Shown here: positions 1 to 64,000 of the stretch, piece by piece | Position numbering within the stretch: position 1 is the first letter of the stretch | Layout: each line of letters opens with the position of its first letter | Assembly (NCBI GenBank): GCA_900752335.1 | Contig: CAADUZ010000024.1 | Location: 2,200-66,199, forward strand | DNA from: Clostridia bacterium | GTDB lineage: Bacteria > Bacillota > Clostridia > TANB77 > CAG-508 | Length of the DNA: 64,000 nucleotides | Direction of reading: 5' to 3' | Position numbers and translations under genes: made by a program | Notes under the pieces: generated by a model | Databases searched by the model: none | Told to the model about the DNA's origin: nothing | What the model saw: only the letters and a program-made list of their open reading frames with translations

Positions 1-569
1 TTACTATTATTTATAGAAATAATATGGTCTACTACTTTGTCTAAAAAATTTCTATCATGAGATACTACTATAAATCCTTTCTTGTTTTCTAAATACTTAA
101 TTAAATTATTTCTTGTTTCTATATCTAAATGATTTGTTGGCTCGTCTATAAGTAAAAAATTATTACCTTTCAAAAATAAACTTATTAAAAGTATTTTCAC
201 TTGTTCGCCGCCACTTAATAAATTAAAATTTCTATAAAGGATTTCTGCATCTGTATTTAGTAAATTTAATTCTTTTATAATTTCCCAGTCTTGAACATTT
301 GGAGCGATATCATTTACTATCTCTATTGCCATTCTTTCTTTTTTCGTTACTTCAAAAGGGAAGTAGTCAAATTTTACATTTTTAGATATTGTTCCTTCGT
401 ATTCATATTTTCCTTGTAATAATTTTAAGAATGTAGTTTTTCCTTTTCCATTTCTCCCTATTAAACCTAATCTCCAATCAGTGTCTATATTAAATGTTAC
501 ATTTTCAAATATATTGTTATAGCTTCCTTCATAACCAAATGTTAAATTGTTTACACTTATTAGTGACAT
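1..569 (-). CDS. ABC-F family ATP-binding protein, N-terminal NBD; 3' end runs off the window
   Basis: Minus-strand translation from ATG at 569 (RBS AGGAG upstream): Walker A GRNGKGKTT, signature LSGGE, Walker B LLIDEPTNHLD and the ABC-F hallmark VSHDRNFLD. No stop before position 1. Not in the ORF track. Confidence 0.75.
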   Translation of the reverse strand, partial: MSLISVNNLTFGYEGSYNNIFENVTFNIDTDWRLGLIGRNGKGKTTFLKLLQGKYEYEGTISKNVKFDYFPFEVTKKERMAIEIVNDIAPNVQDWEIIKELNLLNTDAEILYRNFNLLSGGEQVKILLISLFLKGNNFLLIDEPTNHLDIETRNNLIKYLENKKGFIVVSHDRNFLDKVVDHIISINNS

Positions 570-590
570 TACTCCTCCTATTACTTTACT

Positions 591-1037
591 CTATTTTTCC
601 AATTTCATATACAATACTGGATATGGGTTTCCTTGATCATCTAGTTCATTTCTTTGATAAACTTTAAACCCCATATGTTCGTAGAATCCTTTTGCCATTG
701 GATTTTGTTCATTTACTGCTAGTTCATTAATATTATAATTTTCTATTCCATAAGTCAATAATTGTTTTCCGATTCCTTTTCCTCTTTCACTATTTTTAAT
801 AAATAGCATTTCAAGCTTATTATTTTCTATCCCCATAAATGCAATGGGCTTATGGTTTTCATTTTCCATGATTACTAAATGTGCTATACTTTTTAACGCT
901 TGTGGCACATATTCTTTTATATTTTCTATTTCTTTATTTGATAAAAATGTGTGTGTTGCTTTTACTGAATCTTCCCATACTTCTAATAGCTCATTAATTA
1001 AGCTTTCTGTTCTTTTATTTACTTCGCTTATTATCAT
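591..1037 (-). CDS. GNAT family N-acetyltransferase
   Basis: 148 aa; motif QNPMAKGFYEHMGFKV is typical of the GNAT acetyl-CoA binding fold. Confidence 0.7.
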   Translation of the reverse strand: MIISEVNKRTESLINELLEVWEDSVKATHTFLSNKEIENIKEYVPQALKSIAHLVIMENENHKPIAFMGIENNKLEMLFIKNSERGKGIGKQLLTYGIENYNINELAVNEQNPMAKGFYEHMGFKVYQRNELDDQGNPYPVLYMKLEK

Positions 1038-1056
1038 TTTTTCTCCTTTTATAATA

Positions 1057-1722
1057 TTACACTACTTCTCTTATGGAAGTTGACTCTACCTTACCGTTTT
1101 CGTCAAAGTCTATTGAAAAACTATAATAATGTTTCGTTGTAAAAATATTCTGCTCGCCCCAGATAATTCCTTCATATACTATTCCTGCATCATACGAATA
1201 GTGAAAAGTCTTATCCTTATATTCCGTTATATCGCTTGGCTCTCCTAATAGTGCAACCACTTTTTCACTTGATAGGCCTATTAAGTTATTATCTATATTA
1301 TACTGTTGCATTTTTAGATACAATGCGTCAGGATTTTGACGTTCTTTAAATAAAAAATTTCCTAAAAAAGCTATTAGCAAAACAATAATAATTGCTAATA
1401 CTATCATTAAAATTATAAATTTTTTGCTTTTTCTCATGCCTATATAAATTGCAATATACAAGCACATTATTATAATACTATAATAATAGATTTGATAAAG
1501 CAAGAGCCTAATGCATGTGTTAAAGAATTCATATGACGTGTCCGAAACAACTACACCCATCATTTGTAATGGAATTGTTATCAAACTACAGCCTGCAATT
1601 ATTCCTATTAACGAATATGCAATATCTTTGCCACCTTTTAAATTTTTTCTTAAATTATATATCCATATGCAAAATATTGATGGTATTGCCAAAACTATTA
1701 GCACGTATAAATTCCAACTCAT
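1057..1722 (-). CDS. hypothetical membrane protein
   Basis: 221 aa with several hydrophobic helices; no recognisable motif. Confidence 0.4.
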   Translation of the reverse strand: MSWNLYVLIVLAIPSIFCIWIYNLRKNLKGGKDIAYSLIGIIAGCSLITIPLQMMGVVVSDTSYEFFNTCIRLLLYQIYYYSIIIMCLYIAIYIGMRKSKKFIILMIVLAIIIVLLIAFLGNFLFKERQNPDALYLKMQQYNIDNNLIGLSSEKVVALLGEPSDITEYKDKTFHYSYDAGIVYEGIIWGEQNIFTTKHYYSFSIDFDENGKVESTSIREVV

Positions 1723-1827
1723 TTTATATCACCTATTATATTATATCAAAAAACATGTCATAAGTATATAAAAATTGTTGCTTTTCTCCTTTTATTAGTA
1801 TATTATGTATGTGTGAGGTGAATTTTT

Positions 1828-2809
1828 ATGATTAATTCAGATTTAAATCCTGAATACGTAAATGATTTTTTGGATTACTCTGCAGTTTCATTAAATAAAT
1901 CTGCTAATTCTGTTAAAGAATATAATTATGATTTAAGTATCTTTTTAAAATATATGAAAATTGAAATGAGATTAACCAAAGAAACTGACTTTGACAAAAT
2001 ATATATTAGAGATTTTTCTTTAGATGATTTGAGGAAAATAACTACTAGAGATATAAATGCTTTTCTTTCATATCTTGCATTAAACAAACGGTAGCAAGCC
2101 TGCCACAAGAGCTAGAAAAATATCTACTATACGAATATTTTTTGCATATTTGTATGACCAAAAAATAATAAATGAAAACCCTGCTATAGGTATAAAAACA
2201 CCTAAACTTGAAAAACGTATGCCAAAATATTTGTCATTGGACGACAGTAAAAGGCTATTAAGTGTAACTTTAGACGACAATGATGAGAATAAAGAAAGAG
2301 ATTATGCTATTATTACCCTATTTCTTAATTGTGGATTACGTTTATCGGAATTAGTTGGAATTAATATTTCAAATATCGATTTTAGTGAATATAAACTAAC
2401 AGTTATAGGAAAAGGCAATAAAGAACGTACCATTTACCTTAATGAAGCCTGTATTGAGGCGATTCAAGAATATATTAAGGTTCGTCCAAAAGAAGGCGTA
2501 AAAAAGGATTCTAAAGGTTCTGACAAGGCTTTGTTTTTAAGTAAAAGAAATGAAAGAATTAGTAATCGTACTGTACAATATATTGTAAAAAGAGAATTAC
2601 AAAAAGCAGGACTAGATACGTCTAAATATTCAACACACAAATTAAGACATACTGCTGCTACTTTAATGTATCAATACGGACATGTAGACATACGAGCATT
2701 GCAAGAACTTCTTGGCCATGAAAGTATTGCTACTACAGAAATATATACTCACGTAAGCAATGAACAAGTGAGAAATGCTGTAGAGAGTAATCCTTTAAAT
2801 CATAAATAG
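1828..2809 (+). pseudogene. tyrosine site-specific recombinase (XerC/XerD family), split by a frameshift near 2083-2092
   Basis: ORF 1828-2094 carries the N-terminal core-binding part. Reading upstream from ORF 2150-2809 in its own frame gives NGSKPATRARKISTIRIFFAYL, the conserved XerD motif. The C-terminal ORF has HKLRHTAATL...LGHESIATTEIYTHV (R-H-R-Y catalytic residues). Removing one base in aaacaaacgg would fuse the two frames. Confidence 0.7.
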
Positions 2810-2867
2810 TTATAAATTAATACCAGCACTTTGCTTTACATAACAACATATTATATATAAATATGTT

Positions 2868-3471
2868 ATGAAAGGAAGTGTTGTTTTATTGAATTTGGAA
2901 AATAAAAAAATCGGATTTGCTTTTACTGGCTCTTTTTGTACATTTAAAGCCGTAATCGAAGAATTAAAAAAACTAAAAAAAGAAAAGGCAGATATTCTCC
3001 CTATCATGTCTTTTAATTCATATAATTTAGATACTAAATTTGGAACAGCTAGTGAATATATAAATGAAATAAAAGAAATTACCGAAAAAAGTGAAATAAT
3101 TCATACAATTCAAGGTGCAGAACCAATCGGACCTAAAAAACTAACAGATATAATGGTAATAGCTCCATGTTCTCGGAAATACTCTTGCCAAACTTGCTAA
3201 TGGAATAACAGATACACCAGTACTTATGGCTGCAAAATCTCATTTGAGAAATAACAACCCTATAGTTATTGCTATATCTACAAATGATGGACTATCTGGC
3301 AGTGCAGAAAACATTGGCAAGTTATTAAATAGAAATAATTATTTTTTTGTGCCATTTAAACAGGATAACCCAATAACCAAGCCACGTTCATTAGTAGCTG
3401 ATTTTAAATATTTAATTCCTACTATAGAAAAAGCGTTAGAAAAAGAACAAATAGAACCAATACTTTTGTGA
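2868..3471 (+). pseudogene. dpaB: dipicolinate synthase subunit B (DpaB/SpoVFB flavoprotein), frameshifted near 3171-3177
   Basis: ORF1 has GFAFTGSFCTF and ends IAPCSRKYSCQTC*. The +1 frame reads NTLAKLANGITDTPVLMAAKSHLRN, which continues into ORF2 (ISTNDGLSG...). Overall architecture matches B. subtilis SpoVFB. One extra base (tctCgga) breaks the frame. Confidence 0.7.
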
Positions 3472-3515
3472 ATGTAAGTGCTGTAAGAGATAACAAGAAG
3501 TTTTAAATAAAATAT

Positions 3516-3665
3516 TAATAATAATGTATGTTTTGCATTTTTATTTGAGTGCTTAAGGTGGGGACCAACAAGTTTACAAACTGTTAAACGAAACATAAGT
3601 TTAGTTTATACAGTTTGTACGTAGTTGGGGGCCGAAAATACAAATGCAAACATACATTATTATGT
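3516..3665. repeat. nested palindromic element between convergent dpaB and pbp genes
   Basis: Outer inverted repeat taataatgtatgttttgcattt / aaatgcaaacatacattatta. Inner imperfect inverted repeat ccaacaagtttacaaactgt / acagtttgtacgtagttgg, both with G-rich shoulders. Confidence 0.5.
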
Positions 3666-3704
3666 TCTTAATACTTTATTTAAAAGCTGGTTATTGCAAC
3701 TTTC

Positions 3705-5561
3705 TTATTTCAAATAATCTTCTATTATATTCTTCGTTATTGGTAGTAAATAATGGCTTCCTCCTCTATTTTCTACATTTTCTATCATATTAATCATTAA
3801 TAGCTGCTTATCTGCTTTGTCGCTTACTACAAATGAGTTAAACCAGCCTAGCTCTTCCCCACTTTCTTCTTGCGATGCTTTTAGTTCTGCCGTTCCTGTT
3901 TTCCCTGCAAGTGTTATGCCATCTATTTCTGCTTCATGTCCTGTTCCATTTGGGTTTTCCACTACTTGTATTAAGTCGTCTTTTATTTCTTCTGCAGCTT
4001 CTTTTGTAAATGCATTTTCTATCCAATATTCTGGATTTGTTTTTTTAGTTGAAGAATATTCTATGTATGGCTTTATCATGTTTCCTTCATTTACAAATGC
4101 TGAATATATTGATGCTACATGCAATGGATTTACCAGTATTTTTCCTTGTCCATATCCAGAATCTGCAAGTCCTATTTCTGAAGTGAATTTATTATCTTCT
4201 GCAAATTGTGAAGTAGACATTCCTATTGGAAATTCTAATTCTTTATCAAATCCTATTTTTAATAATTGCTCTGCAAATTTTTCTGAACCTATTTTTATTG
4301 CTGCTTTTGCAAAATATACATTGTCTGAATATATTAATGCATTTCTTAAGTTAGCATTTCCTCCATATGTTGTTAATGTTGTAACTTTGTAATCTCCCCA
4401 GCTTTCGTCTTTTTGCCAACTTAATGTACTGCTTCCAAAACTCTCTGTGGCTGTAAAACTATCTGTTGTGAGTCCTATTGCTCCTGTAATTGGCTTAAAT
4501 GAAGAACCTGGTACCCATGTGCTTTCATACCTAGCAAACATTGGTGTATTCTTATCTGAACTTAATTTCTGCCATTCTTCATCTGTAAAACCTTGTATGA
4601 ATTTGTTTGAGTCAAAACTTGGTGTGCTTACCATAGCTAGCACTTCTCCTGTTTTTGGATTCATTGCTACTGAAAAGCCGTTATCCCCATCAAATTCTTC
4701 ATATATCTTGCTTTGCAAGTCTATGTCTATTGTTGTTTTAATATCTTCCCCATCTTCCATATCTGTTTCTGCTATTGTTGCTAATACTGCTTCATTCGCA
4801 TCAACCATATAGATTCCAGTTCCATTTTTTCCTCTTAATCTATCTTCAAATGCTAGTTCTAAACCATTTTTTCCGATTAAACTACTTGCTGTGTAGCCTT
4901 CTCCCTTATGAGCCTCTAGCTCCTCTTCGCTTATACCACGAATATATCCAACAAGGTGAGCTGCAATTTCTCCATATGGATATTCTCTTTCTCCATTTTC
5001 ATTATTTGTAGCAAGCACTTTTCCATTTCTATCTAGTATATCTCCTCTTGAACCAGAATTTGAGTATACCCTTATTTTATAGCTTTCTTCAAGTTCAGGA
5101 AATATTAAGTTAGAATACCAGTTTAAATAATATTTGTTATCGTCTTGTCTATCAAATGTTGCGGTATTTGAAAAATTTATCGTTCCTGCTAATGTGTCAA
5201 ATGTCATATCGTAATTTACACTTTTATTCTCTTCGTCATATACCAAATTAGATATTTCTATATTTGTAGCTTCTATTCCCTCATATATATTTTGATTTCT
5301 TGATAAAAATGTTTCTTTATCAACACGTTCTTTTGTTGAATCTGATAATAGCAGATACATGCCTTCATAGTCTTGATTTTTTAAACATTCTATATATGCG
5401 TTTAGAACTTCATCTGGCTTGTTTTTATCCATGTTTGATATTATATACCATGCTGTAAAACCTGCTATTAATAGTAGAACTATGACTGTAATTATGATTA
5501 CGGTCTTTTTACTAACTTTCTTTGTTCCTACTACTTCTTCTTTGCTTGTTTCTTCTTCCAT
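3705..5561 (-). CDS. class B penicillin-binding protein (transpeptidase) with NTF2-like/MecA-type N-terminal domain
   Basis: 618 aa; N-terminal TM segment; SxxK (PGSSFKP), SDN (IYSDNVYF) and KTG (GKTGTAEL) motifs. Confidence 0.85.
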   Translation of the reverse strand: MEEETSKEEVVGTKKVSKKTVIIITVIVLLLIAGFTAWYIISNMDKNKPDEVLNAYIECLKNQDYEGMYLLLSDSTKERVDKETFLSRNQNIYEGIEATNIEISNLVYDEENKSVNYDMTFDTLAGTINFSNTATFDRQDDNKYYLNWYSNLIFPELEESYKIRVYSNSGSRGDILDRNGKVLATNNENGEREYPYGEIAAHLVGYIRGISEEELEAHKGEGYTASSLIGKNGLELAFEDRLRGKNGTGIYMVDANEAVLATIAETDMEDGEDIKTTIDIDLQSKIYEEFDGDNGFSVAMNPKTGEVLAMVSTPSFDSNKFIQGFTDEEWQKLSSDKNTPMFARYESTWVPGSSFKPITGAIGLTTDSFTATESFGSSTLSWQKDESWGDYKVTTLTTYGGNANLRNALIYSDNVYFAKAAIKIGSEKFAEQLLKIGFDKELEFPIGMSTSQFAEDNKFTSEIGLADSGYGQGKILVNPLHVASIYSAFVNEGNMIKPYIEYSSTKKTNPEYWIENAFTKEAAEEIKDDLIQVVENPNGTGHEAEIDGITLAGKTGTAELKASQEESGEELGWFNSFVVSDKADKQLLMINMIENVENRGGSHYLLPITKNIIEDYLK

Positions 5562-5584
5562 AAAATCCCCCCTTGTATTATTTT

Positions 5585-6637
5585 TTAATCAAAAATGCTG
5601 TTTATTTTGTTGTTTAAGTAATTAATTTTTTCATTTAATTTCGTTATTCCTTTGTTTATTATTGGCACTTTCTTAAGTAGTGCATATCCTCCCCTTCTTA
5701 ACAAGTCTATTGCTAGGCAAATTAAGAATACTAATACTATTAATCCTAATAAATATGGTACGAAATACCATGTGTTTAAATGGTCACGTGCGCCTAATGC
5801 AACCCATATATAATCTCTTATGTGAATATTAATATGTATTATGTATATAGAGAAGACAGATGGTGATACTAAAGTAATTATTTTATTTAATGTTTTAGAG
5901 TTTATCTTTATTGTTAAGAATTTTAAAAATATAAATATAGTCATTGCTACTATTATTATACAACTAAATTCTCTAAAAGCTGATAAAAAATATATTATGC
6001 TTGTATATAATGCTGGAATAATATTTGCTAATACTGATAATGTCATAAATATTAAAGTGAATATAACCGCAAGTAAAATATATTTCACAAAGTAAAATTG
6101 TTTCTTTTTTGGTTGTATAAATTTTTTAATATATCCACCTATAAAGTATAGCATCATTACTTGAAGCATTGCTCCTGATAATATTCCTGCTTTGTTAAAT
6201 ATAACATTTACCACGCCTAACAGAACAACCATAATTACTATTAAATATTTATACTGTTTTTGAGTTAATTTATTTGCTAATATATTTAGTATTGGTGATA
6301 TCAAATATAATGCTATATATGCACTTATAAACCAATATTGCCCTGTAAATATTGGTAAAAATGATTCATAAGCAAATGCTCGCATTCCAAAAATAAATTT
6401 GCACACTACATACATTAGTATTGAATAGAATAACACTTTTCCCCATAAGCAAAATATTTTCTTTATGTTCATTTTCTTTTCAATCATGTAATACCCAGAT
6501 ATAATAAGAAATGTGCCATTTGCTACTTGTGAAAGAGTATCTATAAATCTTAACAAAACAGTATTGTACATACTTAAATTAGCATCTTTAAATAGTAATG
6601 CATTATTAATAGCATGTAGTGAAATTACCATAAGCAT
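5585..6637 (-). CDS. acyltransferase family 3 (OatA-like) membrane protein
   Basis: 350 aa, about 10 TM helices. The frame is open upstream of the annotated Met (…NRNTSIELLRIIAMLMVISLHA fits the LDxLRGIA…H N-terminus of this family) but has no ATG there. A 27-aa ATG-initiated ORF in another frame (6690-6773) lies directly upstream, so the start is uncertain or frameshifted. Confidence 0.6.
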   Translation of the reverse strand: MLMVISLHAINNALLFKDANLSMYNTVLLRFIDTLSQVANGTFLIISGYYMIEKKMNIKKIFCLWGKVLFYSILMYVVCKFIFGMRAFAYESFLPIFTGQYWFISAYIALYLISPILNILANKLTQKQYKYLIVIMVVLLGVVNVIFNKAGILSGAMLQVMMLYFIGGYIKKFIQPKKKQFYFVKYILLAVIFTLIFMTLSVLANIIPALYTSIIYFLSAFREFSCIIIVAMTIFIFLKFLTIKINSKTLNKIITLVSPSVFSIYIIHINIHIRDYIWVALGARDHLNTWYFVPYLLGLIVLVFLICLAIDLLRRGGYALLKKVPIINKGITKLNEKINYLNNKINSIFD

Positions 6638-6886
6638 GGCTATAATTCTTAATAATTCAATACTCGTATTTCGATTAGTATTTTTATTATTAACAGTTCC
6701 GATTATTTTGTTCGTGTTGTGCGCTTTGGTTAAATTGTAGCTCTCTCTTACAGTCGCAAGCGTTTTCTACCATTTTAAATCTCCTTTTGCTTTTATTTAT
6801 ACGTATTTCTTTATTTTAAAATAAGCATTAAATAGCCTACTTATTTTATCTTATCGTACTATTTAATGCTTAAAACTATTTATACT

Positions 6887-8077
6887 CTATTTTACTAATT
6901 CCATTGTTTCTCTTGCTATCATAAGTTCCTCATTTGTTGGAACTACATATACTTTTACTTTAGAATCAGGTGTAGAAATTTCTACTTCTTTTCCTCTGCA
7001 ATTATTCTTCTCTTCATCTATTTTTACACCTAAATATCCTAAATAATCACATATTTCTTTTCTTACGTCTATGCCATTTTCTCCTATTCCAGCTTCAAAT
7101 GTTATAACGTCAACGCCTTTCATTTGTGCTGCAAATCTTCCTATATATCCCACTACTTGATATACAAAGTTGTCTATAGCAAGCTGTGCTCTTTTATTTC
7201 CTTCTTTTGCTGCTGCTTCAATATCTCTATCGTCGATGCTTACACCAGAAAGTCCTAATTTTCCAGACTTTTTGTTAAGTACAGTGTTCATTTCTGAAGG
7301 TGATATTTTTTCTTTATCCATCAAATATGTTAAAACAGATGGATCTACGTCGCCAGACCTTGAACCCATAGGAACTCCTGCAAGTGGTGTTAATCCCATA
7401 GAAGTATCTATAGATTTTCCACCATCTACAGCACAAAGACTAGCACCTTGTCCTAAATGGCAAGAAATTATTTTTAAATCTTCTATTGGTTTTCCCATTA
7501 TTTCTGCTACTCTGTTTGCAACAAATTTGTGAGAAGTACCATGTGCACCATATTTACGAATTTTGTATTTTTCATAATACTCGTAAGGTATTGCATACAT
7601 ATATGCCTTTTCTGGCATTGTTTGATGGAATGCTGTATCAAATACTGCAACATTTGGCTTTCCTGGTAATTTTTCCATACAAGCTGTAATACCTTGTAAA
7701 TGTGCTGGGTTATGTAAAGGTGCAAATTCTATTGCTTCTTCTATTCCTTTTACAACCTCATCGTTTATTAACACAGATTTTGTGAACTTTTCTCCACCAT
7801 GTACAATTCTATGTCCTATTGCATCTATTTCAGATAAGTCTTTTATAACACCATAATCCTTGTGTAGTAATTGTTCAATTACAAGTTCTAAACCATCTTT
7901 ATGATTTTTAATTTCTTTTTCTATTTTGTATTTCTCTTCTCCTACTCTATGTGTTAAGAAAGAACCATCTATTCCTATTCTTTCTAAATATCCTTTTGCC
8001 ATTACTTCTTCTGTTTCCATATCAATTAATTGATATTTTAAAGATGAACTTCCACAGTTTACAACTAAAACTTTCAT
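6887..8077 (-). CDS. ackA: acetate kinase
   Basis: 396 aa; starts MKVLVVNCGSSSLKYQL, the canonical AckA N-terminus. Confidence 0.95.
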   Translation of the reverse strand: MKVLVVNCGSSSLKYQLIDMETEEVMAKGYLERIGIDGSFLTHRVGEEKYKIEKEIKNHKDGLELVIEQLLHKDYGVIKDLSEIDAIGHRIVHGGEKFTKSVLINDEVVKGIEEAIEFAPLHNPAHLQGITACMEKLPGKPNVAVFDTAFHQTMPEKAYMYAIPYEYYEKYKIRKYGAHGTSHKFVANRVAEIMGKPIEDLKIISCHLGQGASLCAVDGGKSIDTSMGLTPLAGVPMGSRSGDVDPSVLTYLMDKEKISPSEMNTVLNKKSGKLGLSGVSIDDRDIEAAAKEGNKRAQLAIDNFVYQVVGYIGRFAAQMKGVDVITFEAGIGENGIDVRKEICDYLGYLGVKIDEEKNNCRGKEVEISTPDSKVKVYVVPTNEELMIARETMELVK

Positions 8078-8152
8078 TAAAAAACCTCCTATAAGTATTA
8101 ATTATTTATTAAAAATTTATATCGTTAAATTTTTAAAGCTATTTAAATATTT

Positions 8153-9178
8153 TTACATAGTTCCAGCTTGTACAGCTGTAATCGCTACAACGCCAACTAT
8201 ATCGTCGCTATTGCAGCCTCTTGATAAATCATTTACAGGTCTTGCAATACCTTGGCAAAGTGGTCCATATGCTTCTGCTTTTGCTAGTCTTTGAACTAGT
8301 TTATATCCAATATTTCCCGCATCTAAATTTGGAAATATTAAAGTATTTGCTTCTCCTTTTAGTGGGCTTCCTGGTGCCTTACTTGCATTTATTTCTGGTA
8401 CTATTGCTGCATCTAATTGTAGCTCTCCGTCACAAATTAGATCTGGCATTTTTTCTTTTAATAATTTAGTAGCCTCTATTACTTTTTCTGTTAATTCTGA
8501 ATGTGCACTTCCATAAGTAGAATATGAAAGCATTGCTACTTTTGATTCTTTTCCTGTTAATTGTTTAAAGCTTTTGCTTGAAGATATAGCTATCTCTGAT
8601 AATTCGTCTGCTGTTGGGTTTTCTACTAAACCACTATCTCCAAATATGAATACACCATTTTCTCCATATTTGCAATCTGGAACTACCATTAAGAAAAATG
8701 CTGATACAAGTTTTGTTCCTGGCGCTGTTTTTAATATTTGAAGTGCAGGTCTTAATGTATTTGCTGTAGAATGGCAAGCACCTGATACTAAACCATCTGC
8801 ATGTCCTAATTTTACCATCATTGTACCAAAATACATGTTATCTTTTAGCATTTCTCTTGCTTTTTCTTCTGTCATACCCTTTGCTTTTCTTAACTCATAA
8901 AAAGCATTTACATATTCTTCATATCTCTCTGAAGTTTCTGGATTTATAACTGGTATTCCTGAAATATCTATATTATTTGCTTTTGCTCTCTTTTTTGCAT
9001 CTTCTTCATTTCCTATAAGAATTACGTTTGCGAAACCTTCTTGTTTAACCTTTGCTGCTGCTTCTAATACTCTTATATCTTCGCTTTCTGTTAATATTAT
9101 AGTTTTTATATCTTTTTTTGCTTTATTTTTTATATCGTCTATAAAAGCCATAAAAAATGTACCTCCCTTAAATTTCAA
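8153..9178 (-). CDS. pta: phosphate acetyltransferase
   Basis: Pta-like throughout; sits directly upstream of ackA. The true start is probably the internal Met (MAFIDDIKNKAK, about 9151). Confidence 0.9.
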   Translation of the reverse strand: MKFKGGTFFMAFIDDIKNKAKKDIKTIILTESEDIRVLEAAAKVKQEGFANVILIGNEEDAKKRAKANNIDISGIPVINPETSERYEEYVNAFYELRKAKGMTEEKAREMLKDNMYFGTMMVKLGHADGLVSGACHSTANTLRPALQILKTAPGTKLVSAFFLMVVPDCKYGENGVFIFGDSGLVENPTADELSEIAISSSKSFKQLTGKESKVAMLSYSTYGSAHSELTEKVIEATKLLKEKMPDLICDGELQLDAAIVPEINASKAPGSPLKGEANTLIFPNLDAGNIGYKLVQRLAKAEAYGPLCQGIARPVNDLSRGCNSDDIVGVVAITAVQAGTM

Positions 9179-9237
9179 TGTAACACATATATTATATATG
9201 TTATTTAAGAAAAGTACAAGTATTTTTTAGTTTTTCT

Positions 9238-10041
9238 TTACCATTTAATTTTTGTTTCTTCTACTTTGTTGCCATCTTTATCTTTATATACAGTTGTTGA
9301 TATTCCATAACCTAGGTCATAAGTAGTTGAAGTTCCTACTTTTCTTCCATATTTATCTCTTACTTCTCCTATGCTTGATATTCCTGTATAATCTTTAAGT
9401 GTTCCTCCTATTTGCATAGAAGTAGCCTTATCTCCATTTTTAAAATAGCTTGTTGAAACATCGCCTAATGAAGGTTCATCTTTCTTATTATTACTACTAG
9501 AATAACTTGAACTGCTTGAACTAGTATAGTAATTGCCACTTGTATAAGAACCAGTTCCCGAATAATAGGTATAATAAGATTTCTCTGGTGGCTTTGACAC
9601 TATTATTAATGGAATATTTAATAATAGCACCAAGAATATAGCTGTTCCCACACCAACATTTCCCCATATTGACGCTGCTGTAATAAATACAGCCAAATAG
9701 CAAATCATATAGCATAATCTTGAGTAAAATCTGTCCATGGTCATTTTATATTTTATATTATATTCTTCTCTTAATTTTATATCAGAATTATACATTGAAA
9801 AATCGTCTGATTTATATTTTAATATTTTTGTACTTACTAATAATTTCTGTATTCCAAATATTAAAAATCTAAATGCTATATAATATATAACTATATAAGC
9901 AAAAGAAATCCAATTAGAAAAACCTACCTTTTGTTCTAAAAGGAACAAAGATGGCACTTTAATTAGTCCGAATATAGTTCCTATTAAACATAATATTACT
10001 TTGTTTTTTATATTTTTATTTTCTGTTTTCTTTTTTCCCAT
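9238..10041 (-). CDS. hypothetical membrane protein with Ser-rich linker and C-terminal Y/G/K-rich repeats
   Basis: 267 aa; N-terminal TM helices, poly-Ser tract, repeated YxxGxxK-type C-terminal units. Confidence 0.4.
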   Translation of the reverse strand: MGKKKTENKNIKNKVILCLIGTIFGLIKVPSLFLLEQKVGFSNWISFAYIVIYYIAFRFLIFGIQKLLVSTKILKYKSDDFSMYNSDIKLREEYNIKYKMTMDRFYSRLCYMICYLAVFITAASIWGNVGVGTAIFLVLLLNIPLIIVSKPPEKSYYTYYSGTGSYTSGNYYTSSSSSSYSSSNNKKDEPSLGDVSTSYFKNGDKATSMQIGGTLKDYTGISSIGEVRDKYGRKVGTSTTYDLGYGISTTVYKDKDGNKVEETKIKW

Positions 10042-10110
10042 AAAACACCCCTATAATTTAAAATCTGTTTAAATTATATCAAAGAAATCAAAAATTGTTA
10101 ATATTTATTT

Positions 10111-10434
10111 CTAAAAATTATTATTATTAAAATTATATAACATATTATATGGCAAATTTGAAATAGTTATAAATTTTATCGAATATATATCTGCATATGT
10201 TACCACGTCGCTCTCTAACGCACGTAGTAGTATATAGCTTGCACCAACGTCTATTAGTATTCCTGTTCTATCTACTAAATTATTGGTTCCTATTAAAAAT
10301 TCTACTCTCATAAGTTTTCCTATGTTCTCTCTTAAAAATGCTGGTGTATAGATATTATTTGTAAGAATTTCTGGTGAGTTCTGATTAATATCAACATTTC
10401 TATTTTCTCTAGTATTAATTTTATCATTGTTCAT
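10111..10434 (-). CDS. gerQ: spore coat protein GerQ
   Basis: C-terminal ENIGKLMRVEF...DVGASYILLR...YADIYSIKFITI matches the GerQ (YwdL) domain pattern. Adjacent to cwlJ as in many spore formers. Confidence 0.65.
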   Translation of the reverse strand: MNNDKINTRENRNVDINQNSPEILTNNIYTPAFLRENIGKLMRVEFLIGTNNLVDRTGILIDVGASYILLRALESDVVTYADIYSIKFITISNLPYNMLYNFNNNNF

Positions 10435-10455
10435 AGTAAAAAACCTCCTTTTCTT

Positions 10456-10911
10456 TTAAGTATTTGAATAGGCTTCTGTAGGTCTATAGAAGCAATGATT
10501 TCCAAGCCTTGTGTGAAATGTCCCCGAACCGTTTGATGGGAATGTGCTTCCACAAGTTGGTCTAAATGGATTTAAATACCACAAGCACTCGCCTATCTCA
10601 TTTAACTTATTCCCTCCTAAAACCCAGTCTGCTATCTCATAATGTATATCTGTCGGATTCATATTATATATATTTTGTGGGTTATATGCGCCTCCCAGAG
10701 TTTCTCGTACGCAATCAAATTGTCCTTCTTGAAATACTATGTTTCGTATACTTCCCCCTTGCGAAATTCTTGAATATTCTCCTTCTGAAGCATGTACTCT
10801 ATTCATTATTACTGTTGCTATAGCCTTCATTCCATTATCCCCTTCTCCTCCTGCTTCACATTCTATAAGTCTTGCAATTAATTCTCTGTCTGAATAGCCC
10901 ATAAAAAACAC
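10456..10911 (-). CDS. cwlJ: cell wall hydrolase CwlJ/SleB family (spore cortex lytic)
   Basis: 151 aa; LIARLIECEAGGEGDNGMKAIATVIMNRV is the Hydrolase_2 (CwlJ/SleB) signature. Confidence 0.8.
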   Translation of the reverse strand: MFFMGYSDRELIARLIECEAGGEGDNGMKAIATVIMNRVHASEGEYSRISQGGSIRNIVFQEGQFDCVRETLGGAYNPQNIYNMNPTDIHYEIADWVLGGNKLNEIGECLWYLNPFRPTCGSTFPSNGSGTFHTRLGNHCFYRPTEAYSNT

Positions 10912-11165
10912 CTCATAATATTATATGAAGTGTTTTTTGCTTTGTGTGCAACTTATTTAATTAATTAGTACTACTGTTCCTAATACCAACGTGTTTAGTA
11001 GATTATCCAACGTTTTTTCTTCTCCATCTATTACTAGTTTTCTTGAGCTTAAATATAATTTCATATTTTAAATATAGCTGCGCTTAAATAAAACTTAAAA
11101 AAATCTACTAAAATTGTTTATTCTACTAGATTTTTATTTATATATATTATATAATACCTACAAAT

Positions 11166-11251
11166 GCGAGTATGCTGGAACTGGCAGACAGGCACGTTTG
11201 AGGGGCGTGTGCTTTAGGAGCGTATGGGTTCAAGTCCCATTACTCGCACCA
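11166..11251 (+). tRNA. tRNA-Leu (anticodon GAG), class II with long variable arm
   Basis: Acceptor stem GCGAGTA/TACTCGC; T-arm ATGGG-TTCAAGT-CCCAT; anticodon stem CACGT/GCGTG with loop TTGAGGG (U33, GAG, G37); long variable arm; 3' CCA encoded. Confidence 0.8.
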
Positions 11252-11262
11252 TTTTCCACATG

Positions 11263-11847
11263 TTATTTATTTTGGTTAGCTGTTTTATATGTAAGAACTT
11301 CTATGTAATCTTTTAATAAAGATTTTTTCTTGTATTTGTTTAATAAGCCTTCATATACTAATTCTTTGTTCTCTATATCTTTAAAATTTTCAGGTCTTAT
11401 CATTTTGTCTGGTAAATTCAAATCCACATTGGCTTTTTCAAGCACATATTTTACAAACTCTGCACAGTAAAAATAATTATGCATCTTTATTTCTTTTTTA
11501 AACCCTATTGCTAAAAGTCCCACAATATTAAACTTGTATTTTTTTCTATGTTCCCACATAGAATATATTGTATTTCGTATATCTACAAATTGTTGGTCTT
11601 CTACTTCTATAGAATATATGCGAGCTTTAGTTCTGAAAAATCTTTTATATGTACCTTCATTAATCTTCTCATGTACAAAGCCTCCTGAAAGTGCATTATA
11701 TGCATGCAACCTTCCAAAGCTATACATTTCTTGCAAATCCTCGTCTAAAGCTATTGATACATGTGAAAACTCGTCTTTTGTCCAATTTTTAATTATTTTT
11801 GATAATGTTGTTCCTGAATATGTTAAAACTATATATATTTTCTTCAT
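11263..11847 (-). CDS. hypothetical protein, possibly a permuted papain-like (NlpC/P60 superfamily, YiiX/DUF830-like) amidase
   Basis: 194 aa; a His in SHVSIAL precedes a Cys in YFYCAEFV, consistent with a permuted catalytic order. Weak. Confidence 0.3.
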   Translation of the reverse strand: MKKIYIVLTYSGTTLSKIIKNWTKDEFSHVSIALDEDLQEMYSFGRLHAYNALSGGFVHEKINEGTYKRFFRTKARIYSIEVEDQQFVDIRNTIYSMWEHRKKYKFNIVGLLAIGFKKEIKMHNYFYCAEFVKYVLEKANVDLNLPDKMIRPENFKDIENKELVYEGLLNKYKKKSLLKDYIEVLTYKTANQNK

Positions 11848-11957
11848 TTAAAACATCCCCTAAATTTCTATACACTTTAAATTCTACCATAATTCTATAT
11901 ATATTACAAATATTATGGTATAATATTTATAAAAATTTAAGATTTTAGGAGCTTTAT

Positions 11958-12845
11958 ATGGTTTTAAGTAAATTAATTACTAAAACAGATAATTATTTTA
12001 ATTTAAAAGAGTTATTAAAAGCATATTTTAATATATCTGATAGATTACTATTAAAATTAAAAAAGAATGGCAAAATATTAATAAATAAAATGCCATCAAA
12101 TATTAATCTTCCCGTTCATGTAGGTGATTTAGTAGAAATAGTAATAGACTTTGAAGAGGATAACTCAAATATTATTCCAGTGCAAATGGATTTAGATATA
12201 GTTTATGAAGATGAGGCTATGCTCATACTAAATAAACCTGCTGGAATACCTGTACACCCATCAATGGACCATTTTACAGATAGCTTGTCAAATGGGGTTA
12301 GATATTACTTTGACTCGATTAATTTAAAAAAGAAAATTAGACCAGTTAATAGATTAGATAAAAATACTTCTGGAATTGTAATATTTGCTAAAAATGAGTA
12401 TATCCAAGAATGTTTAGCAAGGCAAATGAAAGAAGGCAAATTTAAAAAAGAATATATTGCACTTTGTGAAGGAAATTTCGTTGACAAAAGTGGCATTATA
12501 TCAGCACCTATTGCGAGAAAACAAGATAGCATTATAGAAAGATGCGTAAGAGAAGACGGAGATATAGCAATTACTGAATATGAAGTATTATCTTACGTTA
12601 AAGCCCACAATTATTCTGTTGTAAAATGCAATTTAAAAACAGGAAGAACGCATCAAATACGTGTGCACATGAGTTACATAGGACATCCTATTCTTGGCGA
12701 TACTTTATATGGATGCTCTTCCCCATTTATAGCAAGGCAAGCACTTCACGCATATAAAGCAGAATTTATCCATCCAATAATTAAAAATTTGGTTACTTAT
12801 GCAGCGCCTATTCCAAATGATATAGATAGTTTAATTAAAACATAG
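11958..12845 (+). CDS. RluA family 23S rRNA pseudouridine synthase (RluD/RluC-like)
   Basis: 295 aa; EDEAMLILNKPAGIPVHPS, RLDKNTSGIVIFAK (catalytic Asp), HQIRVHM. Confidence 0.85.
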   Translation: MVLSKLITKTDNYFNLKELLKAYFNISDRLLLKLKKNGKILINKMPSNINLPVHVGDLVEIVIDFEEDNSNIIPVQMDLDIVYEDEAMLILNKPAGIPVHPSMDHFTDSLSNGVRYYFDSINLKKKIRPVNRLDKNTSGIVIFAKNEYIQECLARQMKEGKFKKEYIALCEGNFVDKSGIISAPIARKQDSIIERCVREDGDIAITEYEVLSYVKAHNYSVVKCNLKTGRTHQIRVHMSYIGHPILGDTLYGCSSPFIARQALHAYKAEFIHPIIKNLVTYAAPIPNDIDSLIKT

Positions 12846-12912
12846 AAAATAATAACTTGATAATTCTAGTTAAAAACACGGAAGGTATAATATATCTTCC
12901 GTGTTTTGGTAA

Positions 12913-15222
12913 TTAATATCCTAACTTTTTATATATTTTTTGTTTTATTGTAAGCACTATTGCACTAATTAATGCAAATATAACGAATATTCCAAGTTCG
13001 TTTCTTGTTATGTCCGATACGTGTAATATGCTTCTAAATAGATAAACTGCTACGAAGAAGCCTACAAATGTTGTGATAAATAAAAATGCATGTAATTTGT
13101 TAAATGGTATACAAACCTCTAACACTGCCATTATACTTACAAAACCTATTAGCAAGTACATTATTGTTACAAGTGGGCCTTCTGCTATTCCAAGTACTGG
13201 TCCCATATATGTAAGGAATATAATGTTTAGTACTATTACTATCGCAAACGGAGCTGCGTTCCTTAATACGGTATGTAAAAATACACCTTTTACCGGCTTG
13301 CTATTCGGTTCAAACGAGATAAAGAATGAAGTATATGCTTCAATTACTAAATCTATTAATGTAATTTGTATTGGTATAAATGGAAATGCTGTATTTGTTA
13401 CTATACAGAATAACGATACAAGTACCGAGTAAATCGTTTTTATAAAGAATATTCTTGCAACACTTGTAAGGTTGTTTACCACTCTTCTTCCTTCCATTAA
13501 TACGTCTTTTAATACGCTAAAATCTTGGTTAAGTAGCACTATTTGTGATACCTGTTTTGCCGCATCATTTGCTTCTGGAAGTGTAATACTTAAATCTGCT
13601 TCTCTTAATGCTATTACGTCATTTACACCATCTCCAGTCATTGCTACTTGGTGGCCTTTTGCTTGAAGTGCCTTTACAATAATACTTTTTTGTTGTGGTA
13701 ATACTCGTGCAAAAATACTATATTTATCCACTATATCAACTATTTCGGCATCAGAACTTAATGTTGATAAATCAATATATGATTCATAGTCTGCAAGACC
13801 TGCTCTTTTAGCTATTGTTGATACTGTTATAGGATTATCACCAGATATTATCTTTATATCTACGGCTTGTGTTTTAAAGTAGCCAAGCATTTCTTTTGCA
13901 TTTTTACGAAGTGGATCTGCCAAAATTATTCCTGCAACTATGGTTAAAGTTGGCAATTCTTCACCTTCTATCTCTTCTCTTGTATAACCTATAGCTAATG
14001 CTCTTTTGCCATCTTCTTGTGCTTTTAGTATACTTTCTGGAAGAGATATATTTGCTTTAGTAACTAGTCTTTCAGGAGCACCAACTATTATTGTTCCTAA
14101 ATCTTTAAATGTAACACTGCTCCACTTTCTTTCTGAAGAAAATGATATATCACTTATCTTTTCATATTTTGTTTCGCCCTTAAGATAATTTTTCAATGCT
14201 ACAAATGTTGCATTACTATCATCTGTTAAATTTACATATGAGTTCATTATATTTTCTAATGTATCTGGTAAAACTTCTTCATTATATTTTTCTATGTCTA
14301 TTACCTTCATTTTGCCTTCTGTAATAGTCCCCGTTTTGTCTAGACATAGAGTATCAATATGTGCTAGCGTTTCTACACTGTATAAATCTTGAACTAATAC
14401 TTGCTTTTTAGCAAGCTTTATTACACCAGTTTCTAGTGAAATACTAGTAAGTAGTACAAATCCTTTTGGAAGCATACCCAAAAGTGCTGCAGCTGTTGCT
14501 ATTACTGATTGTTGCAAATTCACTTCTCTAAAAATATATGCTTGTACAAATAATATTACGCCTGCTGGTATTATTACAAAGCTTGTGAAATTTGTAACTT
14601 TTTTCATTGAATTTAAAAGTTCTGAATTTACTTTTTTATGTTTTTTTGTAGCATTAATAATTTGGTTTGCAAAATTGTCGTCACCGACCTTTTCAATTTT
14701 TGCATAACATTTTCCACTTACTATATAACTTCCAGATAAAAGCTTGTCTTCCTTTTCTTTCAAAATTGTATCAGATTCGCCTGTGAGTAGTGCTTCATTT
14801 ACTTCTATCTCTCCATCTATTACATATGCATCAGATGGAATTTGATCTCCTTGAGTTAAAAGTATAATGTCATCCAATACTATTTCATTTATATTTATTT
14901 CTTGCTCTTTTCCCTCTCTTATTACTTTTGTTTTAGCTGCTGTTAAAATTGATAATTGTTTTACTAGATTCTTTCCATGTATTTCTTGTATAATGCCTAT
15001 TAAAACATTTACAATAATAATTAGAATAAATACCATATTTGTGTATGCATGCACGCACGCAAGTGCTATTGCTATTATCAAATTGAATAAGTTAAATAAA
15101 GTAAATACATTATCTCGTACAATTTGCCAATTTGATTTTAAATTATTTGTATTTGAAGTATTCACTTGCCCATTTTTTACTCTCTCTTCTACTTCTTTAT
15201 TCGTTAGTCCTTGTATATTCAT
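12913..15222 (-). CDS. cation-transporting P-type ATPase (Ca2+/Mg2+ type)
   Basis: 769 aa; TGES, phosphorylation site LCLDKTGTIT, hinge MTGDGVNDVIAL, about 10 TM helices. Confidence 0.85.
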   Translation of the reverse strand: MNIQGLTNKEVEERVKNGQVNTSNTNNLKSNWQIVRDNVFTLFNLFNLIIAIALACVHAYTNMVFILIIIVNVLIGIIQEIHGKNLVKQLSILTAAKTKVIREGKEQEININEIVLDDIILLTQGDQIPSDAYVIDGEIEVNEALLTGESDTILKEKEDKLLSGSYIVSGKCYAKIEKVGDDNFANQIINATKKHKKVNSELLNSMKKVTNFTSFVIIPAGVILFVQAYIFREVNLQQSVIATAAALLGMLPKGFVLLTSISLETGVIKLAKKQVLVQDLYSVETLAHIDTLCLDKTGTITEGKMKVIDIEKYNEEVLPDTLENIMNSYVNLTDDSNATFVALKNYLKGETKYEKISDISFSSERKWSSVTFKDLGTIIVGAPERLVTKANISLPESILKAQEDGKRALAIGYTREEIEGEELPTLTIVAGIILADPLRKNAKEMLGYFKTQAVDIKIISGDNPITVSTIAKRAGLADYESYIDLSTLSSDAEIVDIVDKYSIFARVLPQQKSIIVKALQAKGHQVAMTGDGVNDVIALREADLSITLPEANDAAKQVSQIVLLNQDFSVLKDVLMEGRRVVNNLTSVARIFFIKTIYSVLVSLFCIVTNTAFPFIPIQITLIDLVIEAYTSFFISFEPNSKPVKGVFLHTVLRNAAPFAIVIVLNIIFLTYMGPVLGIAEGPLVTIMYLLIGFVSIMAVLEVCIPFNKLHAFLFITTFVGFFVAVYLFRSILHVSDITRNELGIFVIFALISAIVLTIKQKIYKKLGY

Positions 15223-15458
15223 TTTTATATCCTTTGCGATTTATTTAGGTTTTATGTTGTACCTATAAACATGGTATATTATATAATTAAGGTGTAAATT
15301 TGACAAGTATTTTTTGAAAAATTAATGTCGTAATTATTGTTATAATTATTCTTCATAAAGATTTTTTATAATTTTTACATTTTTTACTAGACTTTTTTAT
15401 CATTTTTGTGTATGATTATATGTGTAACATAAGATTAGATTTATGGAGGGATATATAA

Positions 15459-15821
15459 ATGTCAAAAATTGTTAAAACTTTAATTTTTTTGGTTATAATA
15501 TTATTTTCTATAACAACACTTGCTTTTGCAACAGATATAGATATGAATTTAGAAAACCCAAACGAAAATCCGGTAGATGCAAATACTACAAGTAATGCCG
15601 TAGATGCCAATAGCATAGACGATACTTCTGATACTAATACAATGGAAAATCCAGAGGAATTTCAGCAAGATAGTATAAGCGGAACAGCTGCTCCATCAGG
15701 TGTTAGCAGTATTGCACAAGAAAATATGAGTTTTTCTAATATATTAAATATTTTAGTTATTACTGTAGGAGTTATTTTAATATTACTTGCTATAGCTATA
15801 CTAATTAGATTAAAATCGTAA
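15459..15821 (+). CDS. small secreted/anchored acidic protein (signal peptide plus C-terminal TM)
   Basis: 120 aa; N-terminal signal, D/N/T-rich low-complexity middle, C-terminal hydrophobic anchor. Confidence 0.4.
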   Translation: MSKIVKTLIFLVIILFSITTLAFATDIDMNLENPNENPVDANTTSNAVDANSIDDTSDTNTMENPEEFQQDSISGTAAPSGVSSIAQENMSFSNILNILVITVGVILILLAIAILIRLKS

Positions 15822-15997
15822 TTGTTAAATTTACAAATTTTTCTAAATATTGCAAATTTTAAAATCCAACTAAAAGCAGTTGGATTTTTTTATGTCTTAT
15901 TTTTTGTATAATTTATTTTAAATATGAAATAATAAAATAAGAAGCTTTTTATAAGTTTTAAAAATAAATTTTAATATAAATTATCAAGGAGGTTACT

Positions 15998-16453
15998 ATG
16001 AAAAAAAGTCTATTATTAATTTCTATTGTAGCTATATTACTTATGTGTATCTCTGTTCCAGTTTTTGCTATGGGAAATGTAGCAAATGACGTAAGAAATT
16101 TCGTTGGTGGTACAGAAAATATGATAGAAGACGCAGGAAATACAGTATCAAATGGTGTAAGAAATGGCCTTAACACTGTAGGAGAAGGAACACAAAACGT
16201 AATGAATAATATGAGAAATGGAATGAATAATGCAGAAAATTCTATGGCAGCAGGCATGACAACTGATAATGATAACGGTGGATATACAGCCACAAGAACT
16301 ACAGCTGACGAAATAACAGTGGCAGGAATGAATACAAATACTTGGTCATGGATAATCGTTGCACTTACAGCATTTGCCATCGGTATACTAATTTGGTCAT
16401 ATATGAGGCAAAGAAATAAAAACGATTTATATATAGACTCTGATGACGAATAA
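15998..16453 (+). CDS. small Asn/Gly-rich repeat protein with signal peptide and C-terminal TM anchor
   Basis: 151 aa; RBS AGGAGG; about 11-aa repeats (NTVSNGVRNG / NTVGEGTQNV / MNNMRNGMNN); C-terminal TM then acidic tail. Confidence 0.45.
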   Translation: MKKSLLLISIVAILLMCISVPVFAMGNVANDVRNFVGGTENMIEDAGNTVSNGVRNGLNTVGEGTQNVMNNMRNGMNNAENSMAAGMTTDNDNGGYTATRTTADEITVAGMNTNTWSWIIVALTAFAIGILIWSYMRQRNKNDLYIDSDDE

Positions 16454-16473
16454 TTTTATAAAGATTGTAGAAT

Positions 16474-16510
16474 AGCTGGAAAAAATAATTGCCAGCTATT
16501 TTATTATTAT
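16474..16510 (+). terminator. intrinsic terminator
   Basis: agctggaaaaaataattgccagct hairpin followed by a T-rich run. Confidence 0.5.
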
Positions 16511-16599
16511 TTTGTACATATTCTTCACTTTTAATTAATATCATGGTATAATTATTGTTGATTAATTATTAATTGTAGATATAAAATAGTGGAGGTTCT

Positions 16600-17055
16600 A
16601 TGAAAAAGATAGTAGCAACAAACCCTACAGCCCGTCATAACTATACAATAGAAGATACTTATGAAGCCGGAATCGTTTTAACAGGAACTGAAATAAAGTC
16701 GATAAAACAAGGCAAAGTAAATTTAAAAGATAGTTATGCTAATATAAAAAATGGCGAAGTATTTATATATGGTATGCATGTAAGTCCATATGAATTTGGA
16801 AATATATATAACAAAGACCCTTTAAGAACTAGAAAGCTTTTATTAAATAGAAGAGAAATAAACAAACTAACAGGATTAATAAAACAAAAAGGATTAACTT
16901 TAGTCCCTATCTCACTTTACTTTAGTGGACATTTCGTTAAAGTAGAACTTGGTGTTGGTAAAGGAAAAAAATTATATGATAAAAGGCAAGATATTGCAAA
17001 AAAAGATGCCGAACGTAGAATGCAAAAAGCAATGAGTTTAAAAAATCAAAGTTAG
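16600..17055 (+). CDS. smpB: SsrA-binding protein
   Basis: 151 aa; NRKARHNY-like start ([12 protein letters not shown]...); full SmpB length. Confidence 0.9.
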
Positions 17056-17060
17056 ATTCT

Positions 17061-17120
17061 GGAACAAGGGGACACACAATTTGTTTCAAAAATGAAACAA
17101 ATTGTGTGTCCCCTTGTTCC
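17061..17120. terminator. long perfect hairpin (28-bp stem) between convergent smpB and fba; also a member of a repeat family
   Basis: ggaacaaggggacacacaatttgtttca-aaaa-tgaaacaaattgtgtgtccccttgttcc. A related copy lies at 52784-52915. Confidence 0.6.
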
Positions 17121-17136
17121 ACCTTGTTCCAATTTT

Positions 17137-18066
17137 CTATGCTTTATTGCTTGAACCGAAGACGTCTCTTATTTTATGTTCTACTGTTTCTTTTATTAAT
17201 TCTCTTGCTGGTGTTAAGTATGCTCTTGGATCAAATTTTGAAGGTTCTTCTGTAAATACTTTTCTTATTGCTGCTGTCATTGCTAATCTTAAGTCTGTAT
17301 CTACATTTATTTTTGATACACCAGATACACTTGCTTCATGTAGCATTTCATCTGGTACACCTTTCGCTCCTGGTATATCTCCCCCATATTTATTACACAT
17401 TTCTACTAATTCTGGTATAACTGTAGATGCACCATGTAAAACTATTGGTGTGTTTGGTATTCTTTCTTTTACTTTTGCTAATATATCAAATCTTAATTTT
17501 GCTTCTCCTTTAAATTTATATGCTCCATGGCTTGTTCCAATAGCTATTGCAAGTGAGTCGCATCCTGTTCTTTCCACAAATTCCTTTGCTTGGTCTGGGT
17601 CTGTATACATTGCATCAGAAGCTGCTACGTTTACGTCATCTTCTATTCCTGCGAGTTTCCCAAGTTCTGCTTCTACTACTACGCCTTTTGAGTGTGCGTA
17701 TTCTACAACTTTCTTTGTTAAAGCTACATTTTCTTCAAAGTCGTATTTTGAACCATCTATCATAACAGATGAAAAACCGTTATCTATACACATTTTGCAT
17801 GTTTCAAAGTCTGGACCATGGTCTAGGTGTAATGCTACTGGTATATCATATTCGTCAAGTGCTGCCTCTACCATTTTTCTTAAATATCCTATTCTTGCAT
17901 ATTTTATTGCACTAGATGATGCTTGTAAAATAACTGGCGAATTTTGGCTAGCTGCTGCATCTACTATTCCTTGTATTATCTCCATGTTGTTTACGTTAAA
18001 TGCACCTATTGCAAATTTTTCTTTCATTGATTTTTCAAACATATCTTTTGTAGTTACTAATGGCAT
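17137..18066 (-). CDS. fba: class II fructose-bisphosphate aldolase
   Basis: 309 aa; MPLVTTKDMF...FAIGAFNVNNMEI matches FbaA. Confidence 0.9.
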   Translation of the reverse strand: MPLVTTKDMFEKSMKEKFAIGAFNVNNMEIIQGIVDAAASQNSPVILQASSSAIKYARIGYLRKMVEAALDEYDIPVALHLDHGPDFETCKMCIDNGFSSVMIDGSKYDFEENVALTKKVVEYAHSKGVVVEAELGKLAGIEDDVNVAASDAMYTDPDQAKEFVERTGCDSLAIAIGTSHGAYKFKGEAKLRFDILAKVKERIPNTPIVLHGASTVIPELVEMCNKYGGDIPGAKGVPDEMLHEASVSGVSKINVDTDLRLAMTAAIRKVFTEEPSKFDPRAYLTPARELIKETVEHKIRDVFGSSNKA

Positions 18067-18224
18067 AATAATTCCTCCTTTAAATATCCATTCAAATTAC
18101 AAGGTAATTATATATTAATTTGATTTTTTAATCAAGTATCTAAATTCTTAATTTTTTATTTTCAAATACATAAAGTACCCCTCACTTCCTAGTTGGAAAT
18201 GAGGGGATTTTTGAGGTTTAAGAG

Positions 18225-19640
18225 TTACCTATAAGACGTCGAAAACGATCTTACAAGACCATAGGGGCAAATCCTGAACAGATAGTCTCTTCCAAGAATT
18301 GCAACGTCCTTTGGATTAAGTTCGTCCGCAATTCTGGCGGAAAACATTTGCTTGGATTTGAGTTCTCCATGGTTTACCAGTACGAGTTTCAGGCAGTTGA
18401 ACTTTTTAAGGAAAGCCAACATTTCGTCCGCTTTTGCGTGTGCAGACATTTCGTTTGTATACTCTACGTCCGCATACTTTCTCTTTACCAGTCCTCCTGC
18501 TGTTACCACTTCTCCGTTTGGCGTGTCTTTGAGTTCACGCCCGAGAGTTCCTTCGGCTGTATACCCAGTAAACTGAATCAAGCAGCCTTCCCTTCCTATA
18601 TAGGAAGGGATATAGACCTGTGCAGGTCCATAAGTCCCCATTCCAGAGGTGGTAACAATGATTTTACAACCATTGTCTTCAAGAAGGCTTGGTCTGGATT
18701 CTTTGTCAACATACGTCAGATTTTCCGGTAAGAAATCCAACATGTCTTCTTTGATATCCAAATTCGCCCTTTTGTAGAGCTCCGTGTACCGCAACGCAAG
18801 TTTCCCATCCAGATAGATAGGAATATCTGCACTGATTTTGCCATTTTTCTGCATACACTTAAGCATATACAGAATTTCCTGGCATCTTCCAAGAGAAAAT
18901 ACCATACATACAGCAGTCTTTCCTCTCTTCATGCACGACGTAATATTGTCTTGCACTACCGGAACAATTTCCGTAGAGTCCATATATCCATAAGTGGATT
19001 CTTGAACCAACGTCAGCGGTAAATCCAGCACCCAGTCTGGAAGGTCGGGAATGTCAAAAAAGACATTCTTGTTGTTGTAGTCCCCAGTAAAAAGGATATT
19101 GATATCCTCATACCCTGGATAACTGATTTGCACCAAAATCATCGCAGCACCAATCAGATGGCCATTCTTGAAGAATGTAGCTTTAATGTTTTTGCTAACA
19201 TAAACTGGCAGCTCGTAATCGCAGCCAACTACTTTCTTCAAAGTGAGTGCAACATTGTCCTCGTTATAGAGGGGCTGCACATGGTTTCTTTTGGCGGTGT
19301 CTTTTAACACCTTGTACGAATCATATAGTGCAAGCGGCAAAAAGATTTCTGTTTGTTTTGTAGCGTATATCTTACCTCCATATCCGGTTTTGTCAAGTAA
19401 CGGTAGCCGTCCAACATGGTCTACATGATTGTGCGTAATAAGCACAAAATCAATGTTGTCGCTGTCAAACGGGAATGAACGGTTATACTCTTGGTAATCC
19501 CGCTCTTGGAATAGTCCGCAGTCAACTACGAACTTGGCGCTTTCGCCATTAGGATACTTGACAATCACAAGATTGCAAGAACCTGTCACTTCTGGTTGTA
19601 ATGCCATTATGTCAGCATAAAACCGTTCTTTTGAGCCCAT
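18225..19640 (-). CDS. MBL-fold beta-CASP family metallo-hydrolase (RNase J/CPSF-like nuclease)
   Basis: 471 aa; HNHVDHVGRLP (HxHxDH). Markedly higher GC (about 42%) and different codon usage from the flanks. Confidence 0.7.
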   Translation of the reverse strand: MGSKERFYADIMALQPEVTGSCNLVIVKYPNGESAKFVVDCGLFQERDYQEYNRSFPFDSDNIDFVLITHNHVDHVGRLPLLDKTGYGGKIYATKQTEIFLPLALYDSYKVLKDTAKRNHVQPLYNEDNVALTLKKVVGCDYELPVYVSKNIKATFFKNGHLIGAAMILVQISYPGYEDINILFTGDYNNKNVFFDIPDLPDWVLDLPLTLVQESTYGYMDSTEIVPVVQDNITSCMKRGKTAVCMVFSLGRCQEILYMLKCMQKNGKISADIPIYLDGKLALRYTELYKRANLDIKEDMLDFLPENLTYVDKESRPSLLEDNGCKIIVTTSGMGTYGPAQVYIPSYIGREGCLIQFTGYTAEGTLGRELKDTPNGEVVTAGGLVKRKYADVEYTNEMSAHAKADEMLAFLKKFNCLKLVLVNHGELKSKQMFSARIADELNPKDVAILGRDYLFRICPYGLVRSFSTSYR

Positions 19641-19768
19641 AGAATTCCTCCATCCTATAATAAAATTATTTATTTATAGCCTCAAACTATAAACATACTT
19701 ATATTATACAGCGAAATTTCTTTAGGCACAAGCTTATTTTAAGTTTTTTACCAATTTTATTAATTTTT

Positions 19769-19942
19769 TTACTGATTTTTATTATTATTCCTATAGCTGC
19801 TGCACATAGATTCGTCAGACTGCTTTGTATTGCATCCAACTATTGGAGTTACTATTATTTGCTCTAATTTACACTCTTGGCATCCTTCGTCATTATATTT
19901 ACAGCTTGTTACTGTACAATTTATTTTTTGATTTTTTTGCAT
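19769..19942 (-). CDS. small Cys-rich protein, DUF1540-like (57 aa)
   Basis: Not in the ORF track (under 60 aa). MQKNQKINCTVTSCKYNDEGCQECKLEQIIVTPIVGCNTKQSDESMCSSY… with RBS AAGGAGG; the CxVxxCxYN…C pattern matches DUF1540. Confidence 0.5.
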   Translation of the reverse strand: MQKNQKINCTVTSCKYNDEGCQECKLEQIIVTPIVGCNTKQSDESMCSSYRNNNKNQ

Positions 19943-20050
19943 AGAAAAAATAACCTCCTTTATATTAAACTTAATATTAGTATGGTTATTTTTCTTTAAA
20001 TTTATTCTTTTATGATTTTTTATTTTATATCTTTCTATAAATTTGCTGCA

Positions 20051-20794
20051 TTATTTTTCTTTCATATTACTTTTACAGTTTTCATTAGTAGTAATACATT
20101 TTTCCTCTGGCATTTTGAAACTCAAATACCAATTTATTCCATTTCTGTTTTTTTCAATTTCTTTATTTCTTTCTAGTAATTCATTAAAAGTTTTAGGTGG
20201 TGGAACAATTACGGGCTCTCTTGGTATCCAATTTGCTGCAGTCATAGCGTTTGAGCAGTCCGACATTTGAAGTGCTTGAACTATTCTTACTATTTCTGGT
20301 ATAAACCTTCCAATATTCATTGGATATATCAAAATTGTTCTTATTATGCCTTTATCGTCTACAATATATACGTTTCTTACTGTTTCCGTATTACTTATAT
20401 CACTTGAAAACATGCCATATTTTCTAGCTATTTCTCCATTTCTATCTGCTATTATTGGGAATGGTATTCGTATTCCTGTTTTGCAATATATATCATAAAC
20501 CCACGCTAAATGAGAACTATTACTATCCACACTTAAGCCCATTAAACAAGTATTAATATTTTCAAAATATGTATTTGCCCTTGCAAATGCTATCATTTCG
20601 CTTGTGCAAACAGGTGTAAAATCCGCTGGGTGAGAGAATAACACAAGCCATTTTCCTTTATAATCATTTAGTGAAATATTCCCCATAGTTGTTACAGCTT
20701 CAAAATCTGGAGCTCTTTGCCCTATGCGCACATTTCCGTTCATCATTATTTCGTAATCCATAAAAATATAACTCCTTTCAATTATCAAACTCAT
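20051..20794 (-). CDS. peroxiredoxin (Prx6-like, 1-Cys type)
   Basis: FSHPADFTPVCTSE peroxidatic Cys motif. True start probably the internal MMNGNVRIGQRAPDF. Confidence 0.8.
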   Translation of the reverse strand: MSLIIERSYIFMDYEIMMNGNVRIGQRAPDFEAVTTMGNISLNDYKGKWLVLFSHPADFTPVCTSEMIAFARANTYFENINTCLMGLSVDSNSSHLAWVYDIYCKTGIRIPFPIIADRNGEIARKYGMFSSDISNTETVRNVYIVDDKGIIRTILIYPMNIGRFIPEIVRIVQALQMSDCSNAMTAANWIPREPVIVPPPKTFNELLERNKEIEKNRNGINWYLSFKMPEEKCITTNENCKSNMKEK

Positions 20795-20979
20795 GAAATT
20801 TTCTTTTAATTTGTATATTTTATGAATTAAGCTTAATTTATGTTACATAACAGCCATGAAATCTCTATTTTTCTTTCTATATAATCTTATGATTTAGAAA
20901 AGTAGTAATTATTTTTAATTAATTGTTGATTTATGCATCTATTTAATATATAATCATCTCGAAAATATTTGGAGGAAAT

Positions 20980-22209
20980 ATGTTGTTACTATTCTATATA
21001 ATTATTTTTGTAGAAATATTTACTATACTATATAATATTTTTAAATTTTTAAAGATACTAGTAAAGAAAAATGAATTAGACCTTCAGTTATATAGTAAAG
21101 ATTTGCAAATAAATATTTTGATTCCTTGTTATGAAGAAATAAATGTTATTAAAAGAACTATAGAACATTTTAATAACATTACAAAAAACATGAAGAATAT
21201 TAATATCTATGTTATTACAACTAATAAAGAAAAATATGAAAATCGCCTAAAAGAAACTACATATGAATATTTAATGAAATTAGATATAATGAAACAAAGA
21301 AATATTCATATAATAAATTATCCTATGAAAAATGGATTTATGGCTGATCAATTAAATTATGGGATAGCTAAAATATTAGCAGGCTCTATCTTTACACATG
21401 ATAAAATTTATTTCTCAATATATAATGCAGATAGCTTGCCAGACCCAAATACTTTTTCTGAACTTATATCCAAAATAATAAAATATAATTATCCTAAAGT
21501 TCTTCAGCAATATAGCAATTATTATCTAAATTATAATAAGCAAAATTTCATTATGAAAGGTTTTGCAATGTATCAAACTGCATTTGAATTAAGAAATGGT
21601 TTAATAAATAATAAATTATGCAGATTTTTATATTCCCATGTAGTCGGTCATGGTCTTACAATAAGAGCAGATTATATTACTGAAATAAACGGTTTTACGA
21701 ATACTGTATGGTGTGAGGATATATATATTACTGGATTACTCTTTAATAATGGTATAAATATAATCCCATTAAATTCGATGGATAATGCAGAGAATCCTGA
21801 AAAATTATCAGTTCAAATAAATCAAAATGCTGTTTGGTTTAAGACAGCTTCACATCCAGCAAAAACATTAAATGACATAAAAAAAGATTATAAGATTACA
21901 AGATATGGCATTATTTGGTTGTTTCATGAAATAAGAGCAACTTTTATTTGGATTTTTATGCCGATATTTTTAATATATTCATTTATTTATCCTACTATTA
22001 TACTAAATTCTAAATTATTAATACTTGCAATATGTAGTTATTTAATATTTTGCTTTGTTAATTATACTTTAAATTTAATAATAGTATGTAAAGAAAAATT
22101 TAAAATTTATTTAAAGGATTATTTTGCTCTAATTTTTTCTATTATGCTTACAGGAATCGGTCCAGCCAAATCATTCTTTTTAAAGGAGAAAAAGAAAACT
22201 CCACGCTAA
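20980..22209 (+). CDS. family 2 glycosyltransferase with N- and C-terminal TM segments
   Basis: 409 aa; INILIPCYEE GT2 N-terminal motif, DxD-like YNADS, C-terminal multi-TM region. Confidence 0.6.
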   Translation: MLLLFYIIIFVEIFTILYNIFKFLKILVKKNELDLQLYSKDLQINILIPCYEEINVIKRTIEHFNNITKNMKNINIYVITTNKEKYENRLKETTYEYLMKLDIMKQRNIHIINYPMKNGFMADQLNYGIAKILAGSIFTHDKIYFSIYNADSLPDPNTFSELISKIIKYNYPKVLQQYSNYYLNYNKQNFIMKGFAMYQTAFELRNGLINNKLCRFLYSHVVGHGLTIRADYITEINGFTNTVWCEDIYITGLLFNNGINIIPLNSMDNAENPEKLSVQINQNAVWFKTASHPAKTLNDIKKDYKITRYGIIWLFHEIRATFIWIFMPIFLIYSFIYPTIILNSKLLILAICSYLIFCFVNYTLNLIIVCKEKFKIYLKDYFALIFSIMLTGIGPAKSFFLKEKKKTPR

Positions 22210-22310
22210 CATTCTCTGTAAAAGGTAAAATCATTTCTTGGTATTCTATTTCTAATAGAATACCAAGAAATGATTTTTATATTATATTTGCAAATACTAA
22301 ACAATAAATA

Positions 22311-23189
22311 TTAATTTAGGTTCCAATCTTCAATTATTCTTTTGTCGATATTTAAATTTCCATAGCCAATTCCTAATTTTCTATCTTTCTTCTTATCCCC
22401 ATGGCAGTCAGAACCTCCAGACATTAATATTTTTTTGTCTTTGCAGTAATTATACAGCGTATCTATTTGTAATTGTGAAAAAGAACTATGATATACCTCT
22501 ATCCCATCTATTAATTCTTTATCTATGATTTTATTTAAGAAATTAATATGGTTACTTAAATTATACTTATATAAATGTGCTAGAAAAATCTTTCCATTAT
22601 GTTTATGTATAAGCTCTTTTACAGACTCAAGTGTTGGCATTTGTTTACTAAAATCTCTATATAACGGAAAGTTTCTATCTACCGTACATGTTCTAAAAAA
22701 TATTCCGCAGTCATTCCATTGCTCATTTGTAAAAAATTTTTTGTTTCCTGGAAATTTAATAATACTATTATAAATAACGTCTACAGGATATTCTGTGTCT
22801 GGATTATACTTGAGGTTCTCTTCTATTTTTATATCCTTTTCATTACATATTCTAACAAAATCTTTAAACTCTTCAATTAATCTATTTCTATTTTTGGCCT
22901 CACTATAATAGCTTTCCAACCAGTTTTGAACTGAATGTAAATCAAAGTCATATGCTAAAACTTCAATCTTTGTTCCTTCAAATGTGCAGTTTAATTCAGC
23001 TCCAATAATTAATTTTCCTTTATAAATATTTTTAAGTTCAGGATTTTGTTCAATTTCAATATATGATTTCGCTGTATCGTGATCAGTTATAGAAAATGCG
23101 TCTAATTTTAATTTTTGCGCATTTTCAAGTAATTCTTTTGTACTCCATGTTCCATCTGAATTTGTTGTATGTGAATGCAAATCAATCAT
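22311..23189 (-). CDS. PHP-domain phosphoesterase
   Basis: MIDLHSHTTNSDGTWS...FSITDHDT is the PHP N-terminal metal-binding motif. Confidence 0.75.
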   Translation of the reverse strand: MIDLHSHTTNSDGTWSTKELLENAQKLKLDAFSITDHDTAKSYIEIEQNPELKNIYKGKLIIGAELNCTFEGTKIEVLAYDFDLHSVQNWLESYYSEAKNRNRLIEEFKDFVRICNEKDIKIEENLKYNPDTEYPVDVIYNSIIKFPGNKKFFTNEQWNDCGIFFRTCTVDRNFPLYRDFSKQMPTLESVKELIHKHNGKIFLAHLYKYNLSNHINFLNKIIDKELIDGIEVYHSSFSQLQIDTLYNYCKDKKILMSGGSDCHGDKKKDRKLGIGYGNLNIDKRIIEDWNLN

Positions 23190-23880
23190 CGTTTATTTCT
23201 ATTTCCTTTCCTTTTAATTTTAAAAATCTGCTAACTTCATTTAAAACTTCTTTTTCATTTTTATTATTTGTATCAATTAATTTAAATCTATTTTGTTTAT
23301 CTAAATCAGAAAGTTTTTTGAAAAATTCAATTTGTTTTATAATTAAACTAGAATCTATCCATTCATTTTCAGATAATTTTTGTCCTCTTTCTCTTTGCCT
23401 AATTGCATTTCTCCTTATCACTTCTTCCGGACTTGCTTGTAGCCACAAATATAGGTCTGGAAATCTTAAACCTTTTTTAGTTATCATATTACAAAATTTG
23501 TTATATAAATCTCGTGCATTTGTATAAATTCCTGGCCAGTTTTTTATACTTTCGAAAGAATATGCAACAGATATTATTTCTAATACACTTCTATCCATAA
23601 AAACAGCTTCATGATTTTGTGACAATCTGACAGCCTCTGTTAGTCTCTCTAATTCTAATTTAAAAAAGAATTTTTGATTATTTTTTTCTTCCTCTATAGT
23701 TTCAGGGATTGGTGGAATATTAGGATATTTGGCTTGATTTTGTCTTGCAAAAATGCTGGCACCAGGAATAATTGCAATGTCTTCCATTTCTCTTTGTAAA
23801 TTCTCACATAATGTTGTTTTTCCTGCATTTGAAGTTCCATCTATAACAATTATTCTTCCCATATTAATCAAACTCCACAA
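23182..23880 (-). CDS. P-loop kinase, deoxynucleoside kinase-like
   Basis: IVIDGTSNAGKTTL (Walker A) and MDRSVLE (dNK ERS-like motif); overlaps both neighbours. Confidence 0.55.
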   Translation of the reverse strand: MWSLINMGRIIVIDGTSNAGKTTLCENLQREMEDIAIIPGASIFARQNQAKYPNIPPIPETIEEEKNNQKFFFKLELERLTEAVRLSQNHEAVFMDRSVLEIISVAYSFESIKNWPGIYTNARDLYNKFCNMITKKGLRFPDLYLWLQASPEEVIRRNAIRQRERGQKLSENEWIDSSLIIKQIEFFKKLSDLDKQNRFKLIDTNNKNEKEVLNEVSRFLKLKGKEIEINDD

Positions 23881-24304
23881 TTACTTCTTTTATCATTCTT
23901 TCTAATTCTTCTAAATTTCTGGCAATTTTAAATTCCATACAACCCTCTATCATTAAATTGTCATCTCCAGTATAATCTAAAGCTCTAGTATCCGTTTTAA
24001 ATCCTATACACTTAATTCCCCAAGCGTATGCCATTCCTAATTCAACACAGCCGCCTTCATCTGGCACTCTTCCATTTAAATCAAAAATTAATAAATCAGA
24101 GTTCTTTATACATTTAATATCACTCTCAAAAATCATTTTATTAATTTTCCTCTTGTTACCAGTATCTATTTTTTCATATGCAAGTCCTGCTTCATCTTGA
24201 GGCAAATATACAAAGTATCCTTTACTTTCTAGCCATTTTTTCATTTTTTCATTTTTATTCAGTTCCCAATCATTAAATAATGGTGCAGCATAATATATCT
24301 TCAT
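23864..24304 (-). CDS. nucleoside 2-deoxyribosyltransferase / DNPH1(Rcl) superfamily protein
   Basis: 146 aa; N-terminal KIYYAAPLFN (YxAGPxF-like) and catalytic-Glu motif DEGGCVELGMA (compare DSGTAxEIGxA). Confidence 0.65.
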   Translation of the reverse strand: MKIYYAAPLFNDWELNKNEKMKKWLESKGYFVYLPQDEAGLAYEKIDTGNKRKINKMIFESDIKCIKNSDLLIFDLNGRVPDEGGCVELGMAYAWGIKCIGFKTDTRALDYTGDDNLMIEGCMEFKIARNLEELERMIKEVIVEFD

Positions 24305-24320
24305 CCCTTGATATTCCTTT

Positions 24321-24992
24321 CTACTTCAAAATTTTATATTTTTCATTTTCATCAAAAGCATCTATATCCTCTTTTCTTTTTATGAAACCAATTACTATAT
24401 ATGTTATTGGCGTTAATATAATTTCTAATGTTACTTTTAATATATAGACATTTAACATTAGGTTCAGCATTTTACTTAAATCTAGCTTTCCCAAAAATGC
24501 GATTGGTATAAATAATAATGTATCTAATCCTTCTCCAACTAGTGTAGACGTTACGGTTCTTAATCCTAAATACTTTCCTTTTGTTTTTACTTTTATTTTA
24601 GACAAAATTATTGAGTTAGTAAAATTTCCAAGTAAGTAAGAAATAAATGAAGCTAATAAAATTCTAGGTGTATTACCTAAAATATTCTGAAATTCACGCT
24701 GCATCGTAAAAGATTTATCTTCTGGAAACCAAATTACAATTCCGAAAATTATAACCATTATTAAATTACAAAAGAATGAAATCCAAATAACAAATTTTGC
24801 CTTATTAAAGCCGTAAACTTCTGTAAAAATATCGTTTAATATATATGTAAATGGAAAAAGTAAATCTCCCGCTGTAAATATTAATCCAAATATATTAATT
24901 GTTTTTACGGTAACAATGTTTGAAATTAATAGAAATGTAATATTTAAACTACATAATATAATAAATAGTCTAGTATATTGCTCTTTTTTCAT
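24321..24992 (-). CDS. YhhQ/Vut_1 (DUF165) family queuosine-precursor transporter
   Basis: 223 aa, 6 TM helices; LISNIVTVK… and FPFTYILNDIFTEVYG match the YhhQ conserved block (FPFIFLATDLTVRIFG in E. coli). Confidence 0.7.
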   Translation of the reverse strand: MKKEQYTRLFIILCSLNITFLLISNIVTVKTINIFGLIFTAGDLLFPFTYILNDIFTEVYGFNKAKFVIWISFFCNLIMVIIFGIVIWFPEDKSFTMQREFQNILGNTPRILLASFISYLLGNFTNSIILSKIKVKTKGKYLGLRTVTSTLVGEGLDTLLFIPIAFLGKLDLSKMLNLMLNVYILKVTLEIILTPITYIVIGFIKRKEDIDAFDENEKYKILK

Positions 24993-25651
24993 TTTATTTT
25001 ATCAATCACTTCCTTATCAATTATTTCTGCATATTTAATATTAAATCCTCTTCTTATAAAAAAATCTCTGTTATAATTCGCATCTAATAAATCAAATATT
25101 GCAAATTTAACTTTTAATTTTAGATACAAAGCGACAGATAGCCTATGAGCCCCATCTATAATTTCCCCATTTTTTGTTATTGGAATAATTGTTTTATCTA
25201 TTCCATGCTCTTTTATATCATTTATTAAGATGTCAAATCTTTTTATAAATTCATCAGGTCCACTTTTTTTACCATCCGGTTCCAAAAAATTATTAAAAGA
25301 TTTTATATGATTCGTATATATTTTCTTCGCTAACATATAATTATTTCTCTCTAGATAATTTTTCACATAGTAATATTTAATAAATACGTCATATCTATAT
25401 TTACTAATTAAATTAGTTGAATTAGCTTCAAAAATTCTTATTTTATTTCTTTTCTTTAATAAAGATAGAATATAATCATTATCTAGCAAATTCTTTAATT
25501 CTAAATATGAGATGGTTTCTAGATATTTAGAATTTTTGATTGGAATGTTTTTGTCTTTTTTGTTATTATCTCTTAAACTTTCAAATCTGATATATCCCAT
25601 TCCTTTTATATTTTCACAAATTTTCTTTTTCCTATTTGCATTATACCTCAT
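24989..25651 (-). CDS. ParB/Srx-fold (ParB-like nuclease domain) protein
   Basis: 220 aa; ITKNGEIIDGAHRLSVAL resembles the DGxHR motif of the ParB/sulfiredoxin/DndB superfamily. 4-bp overlap with yhhQ-like. Confidence 0.5.
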   Translation of the reverse strand: MRYNANRKKKICENIKGMGYIRFESLRDNNKKDKNIPIKNSKYLETISYLELKNLLDNDYILSLLKKRNKIRIFEANSTNLISKYRYDVFIKYYYVKNYLERNNYMLAKKIYTNHIKSFNNFLEPDGKKSGPDEFIKRFDILINDIKEHGIDKTIIPITKNGEIIDGAHRLSVALYLKLKVKFAIFDLLDANYNRDFFIRRGFNIKYAEIIDKEVIDKIK

Positions 25652-25767
25652 AAGAATCCTTTTTCATTATATTCCCAATTACATTTTTTCTTATAATAAA
25701 ACCCTATGAAAATTCACATACAGATAAATAGCATAATTATCTTATGCTATTTATTATATATCAAGAC

Positions 25768-27354
25768 TTATATCCTTGTAAATAAAGGTTCTATGCCCTC
25801 TAATTTTAGGCCTGGTTTAGGTTCTATTAATTTCCAGCTTTTTTCTTGCAAACCTAAATATTTACGTATTTTCTCGCATGCATTTGGCATAAATGGTTCA
25901 AATATATTTGCTAAATTTGCAATTATTACACTACATGTGTATATAGTGTTGTTAAATCCTTCTATATCTTCTTTTTTCTGTACCCAAGGTTTTTGCTCGT
26001 CATAGTACTTATTTGCTGTTTCTACTAATTGCATTGCTATATCACTTGCTGTTTTAAATTCTAACTTTTCTATGTTTTCTCCTACTAATTTATATGTTTC
26101 TTCTATTTTTTCCTTTATTTCTTCGTCTAACTTACCTTGTGGTACTTCTTCTAATTCTTTAAATTTTAGCGTTCTATTTACTAAATTTCCAAATTTGTTT
26201 AATAGTTCTCCATTGTTTGTTGCAATTAATGCCTCTATGGTAAAGTTTGAGTCTTTTTTCTCTGGTCCATTATTTATCAAATGGAAACGTAATGGATCTA
26301 CGCCATATTTTTCTACTAATTCTATTGCTGGTGTTCCATTTCCTTTGCTTTTTGATATTTTTTCGTCATTTATATTTAAGTATTCAGAAGAAACTACTGT
26401 GTTTACTAAATGGTAATTATCTTTCATTGCCATTAATAATGCGTTGAATATGATACTATGGAATACTATATTGTCTTTACCATGTACCATGTATATAGTT
26501 GGGCTGTATTCTTCTTTCCAAAATTCTTCCCAATTTTTTCCCAATTCTTCGCATTTTTTCATAGTTGCTGTTATATATCCAAGTACAGCTTCTATCCACA
26601 CATACATTTTTTTAGTTTCATATCCAGGTACCGGTATATCTACACCCCAGTCCAAATCTCTTGTTACTGCTCTATCGACTAATCCTTGTTTTAGATATTT
26701 AGCTGTTTCATTTTTTGCGTTTACTCTCCAAAGTGAGTTGTTTTTTTCTACATACTCTTCTATATCTTTTTGGAATTTAGATAATTCTAAATACAAGTTT
26801 TTATTATCTTTTAGAACTATTTTTTCTTTACATTCTAGGCAAATTCCTTCTTTCATATCTTCTATAGTAGGTACATATTGGCAATTATCGCATTGTTCTG
26901 CTTTTGTAGTTTGTCCACATTTTGGGCATGTTATTTCAAGCTCTCTATCTGATAGGAACTTTTGGCAATGTTCACAATATGCTTGTGGTTCTATTTTTTC
27001 ATATATATATCCATTATCATACATTCTTTTAAACATTTTCATAACTTCTTGTTTATGAAAATCTGTTTCTGTTTTAGTGTATAAGTCATAAGAAAAATCA
27101 AATTTTTCCAATGTTTCCTTATCTCTTTCATGATAATATTCTGCAATTTCTTTTGGTGATTTTTTTTCTTTTTTAGCTCTCTCTGTTATTGGTGTTCCGT
27201 GGCAGTCTGTTCCAGAAACATACATTACGTTATCTCCCTGCAGTCTAAAATATCTAGCAAGTATATCTCCTGATATTAAACCTGCTATGTGCCCTAAATG
27301 TAAGTCGCTATTTGCATATGGCCATGCGCCACCTATCAATATGTTTTTGCTCAT
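25768..27354 (-). CDS. metG: methionine--tRNA ligase (short form)
   Basis: 528 aa; HLGH (GHIAGLISGD region), CxxC zinc knuckles, KMSKS-like KISKSKGN. Confidence 0.9.
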   Translation of the reverse strand: MSKNILIGGAWPYANSDLHLGHIAGLISGDILARYFRLQGDNVMYVSGTDCHGTPITERAKKEKKSPKEIAEYYHERDKETLEKFDFSYDLYTKTETDFHKQEVMKMFKRMYDNGYIYEKIEPQAYCEHCQKFLSDRELEITCPKCGQTTKAEQCDNCQYVPTIEDMKEGICLECKEKIVLKDNKNLYLELSKFQKDIEEYVEKNNSLWRVNAKNETAKYLKQGLVDRAVTRDLDWGVDIPVPGYETKKMYVWIEAVLGYITATMKKCEELGKNWEEFWKEEYSPTIYMVHGKDNIVFHSIIFNALLMAMKDNYHLVNTVVSSEYLNINDEKISKSKGNGTPAIELVEKYGVDPLRFHLINNGPEKKDSNFTIEALIATNNGELLNKFGNLVNRTLKFKELEEVPQGKLDEEIKEKIEETYKLVGENIEKLEFKTASDIAMQLVETANKYYDEQKPWVQKKEDIEGFNNTIYTCSVIIANLANIFEPFMPNACEKIRKYLGLQEKSWKLIEPKPGLKLEGIEPLFTRI

Positions 27355-27436
27355 AAAAACCTCCTACTATTTTAATATGAATTTAGATAAATTATAGCAA
27401 AGTAAAATCTACTTTGCTATAACCTTTTATATTTTA

Positions 27437-27775
27437 TTAAACTTTATTCCAAAACCAGTCTAAACTGTTGTCTATGCTCTTTTTCTTTTTAACTTTTGCT
27501 TCTATATCATCTACCCATAAATATGCTATAAATGAAAGTAGTACAAAAATTAAGTCAAATACCATTGTAAAGGTTATATCTGAAAGTACGTCTGCTGTAA
27601 GTGTTGTTCCTGTTGTATACATTATTGTGTGTATTACTAGTAACGCTACAAACACAAAAAGCATTATAGCTGTTATGATACTCTTTTTGGTTTCCTTTGC
27701 AAGTATTATAATAAGAGCAAATAATAGTGTTACTATTAATAGTGTTAATGGATTAGTGAAATTTATCATTGGCAT
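27437..27775 (-). CDS. small hypothetical membrane protein
   Basis: 112 aa, three hydrophobic helices. Confidence 0.4.
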   Translation of the reverse strand: MPMINFTNPLTLLIVTLLFALIIILAKETKKSIITAIMLFVFVALLVIHTIMYTTGTTLTADVLSDITFTMVFDLIFVLLSFIAYLWVDDIEAKVKKKKSIDNSLDWFWNKV

Positions 27776-27799
27776 ATCTAAAACCCTCCCTTTTATATA

Positions 27800-29194
27800 T
27801 TAATTTAATTTTTTTTCAATAAGTTTTGCTAGGTCTTTAGCTTTTGTTTCTAGTACTTTTTTATCTGTGCCTTCTATCATTACTCTTACTAGAGGTTCTG
27901 TTCCAGAAGGTCTTATTAAAACTCTGCCATTTCCTGAAAATTCTTCTTCTAGTTTTTCTATTGCTGCTTTTATTTCGTCGTCTTTTTCATAATCGTATTT
28001 TTTATCTCCTGCAACTTTAGCATTAACTAAAACTTGAGGATATATTTTTATTATATCACAAACTTTTGAAGCTGGCATATTTTTTTCTAAAATTATTTTT
28101 GTTAGCATTAATGAAGTTAAAATTCCATCTCCTGTTGGATTATAGTCTAGCATAATAATATGTCCTGACTGTTCTCCACCAAGATTATACCCTTCTTTTA
28201 GCATTTTTTCAAGTACATATCTATCCCCAACTTTAGTTTCTTCAAAATTCACGTTATTAGCTTCTGCATATTTTTTTAAGCCTAAATTGCTCATTACTGT
28301 AGCAACTACAGTGTCTTTATTTAATTTTCCATGTTCTTTCATATAGTTAGAAAATACTGCTAAAAGAATATCTCCATCTATTTCGTTTCCGTTTTCATCA
28401 ACAGCTAGGCATCTGTCCCCGTCGCCATCATACGCTATTCCTAAATTACATTTGTTTTCCACAACATATTTTTTTAACACGTCTAAATGAGTTGAACCAC
28501 AGTTGTCGTTTATATTTGTTCCATTTGGTGTCTTATTCAATATGTAGTGTTTTATTCCAAGTGCTGTAAATACTTTTTCTGCTACAACCGAAGTTGCACC
28601 ATTTGCTGTATCTATTGCTACTACGAAGTTTGAAGTATCTAGGTTTTCAAAGTCTTCTTCAAAATTCTTTCTAAAGAAATATACATATTCGTCAAGTAAA
28701 TCTGTTCTTATTTCAGATACCCCTATTTTATCATTAACTGCTGAAAAATCGTCTAATTTTCCAGAGTCCATTACTTCTTCTATCTCTTCTTCAAGTTCGT
28801 CTGGAATTTTCATTCCTTTATTGCTGAAGTATTTTACACCATTGAATTCATAAGTATTATGTGATGCAGATATAACTACACTTGCATCTGCTTTTAGTTT
28901 TTTTGTAAGGTACGCTACACCTGGTGTTGGAAGCACACCTAATATCTTTACATTTGCACCATAGCTTAAAAATCCTGCTACCATTGCACTTTCTATTAAT
29001 GTTCCTGATATACGTGTATCTCTACCAATTAATATTGTTGGCATGTGGTCAGTATGTTTTGATAAAACATATGCCCCTGCTTTTGCAACTCTATATACTA
29101 AATTAGGTGATAATTCAGTATTTGCAATTCTTCTAATTCCGTCTGTTCCGAAATATTTTCTCATTTTTGCCTCCCTTTGTCCTATACAAGACAT
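27800..29194 (-). CDS. glmM: phosphoglucosamine mutase
   Basis: KYFGTDGIRRIAN; active-site SASHNTYEFNGVKYF. True start probably MRKYFGTDG (about 29164). Confidence 0.9.
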   Translation of the reverse strand: MSCIGQREAKMRKYFGTDGIRRIANTELSPNLVYRVAKAGAYVLSKHTDHMPTILIGRDTRISGTLIESAMVAGFLSYGANVKILGVLPTPGVAYLTKKLKADASVVISASHNTYEFNGVKYFSNKGMKIPDELEEEIEEVMDSGKLDDFSAVNDKIGVSEIRTDLLDEYVYFFRKNFEEDFENLDTSNFVVAIDTANGATSVVAEKVFTALGIKHYILNKTPNGTNINDNCGSTHLDVLKKYVVENKCNLGIAYDGDGDRCLAVDENGNEIDGDILLAVFSNYMKEHGKLNKDTVVATVMSNLGLKKYAEANNVNFEETKVGDRYVLEKMLKEGYNLGGEQSGHIIMLDYNPTGDGILTSLMLTKIILEKNMPASKVCDIIKIYPQVLVNAKVAGDKKYDYEKDDEIKAAIEKLEEEFSGNGRVLIRPSGTEPLVRVMIEGTDKKVLETKAKDLAKLIEKKLN

Positions 29195-29268
29195 ATTATA
29201 CTATATATTATAAAATATGCAAGCATTTGTACTATTGTAAAACAAAATGTGATATTTTACAATAGTTT

Positions 29269-30972
29269 TTACATTCTTTCTGGCATTTGTATTCCTAAAA
29301 GTCTTGCTCCATTTTTCAATAACATATTCGTACAATATGTTAAGTATATTCTGGCAGCCTGCAATTTTTCGTCTTCGCATATAATTTTATTTTCGTTATA
29401 AAAACTACTAAATAGTTGTGCTATATTTATTAAATATCTTGATATAATGTATGGTTCATTTTTTTCTGCTGCTTGTTTTACAGTGTTTCCGAAGTTGTAC
29501 ATTTCTTTTATTAAATTTACTGATGCATTGTCTTGAAGTAAATTTATGTCTACTTCGTTTATTTCTGGTAATTTATCTACCTTTTCTAAAACACTATTTG
29601 TACGCACATACATGTATTGTAAATATGGACCTGTTTCGCCATTAAAGTTAAGCATTGTATCCCAATCAAATATTTCGTCTTTTATACGGCTATTGTATAA
29701 ATCATTAAATATTACAGCACCAATTCCAACTTTTTTGGCAACTTCTTCTTTATTTTCTAAATTACTATTTTTTTCTTCTATAATTTTAGATACTCTTGAT
29801 ATTGCTTCATTTAGTAAATCTTCTAGCTTTATAATGTTTCCTTCCCTTGTAGACATTTTGCCAGTTTTTAGCTGAACCATACCAAATGGAACATGTGTTA
29901 GCCCATCTGTATATTTTTTGTCTAGTCCTAACAATTTGGCTGTTTCAAATACTTGCTTGAAGTGAAGTATTTGCTCGTAAGAAGTAACATATATTGCTTT
30001 ATCGAAGTTATATGTCCTTGCTCTGTACATTATCGCCGCTAAATCACGTGTGGCATAAGTTGTAGAGCCATTTGTTTTTTCTATAATGCATGGTGGCATA
30101 TTGTATTCGTCTAAATTGATAACTCTTGCCCCCTCTGATTCTACAAGCTTACCTGTTTTTTCTAGTATATCAACTATCTCTGGCATTTTATCAGAGTAAA
30201 ATGCTTCGCCATTTAAAGAGTCAAAGTGTACGTCAAGTAAATCATATACTTTTTGAAATTCTTTTAAGCTTAAATCTCTAAACTTTTGCCATAATTCTGT
30301 ACAATATTTATCTCCATCTTCTAACTTTTTGAAATTATTTCTGCATTCTTCTAATACACTTTCATCTTCTTTGCATAAGTTATTAATTCTTACATAAATT
30401 TTAGTAAGTTCGTCTATTGGGTTATTTTCAATGTCATATTCGTTTCCCCATCTTTTATATCCTTCAATAAGCTTTCCAAACTGTGTACCATAATCTCCCA
30501 AATGGTTTATTCCAACTACGTTGTATCCTAAAAATTTATATATGTTGTACAAAGCATTACCTATAACCGTAGAGCGAAGATGTCCTATATGGAAAGGTTT
30601 TGCAATATTCGGAGAAGAATAATCTATAACTATAGTTTTATTATTTCCGATTTTGCTATCTCCAAAGCTTTCTTTTTTAGCATCAAACTCTTGTAACACA
30701 GTACCTGCAATAGCAAGCGGATTTATATAAAAGTTCAAATATCCATTTACCACTTCTACTTTTGATACTATTTCTTCATTGATTTTTAATTTTTCCTTTA
30801 TATCGTTTGCTATCATTTGTGGGGCTTTTTTTAGTTCTTTTGCAAGCTTAAAGCATGGAAGAGAATAATCTCCCATGTCTTTGTTTGCTGGAATTTCTAT
30901 ATATTCATAAATATTTTCTATATTAGTAACTTTTTTTATTTCATCTGCTACTATATTTTTAAAGTCTAACAT
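29269..30972 (-). CDS. argS: arginine--tRNA ligase
   Basis: 567 aa; class I HIGH-like PNIAKPFHIGHLRS; ArgRS C-terminal anticodon-binding domain. Confidence 0.9.
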   Translation of the reverse strand: MLDFKNIVADEIKKVTNIENIYEYIEIPANKDMGDYSLPCFKLAKELKKAPQMIANDIKEKLKINEEIVSKVEVVNGYLNFYINPLAIAGTVLQEFDAKKESFGDSKIGNNKTIVIDYSSPNIAKPFHIGHLRSTVIGNALYNIYKFLGYNVVGINHLGDYGTQFGKLIEGYKRWGNEYDIENNPIDELTKIYVRINNLCKEDESVLEECRNNFKKLEDGDKYCTELWQKFRDLSLKEFQKVYDLLDVHFDSLNGEAFYSDKMPEIVDILEKTGKLVESEGARVINLDEYNMPPCIIEKTNGSTTYATRDLAAIMYRARTYNFDKAIYVTSYEQILHFKQVFETAKLLGLDKKYTDGLTHVPFGMVQLKTGKMSTREGNIIKLEDLLNEAISRVSKIIEEKNSNLENKEEVAKKVGIGAVIFNDLYNSRIKDEIFDWDTMLNFNGETGPYLQYMYVRTNSVLEKVDKLPEINEVDINLLQDNASVNLIKEMYNFGNTVKQAAEKNEPYIISRYLINIAQLFSSFYNENKIICEDEKLQAARIYLTYCTNMLLKNGARLLGIQMPERM

Positions 30973-31047
30973 TTCTGCCCTCCTGTTTCATATTTACATT
31001 AGCAATATTTTCGCTTTATAAATCTTGTCATTTTATAATTTTACGAA

Positions 31048-32190
31048 CTAATCTCCTAAATTAATTCCGATCGCTCTAGCTGTTTTTACTAGTTCGTCAT
31101 CCATTGTTACTTTTCTTAAGTTGCTTTCTGGTGTGTTACCTGATACTGCACCAATTTTTGTGTTATTTCCAACAACCTCTTCTAATGGTACACTATTTAA
31201 TTTTCCATCTTTTATAACTGTTAAAACATTAAACTTTCCTTCTAGTGCAAGCTCCATTGCTTTCGTTCCGTACTTTGTAGAAAGTACCCTGTCGTATGCA
31301 GTAGGCGTTCCACCTCTTTGCATATATCCAAGCACTGTGCATCTAGCTTCTAGCCCAGTTAATTCTTCTAATTGTTTAGCAACTTGTTCTCCTATTCCTC
31401 CAAGTTTAGTATTATCAACACCACTACCATTGTTTCTCATGTTTTTAACATGAATTTCTCCACCTATTGGTTTTGCACCTTCTGCAACAACAACCACGCT
31501 AAATGATTTTCCTCTGTTTTTTCTATTAATTACCTTTCTTGCTGCACTTTCTATATCATAAGGAATTTCTGGTATTAATGCTACGTCAGCACCACCTGCT
31601 ATAGCTGACTCTAATGCTATCCAACCTGCATATCTTCCCATTACTTCTAAAACCATTATTCTATGGTGAGTTTCACCAGTCGAGTGTAATCTATCAATAG
31701 CCTCTGTTGCAACAGATACAGCTGTATTGTATCCAAAAGTAATCTCTGTACAAGCAACGTCATTATCTATAGTTTTTGGAACACCTATAACATTAATTCC
31801 TTTTAGTGATAAATCTCTTGCAGATTTTTGTGTACCATCTCCTCCAAGAGTAAATAGGCAATCAATTTCGTCTTTCTTAATATTTTCCACACAAATGTCT
31901 GATAAATCTTTGTATACTGTTTCTCCATTTTCTTCTACAGGATAATTAAAAACATTTGCATTTGTAGAAGAACCTATTATTGAACCACCTTTTGGAAGTA
32001 TTCCTACAGCATTACCTGTAGAACTTGTACCTAATTTTATAATATCGTTTTTAAGTAAACCTCTAAACCCATCTATAAAGCCATAACATTCTATATTCTT
32101 GTTCTCCGCAGTTTTTATTATTGCTCTTATTACTGCATTAAAACCTGATACGTCTCCACCATTTGCAAGTATAGCTACTTTTTTTAACAT
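31048..32190 (-). CDS. pfkA: ATP-dependent 6-phosphofructokinase (long form)
   Basis: VAILANGGDVSGFNAVIRA, GGDGT, MGRYAGW motifs. Confidence 0.85.
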   Translation of the reverse strand: MLKKVAILANGGDVSGFNAVIRAIIKTAENKNIECYGFIDGFRGLLKNDIIKLGTSSTGNAVGILPKGGSIIGSSTNANVFNYPVEENGETVYKDLSDICVENIKKDEIDCLFTLGGDGTQKSARDLSLKGINVIGVPKTIDNDVACTEITFGYNTAVSVATEAIDRLHSTGETHHRIMVLEVMGRYAGWIALESAIAGGADVALIPEIPYDIESAARKVINRKNRGKSFSVVVVAEGAKPIGGEIHVKNMRNNGSGVDNTKLGGIGEQVAKQLEELTGLEARCTVLGYMQRGGTPTAYDRVLSTKYGTKAMELALEGKFNVLTVIKDGKLNSVPLEEVVGNNTKIGAVSGNTPESNLRKVTMDDELVKTARAIGINLGD

Positions 32191-32370
32191 AAATCTTCTC
32201 TCCTTTGTAAATCGTTATTCATATTATCAATTTATATAGTAGTATAAATAGTGGTATTGTATTTCCTACTACTATTTTGCATATTACTATTATACCAATA
32301 AATAGAAAAAAAACAACTTTTTTTGAGAGATTTTTTGAATTTGTGTAGCAAAATATAGGTAGTGGCGTTT

Positions 32371-32440
32371 GGGACTGAATGAAAAAAGTTGGGGAGGGAA
32401 ACTATTCAAGTTTCCCTCCCCAACTTTTTTCATTCAGTCT
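32371..32440. terminator. long hairpin terminator downstream of the pilin-like FGE gene
   Basis: gactgaatgaaaaaagttggggagggaaac / gtttccctccccaacttttttcattcagtc, near-perfect 30-bp stem. Confidence 0.6.
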
Positions 32441-32516
32441 TTTATATTTTATTATAATATATTTTATTTTGTCTATTTTTTCATTTCGAATAAAAATTCT
32501 TATACACTCACATAAT

Positions 32517-33746
32517 CTATTCCAAATAAAGTACTATGCGAAAGCCAAGATTTTCATAAGAATCGCCAGCCGCATCAAATTCAGGAAGACGAATAGCGCT
32601 GTAATTACTATCTGAATAACTTCCCCCTCTTGTCACACCACTTGCCATTATTTCTCCAAGCATATTATTACTAAAGAGTTCTTCTGTCCATTCTTTACAA
32701 TTTCCTAACATATCATAAATGTTTGAATATTTATCTGATTCTTTTCCAGTTACTTTATATTCTCCAGTTTGTTCCACTGACTGTGTATTTATATTGCCAT
32801 AATCACTATCTGTTGTTACAGCTAGTAAATACCCTTTCTCGTTTGTTTGACATACGAAATTTAGTGCTGTATCCCATGCATAACTGCTAGCTAATACGCT
32901 CGTAACATAATAATTATCGTACATTGCACTTGCTCGTATTCTTGCTGTATATAGTGTTACATGTGTAAATGGATACTTGCTTGCTTGTACCACTAGCGGT
33001 ATCTTCTCTGTATCTACTGGCGAAGTTATTTCTGTTTCACTTCCTGTTTCATATCTTCCTATATAAAATCCTTTATTCGTTATGCTACTTGTTTTGAAAT
33101 ATTCAAGCGGGTCTTGTACTAGTGAATTTCCTTCACCATAATAATATTCATTATATTCCTCGGCCAATGGCCCTGCTATTGCATCATCCCCATTTACTAG
33201 TGTTGAGCTATTTTCTGTAAATGTTCTTCTACTTAATTCATTTGTTAATTTTCCTGCAGAATTTATACTAGTAGATACATTATATTCTCCTACTGGTATC
33301 CACACAAATTGGTTTCCGGCATCGTCCTCTATTACTATTCCTTCTTCTACTTTTGTTCCACTATCTTCTGCTATATGAAATTCTCCTGGTATTGTTACTT
33401 CATTATCTAAATCGTCTGTTATTGTTGTTGTATCTTCAAATCTTTTTCCACTTTCTTTTGCTTCTTCCACTTCACTTTTTTCTACTGGCGGATTCTGGTC
33501 TTCCGCCATTATATTTGCATATTCGCTCATCAAACTATTCAACCCTTGTTGTTCTTCTAATGCTGCTTGCTCTGTTAATTCCTTGGCTTGCTGTGCTCTT
33601 TGAATGAGCCCTCCTTCTCCTAATACTACATTTAATGTTACTGTTGCAAGTATTATTAATATAACTATTGTTATTACTAATGCAATTAACGTAATACCTT
33701 TTTCTTGTGTTGCTTTAATTTTGTTCTTCTTCTTTACTTCTTTCAC
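32517..33746 (-). CDS. pilin-like N-terminal (prepilin-type) TM segment fused to an FGE-sulfatase (SUMF1-like) domain protein, paralog 1
   Basis: 409 aa; N-terminus KGITLIALVITIVILIILA (type IV pilin-like, Glu+5 replaced by Ala); C-terminus GNCKEWTEE...TRGGSYSDS...GFRIV (FGE-sulfatase hallmarks). Confidence 0.65.
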   Translation of the reverse strand: MKEVKKKNKIKATQEKGITLIALVITIVILIILATVTLNVVLGEGGLIQRAQQAKELTEQAALEEQQGLNSLMSEYANIMAEDQNPPVEKSEVEEAKESGKRFEDTTTITDDLDNEVTIPGEFHIAEDSGTKVEEGIVIEDDAGNQFVWIPVGEYNVSTSINSAGKLTNELSRRTFTENSSTLVNGDDAIAGPLAEEYNEYYYGEGNSLVQDPLEYFKTSSITNKGFYIGRYETGSETEITSPVDTEKIPLVVQASKYPFTHVTLYTARIRASAMYDNYYVTSVLASSYAWDTALNFVCQTNEKGYLLAVTTDSDYGNINTQSVEQTGEYKVTGKESDKYSNIYDMLGNCKEWTEELFSNNMLGEIMASGVTRGGSYSDSNYSAIRLPEFDAAGDSYENLGFRIVLYLE

Positions 33747-33812
33747 TTTTCTTTATCCTCCTTGTTTTTTTATTTATATATTTTTAAAATTAAAATCTAA
33801 ATTTATATATAT

Positions 33813-33850
33813 TTTTTGCACACAAAAAGGACAGACTATATGCCTATCTT
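33813..33850 (-). terminator. intrinsic terminator of the spoIIIA operon
   Basis: ggcggactatatgcc-aagata-ggcatatagtctgtcc followed by TTTTTGTGTGC on the minus strand. Confidence 0.5.
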
Positions 33851-33956
33851 GGCATATAGTCCGCCCTTTGTACTGATTTATTTGTCCTAATTTTGTATTA
33901 TTTATTTTACTTGTATTTTTTGCATAATTAATAAAGCCCAATTCTTTAAAATATAG

Positions 33957-33978
33957 CTCTCTCTCTCTCTCTCTCTCT
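33957..33978. repeat. (CT)11 dinucleotide microsatellite
   Basis: ctctctctctctctctctctct in the 420-bp intergenic region upstream of FGE paralog 1. Lies inside a 26-aa ATG ORF (34026 to 33946, minus strand) that has an RBS. Confidence 0.9.
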
Positions 33979-34166
33979 TACAGCTTCAAGCGTTTCGCTT
34001 CTTTCTATTTTTCTACTGTTCTTCATTTATTTTTCCTTTCTTTTTAATTATGCTCTTTTCTTTAGTGTATTTTTATTATATGCTATTTGTATTTTCTTTT
34101 CAATTACTTTTAGCAAATGTAATGTAATTTTAATATGTCTGTAACATTTTTGTAATATTTTACTTC

Positions 34167-34904
34167 TTATTCCTTATTCATTATATGTATATTCCCTATA
34201 TCCGCTTCTAGCTCCCTTGTAATAATATTTTGCATTTGTGCTATTTCTTCTTTTTCTAAATCATCTCCTTTAACAATAACATTTATGCTATCTCCATTAA
34301 CAAAAATTATTAAATCCTCTATTCCTTTTGTTTTAATTAAATTCTCTGCTATCATTATCGCATTTTGTTCATTATTTAGTTTTGTTATCTCCGCTTGTGC
34401 AGTTTTCTTTTGCGCTTCACTTACATTAGTATTATTTAATATGTCATGGTAGTTTTCTATTCTCTGTGAATACATAGATTCTCTTTCTAGCCTTGAACTT
34501 GTAAAATAGCTATCTATGTCTTGTGTATCATTAGAACTTGTTGCTACTGTGCTTTCACTCACATTGTTTATTTCGCTTTTTTCTTCGCTACTAGAATCTA
34601 ATTCATTTTTTGTACTATCATTTATTGTATTCGTATCCACATTATTCATTATGCTATTATCGCCTGCTTCTTCTGTAATTGTATTACTATTTATGCTGTT
34701 AGCACTTTCTGCTACATTGGCACTTACAAGCTTTGCATCTCCTATACTTGCCATCTCTTCAGAATCGGCTATACTACTTGCTGTTATTCCTTCGGTTTCT
34801 TTGTTGTTATTTACATAGCTTAAATAGCCTGCAGTTATTATCATAAGTCCTATAGTAAAAACAATAATTTGATTTCTTTTAAAAATACTCTTAAAAAAAT
34901 TCAT
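34167..34904 (-). CDS. spoIIIAH: stage III sporulation protein AH
   Basis: N-terminal TM, Ser/Thr/Asn-rich linker, C-terminal YscJ/FliF-like domain; last gene of the spoIIIA operon. Confidence 0.75.
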   Translation of the reverse strand: MNFFKSIFKRNQIIVFTIGLMIITAGYLSYVNNNKETEGITASSIADSEEMASIGDAKLVSANVAESANSINSNTITEEAGDNSIMNNVDTNTINDSTKNELDSSSEEKSEINNVSESTVATSSNDTQDIDSYFTSSRLERESMYSQRIENYHDILNNTNVSEAQKKTAQAEITKLNNEQNAIMIAENLIKTKGIEDLIIFVNGDSINVIVKGDDLEKEEIAQMQNIITRELEADIGNIHIMNKE

Positions 34905-34924
34905 GTTTCCTCCTTATTTTTTCT

Positions 34925-35627
34925 CTAATTTGACATTTCAAACACTTGTATTTTATGTGTGGGAAGTCCCGTTACTGCTGATACCGCTTGTATTATATTG
35001 GTCTTTACTGTAACGTCATTCGCCCCCTTTGCCGTTATTATCGCACCTTCTATGCTTGGACTTATTATACTCTGCGTTATTAGTGTTTTGCCATTATCTG
35101 TTTCTTCATATATCACTTCTTTTTTCGTGTCTGTTTGTGATACTTTCCTTGTTCCGTCCTTCGCTATCTGTTTCTTCTGTATTTTCCTCACTGCTTTCTT
35201 CATTATATACTGGCATTATTTTATTTGTTTCCGAATATGTAATCATGACTTTTACTTCTCCCACACCATTTATTTTTGCAAGTATTTCTTCTAATTCTGT
35301 TTCTACACTATTCTTGTCTACAGTTTGTTCTATCTTTTCTTTCCCCTCATTATTCGCTATTTGACCTGTAGACATGCCACTTGCTAATTTTTTATTTGCA
35401 TCGCTTGTTTGTGTATCATTTCCATCTGTTTTTTCTTCTCCGTTCCATATATAGTTTATTACTAGTATCGTTATTATGAGTATGGTTAAAAATACTGCCA
35501 AATTTTCTAGTTTCTTTTTATCACTTTTTATTCCTTTTTCAGCTATTTCGCCTTTTTCTACTTCATTTGCATTTTTATTTGAGAAAAATTTTTTAATTTT
35601 ATCCACCAACATTTTCTTTTCCTCCAA
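34925..35627 (-). pseudogene. spoIIIAG: stage III sporulation protein AG, split by a frameshift near 35150-35165
   Basis: ORF 35106-35627 has the N-terminal TM and VGEVKVMITYSE region. ORF 34925-35203 has the C-terminal ring-forming domain (AIITAKGANDVTVKTNIIQAVSAVTGLPTHKIQVF). The two overlap in different frames; removing one base from gaaggaCgg gives DSEGGTRKV, like the B. subtilis GDGGTRKV. Confidence 0.65.
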
Positions 35628-35657
35628 ACTTTTACTCGTGTTTATACTAAACTAATT

Positions 35658-36245
35658 TTAATTTATGCTTATGTTATTCATACTAATTCCATATGTGCTA
35701 CTTAAATATTCCTTTATTTCTTGTTTCTGCGTTATGTTTAATTTATTTTCTTGATTTCTACTACTTTCTTGCTCTTCTTGTTTTTCTTCCTCTATCTCGT
35801 TATTTAAAATATCTACTTTTACTTTTTCAACCTGCTGCACTTGTTCCACTTCATTTGTTTTATTGCTATCATTTTCTTGATATGAATTTTTGTTCGTAAC
35901 TATATCTATCTTTACTTCTGCTATTTCATAAGTATCATAATTGCCTATTTGTAATTCTATATTATTTATCACATATCCCTTTGCTTCTATTTTTGCCTTC
36001 ATATCCTCTTTTATCCCATTTATATATATATTTGTTATATTCCCTGCATTTTCGCTTTCTACACTTTCCTGCATTTTGCTTGACGCTTCCACTTCTTGTA
36101 TGTATTCGTTTAAGTCCAATATTTCAGATACTTTAATTTCTTTTCCGGAAAATTTTGTAATAACCGGAGAAACTATTGTAAATAGCACATATATTCCTAT
36201 TACTACCTTTATGTATTTTTTGCAGTTTCCTTCTGGAAGTATCAT
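35658..36245 (-). CDS. spoIIIAF: stage III sporulation protein AF
   Basis: 195 aa; N-terminal two TM helices; operon position. Confidence 0.7.
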   Translation of the reverse strand: MILPEGNCKKYIKVVIGIYVLFTIVSPVITKFSGKEIKVSEILDLNEYIQEVEASSKMQESVESENAGNITNIYINGIKEDMKAKIEAKGYVINNIELQIGNYDTYEIAEVKIDIVTNKNSYQENDSNKTNEVEQVQQVEKVKVDILNNEIEEEKQEEQESSRNQENKLNITQKQEIKEYLSSTYGISMNNISIN

Positions 36246-36349
36246 TTCTATAACTGTTCCTATTATTATCGCGGCTATGATAGCACTTGCCCAATTACTT
36301 AACCATTCAGTAATAACTTACCACCTCCACACTATATCCATCTAGCTAC

Positions 36350-37519
36350 TTAAAGTGACATTTTTATTACTATTGTTATTCCTATAATTAGCATGACGGA
36401 TATGCTGCACAGTATTGCCAAGAATGTTTTGAATGTGTCGCCCATTTGGTCTAGTAAGGATACTATTTTGCCATCTGCTATTGGTTGGCAAAGTGCTGCT
36501 CCTAAATAGTAGATTCCCATGAGTATTGCCAGTTTTATTATTGGTAGTATTACTATTCCTATAATGATTATTATCCCTACTATTCCTGTTGCATTTTTTA
36601 GTATTGTGCTGCAGCCTATTACTGTGTCTACGGCATCTCCTAATATTTTTCCCACTACTGGTATAAAGCTTGATACTGCTGCTTTTGCTGTTTTGGCTGT
36701 TACTGCATCTACATTACCACTTAAACTTCCTTCTACTGAAGTGAGTCCTACAAATATTGTTAGTACTACGCCTAATACCCATACTACGCTGCTTTTGAAG
36801 AATTTTGATAGTTTGTCTATTTGTACTTTGTCAGATATTTTTGATACTATACCAAGTGAGGTTGATATTAGTACGATTGGTATTATTACATTTGTTACTA
36901 AATTTCCTATGAATGTTATTACGAATAACAGAATGCCTTGCATTAAATTTGCTGATACTACATGTCCTGTGGTTATCATTAATGTTATTAATATTGGAAC
37001 TAATAAGTTTATGAAATTTACTAAATTCTGTATTGATTCTTTTATAATGTCTAATATTTGTACAAAGTTTGTCATTATTAACGTCACTATAAGTACGTAT
37101 TGCACATAGTACGTAATTTGTGCTATTCCTTTGTTTTCCAAGCCTTCGCTTATGTTTTTTAGTATACTATGTATTACTATTATAACTAATATGCTTGCTA
37201 GTATTTTTATTGCATCTAATATTTCTCCCCCTATTAAGTTTAATATGCTTTTTATTATCCCACTATTTTCTATGTTTCCTGATAATGCAGAAGAGAAAAT
37301 TTCGTTCATATCTAAATCTTCGTATATGTCTTCTGTATATTTGTCCGCTTCTTCTATAAATGAATCTATATCTAGCATTTCTTGCTGCGATTCTATAATT
37401 TCGTCTGTGCTAATGCTATTTTCTACTAGACTGTTTGAATTCATGGCTTCTTCTGTGGCTTGTACATTATTGGGAAATATCATTAGTATTAAGAGTAACA
37501 AGAAAAAGATTTTTTTCAT
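36350..37519 (-). CDS. spoIIIAE: stage III sporulation protein AE
   Basis: 389 aa; signal peptide plus polytopic membrane protein; operon position. Confidence 0.8.
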   Translation of the reverse strand: MKKIFFLLLLILMIFPNNVQATEEAMNSNSLVENSISTDEIIESQQEMLDIDSFIEEADKYTEDIYEDLDMNEIFSSALSGNIENSGIIKSILNLIGGEILDAIKILASILVIIVIHSILKNISEGLENKGIAQITYYVQYVLIVTLIMTNFVQILDIIKESIQNLVNFINLLVPILITLMITTGHVVSANLMQGILLFVITFIGNLVTNVIIPIVLISTSLGIVSKISDKVQIDKLSKFFKSSVVWVLGVVLTIFVGLTSVEGSLSGNVDAVTAKTAKAAVSSFIPVVGKILGDAVDTVIGCSTILKNATGIVGIIIIIGIVILPIIKLAILMGIYYLGAALCQPIADGKIVSLLDQMGDTFKTFLAILCSISVMLIIGITIVIKMSL

Positions 37520-37532
37520 TTGCTTTCACACC

Positions 37533-37952
37533 TTACGGTAATATTTTTACGATTGTTTCTAATAGGCTTGAAATTATTGGAATGGACATTGATACGATTA
37601 TTACTTTTCCTCCCATGTCTACTTTGTTTGCTATTGCACTTTCGCCAGTATCTTTACATATGCTTACTGCAAATTCTGTTAGGAATGCTATTCCGGTTAT
37701 TTTAATAAGTAATTTTAAAAATTCATTGTTTATAGACGCTTTGTTTGAAAGTGAAGTTAAAAGGTCAACTATTCCACTTATTTTGTCCATTAGGAATAAT
37801 AGGATTATTGCTCCTGCAAGTAGTGATACATATAGCGTAAATTCCGGCTTATATTGTCTTATTATTATGATTATTATAAGGGAGATAAGTCCCACACCAA
37901 TGATTTTTATAATATCCATAAGTAGCCCTCCCTCTAAATTCCTACAAGCCAA
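37533..37952 (-). CDS. spoIIIAD: stage III sporulation protein AD
   Basis: 139 aa, 4 TM helices; operon position. Confidence 0.75.
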   Translation of the reverse strand: MACRNLEGGLLMDIIKIIGVGLISLIIIIIIRQYKPEFTLYVSLLAGAIILLFLMDKISGIVDLLTSLSNKASINNEFLKLLIKITGIAFLTEFAVSICKDTGESAIANKVDMGGKVIIVSMSIPIISSLLETIVKILP

Positions 37953-38151
37953 ACATGGTCCTTACTGAATCGAATAATGTACTTATTTCTTTTATAACTA
38001 ATGTAAGCACTATAACAAGACCTGCAAGAGTTGTCATCATTGCTTGATCTTCTCTTCCTGCTCTTACCAATACCTGATGGAGCACCGCTACTAAAATTCC
38101 TATTGCAGCTATTTTGAATAATAAATCTATTTCCATATAATTCCTCTCCAT
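37942..38151 (-). CDS. spoIIIAC: stage III sporulation protein AC
   Basis: 69 aa, 2 TM helices; operon position. Confidence 0.75.
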   Translation of the reverse strand: MERNYMEIDLLFKIAAIGILVAVLHQVLVRAGREDQAMMTTLAGLVIVLTLVIKEISTLFDSVRTMFGL

Positions 38152-38173
38152 AAATAATTTTGTATTGTATAAT

Positions 38174-38683
38174 CTAAACTAATATAATAACTATTGCCAG
38201 CCCTACAACGCCTCCTAATGTTTTATATAGTTTTTCGTTTTTTTGCTTTTCTTTTTCTGCCAAATCTATCTGTGTGTTTAAAAAGTTTTGTACTAGTTTT
38301 ATCTCACTTATTTGTCCGTCTATATCTGTCTTTCCAAGTAATTTTCCTAATGATTTTATAATATCTTTATCTTCTTTTGTAAAGCTAGTGTCAGTTTGTT
38401 CTATAGATTCTTCCCAGGCTTCTCCTGCCGATTTTTCTTGCATATTTTCCGAAGCGGTTTTAAATATTTTTCCTACGTTTCCAGAAACGTTTGCACCTAT
38501 CTCGCTAAAACTTACTGGTACTGCTTCATATGTAAATTTTATTTTGGTTAAGAACATATTTAATGCATTTTTCATATTTCGCAGTTCTTCTACTCTATTT
38601 GAGTATTTCTTTGCTATTATTTTTCCCATCCTTATACTTGCTAAAAATATTGATAATAATATAAAAGTTTTAATAAATATCAT
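38174..38683 (-). CDS. spoIIIAB: stage III sporulation protein AB
   Basis: 169 aa; operon position. Confidence 0.75.
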   Translation of the reverse strand: MIFIKTFILLSIFLASIRMGKIIAKKYSNRVEELRNMKNALNMFLTKIKFTYEAVPVSFSEIGANVSGNVGKIFKTASENMQEKSAGEAWEESIEQTDTSFTKEDKDIIKSLGKLLGKTDIDGQISEIKLVQNFLNTQIDLAEKEKQKNEKLYKTLGGVVGLAIVIILV

Positions 38684-39639
38684 TTGCTTTCCTCCTTCAA
38701 ATGTTTAATACCTATTAAACTTATGCTTCGGTCTTTTTCTATTAGCAATGTTCTTTCAATTATGTTCATTCTGTATAAGCTTTGCAAAATAGGGTTTTGC
38801 ATTATGTCTTCCATGCTTCCGCCATGTGCTGTAAATATTCCTTTTACCCCTGACGTTGTAGCATATTTTATAGCTTCTATGTCCTCTTTTGTGCCTATTT
38901 CGTCTGCTGCAATAACTTCTGGTGCCATTGCTCTTACAAGCATTTTCATTCCTTTTTCTTTGCTAATATTATTTAAAATATCTGTTCTTTCCCCTAAATC
39001 GTTCTGTGGCACACCTTTATACATTGCAGCAATTTCTCCTCTTTCGTCCACCACCCCTACATGAAGTCCTTTAAAATTTATTTTTTCAAGTCCATTGCTT
39101 ATGCTTCTTACAATATCTCGTAGTAAAGTGGTTTTTCCTCTCCCTGGTGGCGAAAGTATAATTGTGCTATGTATTGTATTTTCATGTGCATTTACTATAT
39201 ATGGCAAAGCCATGCTGCTGCAGCCTAGTATTTGCCTTGCAATTCTAAAATTTAAACTATATATGTATGATATATTTATCACTTGTCCATCTTTTACTAC
39301 TACTTCTCCTGTTATTCCTACTCTATGCCCACCTTTTATTGTTATATAGCCATTGCAAATTTGACTTTGATATGTATAAATTGAATTATCACAAATTCGT
39401 TGCAAAATCTCCAATACTTCATTTGTATTTACAATATAGTCTACTTTTATTTCCTTTAAACTTGTCCTTAATAATATATGTCTGTTTATGTATACATGTA
39501 TTTCTTGCGTTTGATTTAAAAAATTTGCATATTCTATTAACTTTTCTTTAATTCTTCTTGGAAAGTAATCCAAAATTTCTATTATACTCTTATCCATGTT
39601 TTTCCTTTGCTTATGTATATTAATAAAAAAATACAACAT
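38680..39639 (-). CDS. spoIIIAA: stage III sporulation protein AA (ATPase)
   Basis: GYITIKGGHRVGITG, Walker A PPGRGKTTLLRD, VVDERGEIA; strong match to SpoIIIAA. Real start probably MDKSIIE. Confidence 0.9.
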   Translation of the reverse strand: MLYFFINIHKQRKNMDKSIIEILDYFPRRIKEKLIEYANFLNQTQEIHVYINRHILLRTSLKEIKVDYIVNTNEVLEILQRICDNSIYTYQSQICNGYITIKGGHRVGITGEVVVKDGQVINISYIYSLNFRIARQILGCSSMALPYIVNAHENTIHSTIILSPPGRGKTTLLRDIVRSISNGLEKINFKGLHVGVVDERGEIAAMYKGVPQNDLGERTDILNNISKEKGMKMLVRAMAPEVIAADEIGTKEDIEAIKYATTSGVKGIFTAHGGSMEDIMQNPILQSLYRMNIIERTLLIEKDRSISLIGIKHLKEESK

Positions 39640-39704
39640 ATATTAATATATATGCTGTACTTTTTTATTTTAGAACTATTTTTTAGTTTAAATTATACTT
39701 CTCC

Positions 39705-41273
39705 CTATAAACCTATTGAAGTTTCTGGAATATTTGACGGCCTATAATCATTTGGATCTACTGTAGTTTCTGTATTCTGGTCTGCAATCATATTATTCAC
39801 ATATGACTCTATTTCATCTACTTGTTCTTGCTCTTCTTGTAACGCGTCTTCATATTCTTGTTGTGTTTGTTCTACTGAATCTAATAAGCTAATTGTTGAT
39901 ATATGTGAAGGTGTCACAATCCATGTTAATAAAGGATTTCCATATTGCATATTGTAACCTATTGCTGTCATTTGCTCTGTATTTATTTGAGCTATTCTAG
40001 CTCCAACCTGTGTTATAAGAGGTATTATTTGCTGTGCTGAATAATTGTTTAATATTGCTGCATTTGCTGTAGTTATTGGCTCTATATCAACATTTCCAAA
40101 ACTTACAGTATTTTCATATGCATATGTTATATCATATTCATTTTCGTATTTTACATTCATTTCGTAACTTTCTGCTACTGCATTAGTATTTAATCCTGAC
40201 AGATTTATTATTAATCCTATTTCTTCACCGTTTGCAGCGTTTGATACAGAGAGTTTATATGCTACTGCATTTTCTGTTTCCTCTTTTTCTATGTTAAATA
40301 CAATATCTTCACTTTCTATATTGATTTTATTTGTTTTTCTATCATTTTGGGTAATATTTACTTTTAAAGTACCGTCTTCCCAATCTTGTTCAGTCACGTA
40401 GTCTATCTCGTCTTGTATATCTTCAGAATTTATTACATAACTTTCGTCATATTCCTCGGCATATAATTCTTCCATTATTTCATTTATTTTGTTTATCATA
40501 GTTTGATCTCTTCTTAATGTTTCTAGAAGATTTATATATATTTGCTTTATTTCTGCACTTGTTAATGTTAAAGTATATGTTACAGAGCCATCTGCATTTT
40601 CTGTTTTAGAAAATTTTTCTTCTGCTAAATTATTGTATATTGGTAAAATGTATTCTGTCTGGATATGTGTTTTTTCTTTCTCTGTTAAATTTAAACTTTC
40701 TAACTTACTTGAAGTTTCTATTTTGTTTGGTATGCTTTCTACATTTTCCATTCCAAATTTTTGTGCAAATTCTTTTAAATTGTTATTTTCTATGGCTAAA
40801 TATGTTTCTGAAACGCTATCTGCTTGCACACCATATATATCTCCATATTTTTTAAAGTTAAATGGTAATTTTACTGTGTCTGAATAATTTATTGATATAT
40901 TTTGCTCTATTTTATTATTTACATTATCCACTTTTCCTGAAAATGTTATATTTGTGTTATTTCCTGCCTCTACCGCCCTGTTATATGCTTGCAATTCATA
41001 ATTAGTAGATATGTCTTTTAGTATGTTTACATTAGCAGTTATTTTCCCATTTGTTGTATATGTTGTTGCTTCTTTTTTTGAAAAATATGTATTTACAGAG
41101 TTTGTAATAAAGCCTTCTTCTTTATCTCCAAGTTGCATAACATATTTTCCAAATCCCTGTTTTTCTGAAAGTAATAAATCTGTACAAAAGAATATATATG
41201 CAAATATTCCTCCTGCTATAATTAAAACTAGAAGTATAACAATTATTGTGATTATAATACCTTTTTTCTTCAT
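39705..41273 (-). CDS. hypothetical N-terminally anchored extracytoplasmic protein
   Basis: 522 aa; single N-terminal TM; acidic Gln/Glu-rich C-terminus; no recognisable domain. Confidence 0.4.
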   Translation of the reverse strand: MKKKGIIITIIVILLVLIIAGGIFAYIFFCTDLLLSEKQGFGKYVMQLGDKEEGFITNSVNTYFSKKEATTYTTNGKITANVNILKDISTNYELQAYNRAVEAGNNTNITFSGKVDNVNNKIEQNISINYSDTVKLPFNFKKYGDIYGVQADSVSETYLAIENNNLKEFAQKFGMENVESIPNKIETSSKLESLNLTEKEKTHIQTEYILPIYNNLAEEKFSKTENADGSVTYTLTLTSAEIKQIYINLLETLRRDQTMINKINEIMEELYAEEYDESYVINSEDIQDEIDYVTEQDWEDGTLKVNITQNDRKTNKINIESEDIVFNIEKEETENAVAYKLSVSNAANGEEIGLIINLSGLNTNAVAESYEMNVKYENEYDITYAYENTVSFGNVDIEPITTANAAILNNYSAQQIIPLITQVGARIAQINTEQMTAIGYNMQYGNPLLTWIVTPSHISTISLLDSVEQTQQEYEDALQEEQEQVDEIESYVNNMIADQNTETTVDPNDYRPSNIPETSIGL

Positions 41274-41346
41274 ATGATTTTCCCCTCTCTTATTTTAAAA
41301 GCAGAAGTTAAAATTTCCTTTATGAATTAAAACTTCTGCTTATATC

Positions 41347-42072
41347 TTATTCTTCCCAATTATGATATACGTTCATAACGTCGTCTAAATCTTCTAGATT
41401 GTCTATTAATCTTTGCATTTTTTCTCCATCTTTTTCATCTAACTTAATGTATGTAGATGGAACCATTTGAACTTCTGCTTGTAAAAATTCTAATCCTTGT
41501 GCTTCTAGTGCTTCTCTTACTTTTGCAAAATCTTCTGGAATCGTTGTTATTTCATAACATTCATCTGTTGCTTCAAAATCTTCTGCTCCATTATCTAGCG
41601 CAAGCATCATCATATCGTCTTCTGATAAATCTGTAGTAGTTCTATCTATTACTATTACACCTTTTTTAGAGAATAAATATGATACACAACCTGAAGTTCC
41701 TAGGTTTCCTCCTGACCTATCAAATGCATGTCTTACGTCTGCTGCCGTTCTATTTTTATTATCTGTACTTGCTTCTACTATAACGGCTACACCATTTACA
41801 CCATAACCTTCATATGTAATTTCTTCGTAGTTTTCGTTATTTCCTGCACCTGATGCCTTCTTTATCGCATTGTTTATTGTATCATTTGGCATGTTATTTG
41901 CCTTACATTTTGCTATTACGTCCTTAAGTTTAGAATTACCAGCCGGGTCAGGTCCTCCTTGCTTTACTGCGATTAATAATTCTCTTCCTAGTTTTGTAAA
42001 TATTTTTCCTCTTGCTGCGTCTGCTTTGCCTTTTTTTGCTTGAATATTATGCCATTTGCTGTGTCCTGACAT
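41347..42072 (-). CDS. yebC: YebC/PmpR family DNA-binding transcriptional regulator
   Basis: [31 protein letters not shown] is the canonical YebC N-terminus. Confidence 0.9.
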
Positions 42073-42281
42073 GGTTAATTCCTCCTTTTTTATTTTAATT
42101 CTTATACAGTAAATATTTTACCATATTTACTGTATTTTGTGTAGTATTTTTTATAAATATTTTTTTGCCTTAAATTTAAAAGTAAATTCCAGAAAAAAGA
42201 AAAAAGGAATTTACTTTTGGTCAAAAGCTTGATTAAAATGTGTATCTGCTATAAAATATATCATATGTTCTCCTTTTCTGC

Positions 42282-43136
42282 TTAAACAGTTAAAATTTCT
42301 ATGTCTAAACTTGAAATAAATTCTTTTATTTCTTTTATGATTTCTTCAAACTTAATATCATTTGCATATTTATTCTTTTTAGCATACCCATTCCATAAAC
42401 TTACAATTCTATCATATGAAGATATACTATCTAAAATCTGTTCATAATCTTTTAAGTAGTCAAGCGATTCTCTTTTATCAAATGTATTTTTTATTGATAG
42501 TTTTAAATTCTTAATATCAATATTATCCTTAAATTTTTTTAAAAACATATGTACATCGTAGTAATCTTTCATTCTGCTATTGTATTGTCCTCTTCTTAAA
42601 ATAGTTTCAATTTTTTCTGATATTATTGTTTCAACATTATATGTATAAATTAATATCTTTTTATCTTCAAATAATGATGGATAACTATAATCCAACTCTT
42701 TTGGTACAACTTTATCTCCTGTAGAAATATCAATATCTAAATTAATTTTAAGATTTTCTAATTTTCCAATTAAATGATATTTATTCCCACCATATTCATC
42801 TTCTTCTCTTATATCAGTTATATCAACCAACTCAAATTTTACTCCGTCTTTTAAATCAATATTTAATATTTCGTTTAAAACTTTTACCATCTGCTCTTTG
42901 GAAATATCTAGTCCTTTGATTGTTGTATCCATATCTCTTGTAGTTCTATTATTGATTCCAAATAGTGCTGATAACAATAGACCACCTTTTAATATAAAAT
43001 TTTCTTGATATTTTGAAACTGAAATTCTTTCTAAAATTCTCTCAAACATAAATCTTTGTAACAATTCATAATGATTTAGTTGATATTTTCTCTCTAGTTC
43101 TTTTGATTTTTGTTTAAGTGCTTTATATCTTATCAC
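42282..43136 (-). CDS. AbiEii/AbiGii-family nucleotidyltransferase toxin (type IV TA / abortive infection)
   Basis: 284 aa; DUF1814-like NTase with FILKGGLLLSALFG…RTTRDMD. 4-bp overlap with the upstream antitoxin gene. Confidence 0.65.
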   Translation of the reverse strand: MIRYKALKQKSKELERKYQLNHYELLQRFMFERILERISVSKYQENFILKGGLLLSALFGINNRTTRDMDTTIKGLDISKEQMVKVLNEILNIDLKDGVKFELVDITDIREEDEYGGNKYHLIGKLENLKINLDIDISTGDKVVPKELDYSYPSLFEDKKILIYTYNVETIISEKIETILRRGQYNSRMKDYYDVHMFLKKFKDNIDIKNLKLSIKNTFDKRESLDYLKDYEQILDSISSYDRIVSLWNGYAKKNKYANDIKFEEIIKEIKEFISSLDIEILTV

Positions 43137-43726
43137 TTCATTAAAACCTCCATTATAGTAGTTAGTTTTTCATATACATTAAATATTCTAGCATATTCAT
43201 CTAATAGTTTTAAATTTTTATTTTTTAAATTAAAATAACTTTTCAAAATTTTATTGTATAACTCTATATCATACTCATCTTGTTTTTTTAGCATATCACA
43301 TATACATCTTTCTAAATTATATACAATTATAGGATTACCATATGGACTTGTTATAGTAATTTTACCTATATTTAACTTTTCTTTAGATACATAGTGAATT
43401 TTTACATTTTCTCTAATTTTTTTATGAGAATATGTAGTAACATCAAGTTCATATGGTGCTCTTTCACTAATTCCCAACAAGTGGAACGCAGTATTATATG
43501 AATAAATAATATTGTTGTAACGTTTTTGTAAAATATAGTATTCATCTTCAATTAATTTATTGTCAATGTATAAACCTCTTGATACTCTTCTAATTATTCC
43601 ATTTTTTATTAATTCTGGAATATATATTCTTTGAATTCCATTTTGTTCTATTTCTCTAGATGTTATATAACCATTATTTCCTTTTAAAAATTTTTCTATT
43701 TTTTTTATATTCATATTAACCCCCAT
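43133..43726 (-). CDS. AbiEi-family antitoxin / transcriptional regulator
   Basis: 197 aa; N-terminal wHTH (GYITSREIEQNGIQRIYIPELIKNGIIRRVSRGLY) typical of AbiEi_4; overlaps the toxin gene. Confidence 0.6.
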   Translation of the reverse strand: MGVNMNIKKIEKFLKGNNGYITSREIEQNGIQRIYIPELIKNGIIRRVSRGLYIDNKLIEDEYYILQKRYNNIIYSYNTAFHLLGISERAPYELDVTTYSHKKIRENVKIHYVSKEKLNIGKITITSPYGNPIIVYNLERCICDMLKKQDEYDIELYNKILKSYFNLKNKNLKLLDEYARIFNVYEKLTTIMEVLMK

Positions 43727-43807
43727 TACAAACGTACTACAATTTTATCATATTGTTGTACGTTTGTAAATATTATGTTTAAAATTTAATATATATTAAT
43801 ATCTTTG

Positions 43808-44005
43808 TTAATCTTCGCTATAATCAGTAACAATTTTATATATTCTCATTCCATATATATTATAGTAGGCTTTATAACTAGTTGTAACTGTTTTATCATT
43901 TTTATAATCCACGTGCATAACCCCTTCATTTCTTATTGGAACTAATATACTTATTAGAATAAATATTAAAATAACTATCACAATAACATAATTTTTCTTT
44001 TTCAT
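43808..44005 (-). CDS. small membrane protein
   Basis: 65 aa, one TM helix. Confidence 0.35.
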   Translation of the reverse strand: MKKKNYVIVIVILIFILISILVPIRNEGVMHVDYKNDKTVTTSYKAYYNIYGMRIYKIVTDYSED

Positions 44006-44045
44006 TATTTACCTCCTCTTCAACTTACTATTTGTTTTTTTCCAA

Positions 44046-44303
44046 TTAGATTCTACCATTTTGTCTTTCTAAAACTATTTTTGCATATGAACACTCGGCT
44101 ACTAGCTTTTTGTTCTTTTCCTTTGCATTTTCTATAATACATTCTACTAATTTTTTTGCTATTCCTTGTCCTTGATATGCATCATTCACTTCTGTATGAA
44201 TAATGTTCCAAGTATCTTCGTTTTCTATGAAATCACATTCACCAATTTGCTTATCAGCGTCATATGCAACTGATTTATTTTCTTTAAAACTTATTTTTAT
44301 CAT
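44046..44303 (-). CDS. small GNAT-like N-acetyltransferase (YjdJ-type)
   Basis: 85 aa; QGQGIAKKLVE acetyl-CoA binding motif. Confidence 0.6.
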   Translation of the reverse strand: MIKISFKENKSVAYDADKQIGECDFIENEDTWNIIHTEVNDAYQGQGIAKKLVECIIENAKEKNKKLVAECSYAKIVLERQNGRI

Positions 44304-44481
44304 ACTTCACCTCGTTTTAAATAAACTTTTATCTGTCTTGCTATATGTATAAATGCTATTTTCATTATAATATCATAAAAATAAAAATTACTCTATACTT
44401 TGGTATAAAGTAATTTTGAAATTGTAATTTATTATCTTTCCATTCGTGATATAATATATCTTTTAAAACCATATATATGTT

Positions 44482-45156
44482 CTATTCTTCTTTATTTTTA
44501 TATAGTCTATATGCAATTTTATAAGATACAAAATACATAACTATTGTACTTATAATTAGTATCCATACTCCAAATTTATTTATAAAACTATTTACTATTT
44601 CCATATCCACATTGATATTTGTTTTATTTATCAGAAAGTATATTCCCCCAAGTATAGCAACTATAATAAGCACTAATATAAACATTTGGATTCTTCCTTT
44701 TTCTGCTCCCCATTTGTACATACTAGGAATTTGAACAGCTTGCAAGAAAGATATTGCAAAGATACCTCCCATTGTTGATATAATTAAACTTTGATAATCA
44801 AGATTTATTATATTTTCTGGTCTTATATAATTCATAATATTTACAACAATTATAGTTAGTACCATTCCTAATATTCCACCTAGTATTGCTGCACCTATCG
44901 CTAAAATGTATTTTTCTCTTACTAATTCTTTTCTGTTAGCTGGTAATGTTAAAATATATCTATTAGATTTAGATATTTCATCATAACTAAAAGTAGATAA
45001 TGAAATCATTCCTACTATTCCACAAATTATAGCTGGTGCAATAGTAATAGCCTCTGTTCCTATTATTGCAATTCCACAAAATAAAATTATTATAATTAGT
45101 GAAACCTTATATGTAGCTAAATTATATAAATCTTTTTTCAATAATCCTTTTATCAT
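44482..45156 (-). CDS. ABC-2 family transporter permease
   Basis: 224 aa, 6 TM helices; directly downstream of the ABC ATPase. Confidence 0.6.
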   Translation of the reverse strand: MIKGLLKKDLYNLATYKVSLIIIILFCGIAIIGTEAITIAPAIICGIVGMISLSTFSYDEISKSNRYILTLPANRKELVREKYILAIGAAILGGILGMVLTIIVVNIMNYIRPENIINLDYQSLIISTMGGIFAISFLQAVQIPSMYKWGAEKGRIQMFILVLIIVAILGGIYFLINKTNINVDMEIVNSFINKFGVWILIISTIVMYFVSYKIAYRLYKNKEE

Positions 45157-45158
45157 AA

Positions 45159-46016
45159 TTATTTTTCCCCCTTAATGTAGAATAACATTATATCTTCAAT
45201 AGATGGCTTATCAATAGTTGTAATATTATATTTACTTCTTATTTTGTTCTTATCATCTGTTAATACTTCATATTGATACTTTTCTTTTTTATAAGCAATA
45301 TAATCTTTTTCGTCTAACTTTTCAAAGTCATCTTTACTACATTTTACTATTCCATAGTTTTCAAGCAATTCATTTGTTGGCAAATCAAAAACAATTTTTC
45401 CTTTTTCGATAAAAACAATATAATCTGATATATGCTCCAAATCTGTTGTAATATGCGTTGATAATAATATTGACCTTGTTTCATCTTCTTCTATATATTT
45501 TCTAAATATGTCTAATATCTCATTCCTTACAACTGGATCAAGGCCACTTGTTGGCTCATCTAATATTAAAAGTTTTGGATTATGAGATATTGCTGTTGCA
45601 ATTTTTAGTTTCATTTTCATACCACTTGAAAAATCTTTTATTAGTTTATTTGTTGGTAAATTAAATTGTTTTAAAAGATTTATATATTTATTTTCATTCC
45701 AAGTTTTGAAAAAATCCTTCATAATAGAATTAACTTGCTTTGCAGTTAGATATTCTGATAAAAAGCTATCATCTAACACAACACCTATTTCTTCTTTAAT
45801 CTCTTTTTCGTCGTTTTTGCTATCTTTTCCAAATATCTTAACTGTTCCTTCAGATTTAGTAATATTTAGTATTGATTTGATTGTAGTAGTTTTACCTGCT
45901 CCATTTTCTCCTATTAGCCCTACAATGCAACCTTGTGGAACATTGAAAGAAATATTTTTAAGTTCAAAATCTTTATATTTCTTTGAAACATTTTGTAATT
46001 CAATATTATTATCCAT
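45159..46016 (-). CDS. ABC transporter ATP-binding protein
   Basis: GENGAGKTT, SSGMKMKL signature, LILDEPTSGLD. Confidence 0.85.
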   Translation of the reverse strand: MDNNIELQNVSKKYKDFELKNISFNVPQGCIVGLIGENGAGKTTTIKSILNITKSEGTVKIFGKDSKNDEKEIKEEIGVVLDDSFLSEYLTAKQVNSIMKDFFKTWNENKYINLLKQFNLPTNKLIKDFSSGMKMKLKIATAISHNPKLLILDEPTSGLDPVVRNEILDIFRKYIEEDETRSILLSTHITTDLEHISDYIVFIEKGKIVFDLPTNELLENYGIVKCSKDDFEKLDEKDYIAYKKEKYQYEVLTDDKNKIRSKYNITTIDKPSIEDIMLFYIKGEK

Positions 46017-46017
46017 C

Positions 46018-46395
46018 CTAAACTTCCTCCTTAAAAATCATCTTAAACAATTCTTTTATTTCGTCTTCCGAAATGTTGGCTATTTTTGAAATATTATAAA
46101 TCTTTTCTATATAGTCCTGAATTTCTTTTAATTTTTCTTCTTTTATTATTTCTAAATTTTTTGGTGCAACAAAACTTCCCTTTCCTTGCACTGTTTTTAT
46201 AAAGCCTTCTGCTTCCAACTCGTCATAAGCTTTTTTTACTGTAAGGAAACTTATTTTTAAATCATTTGCTAAATTTCTAACTGAAGGCAACATTTCTTCT
46301 TCTTTTAATTCGTTTGAAATTATAGCATTTTTAATAGCATTTTTTATTTGTTCATAAATTGGTACACTACTATTATTACTTATTATTATATTCAT
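46018..46395 (-). CDS. GntR family transcriptional regulator (YtrA subfamily)
   Basis: 125 aa; LPSVRNLANDLKISFLTVKKAYDELE wHTH; heads the GntR-ABC operon. Confidence 0.85.
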   Translation of the reverse strand: MNIIISNNSSVPIYEQIKNAIKNAIISNELKEEEMLPSVRNLANDLKISFLTVKKAYDELEAEGFIKTVQGKGSFVAPKNLEIIKEEKLKEIQDYIEKIYNISKIANISEDEIKELFKMIFKEEV

Positions 46396-46574
46396 AGCTT
46401 TCCCCCTTACTGTTATTTGCTGTTATGTTTAAAGTATAACACTTTATAACATTTTGTCAATAGATTTCTCTAAAAATTTTTATACACAAAAAAAGAATCA
46501 CTATTTGAAGCTACCCAAATCTCACCATTTTTGGTAGCTTCAATTTCTAATGATTCTCTTGAGAATAGATAATT

Positions 46575-47645
46575 TTAATCCATATTTTCATACAACGGTA
46601 TTACAAAATTTAAGTTAGAATCTACGGTATTCGAAGCTTCATATATTTCTTTCATATTTGTTGCTTCAGATTCTGGTGCAAACAAATTTTGCATATACTG
46701 GTTAGTATATAATTCTCCATCTTTGTTTACAACGTCAAATTTTTGCAAGTATAAAGTGTTTTGCCCCTCATCTATATATCCATTTTTCACAAAGTCTACT
46801 CCACCTATTAATGCTTTCTCAATACTGTCCCATCCTTGATTATATGCATATTCGGCTGCATTTTGCAAAATTTCTTCCGTAGAATTTCCTGTCGCTGATA
46901 TATTAAATGGGTTATATACTGTAGTTCCATTATATTCATATCCTCGTGACATTACCGTTCCTTCTCTGCCTTGTTCTTGTATTAGTCTTGAGGTTATGAA
47001 ATATGGATCTACATTAGCATTTTTTCCTGCTTGTAGTAATGCTTCTGCAGTGCTATCTCCTTCTAAAAACGAGCCTTCTGTAAGTGTTTTTATTCCTTCT
47101 ACCGTATGTGCTCCATCTGTATATTTTAATTCCATAAATTGAAATATATTATCTTCATTTAAGATATTGCGTGGGTCCATTTTGCTTTTTATTGCTATGT
47201 CTGATGCACAAAGCCATGAACCATTATCATATCTTCTATTTCCACATATATTGCATATCCATCCTTCTGGGTATTCGTAATAATCCGGTATTAGATTTAA
47301 TGGATTCGTTCTAAATGCTGAATGTCCTTCGTTTTTTATTACTTCATTCCAGTCAAGCTTTGTATAAAATAATGTAAATGTCCAGTTTGGGTGTTTTTCT
47401 TGTAATTCGTCAATTAATTCTTTATAACCTGGATATTTTTCTTCGTCTAAATTTTCTCCTGTATATATTTCATATTTTTGCCTAATTTTTTCAGCTTTTA
47501 TTAATTTTATTATAGAATTTACTATCAATGAAATTATAATTACTAATAATATTATTACAGCTAAAATTACGCATATAAGTCTGGTTTTGTTTTTTGTTGG
47601 CATTGTTTTTATAGTACTTATCACTTTTTTTATTTTTTCTAACAT
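46575..47645 (-). CDS. putative membrane-anchored peptidoglycan hydrolase (glucosaminidase-like)
   Basis: Preferred start is the ATG at 47645 (RBS AAAGGAG). The 47681 ATG lies inside an inverted repeat. Signal anchor, then a domain with weak GH73-like features. Confidence 0.4.
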   Translation of the reverse strand: MLEKIKKVISTIKTMPTKNKTRLICVILAVIILLVIIISLIVNSIIKLIKAEKIRQKYEIYTGENLDEEKYPGYKELIDELQEKHPNWTFTLFYTKLDWNEVIKNEGHSAFRTNPLNLIPDYYEYPEGWICNICGNRRYDNGSWLCASDIAIKSKMDPRNILNEDNIFQFMELKYTDGAHTVEGIKTLTEGSFLEGDSTAEALLQAGKNANVDPYFITSRLIQEQGREGTVMSRGYEYNGTTVYNPFNISATGNSTEEILQNAAEYAYNQGWDSIEKALIGGVDFVKNGYIDEGQNTLYLQKFDVVNKDGELYTNQYMQNLFAPESEATNMKEIYEASNTVDSNLNFVIPLYENMD

Positions 47646-47658
47646 TTTTTGCTCCTTT

Positions 47659-47738
47659 GAGAAATTAGGGACAGGTCCCATTTTCCCATTTTTGAGTTTA
47701 ACTGGAAATGAGAATTTGAGACCTGTCCCTAATTTCTC
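47659..47738. repeat. 19-bp perfect inverted repeat with 42-bp spacer, overlapping the pbp1A stop codon
   Basis: gagaaattagggacaggtc … gacctgtccctaatttctc. The loop contains aaatgggaaaatgggacctgtccc (minus-strand reading), which recurs at 63541. Confidence 0.7.
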
Positions 47739-50306
47739 ACTTCGTTTTCTTGTCTTTCGGTATCTTCAGTATCTTCAGTGTTTTCGGTATTTTCGGTGTT
47801 TTCACTTTCTGTGTTGTTGTCCCCTGTACTTGGTTCATATATGTCATTTTCTTCTACAGTGTTTTCTGGTATATCGTTTTCTATTATAGTGTTTTCCTCT
47901 ACCACGTTTTCTACGATTTCATTTTCTATTGTATTTTCTTCTATTGTATTGTTGTTTACTGTTTCTTCGTCATCTGGATTTAATTCCAAATCTTCTTTGC
48001 TATCAACATATACATTTGTTTCGTCTTCTTCTTCGTCGTCTATATGTGCATTTACTTTACTTCCGCTATGCTTTGTACACTCTTCTGGCTCTGTTCCTTC
48101 TAAAAAGTATTCAATATATGTATTGTTGCATCCGCTTCTTGCAATTTCTCCAGTATCCTCACATATTTCTTCTACCGATATTTTTTTAGGTTGATAAAAT
48201 CTAGCTCCTGTAAATCCGTCATGTATGCTGCTCATTACATTTGCCCACATGATTCCTGCTGGGTTTTGGTTGTTGTAATATATTGTTTCGTTTTGGTCAA
48301 AGCCAAACCATGTAACTGCTGTATAATATGGTGTAAAGCCACATAGCCATTTGTCATAATTGTCATCCGTAGTTCCTGTTTTAGCAGCTACGTCTATGCT
48401 GTGTATTGAGCAATATGTTGCTGTTCCATAGCTTCCATCTACTGGCTCTTGTAATAGCTTTTTTAGTACATATGCTACTTGTTCTGAAAATACATTCCTT
48501 TTTTCTTGTTTTGTTTTTAATACAGTTTTTCCTGTAACGTCTACTACTTTTGTGTAAAATGTTGGCTCTATATACCTTCCGTCATTTGCTATTGTGGCAT
48601 AGGCTGCTGCCATTTCAAGTGGTGTTATTCCATTGTCTAACCCTCCTAATGCAAGTGGCAAGCCTTCGTCATTTTCTGTAAGTGAAGTTATACCCATTTT
48701 TTCTAAATATGAAATTGATTTTTTAGGTGTAATCTCTTCCATCATTTCTACAAATGGAACATTTTGGGAAGATTCTAGCGCTCTTCTTACTGTTATTTTT
48801 CCTAAATATCCAGAGTTATTTCCTGGTGCATATCCGTCTTCAAATGTTTTCTTTTCGTCGTCATAAATCGTTGCACCAGTAAATATTTTTTCATTAATTC
48901 CTGGCACTAGCACTGCTAGTGGTTTTATTGCAGAGCCTGTTTGTCTTTGACTTTGCGTTGCTCTATTTAGTCCTCTAAATGTTTCCTTTTCTCCGTAATC
49001 CTCCTGTACAAGCAAGTACTTCTCCTGTTTGGTGGTTTAGTATAACCATTGCTGCTTGCGAGGTATCTTCTCCATTTTCGGAATACAAGATATATTGGCT
49101 TTTTAAAGATTCTTCTTCTACTTTTTCTTGTATGCTTGAATCTTGTGTGCTATATATAGTTGAACCTGATAGGTATAAATAATTCTTTGCAAAATCTTCC
49201 GAAATGTTTTTCTCTTCTGCTAAATCCTCTATTACTTCATTTATTAGTGCATCTGTATGATATGAATAAATGCAATCTCCTGTTTCTATTTCTCCTTCTT
49301 CAAAATCAAGTCCATTATTTACTTCATTTACCGCTTCTTCGTATTCACTATTAGATATTTTGCCTAATTCAAGCATTTTTTGTAGCACTGTTAATGTTCT
49401 ATCCGAAATATCTTCTTCGTTATCATATCCCTCAAATGGGTTATAGTAGTTTGGTGAGTTATTTATTCCTGCCAAATATGCACACTCTGCTAAAGACAAA
49501 TCTTTTACGTCTTTGTCAAAATAGTAATGAGCTCCAGTTTGCACGCCATACACATTTGGTCCAACATAAATTACGTTTAAATACATTTCCAAAATTTCTT
49601 CTTTAGTAAAGTAACTTTCTAGTAGAAATGCCTTCCACCATTCCTTTACTTTACGAGTTACAGAGTCTGTATTATCGCCAGTTAAGTTTTTAACTAATTG
49701 CTGCGTAATCGTGCTTCCTCCATATGAAGAATTACCAAAATGAGTTATATAGTTTAATATTGCTCCGCCAGTTCTTTTTATATCAATTCCATGGTGAGAG
49801 TAAAATCGTTCGTCTTCTATTGATACATACGCATCCAGTAAATTCTGTGGCATTTCTTCTATATCCACTGTCATCTTTTTCTGTTCATTTCCAAGCTCTG
49901 CAATTACTTCTCCGTTTTTATCTAAAACAACAGAGTTTTTATTTGTAAACATTGCTGTACTTATTTTTTTCCAATTATGGGCTGAAATTCCAAGAAAAAT
50001 CCCAAGTGCTACTAATAAAATTAGTATAATTATTAAGATAACTTTTCTTTTAAAAGCCTTTTTCCTTTTTTTGGCTGCTTTAGAGTTCTTGGTTTCTCTT
50101 GCATTTCTGCTTAGCTCACTTTTATTTATTTTATTATACTGCGCATTATTTCTCTTTGCTGCTTCTCTTCTTTCTTTGTCTTGCTTCATTTTTAGCACAG
50201 ATTTAGGAATTTCCTCTTCTTCGTTTCTTACTCTTCTCAAAACTATTCTCCTATCATAATATTTTATTTCTTTACATATTTTATACCGAATTTTAGTTTT
50301 TAGCAA
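47729..50306 (-). pseudogene. class A penicillin-binding protein 1A (GT51 glycosyltransferase plus transpeptidase), split by a frameshift near 48995-49007
   Basis: ORF 48975-50306 has GT51 (IEDERFYSHHGID) and ends HQTGEVLACTGGLRRKGNI*. ORF 47729-49015 continues in another frame (DYGEKETFRGLNRATQSQRQTGSAIKP, SQN, KTGT). One missing base in a G run (acaggagg|attac) restores …GG.DYGEKETF…. Confidence 0.7.
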
Positions 50307-50310
50307 TAGC

Positions 50311-50841
50311 TTAATATATTTCCTCTATATCTATACGTGCATTTGTATATTCTACTTCTTCTAATGATAGCCCATTAAGCTGTAATATATCTCCTGCAGT
50401 TAACTCAAGTATAACTGTAGCAGTTAGAGTATATCTATTATTTGCAATGCTTCCTTGTAGTACTGGTCCTTCGTTTAGTGTTTCTAGTATTGGCACAGTG
50501 TTTACAGCTAGAATTGCATTAAAATTAAATGTTCCTGTTTGAGTTGCCACTCCTGTTAATTGATATGAAATTTGATATATTCCATCTTTATTTATCATAA
50601 TCTCGCTAGAACCTGGCGTGTGCGATAAAGCATCTCCTACTGCAATTTGATTTTGACTAAAATTAATTATTGCATTACCTGTTTGTGTATTATCTCCACT
50701 TTGTGCAGTAGCTACAAGTATACTTTTATCTTGACTCATATTATTTCCCATGCATATACATATTATAGATATGAATATTATGAAGAATATACTAAAAATT
50801 AGTGTTAATTTTAAAGCTTTGCATTTATTTTCATAACACAT
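50311..50841 (-). CDS. membrane-anchored protein with C1q/TNF-like (BclA C-terminal-like) domain
   Basis: 176 aa; N-terminal TM; C-terminal GIYQISYQLTGVATQTGTFNFNAILAVNTVP…GDILQLNG pattern resembles Bacillus C1q-like jelly-roll domains. Confidence 0.45.
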   Translation of the reverse strand: MCYENKCKALKLTLIFSIFFIIFISIICICMGNNMSQDKSILVATAQSGDNTQTGNAIINFSQNQIAVGDALSHTPGSSEIMINKDGIYQISYQLTGVATQTGTFNFNAILAVNTVPILETLNEGPVLQGSIANNRYTLTATVILELTAGDILQLNGLSLEEVEYTNARIDIEEIY

Positions 50842-50915
50842 AAATTATTCCTCCTTTCATAATATATAATATGAAAAAAGCAAAGCTATGGATATTCCCC
50901 ATAACTCTGCTTTTA

Positions 50916-50942
50916 TAGAACTTCTACTAGAAGTTCTATACG
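50916..50942. terminator. perfect 13-bp palindrome downstream of the ClpX-like gene
   Basis: tatagaacttcta-c-tagaagttctata. Confidence 0.4.
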
Positions 50943-50946
50943 CCTA

Positions 50947-51993
50947 CTACGATAATTGATACTTGGTGTTATCATGCACGAGTTCAAGTGTCAGCCTACA
51001 TTTGGAATACTTCCCAGGATGAGCCATAACATTGTAAATTATGTCTTCAAACATATAATTTACTGTATTGCTCAATTCTCTTGCACCAGTGTCCAGTTTC
51101 AAGGAACTTGCTGCAATTTCCTCGAAGATTTTTCCATCATACTGTAAGCTTATTCCGGCATCTCTTAACTCTCTTTGGTATCTTCTGAAGATAGAGAGTT
51201 TAGATTTCTTTAAGATTTGAACTAAATCCTCCTTTTCGAGTGGATTCATCTCCACAATAGTGTCAATTCTTCCTACAAACTCTTCCGGCAGTCCGTACTG
51301 AACCAAGTCTTCTTTGGTGTATCTAGTGCTTTCTGCAGTTTGTGCTTGCGAGCTGCTAAAGCCGATTTGGTTCTGTCCCAGCCTTTTCTTTCTGATTTTG
51401 TCTATTCCAGAAAAAGCTCCGCAGAATACAATAATCAAGCCGCTCGTGTCAAACACTTCTTCAGAAACCAAGTTGTATTTAGCACCTTCTACGATTTTTA
51501 AAAGGCTCTTCAAAACTTCAACACCCGATACGTCACTTGAGTCAGTGCCAGCTTTTTTGTCAATTTCATCTATTATTAGCATGCCGTGCTGTGCCTTTTC
51601 CAAGTCATAGTCAGCTGCTTCTAATAGATTTTCGAGCATATCCTCCACGTCGCCACCATAGTAACCTTCTTTTGTGTACTTTGTGGCATCTTCAATAGTG
51701 TAGGGTATACGTAGCCTCTTGGCAATTTGTTTGAACGTTTCTGTTTTACCAGTCCCGCTCTTTCCCATTACCAAGATATTGGTTTTAATTGACTTCAGGT
51801 AAATAGCTCTATAGATAGCAGTTATAATTTTTCTAACTGCAGTATCTTGACCTATGATATACTGCCGTACATTGTTTTCCATATTTTGAATTGGTGGAAT
51901 GCTTCTTCTTTTTTTGCCTTTGTTAGCTCCTTTCTTAAATTGTTTCATGCCTCCCGAATCTTGTAATTCTCTCTTTTTTCCCCGTGTTTCCAT
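50947..51993 (-). CDS. ClpX-like AAA+ ATPase lacking the zinc-finger domain
   Basis: 348 aa; IIGQDTAVRKI, NILVMGKSGTGKT, YTIEDATKYTKEGYYGGDVEDML, GMLIIDEIDK, EEFVGRIDTIVE all parallel ClpX motifs. N-terminus is a basic Lys/Arg-rich tail. GC about 40% versus about 25% in the flanks. Confidence 0.7.
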   Translation of the reverse strand: METRGKKRELQDSGGMKQFKKGANKGKKRRSIPPIQNMENNVRQYIIGQDTAVRKIITAIYRAIYLKSIKTNILVMGKSGTGKTETFKQIAKRLRIPYTIEDATKYTKEGYYGGDVEDMLENLLEAADYDLEKAQHGMLIIDEIDKKAGTDSSDVSGVEVLKSLLKIVEGAKYNLVSEEVFDTSGLIIVFCGAFSGIDKIRKKRLGQNQIGFSSSQAQTAESTRYTKEDLVQYGLPEEFVGRIDTIVEMNPLEKEDLVQILKKSKLSIFRRYQRELRDAGISLQYDGKIFEEIAASSLKLDTGARELSNTVNYMFEDIIYNVMAHPGKYSKCRLTLELVHDNTKYQLS

Positions 51994-52095
51994 AGGCGTC
52001 TACTCCTTTCTATTTAGAGAAGAATTTGTATACAAGAATATGCGACTATTATATCACGTTTTTACCCGGTTTGTAAATATATTATGACAACAACT

Positions 52096-52758
52096 TCATA
52101 TAATCATTCCGCTTCCATAATCATATATGTCTAACCCTTTGAAACTAACTAATTCTAAATTATATCTATTTAAATGTTCCATTATTTTTTCTTTATTTTT
52201 CAAATTATCTATATCTCCAAATAATACAAATTTATTGTCAAATACTAATGTTGCGCCTCCTATAAATCCGTGCATTTGTGATAATGTTCCATCTCTTTTT
52301 AGTAATTTTATATTCTCTTCTTCTATGTATAATGCATCCACATTGGCTTTTTTTAATTCTTCATATATGCTTTTATCTGTAGTAATACACGAATTATCGC
52401 TTGTTACTGCTACAGAACATTTTACATACCCCTGCTTTACAAGCACATTTGGTTTGATGCTTGCATCTACATATTTACTTCCTATTATTTTATCTCCTAT
52501 TTGGCATGCATTATATAATACGTCATTTGGGTATTTGCCTCGTACCTCTTTTTTGCCTGTCACTGCATTTGGTATATGAAGCGGTGCATTTGGCGCTTCA
52601 ATTATGCTTCCATTTATTCTTGTATAAAATATATCGCTATGCCCCGATATTTCTTCATACACGTCATTTGATAGCGGTAATTTTATAACGTCGAAATATT
52701 TTTTAAAAAATTCTAATTCCGTATCTCTTATTCTCTCATCTATTATTAATTTTTTCAT
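52096..52758 (-). CDS. hypothetical protein
   Basis: 220 aa; no confident family (SGHSDIF…HGFIGGATL faintly pentein-like). Confidence 0.3.
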   Translation of the reverse strand: MKKLIIDERIRDTELEFFKKYFDVIKLPLSNDVYEEISGHSDIFYTRINGSIIEAPNAPLHIPNAVTGKKEVRGKYPNDVLYNACQIGDKIIGSKYVDASIKPNVLVKQGYVKCSVAVTSDNSCITTDKSIYEELKKANVDALYIEEENIKLLKRDGTLSQMHGFIGGATLVFDNKFVLFGDIDNLKNKEKIMEHLNRYNLELVSFKGLDIYDYGSGMII

Positions 52759-52783
52759 TTACTTTTTCACTTTCTTTCTTTTT

Positions 52784-52915
52784 GGAACAAGGGGACACAC
52801 ATTTTGTTCCAATTTTGAAACAAAGGGACAGACATTAATAAATTCTGATAATTTTAATTTACCATATCCGTCCCCAATTTTCTTTTTTGGAACAAAATGT
52901 GTGTCCCCTTGTTCC
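52784..52915. repeat. MITE-like element with 27-bp terminal inverted repeats, related to the 17061 hairpin
   Basis: ggaacaaggggacacacattttgttcc … ggaacaaaatgtgtgtccccttgttcc flanking a 78-bp AT-rich core. Confidence 0.65.
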
Positions 52916-52923
52916 AGTTTTTG

Positions 52924-53652
52924 CTAAATCCCAGCTTTTTCTGCTATCATAAATCCAGCATAAACAGTAGAGTATTCTGCCGTTATTTCTTTTAGTAATT
53001 CCTTTTCCTCTTCCATTAGTGCTTTTCCTAAATTAGACATTTTCTTGTCTAGCTTTTGTGTCATTTTTGCACAGTCTTTTAGTTCTTTTTGTATGTTTTT
53101 TGGTACTTGCTTATCATATTTATAGTTTATTTTATGTTCCAAGCTTGCCCAAAAGTCCATTGCCATTGTTCGTATCTGTATTTCTACTTTTACGTCTATT
53201 GTTCCTATCGATAGGCTAACTGGAACAGATACTATTAAATGGTAGCTTGAATATCCACTTTCTTTTGGAGATTGCACATAGTCTTTTTTCTTTATAATAG
53301 TGATGCCCGGCATATTTTCAATCATTTCTACTATTTTATATATGTCTGGTATAAATGAGCATATTATTCTCATTCCCGCTATATCGTTAATTGTTTTTAT
53401 TAAGTTTTCATAGTTTAGTTCCAAGCCTTTTTTCTTTAATTTCTTTACTATGCTTTCTTTACTTTTTATTCTGCTACTTGTATGTTCTATCGGATTATAC
53501 TTATGTAATACTTTAAATTCTTCACTTATTGTATTTATTTTTCCCTCTATTTGTTGTAGTGCTGCTGTATACATGAATGTGAGTCTTTTATATTCCATAT
53601 CCTCTTGCAGGCTATTTTCTTTTTTTACTACTTGATTTTCTATAGTAATCAA
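52924..53652 (-). CDS. small alarmone synthetase (RelQ/RelP-like GTP pyrophosphokinase)
   Basis: 242 aa; HKYNPIEHTSSRIKS…DIAGMRIICSFIPDIY matches the RelA_SpoT synthetase domain of YwaC/YjbM. Confidence 0.85.
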   Translation of the reverse strand: MITIENQVVKKENSLQEDMEYKRLTFMYTAALQQIEGKINTISEEFKVLHKYNPIEHTSSRIKSKESIVKKLKKKGLELNYENLIKTINDIAGMRIICSFIPDIYKIVEMIENMPGITIIKKKDYVQSPKESGYSSYHLIVSVPVSLSIGTIDVKVEIQIRTMAMDFWASLEHKINYKYDKQVPKNIQKELKDCAKMTQKLDKKMSNLGKALMEEEKELLKEITAEYSTVYAGFMIAEKAGI

Positions 53653-53736
53653 CTCCTTTGTATGTTCTTTGTATATTTATACACTACATTTGTGTCCAAT
53701 ATGTGTAATTTTACTGTTAATTTAAAGTTTTATTTT

Positions 53737-54963
53737 TTAAAATTCATCTTCCAAATGTTTTTCTTTTAGCTTTTTATTTGTACTTTCTTGCGTGATTGCA
53801 TATATTATTGAAACTACTGGTAGACCAATTATCATTCCCATTATTCCAAATAAACTTCCACCTATTGTAATTGCAACTAATACCCAAATGCTTGGAAGTC
53901 CCATATTTTTTCCTACTACATGAGGATAGATTAGGTTTCCTTCTACTTGCTGTAGTACTATTATGAATATTATAAAGATTAATGCTTTAATTGGATCTAC
54001 TGCAACTATTAATATTGCTCCTATAAATCCACCTATGAATGCTCCAACTATTGGTATAAATGCCGTTATTGCAGTTAGTGCTCCGATTGGCCCTGCATAA
54101 GGGATTCCTAGTATTAGCATTCCTATTGCACATAGTGAGCCTAGTATTACTGCTTCTTTTGCTTGACCTGTTAAGAAATTTCTAAATGAATCTCTTGCAA
54201 GTCTTGCTACTTTCAGTACATAATCTGCTTTTTCTTTGTCTATTCTAGCATACACAAATTTCTTTGCCTCTTTTTTTAGGTCTTCTTTATTTAATAATAT
54301 GTATACAGAGAAAATTATTGCTATAAAGAAGTTTATTACATTAGAAATAAGGCTAGAAATTTGATTTATCGTTATATTTAATACGTCCTTTGATAAATTC
54401 ATTATTCCGTTTTTCAATGCTTCTGTATCTATTTCTATGTTTTGTATAAAAATATTAGCTTCTGGAAATTTTTCAGTAATTTCAATAGCTAAATTTTGTA
54501 AGCTTTGTAAATAGTTTGGAATATTGCTAATTAAATTTCTAATAACGTCTATAAATTGTGGGATTATTAATAATAGTATAATGGTTATTATTGCCACAAT
54601 AGTTATTATTGATAGAATTATGGCAAAAGCTCTATCAAATTTGCTTTTCTTTTCTACTTTTTTTGTGCTGTCTTTTCTTTTATTTTTAGTATTTTTTCTT
54701 TGTCCTATCTTAAATAATTTATTTTCATACAGTGTCATAAAAATGTTTAGTATAAATGCTATTGCAAGCCCCCATATAAATGGCGAGATAATATTAAAAA
54801 ATGATAATCCTGCATCCCATACAAATTTTATATTAAATAGGGCTACTAATAAGATTATAGCAATTATCACTATTTTTAATATTTGCTTTGTATTTTCTTT
54901 GTCCAACTTCATATTTTCCTCCAAAAATAAATTTTCTTGCAGATTTTGCATTAAAATCCACAA
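53737..54963 (-). CDS. AI-2E family transporter (UPF0118/PerM)
   Basis: 408 aa, about 8 TM helices; typical AI-2E topology and the GLPYAGPIGALTAITAFIP region. Confidence 0.8.
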   Translation of the reverse strand: MWILMQNLQENLFLEENMKLDKENTKQILKIVIIAIILLVALFNIKFVWDAGLSFFNIISPFIWGLAIAFILNIFMTLYENKLFKIGQRKNTKNKRKDSTKKVEKKSKFDRAFAIILSIITIVAIITIILLLIIPQFIDVIRNLISNIPNYLQSLQNLAIEITEKFPEANIFIQNIEIDTEALKNGIMNLSKDVLNITINQISSLISNVINFFIAIIFSVYILLNKEDLKKEAKKFVYARIDKEKADYVLKVARLARDSFRNFLTGQAKEAVILGSLCAIGMLILGIPYAGPIGALTAITAFIPIVGAFIGGFIGAILIVAVDPIKALIFIIFIIVLQQVEGNLIYPHVVGKNMGLPSIWVLVAITIGGSLFGIMGMIIGLPVVSIIYAITQESTNKKLKEKHLEDEF

Positions 54964-54996
54964 GAAAATTATACCATATTAGTTATATAATAGCAA

Positions 54997-57204
54997 TTAA
55001 ATCTTTTTTAATCTCAAGCTGTTTAGTGTAACTGTCAAACTGCTTAATGTCATTGCGATTGATGCAAACATTGGGTTCATTGTAATTCCAAATGGACTAA
55101 ATATACCTACTGCTATTGGTATCATACAAACATTATAGAAAAATGCCCAAAATAAATTCTGTTTAATATTTCTAATCGTTTTTTTGCTTATATACATAAG
55201 TTCATTTATTTTTCTTAAATCGTCATTCATAAGCACTATGTCGCTGCTATCCATTGCTATGTCTGTTCCTCCACCTACTGCCACACCTATATCTGCAGTA
55301 ACTAAACTAACACTGTCGTTTATTCCATCTCCACACATCATTACTAAACCATTTTGTTTTAGTTCTTTTATTTTTTCTGCTTTTTCTTTTGGAAGCACGT
55401 TTGATATAACATGTGCTATTCCTATTTTATCTGCTATTGTTTTGGCTGTTTTTTCGTTATCCCCTGTAAGCATTACAACTTCTATCTCTTGTTTTTTTAG
55501 TGTTTCTACTACTTCTATAGCATGTTCTTTTATTGTGTCCTTTACACCTATTAGGGCTATTAGCACATTTTCTTCTGATGCAAATAATATGCTGTTACCA
55601 TCTTTTTCTAGTTCTTCTTCATTTCTTAATGCCCTTGATATATCCACATTGTTTTCCTTCATAAGTTTACTATTTCCAATTAGATAGCTTTTTCCTTGGT
55701 ACTGTGCTTTTACACCATAGCCAGGTATATTTGTAAATTCTTCTACTTCTTCTAGTTGCAAGTTATTATCTGCAGCATAATTTACTATTCCTTTTGCTAT
55801 AGGGTGCTCTGATTTGTTTTCTATGCTTGCAATTATTTTTAATAAATTATTATTATCTATTTTCTCGTCAGTATAGTTGTATATTTTGCTTACGCCCAAT
55901 TTGCCATTTGTAAGTGTACCTGTTTTGTCAAACACTACCGTTTTTACTTTGTGCGAATTTTCTAGTCCTTCACTATTTTTTATTAAAATTCCTCTTTTAC
56001 TTGCTTCTCCTGACGATATAACTATTGCAAGTGGTGTTGCTAATCCCAAACTGCAAGGGCAAGCAACTACAAGTACGGTTACAAATGTGTTTATTACAAA
56101 TGAAATATCTTTCCCAAGAGCTAGCCAAATTACAGCTGAAACTATAGCTATAGCTATTATAGTTGGCACAAAGTATCCGCTTATTTTATCTGCAATTTTA
56201 GCTATTGGTGCTTTTGTATTAGTTGCTTCTACAACCATTCGCACAATTTCGGATACAGTTGATTCTTTGCCTATTTTTTCTGCTTTATACTTTATTGTGC
56301 CTTCATAGTTTATACTGCCCGCAACTACTTTATTTCCTATTTCTTTTTTAGCTGGTACACTTTCCCCAGTAATAAATGATTCGTCTATATGGGTTGAACC
56401 TTCTACAATTTCTCCATCTACCGCAATTTTTTCTCCAGGCCTACAAAGCGCTATATCTTCCTTATTTATTTCGTCAAGCGTTACTTCTATTTCTTTCCCA
56501 TCTTTTATAACAGTAGCTTTGTTTGGGGTAATCATCATTAAACTTTGTATTGCTTCTTTTGTTTTATCTTTATTTCTCTCTTCTATAAATCTACCTATGT
56601 TTATGAAAAATAGAATTATAACGACAGATTCATAGTACAAATGCCCTACATATTCTGTTTTTCCTTTTATTATCATATATGTATTATACATACTATAAAG
56701 CAAACTGCTAAACACGCCTAGCATTACAAGTGTGTCCATATTTGCAGTTCTATGTATTAAATTTTTGAATCCGTTTTTTATAATATTTCTACCTAAAAAT
56801 ATAGATATAATGCTTAATATTAAAAGCGAAATAGTATAGTTTACTGGATATGTATGCATGCTTAAAAATGGGATTTCTGGTAATCCTATCATATGTGCCA
56901 TAGCTATGTATAAAGTTATAACTGCAATAATTCCAAAACCTATTAATTTGTACTTTTCCCTTGATTTTTTCTTTTCTTCTTTTTGCAAATTATCAATACC
57001 TAAACTTTCGAATCCAGCTTTTTGTACAAATTTCTCTATTTGCGGAATGTCTAGCTTTTTCTCGTCATATTCCACACTTGCATTATTCATTACCAAGTTT
57101 ACTGTAGCATTTATTATTCCATCTTGTTTATTTAGGTATTTTTCTAGTCCACTAGAACATGCACTACAAGTCATTCCATCTATTTTTAGTAAAACTTTTT
57201 TCAT
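54997..57204 (-). CDS. copA: copper-translocating P1B-type ATPase
   Basis: N-terminal HMA domain GMTCSACSSGLEK, CPC motif ACPCSLGLATP, DKTGTLT, GDGINDS. Confidence 0.9.
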   Translation of the reverse strand: MKKVLLKIDGMTCSACSSGLEKYLNKQDGIINATVNLVMNNASVEYDEKKLDIPQIEKFVQKAGFESLGIDNLQKEEKKKSREKYKLIGFGIIAVITLYIAMAHMIGLPEIPFLSMHTYPVNYTISLLILSIISIFLGRNIIKNGFKNLIHRTANMDTLVMLGVFSSLLYSMYNTYMIIKGKTEYVGHLYYESVVIILFFINIGRFIEERNKDKTKEAIQSLMMITPNKATVIKDGKEIEVTLDEINKEDIALCRPGEKIAVDGEIVEGSTHIDESFITGESVPAKKEIGNKVVAGSINYEGTIKYKAEKIGKESTVSEIVRMVVEATNTKAPIAKIADKISGYFVPTIIAIAIVSAVIWLALGKDISFVINTFVTVLVVACPCSLGLATPLAIVISSGEASKRGILIKNSEGLENSHKVKTVVFDKTGTLTNGKLGVSKIYNYTDEKIDNNNLLKIIASIENKSEHPIAKGIVNYAADNNLQLEEVEEFTNIPGYGVKAQYQGKSYLIGNSKLMKENNVDISRALRNEEELEKDGNSILFASEENVLIALIGVKDTIKEHAIEVVETLKKQEIEVVMLTGDNEKTAKTIADKIGIAHVISNVLPKEKAEKIKELKQNGLVMMCGDGINDSVSLVTADIGVAVGGGTDIAMDSSDIVLMNDDLRKINELMYISKKTIRNIKQNLFWAFFYNVCMIPIAVGIFSPFGITMNPMFASIAMTLSSLTVTLNSLRLKKI

Positions 57205-57214
57205 ACATTACCTC

Positions 57215-57439
57215 TTATTCTTCTGCTTCAAAGCCTGTATCTTCTATTGCTTCTTTTATTTCTGCTATGTTTGTTTTTCCATCTTCATATTCTATATTAG
57301 CTTTTGCATTTTCAAAACTAACCTCTGCTTTTGTAACTCCATCTTGATTATTTAAAACCTTTTCTAGTCTTGTACTACAACCTGTGCAGTGCATTCCTTT
57401 TATTTTCAACTCTACTTTTTCCATAATATATCCCTCCAT
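57215..57439 (-). CDS. copZ: copper chaperone CopZ (HMA domain)
   Basis: 74 aa; GMHCTGCSTRLEK. Confidence 0.85.
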   Translation of the reverse strand: MEGYIMEKVELKIKGMHCTGCSTRLEKVLNNQDGVTKAEVSFENAKANIEYEDGKTNIAEIKEAIEDTGFEAEE

Positions 57440-57441
57440 TT

Positions 57442-57987
57442 TTAATTTTCAAAATTAATTTCTTTTACATTATCCTCTATCAAAAAAATCATATTTTCGT
57501 GTAAAGCACTAGCATCCACTATTTTTTCTGTATCTAGCTTAATATATGTGCCTTCAGCATTGGCTAGTGTATTTCCATGTATGTCTAATATTTTAGCCTC
57601 TGCTTTTATAAACTTCGGTGTTGATTTTATAATTTTTCCAACGCCAATTAATTCCTCATTATATGGCACTGGTTTTCTGTATTCTGTATCAAGCTTCATT
57701 GTAACGGCAAAGTCTTCCTCATTTTCTACCCAATAGGCTCTTAAACCTAACTCGTCAAGCATTGCTGTAATAAGTCCTCCATGTACTCTTCCCGGATAAC
57801 TTTGGTGGAATTCTTCATATTTAAATTTAGTCATAACGCTACTATCTTCCATGTTATAAAATGGTGCTTTTAATCCATATTTATTGTTCATTCCGCATAT
57901 AACGCACATTTCACTATTTTTTTGCTTACTAATTACTTTCATTTTCTCTACGCTCCTAATTAATACTTCACTTTTAACATGTATCAT
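57442..57987 (-). CDS. hotdog-fold (PaaI-family) thioesterase-like protein with N-terminal CxxC
   Basis: RVHGGLITAMLDE (HGG motif); N-terminal CVICG. Confidence 0.55.
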   Translation of the reverse strand: MIHVKSEVLIRSVEKMKVISKQKNSEMCVICGMNNKYGLKAPFYNMEDSSVMTKFKYEEFHQSYPGRVHGGLITAMLDELGLRAYWVENEEDFAVTMKLDTEYRKPVPYNEELIGVGKIIKSTPKFIKAEAKILDIHGNTLANAEGTYIKLDTEKIVDASALHENMIFLIEDNVKEINFEN

Positions 57988-58022
57988 TATATCACAATAT
58001 TAAATTATTTTCCTATTAATTT

Positions 58023-59651
58023 TTAAAAATTTGCTTGCTTCATTACATTGCTAATAAACTCTTCTTTTTGCAAAGGTTTTGAGTAATAATACCCTTGCAG
58101 AATATCACAACCTTTTTCCGTTAAATATTCTTTCTGTGTTTTTGTTTCCACCCCTTCTGCTATGGTTTTTAATTTAAACTTTTTGGCTATATTTAATATA
58201 TCTTCTACAATATTTTGGTCTACAAAAGACTTGTCTATTTTAAGTATATCTATTGGCATATCATATAGAATGTTTAAAGAAGAATATCCTGTTCCAAAAT
58301 CGTCTATTGATATTAGAAATCCTGCTTTTTTTATTTCTTTCATAATTTTTATCATATCTATTTTGCTATCTATCGTTGCACTTTCAGTTATTTCTAAATC
58401 TAATTTTTCAGTGCTTATGCCATACTTATTAGCTATTTTTGCGTAGTCATTTATGAAGTCCTTTTCTACCAAATGTTTTCTTGAAACATTAATCGATATA
58501 GGTATATCCACACCATAGTTTTCTTTCCATTCTTTCATGTCCTTGCAGACTCTTTCAAAAATATATAGGTCTAATTTTAATATGAATTTGTTTCTTTCAA
58601 AAATCGGTATAAACACACTTGGCATAATCATTTTATCATTTTTCTTCCATCTAACAAGTGCTTCTGCTCCATATATTTTTCCTGTTTTTGCATACACTTT
58701 TGGTTGGTAATAAACCACAAATTCGTTATCCTTCAGGGCCTTTTTCATGTCCTTTTCTATTTGCTTTTCTAATGCTGAATAATTTTTTCTCCTTTTGAAA
58801 TTTATTATAACTATATATGAAAGAATTGTTAGTATTACAATTATAACCACAATAACCATAATAAATGTAGTAAGAAGTGCTTTATTTATTTCGCCTGCTA
58901 TTGTTTTTGATGGAATAAACGAAACAATGGACCATTTGTTCACCTCTATATTTTCCTGTGCCATATAATATTTATTGCCGTCTATATCAATTATTTTAGT
59001 TTTTTTGTCTTTGTTGTTTTGTAAAATATCTGCTATTTTTTTACTGTCAATTTCTTTATTACTACTAACAACTATATTTCCTTCTCTATTTGTAATATAG
59101 CTAAAACCTTCTCCCTCAAATATTTTATTAGAAAATATATCTTTATATGAATTTGTATTTACAATTAAAAGGATTGCTATTTTTTCTTTTTTTATTTTTA
59201 TCATTTTTGAGTATATATTTATTTCTTCTCCATTTATTTTACTTTTTCTGTTTTCTGATATTAAGATTTCTGCATCAGAAAAGAAGTTTTCTTTTTCACT
59301 TGAATAGTCTAATTCATACCCATCATTTGTTATAGTATAGCCATCTTCATACATTATTCCCATTCGTATAAAATTGCTCGTAATCTCACTTTTTTCATAT
59401 AAATCAAATATTTTTTCTTCATTTATCTCATTATCTTGAGTTATTTGACTTGCAACAGTTTGCAATATTTCTTTTTGCTTTGATATTTTAGTATTTAAGT
59501 TTTCTGCATCAGTTTTTGTTATAGTGTCTATGCTATTACTTGCATTTGTTTCTATCTTATTTATCATGTATGTCATATAGCTTATTCCTATTGTTACTAG
59601 GACTATTAATATGAAGAGGATGGTGAGAAGCGGTTTAATATTTTTTCTCAT
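58023..59651 (-). CDS. sensor c-di-GMP phosphodiesterase (EAL domain) with periplasmic sensing domain
   Basis: 542 aa; TM, extracytoplasmic domain, second TM, EAL (YYQPKV…EALVRW, DDFGTGYSSL). No GGDEF seen. Confidence 0.8.
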   Translation of the reverse strand: MRKNIKPLLTILFILIVLVTIGISYMTYMINKIETNASNSIDTITKTDAENLNTKISKQKEILQTVASQITQDNEINEEKIFDLYEKSEITSNFIRMGIMYEDGYTITNDGYELDYSSEKENFFSDAEILISENRKSKINGEEINIYSKMIKIKKEKIAILLIVNTNSYKDIFSNKIFEGEGFSYITNREGNIVVSSNKEIDSKKIADILQNNKDKKTKIIDIDGNKYYMAQENIEVNKWSIVSFIPSKTIAGEINKALLTTFIMVIVVIIVILTILSYIVIINFKRRKNYSALEKQIEKDMKKALKDNEFVVYYQPKVYAKTGKIYGAEALVRWKKNDKMIMPSVFIPIFERNKFILKLDLYIFERVCKDMKEWKENYGVDIPISINVSRKHLVEKDFINDYAKIANKYGISTEKLDLEITESATIDSKIDMIKIMKEIKKAGFLISIDDFGTGYSSLNILYDMPIDILKIDKSFVDQNIVEDILNIAKKFKLKTIAEGVETKTQKEYLTEKGCDILQGYYYSKPLQKEEFISNVMKQANF

Positions 59652-59756
59652 AGTTTCACCTTTGCTTATTTTTTTACTATATTTATTTTGAGTTGTATTT
59701 TGATTATTTATACAAAAAACTACCTACATACTTTATTGTACATTGGTAGTTTTATT

Positions 59757-60614
59757 TCATCTATTTATAAATTCTTTTAGAATATCTATTTTCTCTTCCA
59801 TATCTTTTTTGCCATCTTCATATAATTTTTGCAGTTTTTCTTTATCTTTTTCTAGTCTTGATACTGTAACAGGCACTTTTGGTGCAATTACCATAATTTC
59901 TCCTCTTTTTTCTAATTCGTTAATATGCACTTTTAAGTCATTATATCTTTCTGGCATAGTACAAAGTTTTTCCACAAGTTTAGGATATTTATGATAAACT
60001 TTTTTATACACACGCTTCATTGTATTAGAAACTTCTGGTTTTCTATAATCTCTATCACGAGTTAAAACCACTACAATGTTTTTGTGGCCTTCTTTTAATG
60101 CCCAGTCTACTGGTATTGGCATTGTTACTGCTCCATCTAAATAGTGGTTGTTTCCTATCTTTACCATTCTTGAACAAAGTGGCATACTAGAAGATGCTTG
60201 TACCACTTTATATATGTCGTCTTTGCAGTCACTTTTTTCCACATATTCTGCTATGCCTTTTTCGCAATTAGTAATAACTGCAATGAATTTTTGCGTTGAA
60301 TTTTTAAATGTTTCTTCGTCAAAAGGATATTCTTTTTTAGAAATTTCGTTAAACAAATAGTCGTATCCAATGAGTCCTTTTTCTTTTCTTAATGCTTTTA
60401 TACCTATGTATCTTGGATTATCGCAATATTCTATATTAAGTTTTGCCGCCCTGCCTTCTTGTTTTGCCACATAATTCATACCAGTAAGTGCTCCTGCAGA
60501 AACACCTAAAATATAATTTGCTTCTATGTTATTCTTTAATAATACATCTAAAACGCCTGAAGTATACTGGCTTCTTAAAGCTCCTCCTTCTAGTATTAAT
60601 GTTAGTTCTTGCAT
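59757..60614 (-). CDS. patatin-like phospholipase
   Basis: GGALRSQYTSGVLD (GGxR), GVSAGA (GxSxG), DGA. Confidence 0.8.
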   Translation of the reverse strand: MQELTLILEGGALRSQYTSGVLDVLLKNNIEANYILGVSAGALTGMNYVAKQEGRAAKLNIEYCDNPRYIGIKALRKEKGLIGYDYLFNEISKKEYPFDEETFKNSTQKFIAVITNCEKGIAEYVEKSDCKDDIYKVVQASSSMPLCSRMVKIGNNHYLDGAVTMPIPVDWALKEGHKNIVVVLTRDRDYRKPEVSNTMKRVYKKVYHKYPKLVEKLCTMPERYNDLKVHINELEKRGEIMVIAPKVPVTVSRLEKDKEKLQKLYEDGKKDMEEKIDILKEFINR

Positions 60615-60645
60615 TTTATCACCTTTCTAATTCATACATGTTGTT

Positions 60646-61200
60646 TTATATATTCTTTTTTACTCTACATGGATTTCCATACGCTACTACATTTGCAGGA
60701 ATGTCCTTCGTTACAACACTTCCTGCCCCTATTGTAGAATTATCGCCTATTGTAACCCCTGGAAGAATTGTAACATTTCCTCCTATCCATACATTGTTTC
60801 CAATTTTTACACTTTTTGCATATTCTAGTCCTTCATTTCGCTCTTCTGTATTTATAGGGTGGTAAGCAGTATAAATGTTACAGTTTGGAGCAATAAATAC
60901 ATTATCTCCTATTTCAACTTTAGCAGCATCCAATATTATTAATCCGTGATTTGCATAAAAATTATCTCCAACACTTATATTATATCCATAATCACATAAA
61001 AAAGGCTGTTCTATGCGAATATTTTTTCCTGCTTTTCCTAATATTTTATTAATTATTTCTTCTCTTTTCTCTATTGCTGATGGTTTTAGATTATTGTATT
61101 CATAACATAAGTCTTTTGCCTTAAGCATTTCATTTATTAATTCTTTGTCATAATTAGGATTATATATCTCTCCTAAATCTCTTTTTTCTTTTTCAGTCAC
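60646..61200 (-). CDS. maa: maltose/galactoside O-acetyltransferase (hexapeptide repeat, Mac family)
   Basis: 184 aa; Mac N-terminal domain plus left-handed beta-helix hexapeptide repeats. Confidence 0.8.
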   Translation of the reverse strand: MTEKEKRDLGEIYNPNYDKELINEMLKAKDLCYEYNNLKPSAIEKREEIINKILGKAGKNIRIEQPFLCDYGYNISVGDNFYANHGLIILDAAKVEIGDNVFIAPNCNIYTAYHPINTEERNEGLEYAKSVKIGNNVWIGGNVTILPGVTIGDNSTIGAGSVVTKDIPANVVAYGNPCRVKKNI

Positions 61201-61202
61201 TT

Positions 61203-61823
61203 TTATTCTCCTTTGTTGTTATTTTCGTTTTTATCATCGCTTATTCCCATTGTTTCTTTTATAACTTGATTTAAAAACTCAATATTTGCATCATCTAATA
61301 CAGTTTCTTTATCATTTTTTGATAAGCTTTTTATCTCTGGTTTAAAGCAGTATATTATTCCATTAGTGTCTTCTATTATATATGTTACTGTAGCATTATC
61401 AGTTATTTTGCTATTATATTCCAAATGTCCTATTATATCTCTAATATCGCTTTTATTTATATCATTTACTTCTTTTTTGTTCTCTGGGTCTTTAGTAGAA
61501 TATATATACATTGGTGCCCTATCATACTCTTCTACTTCGTTGTCAAAATCATTTATATCCATAAGCCAAGAGCCAATTTTGGTTTCGTTATATCCATTTA
61601 TTTTATTAAATTTTATAACCTTATATCCAAGTCCATAATATTCTCTCGAGCCACCATCCAAGTATGCTCCTTCTGATGCGACACAATATAGTGGGTCCAT
61701 GCCATTATCAATTCTTGCTTTATCTATGCTGTATAAAATTATTCCAAGAGTCGTTAGAACTATAACAGAAATTAAAATTATAACTAATATAGATATTAAG
61801 GCTACTTTAATCGTTTCTTTCAT
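61203..61823 (-). CDS. hypothetical N-terminally anchored protein
   Basis: 206 aa; single N-terminal TM. Confidence 0.4.
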   Translation of the reverse strand: MKETIKVALISILVIILISVIVLTTLGIILYSIDKARIDNGMDPLYCVASEGAYLDGGSREYYGLGYKVIKFNKINGYNETKIGSWLMDINDFDNEVEEYDRAPMYIYSTKDPENKKEVNDINKSDIRDIIGHLEYNSKITDNATVTYIIEDTNGIIYCFKPEIKSLSKNDKETVLDDANIEFLNQVIKETMGISDDKNENNNKGE

Positions 61824-61950
61824 ACGTTTTCCTCCTTATTTTTCCGAGTAATGCTATTCTTTTGTTGTGTTTCAATTTGTATTTATTATGTCATTAAAAT
61901 TTATATCTTATATTATAATAGATTATATTTATTTTTCCAATAGAATTACT

Positions 61951-62024
61951 AATATTTTTTCAATTTTATTTTACACACAAAAAAACCGCTATAAGTTTTA
62001 TACTTATAACGGTTATTGGTTTTA
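61951..62024. repeat. 72-bp direct repeat (copy 1) containing an intrinsic terminator
   Basis: aatattttttcaattttattttacacacaaaaaaaccgctataagttttatacttataacggttattggtttt; about 93% identical to 63424-63496. Confidence 0.8.
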
Positions 62025-62042
62025 AATATTCTACTCTTTCTA

Positions 62043-63260
62043 TCAGCTTTCAGGATTTACATAAAGCTGGAGGCGGAATGAAATGTTGGTAGAGCTATTG
62101 CTCGTAGCAACGTTGCCACGAAAAGCTGCATAGAGGCTATTGTAGTAACCACCACCTCTACTGACACAAGGACCGTGGCCGCTTGAGTACTCTGTTGTCC
62201 ATTCAAAACAATTACCTAATAAATCATGAATATTAGAATAATTATCTGCTTCATATTCTCCTGTTTGTGTTCTATTGTCTGTTCCTATATTTCCATAAGT
62301 AGCATCGGTTGTTGTTGCTAATAAATATCCTTCTGTATTAGTCTGACATATAAAGTTTAATGCTGTATCCCATGCATAACTACTTATTAGTTCACTTGTT
62401 ACATAACTATTTCCATTATACATTGCTTCCGCTTGTGTTTTTGCATTATCTCTTGTTATATCTACATATGGATTTACTCCTGCTTTACATACATTTCCTT
62501 CTCCTTGCTCATATCTGCCTATATAAAACCCTTTGTTATTAGTTGCGCTTGTTTTAAAAGCATCTATCTGGTCCTTTGCTACTGAATTTTCATTTCCTTC
62601 TCCATAATAATATTCATTATCTTCAATATTTTCTCCGGCTATTGCATCATCTCCATTTACTGGCGTTGAATCACTATCTGTAAATGTTCTTCTACTTAAT
62701 TCATTTGTTAATTTACCGGATGAATTTATTGTATCGGATACGTTATATTCTCCTACTGGTATCCACACAAATTGATTTCCGGCGTCGTCCTCTATTACTA
62801 TCCCTTCTTCTACTTTTGTTCCACTATCTTTATCCAAATGAAATCCACCTGGTATTTTTACAGAATTATCTAAATCGTCTGTTATTGTTGTTGTATCTTC
62901 AAATTTTGGTCCATCTTCACTTGGATTTGGTTTTGCTTCTTCTATTGGCGTAGTTTCTTCTGGTGGATTTGTTGTACCTGTTCCCGCAAGTATGCCGTTT
63001 ATAAATTTCTCTGCTCCTTTTAATTCGTCTTGCTCGTCTTTTTGTGCTTGCTCTGTTAATGTTTTTCCTTCTTGGGCTCTTTGTATTAATCCACCTTCTC
63101 CGAACACTAATGTTATTGTTACTGTTGCAAGTATTATTAGAATAATAATTGTTATAACTAATGCAATTAATGTAATACCTCTTTCTTTACTATACATTTT
63201 TGAAGTTCTTTGAAGACTTGTTTTGCCTACTTTTTTGTTTGGCTCATTTGCTTCTTTCAT
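62043..63260 (-). CDS. pilin-like N-terminal TM segment fused to an FGE-sulfatase domain protein, paralog 2
   Basis: 405 aa; RGITLIALVITIIILIILA; C-terminus GNCFEWTTE…SRGGGYY…SFRLQ. Long blocks about 90% nt-identical to paralog 1. Confidence 0.65.
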   Translation of the reverse strand: MKEANEPNKKVGKTSLQRTSKMYSKERGITLIALVITIIILIILATVTITLVFGEGGLIQRAQEGKTLTEQAQKDEQDELKGAEKFINGILAGTGTTNPPEETTPIEEAKPNPSEDGPKFEDTTTITDDLDNSVKIPGGFHLDKDSGTKVEEGIVIEDDAGNQFVWIPVGEYNVSDTINSSGKLTNELSRRTFTDSDSTPVNGDDAIAGENIEDNEYYYGEGNENSVAKDQIDAFKTSATNNKGFYIGRYEQGEGNVCKAGVNPYVDITRDNAKTQAEAMYNGNSYVTSELISSYAWDTALNFICQTNTEGYLLATTTDATYGNIGTDNRTQTGEYEADNYSNIHDLLGNCFEWTTEYSSGHGPCVSRGGGYYNSLYAAFRGNVATSNSSTNISFRLQLYVNPES

Positions 63261-63423
63261 TTTTTCTTTTCTCCTTTCTTATGTACCTTTTTCTTTTTAG
63301 TCTTATCCTTTTTGTTTCTTTTTATACATTTATTTAATCAATAGTCTTTTCGTACTTTGTCGTTTTATACTTCCAGTACGTTTTTATTTTATACTAATAG
63401 TTCTGTTTTTACAATACTTTTTT

Positions 63424-63496
63424 AAAATTTTTTCAATTTTATTTTAGGCACAAAAAAACCGCTATAAGCTTTATACTTATAACGGTTATTTGTTTT
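63424..63496. repeat. 72-bp direct repeat (copy 2) containing the rny terminator
   Basis: Near-identical to 61951-62024; hairpin ccgctataag…cttataacgg then a T-tract on the minus strand. Confidence 0.8.
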
Positions 63497-63540
63497 ATTC
63501 TCAAAATTTGCCATTTTTATCTCTGTCCTCAATGGTTATA

Positions 63541-63578
63541 AAATGGGAAAATGAGACCTGTCCCCAAATTCTCATTTT
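63541..63578. repeat. degenerate copy of the 47659 palindromic element
   Basis: aaatgggaaaatgagacctgtccccaaattctcatttt matches the loop/arm junction of the 47659-47738 element on the opposite strand. Confidence 0.6.
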
Positions 63579-64000
63579 GCGTAGTCTATTACTCTTGTTT
63601 CTCTAACTAGGTTTACTTTTATCTGTCCTGGGTATTCCATTTCGTCTTCTACTTTTTTAGCTACGTCCCTTGCCATTATTACCATTTGGTCGTCTGATAT
63701 TTTTTCTGGTTTTACTATTATTCTTATTTCTCTACCAGCTTGTATAGCGAAAGATTTTTCTACTCCTTCAAATGAGTCTGCTATGTTTTCAAGTGATTCT
63801 AGCCTTTTTATGTAGTTTTCTAATGTTTCGCGTCTTGCTCCTGGTCTTGATGCTGATATTGCGTCTGCTGCTTGTACTAAAACTGCTTCTATTGTTTGTG
63901 GTTCTACGTCGCCATGGTGTGCTTGTACGGCATTTATTACTTTGTCGTTTTCTTTGTATTTCTTTAATACTTCCACACCTATTTCTACGTGTGTTCCTTC
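63572..64000 (-). CDS. rny: ribonuclease Y, C-terminal HD domain (5' part of gene beyond window)
   Basis: [44 protein letters not shown] is the RNase Y C-terminus. The frame is open to the window edge. Confidence 0.85.

Follow-up and report, generated by a model that had tools for sequence, protein, structure and literature searches.

Paralog 2, the gene at positions 62043 to 63260 of the 64-kb stretch of DNA analysed here (the window), is likely to encode a membrane-anchored, cell-surface variable binding protein of a diversity-generating retroelement (DGR), whose tip has been rewritten by the DGR and which is now orphaned. Genes for DGR variable proteins are already known; what is notable here is the stranded target, the three allelic states of its chromosomal site and the recombining multi-copy family to which it belongs. 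The features of the window are as follows.

32517-33746, minus strand: coding sequence of paralog 1 (409 aa), same family as paralog 2
61203-61823, minus strand: gene for a 206-aa hypothetical protein, downstream neighbour of paralog 2; it adjoins rny directly in empty-site strains
61950-62024, minus strand: repeat copy A, an intrinsic terminator with AT-rich tail (stem-loop 61984-62014 and T-run), which starts 18 nt past the stop codon of paralog 2
62043-63260, minus strand: coding sequence of paralog 2, an intact open reading frame of 405 aa
62062-62193, minus strand: variable region (VR) of paralog 2, the last ~130 nt (last ~45 codons, about aa 356-399 of 405), which aligns to the template repeat (TR) of locus L062
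62062-62085 (approximate), minus strand: GC-rich 3' end of the VR (TTCCGCCTCCAGCTTTA), IMH-like and the same in the TR except for the terminal CTCTA/CTTTA
62635-62923, minus strand: central block of paralog 2, 86% identical over 289 nt to paralog 1 (33172-33460) and conserved family-wide
63102-63179, minus strand: hydrophobic N-terminal helix of paralog 2 (RG/ITLIALVITIIILIILATVT), prepilin-signal-like with Ala in place of Glu at +5
63261-63422, minus strand: promoter and ~120-nt leader of paralog 2 (promoter TTGTAA-17-TAAAAT at 63414-63386)
63423-63497, minus strand: repeat copy B, the rny terminator with AT-rich tail (stem-loop 63457-63487 and T-run), immediately upstream of the paralog 2 promoter
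63572-64000, minus strand: 3' end of rny (RNase Y), upstream neighbour (NCBIfam TIGR03319, E = 9e-69; the complete gene is present in L001)

From the N- to the C-terminus paralog 2 consists of a charged leader, one hydrophobic helix, a charged coiled stalk, a Pro/Glu linker and an FGE-sulfatase/C-type-lectin-like head. Its Pfam matches are weak, with 14.5 bits for FGE-sulfatase (PF03781), which is below the cut-off, and 15 bits for N_methyl (PF07963) against a cut-off of 21.2. Paralog 1 reaches 27.3 bits against PF03781, above the cut-off, and the PF03781 matches are partial, with profile positions 142-223 or 174-254 of 255 (the C-terminal third) covered. Paralog 2 does not qualify as a catalytic formylglycine-generating enzyme by this profile, since the match is confined to this C-terminal third and is below the cut-off for paralog 2. 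A search of NCBIfam gave no family for either paralog, and Rfam searches of both loci returned spurious hairpin matches only. The AlphaFold model of paralog 2 has a mean pLDDT of 70.8. With this model Foldseek matched solely proteins of the FGE/CLec fold, among them the DGR variable proteins Mtd (1yu0-4), TvpA (2y3c) and TaqVP (5vf4), with E of about 1e-3 to 1e-2, TM of 0.2-0.5 and probabilities up to 0.99. The scores are weak because the model includes the anchor and the stalk. The promoter and leader are common to paralog 3, a further family member described below, and to the DGR-linked target of a related lineage: homology to the region upstream of paralog 2 extends to window position 63445 at the paralog 3 locus (L003), and the DGR locus L062 is 98.7% identical down to 63329.

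This related lineage was found through homologues of the 206-aa downstream neighbour, and L062 serves as its reference locus. At the rny site it carries, in this order, rny, a target gene (408-410 aa), a MutS_I protein (145 aa), bAvd (124 aa), an RVT_1 reverse transcriptase (RT, 335 aa), an 87-aa open reading frame and the 206-aa gene. The TR of L062 is 138 nt long (4166-4303), lies directly after the RT gene, matches the 3' end of the target at 1817-1960 and reads as AAY-rich (AAC/AAT) codons; its ends are AGAGTACTCAAGCAACAACAACAATCC...CCAGCTCTA. Relative to the TR, the cognate VR is changed at 21 of 55 adenines, 3/35 C, 0/19 G and 1/29 T (4/83 for the non-A positions together). Among three assemblies of the lineage the target shows no difference in 1089 positions outside the VR and 27-28 differences in 147 positions inside it, and the VR is distinct in each assembly except L062 and L071, which carry an identical target. 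Judged from these sequences, the DGR of the related lineage is an active one of the MSL + Avd type. In this element the template RNA is copied with errors at adenines, and the cDNA is written into the 3' end of the target.

The VR of paralog 2 shows the mismatch profile of the cognate VR. Compared with the TR of the related lineage, changes are present at 22 of 51 adenines and at no more than 4 of the 81 remaining positions (C 3/34, G 0/19, T 1/28; Fisher p = 1.1e-7). In the family alignment, entropy is highest at aa 361-393, inside the VR segment. At the 3' boundary, which appears IMH-like, VR and TR have TTCCGCCTCCAGCT in common; CTCTA in the TR is CTTTA in every VR, that of paralog 2 included, and the boundary is otherwise intact in paralog 2 apart from one synonymous T-to-A change specific to this gene. 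Paralog 2 thus combines adenine-confined VR/TR differences, a VR at the C-terminal end of a C-type-lectin fold and a shared 3' boundary, as DGR targets do. FGE-sulfatase is a common Pfam label among DGR targets (PMC4159848), and cellular DGR targets are usually membrane-anchored and modular (PMC8144416).

Among the family copies compared, only paralog 2 and two copies from another strain (L057) fit the TR of the related lineage, with non-A mismatches at 4/81, 7/82 and 8/83 positions, respectively. Paralog 1, paralog 3 and other FGE-type alleles of the paralog 1 locus do not fit, with 21-27 non-A mismatches out of 69-82 positions (27/69 for the C-terminal segment of paralog 1). Of the two copies in the window, it is therefore paralog 2 that has a genuine VR. 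Its coding sequence is ~78% identical to the DGR-linked target of L062, so that it is a different mosaic allele and no simple derivative of that target. In other strains the same N-terminal module is joined to a DUF1566-like head, which has a TR/VR pair of its own (A 21/53, C 0/24, G 2/28, T 1/39). RT fragments accompany the allele with the DUF1566-like head at the paralog 1 locus in other strains.

No part of the retroelement other than the target was recovered in the window. With RT, Avd, MSL and the 87-aa open reading frame as queries, tblastn gave no match to the 64 kb, and the sole blastn match of the TR was the VR of paralog 2; a TR was also sought in the window with the 3' ends of paralogs 1, 2 and 3, and none was found. 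The further contigs examined from the same metagenomes, about 40 kb, contain no RT, Avd, MSL or TR either. This strain is present in the metagenome ERZ28597031. An exact 24-mer of the TR 3' end had one match in the JGI metagenomes, on an unrelated contig, and none in the metagenome that contains this strain. The VR of paralog 2 is identical in three assemblies (L001, L002 and L051), which are possibly not independent samples. From the lack of RT, Avd and TR in the window and the identical VR it follows that paralog 2 is probably an orphaned target and a frozen variant. Its RT module would have been lost from the window allele or never transferred to it, and paralog 2 would remain active solely with a DGR of the same template elsewhere in the genome.

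An earlier note on this DNA, made from the sequence alone, had reported direct repeats of about 72 bp on both sides of the gene. These could be confirmed, with a length of 75 nt and 70/75 identical positions (93%) between 61950-62024 and 63423-63497; the similarity extends weakly to about 93 nt at 88%. Read on the minus strand, each copy has a 13-bp stem, a 5-nt loop and a T-run, and a terminator scan of the region yielded two terminator-like sites, which are the two repeat copies, against 0.5 expected by chance. In three assemblies of closely related strains (L065, L067 and L068; 206-aa protein 97% identical) rny is followed by the 206-aa gene with a single 75-nt element in between. This element aligns to both copies of the window, and only the equivalent of copy B is present there. 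The 75-nt repeat is the intrinsic terminator of rny, present twice in the window, and the empty site with one element copy in close relatives means that the indel of the cassette is real. What the note had read as the footprint of a cassette duplication or insertion is therefore retained as an indel polymorphism, documented by the three empty-site assemblies, but not as a target duplication, as the repeat is the rny terminator. The 75-nt element was sought in every locus fetched and was found at the rny site only.

The site between rny and the 206-aa gene is thus seen in three states, namely empty, with the target only and with the full retroelement. On the left, the window cassette and the full cassette of the related lineage have identical junctions. 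On its right side the full cassette has only a partial element copy of ~17 nt, AAAATTGAAAAAGATTTT, so that a direct repeat of ~17 nt, AAAATTGAAAAA(G)ATTTT, borders it. At its right junction, the window cassette follows the downstream sequence of the DGR-linked target as far as ...gtagaatatt and then switches, inside TAAAA, to the pre-terminator sequence of rny. Such a junction could have arisen by an illegitimate join at the TAAAA microhomology, in which the 3' flank of the target was connected to the sequence immediately preceding the terminator, either of an empty-site allele or of a sister copy. An equivalent alternative would be a tandem duplication of terminator, promoter and target, followed by a deletion between the 17-nt repeats. 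Either route would duplicate the terminator and drop the RT module. The rny gene is 97-100% identical across all three lineages, and for this reason the flanks cannot identify the donor; as far as these sequences go, flank identity appears uninformative on the order of change among the three states.

As the note had stated, the two paralogs belong to one family and are directly oriented, both on the minus strand and about 29.5 kb apart, and the segment between them does contain spoIIIAA-AH, yebC, AbiEi/AbiEii and a transglycosylase plus transpeptidase (PBP1A) gene. The proteins are 57% identical (E = 3e-124). At the DNA level the identity is 86% in the central block, 78% over 169 nt of the N-terminal part and 74% over 126 nt, while the final ~150 nt and all flanks show background level only. 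The nucleotide identity of "about 90%" given in the note holds for 60-nt windows inside the central block; the block as a whole has 86%, and the rest is lower. Likewise, dS is low in the central block (0.14-0.46) and saturated toward the 3' end. Upstream of paralog 1 a conserved (AG)n leader ORF and a terminator are found.

Public data contain more than 7,000 proteins homologous to paralog 2, mostly from uncultured gut Clostridia, and many of these are nearer to it than paralog 1 is (75-84% versus 57% aa identity). The genome in question apparently holds at least three family copies. Paralog 3 is located between a DUF4912 gene and the valS T-box leader, occurs in the same two metagenomes as the window's own contig, and shares with paralog 2 similarity of the coding sequence plus about 185 nt of promoter and leader. 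A search of genome contigs with paralog 2 returned only relatives at <=58% identity and did not recover this species. At least six genes with this family's N-terminal module are present on one 1.475-Mb contig of a related lineage. At the paralog 1 locus, strains with an identical SpoIIIAH or PFK have alleles of 409, 421, 425 and 436 aa, and also tandem pairs, alleles with a different head domain and insertions of ToxN or resolvase genes; the 425-aa allele is identical in three samples. The valS locus of strain L057 carries two tandem family copies.

The alleles of the family are mosaics built from a small set of interchangeable segments (leader, anchor/stalk, linker and head), and the nearest relative of paralog 2 shifts along the length of the gene. 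Among all family members compared in the species group the central block has 82-93% identity, a similarity not confined to the pair of paralogs 1 and 2. A PHI test of the family gave 0.371, compared with 0.509 +/- 0.007 after permutation, and none of 1000 permutations was as low. An exchange of segments among family members is thus shown statistically; it would proceed by homologous recombination or gene conversion. This exchange explains the patchy identity with paralog 1, which is a result of family-wide recombination and not of a recent event from paralog 1 to paralog 2. Of the recent duplication or gene conversion that the note had suggested, recombination is accordingly borne out by the mosaic alleles and the PHI test, whereas a recent copy of paralog 1 is contradicted by the closer homologues with 75-84% aa identity.

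The N-terminus also needs comment, as the note had called the protein pilin-like. The class III pilin signal comprises Gly-1, a hydrophobic residue at +1, Glu+5 and then a hydrophobic helix (PROSITE PS00409 / TIGR02532 / PF07963). The N-terminus of paralog 2, RG/ITLIALVIT..., resembles a prepilin signal, with Ala at the diagnostic Glu+5 position, and thus does not pass as pilin-like by this test. Among 62 homologues G28, T30, L31, L34, V35 and T37 are invariant, and A33 (+5) is at least 90% conserved. Genes for pilus or secretion assembly (prepilin peptidase, ATPase, platform) were found beside none of the three loci, the neighbours of which are housekeeping genes (rny and the 206-aa gene; spoIIIAH and pfk; DUF4912 gene and valS). 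A true type IV pilin was rejected on account of the Ala at +5, the PF07963 score of 15 bits versus 21.2 and the lack of an NCBIfam match. The N-terminus is treated here as a putative signal anchor, or as a degenerate helix of pseudopilin type, to which interchangeable heads diversified by a DGR are attached.

It has to be considered whether paralog 2 is a still-active remote target, on which a DGR with the same template elsewhere in the genome acts in trans, the duplication of the terminator being incidental. Such action is conceivable because remote targets are known and the L057 copies are not adjacent to an RT: DGRs with MSL + Avd and DGRs with remote targets, at distances above 100 kb, are on record (Wu et al., PMC5758913), and the two tandem copies at the valS locus of L057 agree with the TR of the related lineage, with no RT seen up to 5 kb from them. 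The nearly intact IMH-like 3' end of paralog 2 would agree with it as well. The VR of paralog 2, however, is the same in all three assemblies, whereas that of the active relative varies between assemblies except for L062 and L071; neither RT nor TR was found in the window or in the further contigs of these metagenomes, and the JGI metagenome with this strain had no exact match to the TR end. We regard this explanation as unlikely, though it keeps some weight, and prefer an orphaned target. That the 75-nt repeat is instead a dispersed mobile element (MITE- or REP-like), or the target-site duplication of a transposase or integrase that moved the cassette, is very improbable. It is true that the repeats bracket the paralog 2 cassette exactly and that the full cassette is also flanked by a direct repeat, of ~17 nt. 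But the element occurs at one locus alone in all sequence fetched from this genome, looks like a functional rny terminator, is present as a single copy in the empty sites, and there is no transposase or integrase within the cassette; to our knowledge, 75 nt is also far longer than known target-site duplications. A transposon-type insertion with target-site duplication was rejected for a 1.4-kb insert that consists of promoter and coding sequence only and a duplication that is a 75-nt host terminator.

The scenario built on the earlier note, in which paralog 2 is a recent duplicate of paralog 1 or converted from it, was inserted with a 72-bp target duplication and forms with paralog 1 a pair that threatens the 29-kb sporulation segment, is improbable in spite of the direct orientation, the patchy identity, the low dS of the central block and the real indel polymorphism at the site. 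Within the species group, paralog 1 ranks with the more remote relatives of paralog 2 (57% aa identity versus 75-84% for others), and the flanks, promoter and leader of paralog 2 are unrelated to those of paralog 1; promoter and leader are those common to paralog 3 and the DGR-linked target. For a deletion of the 29 kb only identity tracts of 40 nt or shorter are available within the 86% identical block, 40 nt being the longest perfect match between the paralogs, and no deletion junction was detected in ten configurations around pfk (23 contigs) or in ten places around spoIIIAH. Sequence from the rny side was not found joined to pfk; spoIIIAH or other non-rny sequence was always upstream of it in these consensus assemblies, in which rare events may be missed. 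The predicted deletion thus found no counterpart in the assembled contigs. Quite improbable, too, is the interpretation of the family as type IV pilins or pseudopilins that vary, in the manner of pilE/pilS, by gene conversion alone, with the adenine pattern as a coincidence of AT-rich codons. In its favour are the nearness of the N-terminus to the prepilin motif and the JGI label PulG pseudopilin, and against it the conserved Ala that replaces Glu+5 and the N_methyl score under the cut-off. The mosaic alleles would suit such a mechanism, but all family copies are full-length with their own promoters, there are no silent cassettes, and the A-specific mismatches match a real TR beside an RT, with G and T positions essentially untouched.

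On the reading of paralog 2 as an orphaned DGR target, the small-genome gut Clostridia might even possess a surface-variation system of two, possibly three, tiers, in which DGR-made tips are spread by recombination and may be switched by (AG)n tracts; this is a rather doubtful extension. One DGR locus would create new binding tips. Homologous recombination would then spread tips, heads (FGE-type or DUF1566-type) and anchors among expression loci and strains, and "stranded" targets like paralog 2 would be left behind as variants that are frozen and heritable. The possible third tier would consist of the conserved leader ORF with its (AG)9-11 tract, followed by an intrinsic terminator, where frame changes by slipped-strand events could toggle single copies.

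With these results an anonymous "pilin-like FGE paralog" becomes interpretable as a surface binding protein that a DGR has diversified, from an uncultured lineage of human-gut Clostridia. The three states of the site provide a natural experiment on the gain, orphaning and fixation of DGR targets, and on the interplay of DGR mutagenesis and ordinary recombination within a family of many copies. For annotation the lesson is that a weak FGE-sulfatase match together with a hypervariable C-terminus should lead to a search for a template repeat, even without a nearby RT.

Paralog 2 is comparable to the DGR proteins with C-type-lectin/FGE fold, namely TvpA of Treponema denticola, Mtd of the Bordetella phage and TaqVP of Thermus. 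As in these, a C-terminal CLec/FGE-like domain has the VR at its very end, the VR/TR differences are adenine-specific and the template is AAY-rich, and the structures 2y3c, 1yu0-4 and 5vf4 are matched. Several related targets per genome, some of them remote, are also a property which this family shares with the Treponema DGR (PMC5758913). Paralog 2 differs from TvpA, Mtd and TaqVP in that no RT, Avd or TR adjoins it in the window and in its prepilin-like anchor without Glu+5, and its sequence identity to the solved structures is only 10-14%. The DGRs of "architecture D" defined by Wu et al. 2018 have MutS-like (MSL) and Avd accessory proteins, for example the Legionella DGR and also Bacteroides DGRs (PMC5758913). 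The related lineage agrees with this architecture in having target, MSL (Pfam MutS_I), bAvd, RT and TR, at the same chromosomal site as paralog 2. The window allele, in contrast, has the target only, between housekeeping genes, and a duplicated host terminator where the module would be.

Homology-facilitated illegitimate recombination is reported to occur in naturally transformable bacteria (de Vries & Wackernagel 2002; Prudhomme et al. 2002). The junctions of the window resemble its products, with perfect homology on one side (rny and its terminator) and the 5-nt TAAAA on the other; unlike in those cases, transformation itself is not indicated here, and the intrachromosomal route by tandem duplication and deletion between the 17-nt repeats gives the same product. 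In the pilE/pilS system of Neisseria, antigenic variation of a surface protein is achieved by gene conversion from silent donors. The family described here is similarly multi-copy, with a conserved N-terminal module and shuffled variable segments, and its recombination is statistically supported. It differs from pilE/pilS in that all copies are complete genes which look expressed, and in that the most variable segment comes from reverse transcription.

At the locus that paralog 1 occupies in the window, between spoIIIAH and pfk, other strains encode a 313-aa protein in which the N-terminal module of the family is joined to a DUF1566-like head. This allele comes with a TR and a VR of its own, located as follows on contigs of related assemblies:

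L080 1508-3854: DUF1566-headed allele, also found in L074 and L081 and as a partial allele in L043 (5158-5805)
L080 2319-2462: its own VR
L080 2992-3138: its own TR

The differences between TR and VR are adenine-specific, and the VRs of this allele vary from assembly to assembly. The adjoining reverse transcriptase is present only as fragments of 68-147 aa. In L005 (3368-7242), a locus from another species, homologues of the MutS-like gene and of the 87-aa ORF lie between two family genes. Only about 250 nt lead from the one homologue to the other, and the Avd-RT-TR part seems to be deleted here as well.

The DGR-bearing lineage, which carries the complete cassette between rny and the 206-aa gene, is 94-99% identical to the window lineage both in the spoIIM-xerD-rny segment and in the region of the copper ATPase. 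In the approximately 4 kb directly 3′ of the cassette site, which encode the 206-aa protein, an acetyltransferase, a patatin and an EAL protein, identity is only about 82% (L001 and the window to the right of paralog 2, window ~57200-61150, compared with L070 14110-18056). This drop suggests that the block is imported divergent DNA beside the hot spot.

The region 5′ of paralog 1 contains a leader with an (AG)n tract, which paralogs 2 and 3 do not have:

window 33747-34166, minus strand: upstream region of paralog 1
window 34026-33946, minus strand: leader ORF of 26 codons, MKNSRKIERSETLEAV-RERERER-AIF*
window 33957-33978, minus strand: (AG)11 tract inside the leader ORF
window 33829-33865, minus strand: hairpin of 16-18 bp with T-run, ~80 nt 5′ of the paralog 1 start codon

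The promoter TTGAAA-17-TATAAT is followed by the leader ORF and then by the hairpin, a layout that is also found ahead of family genes from other strains and from two further species. The tract has n = 11 in ten contexts, n = 10 in four and n = 9 in one, and is interrupted in one. Leaders with n = 11 and n = 10 that are identical in all else were found; with n = 9 the leader ORF continues through the hairpin. The (AG)n leader may provide slipped-strand control of a leader terminator.

Some strains contain tandem pairs of family genes (L041 5159-8599, L057 3232-6203 and L073 381-4168), and the duplicated unit takes in the upstream intergenic region with promoter and (AG)n leader. A ToxN-like toxin gene lies between both copies in L073, and one adjoins another family gene in L059. 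Paralog 3 is directly followed by a putative valS T-box leader (L003 11300-11630), and no terminator of its own could be recognised by eye. At other loci, too, family genes are situated just 5′ of aminoacyl-tRNA synthetase genes: ileS in L059 and, at the locus of paralog 1, argS, which comes after pfk.

Independent assemblies end inside the (AG)n tract (L037, L045 and L047, window 33966-33976), and others, also independent, end at or just 3′ of the paralog 2 3′ end (L052-L056, window 61926-62078), two of them past the terminator copy. These breaks are probably caused by sequence repeated between the paralogs or by heterogeneity within the samples. Short-read assemblies will under-represent the family.

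Further repeats and palindromes are present in the window:

window 32369-32444: near-perfect palindrome at the end of paralog 1, stem about 30 bp
window 47706-47742 and 63541-63577: 37-nt motif, AAATGAGAATTTGAGACCTGTCCC...TCTCA, two copies 84% identical
window 17057-17132 and 52780-52927: long palindromic element, TTCTGGAACAAGGGGACACACAATTTGTTTCA...TGAAACAAATTGTGTGTCCCCTTGTTCCA, two copies 83-87% identical

The palindrome of paralog 1 is unrelated to the 75-nt repeat, the duplicated rny terminator flanking paralog 2; it produced spurious matches to miRNA families in Rfam. The hairpin-forming 37-nt motif overlaps the stop codon of rny in one of its copies and adjoins another gene end in the other. 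For the two-copy palindromic element, a REP/MITE-like element and a shared bidirectional terminator are both candidate identities.
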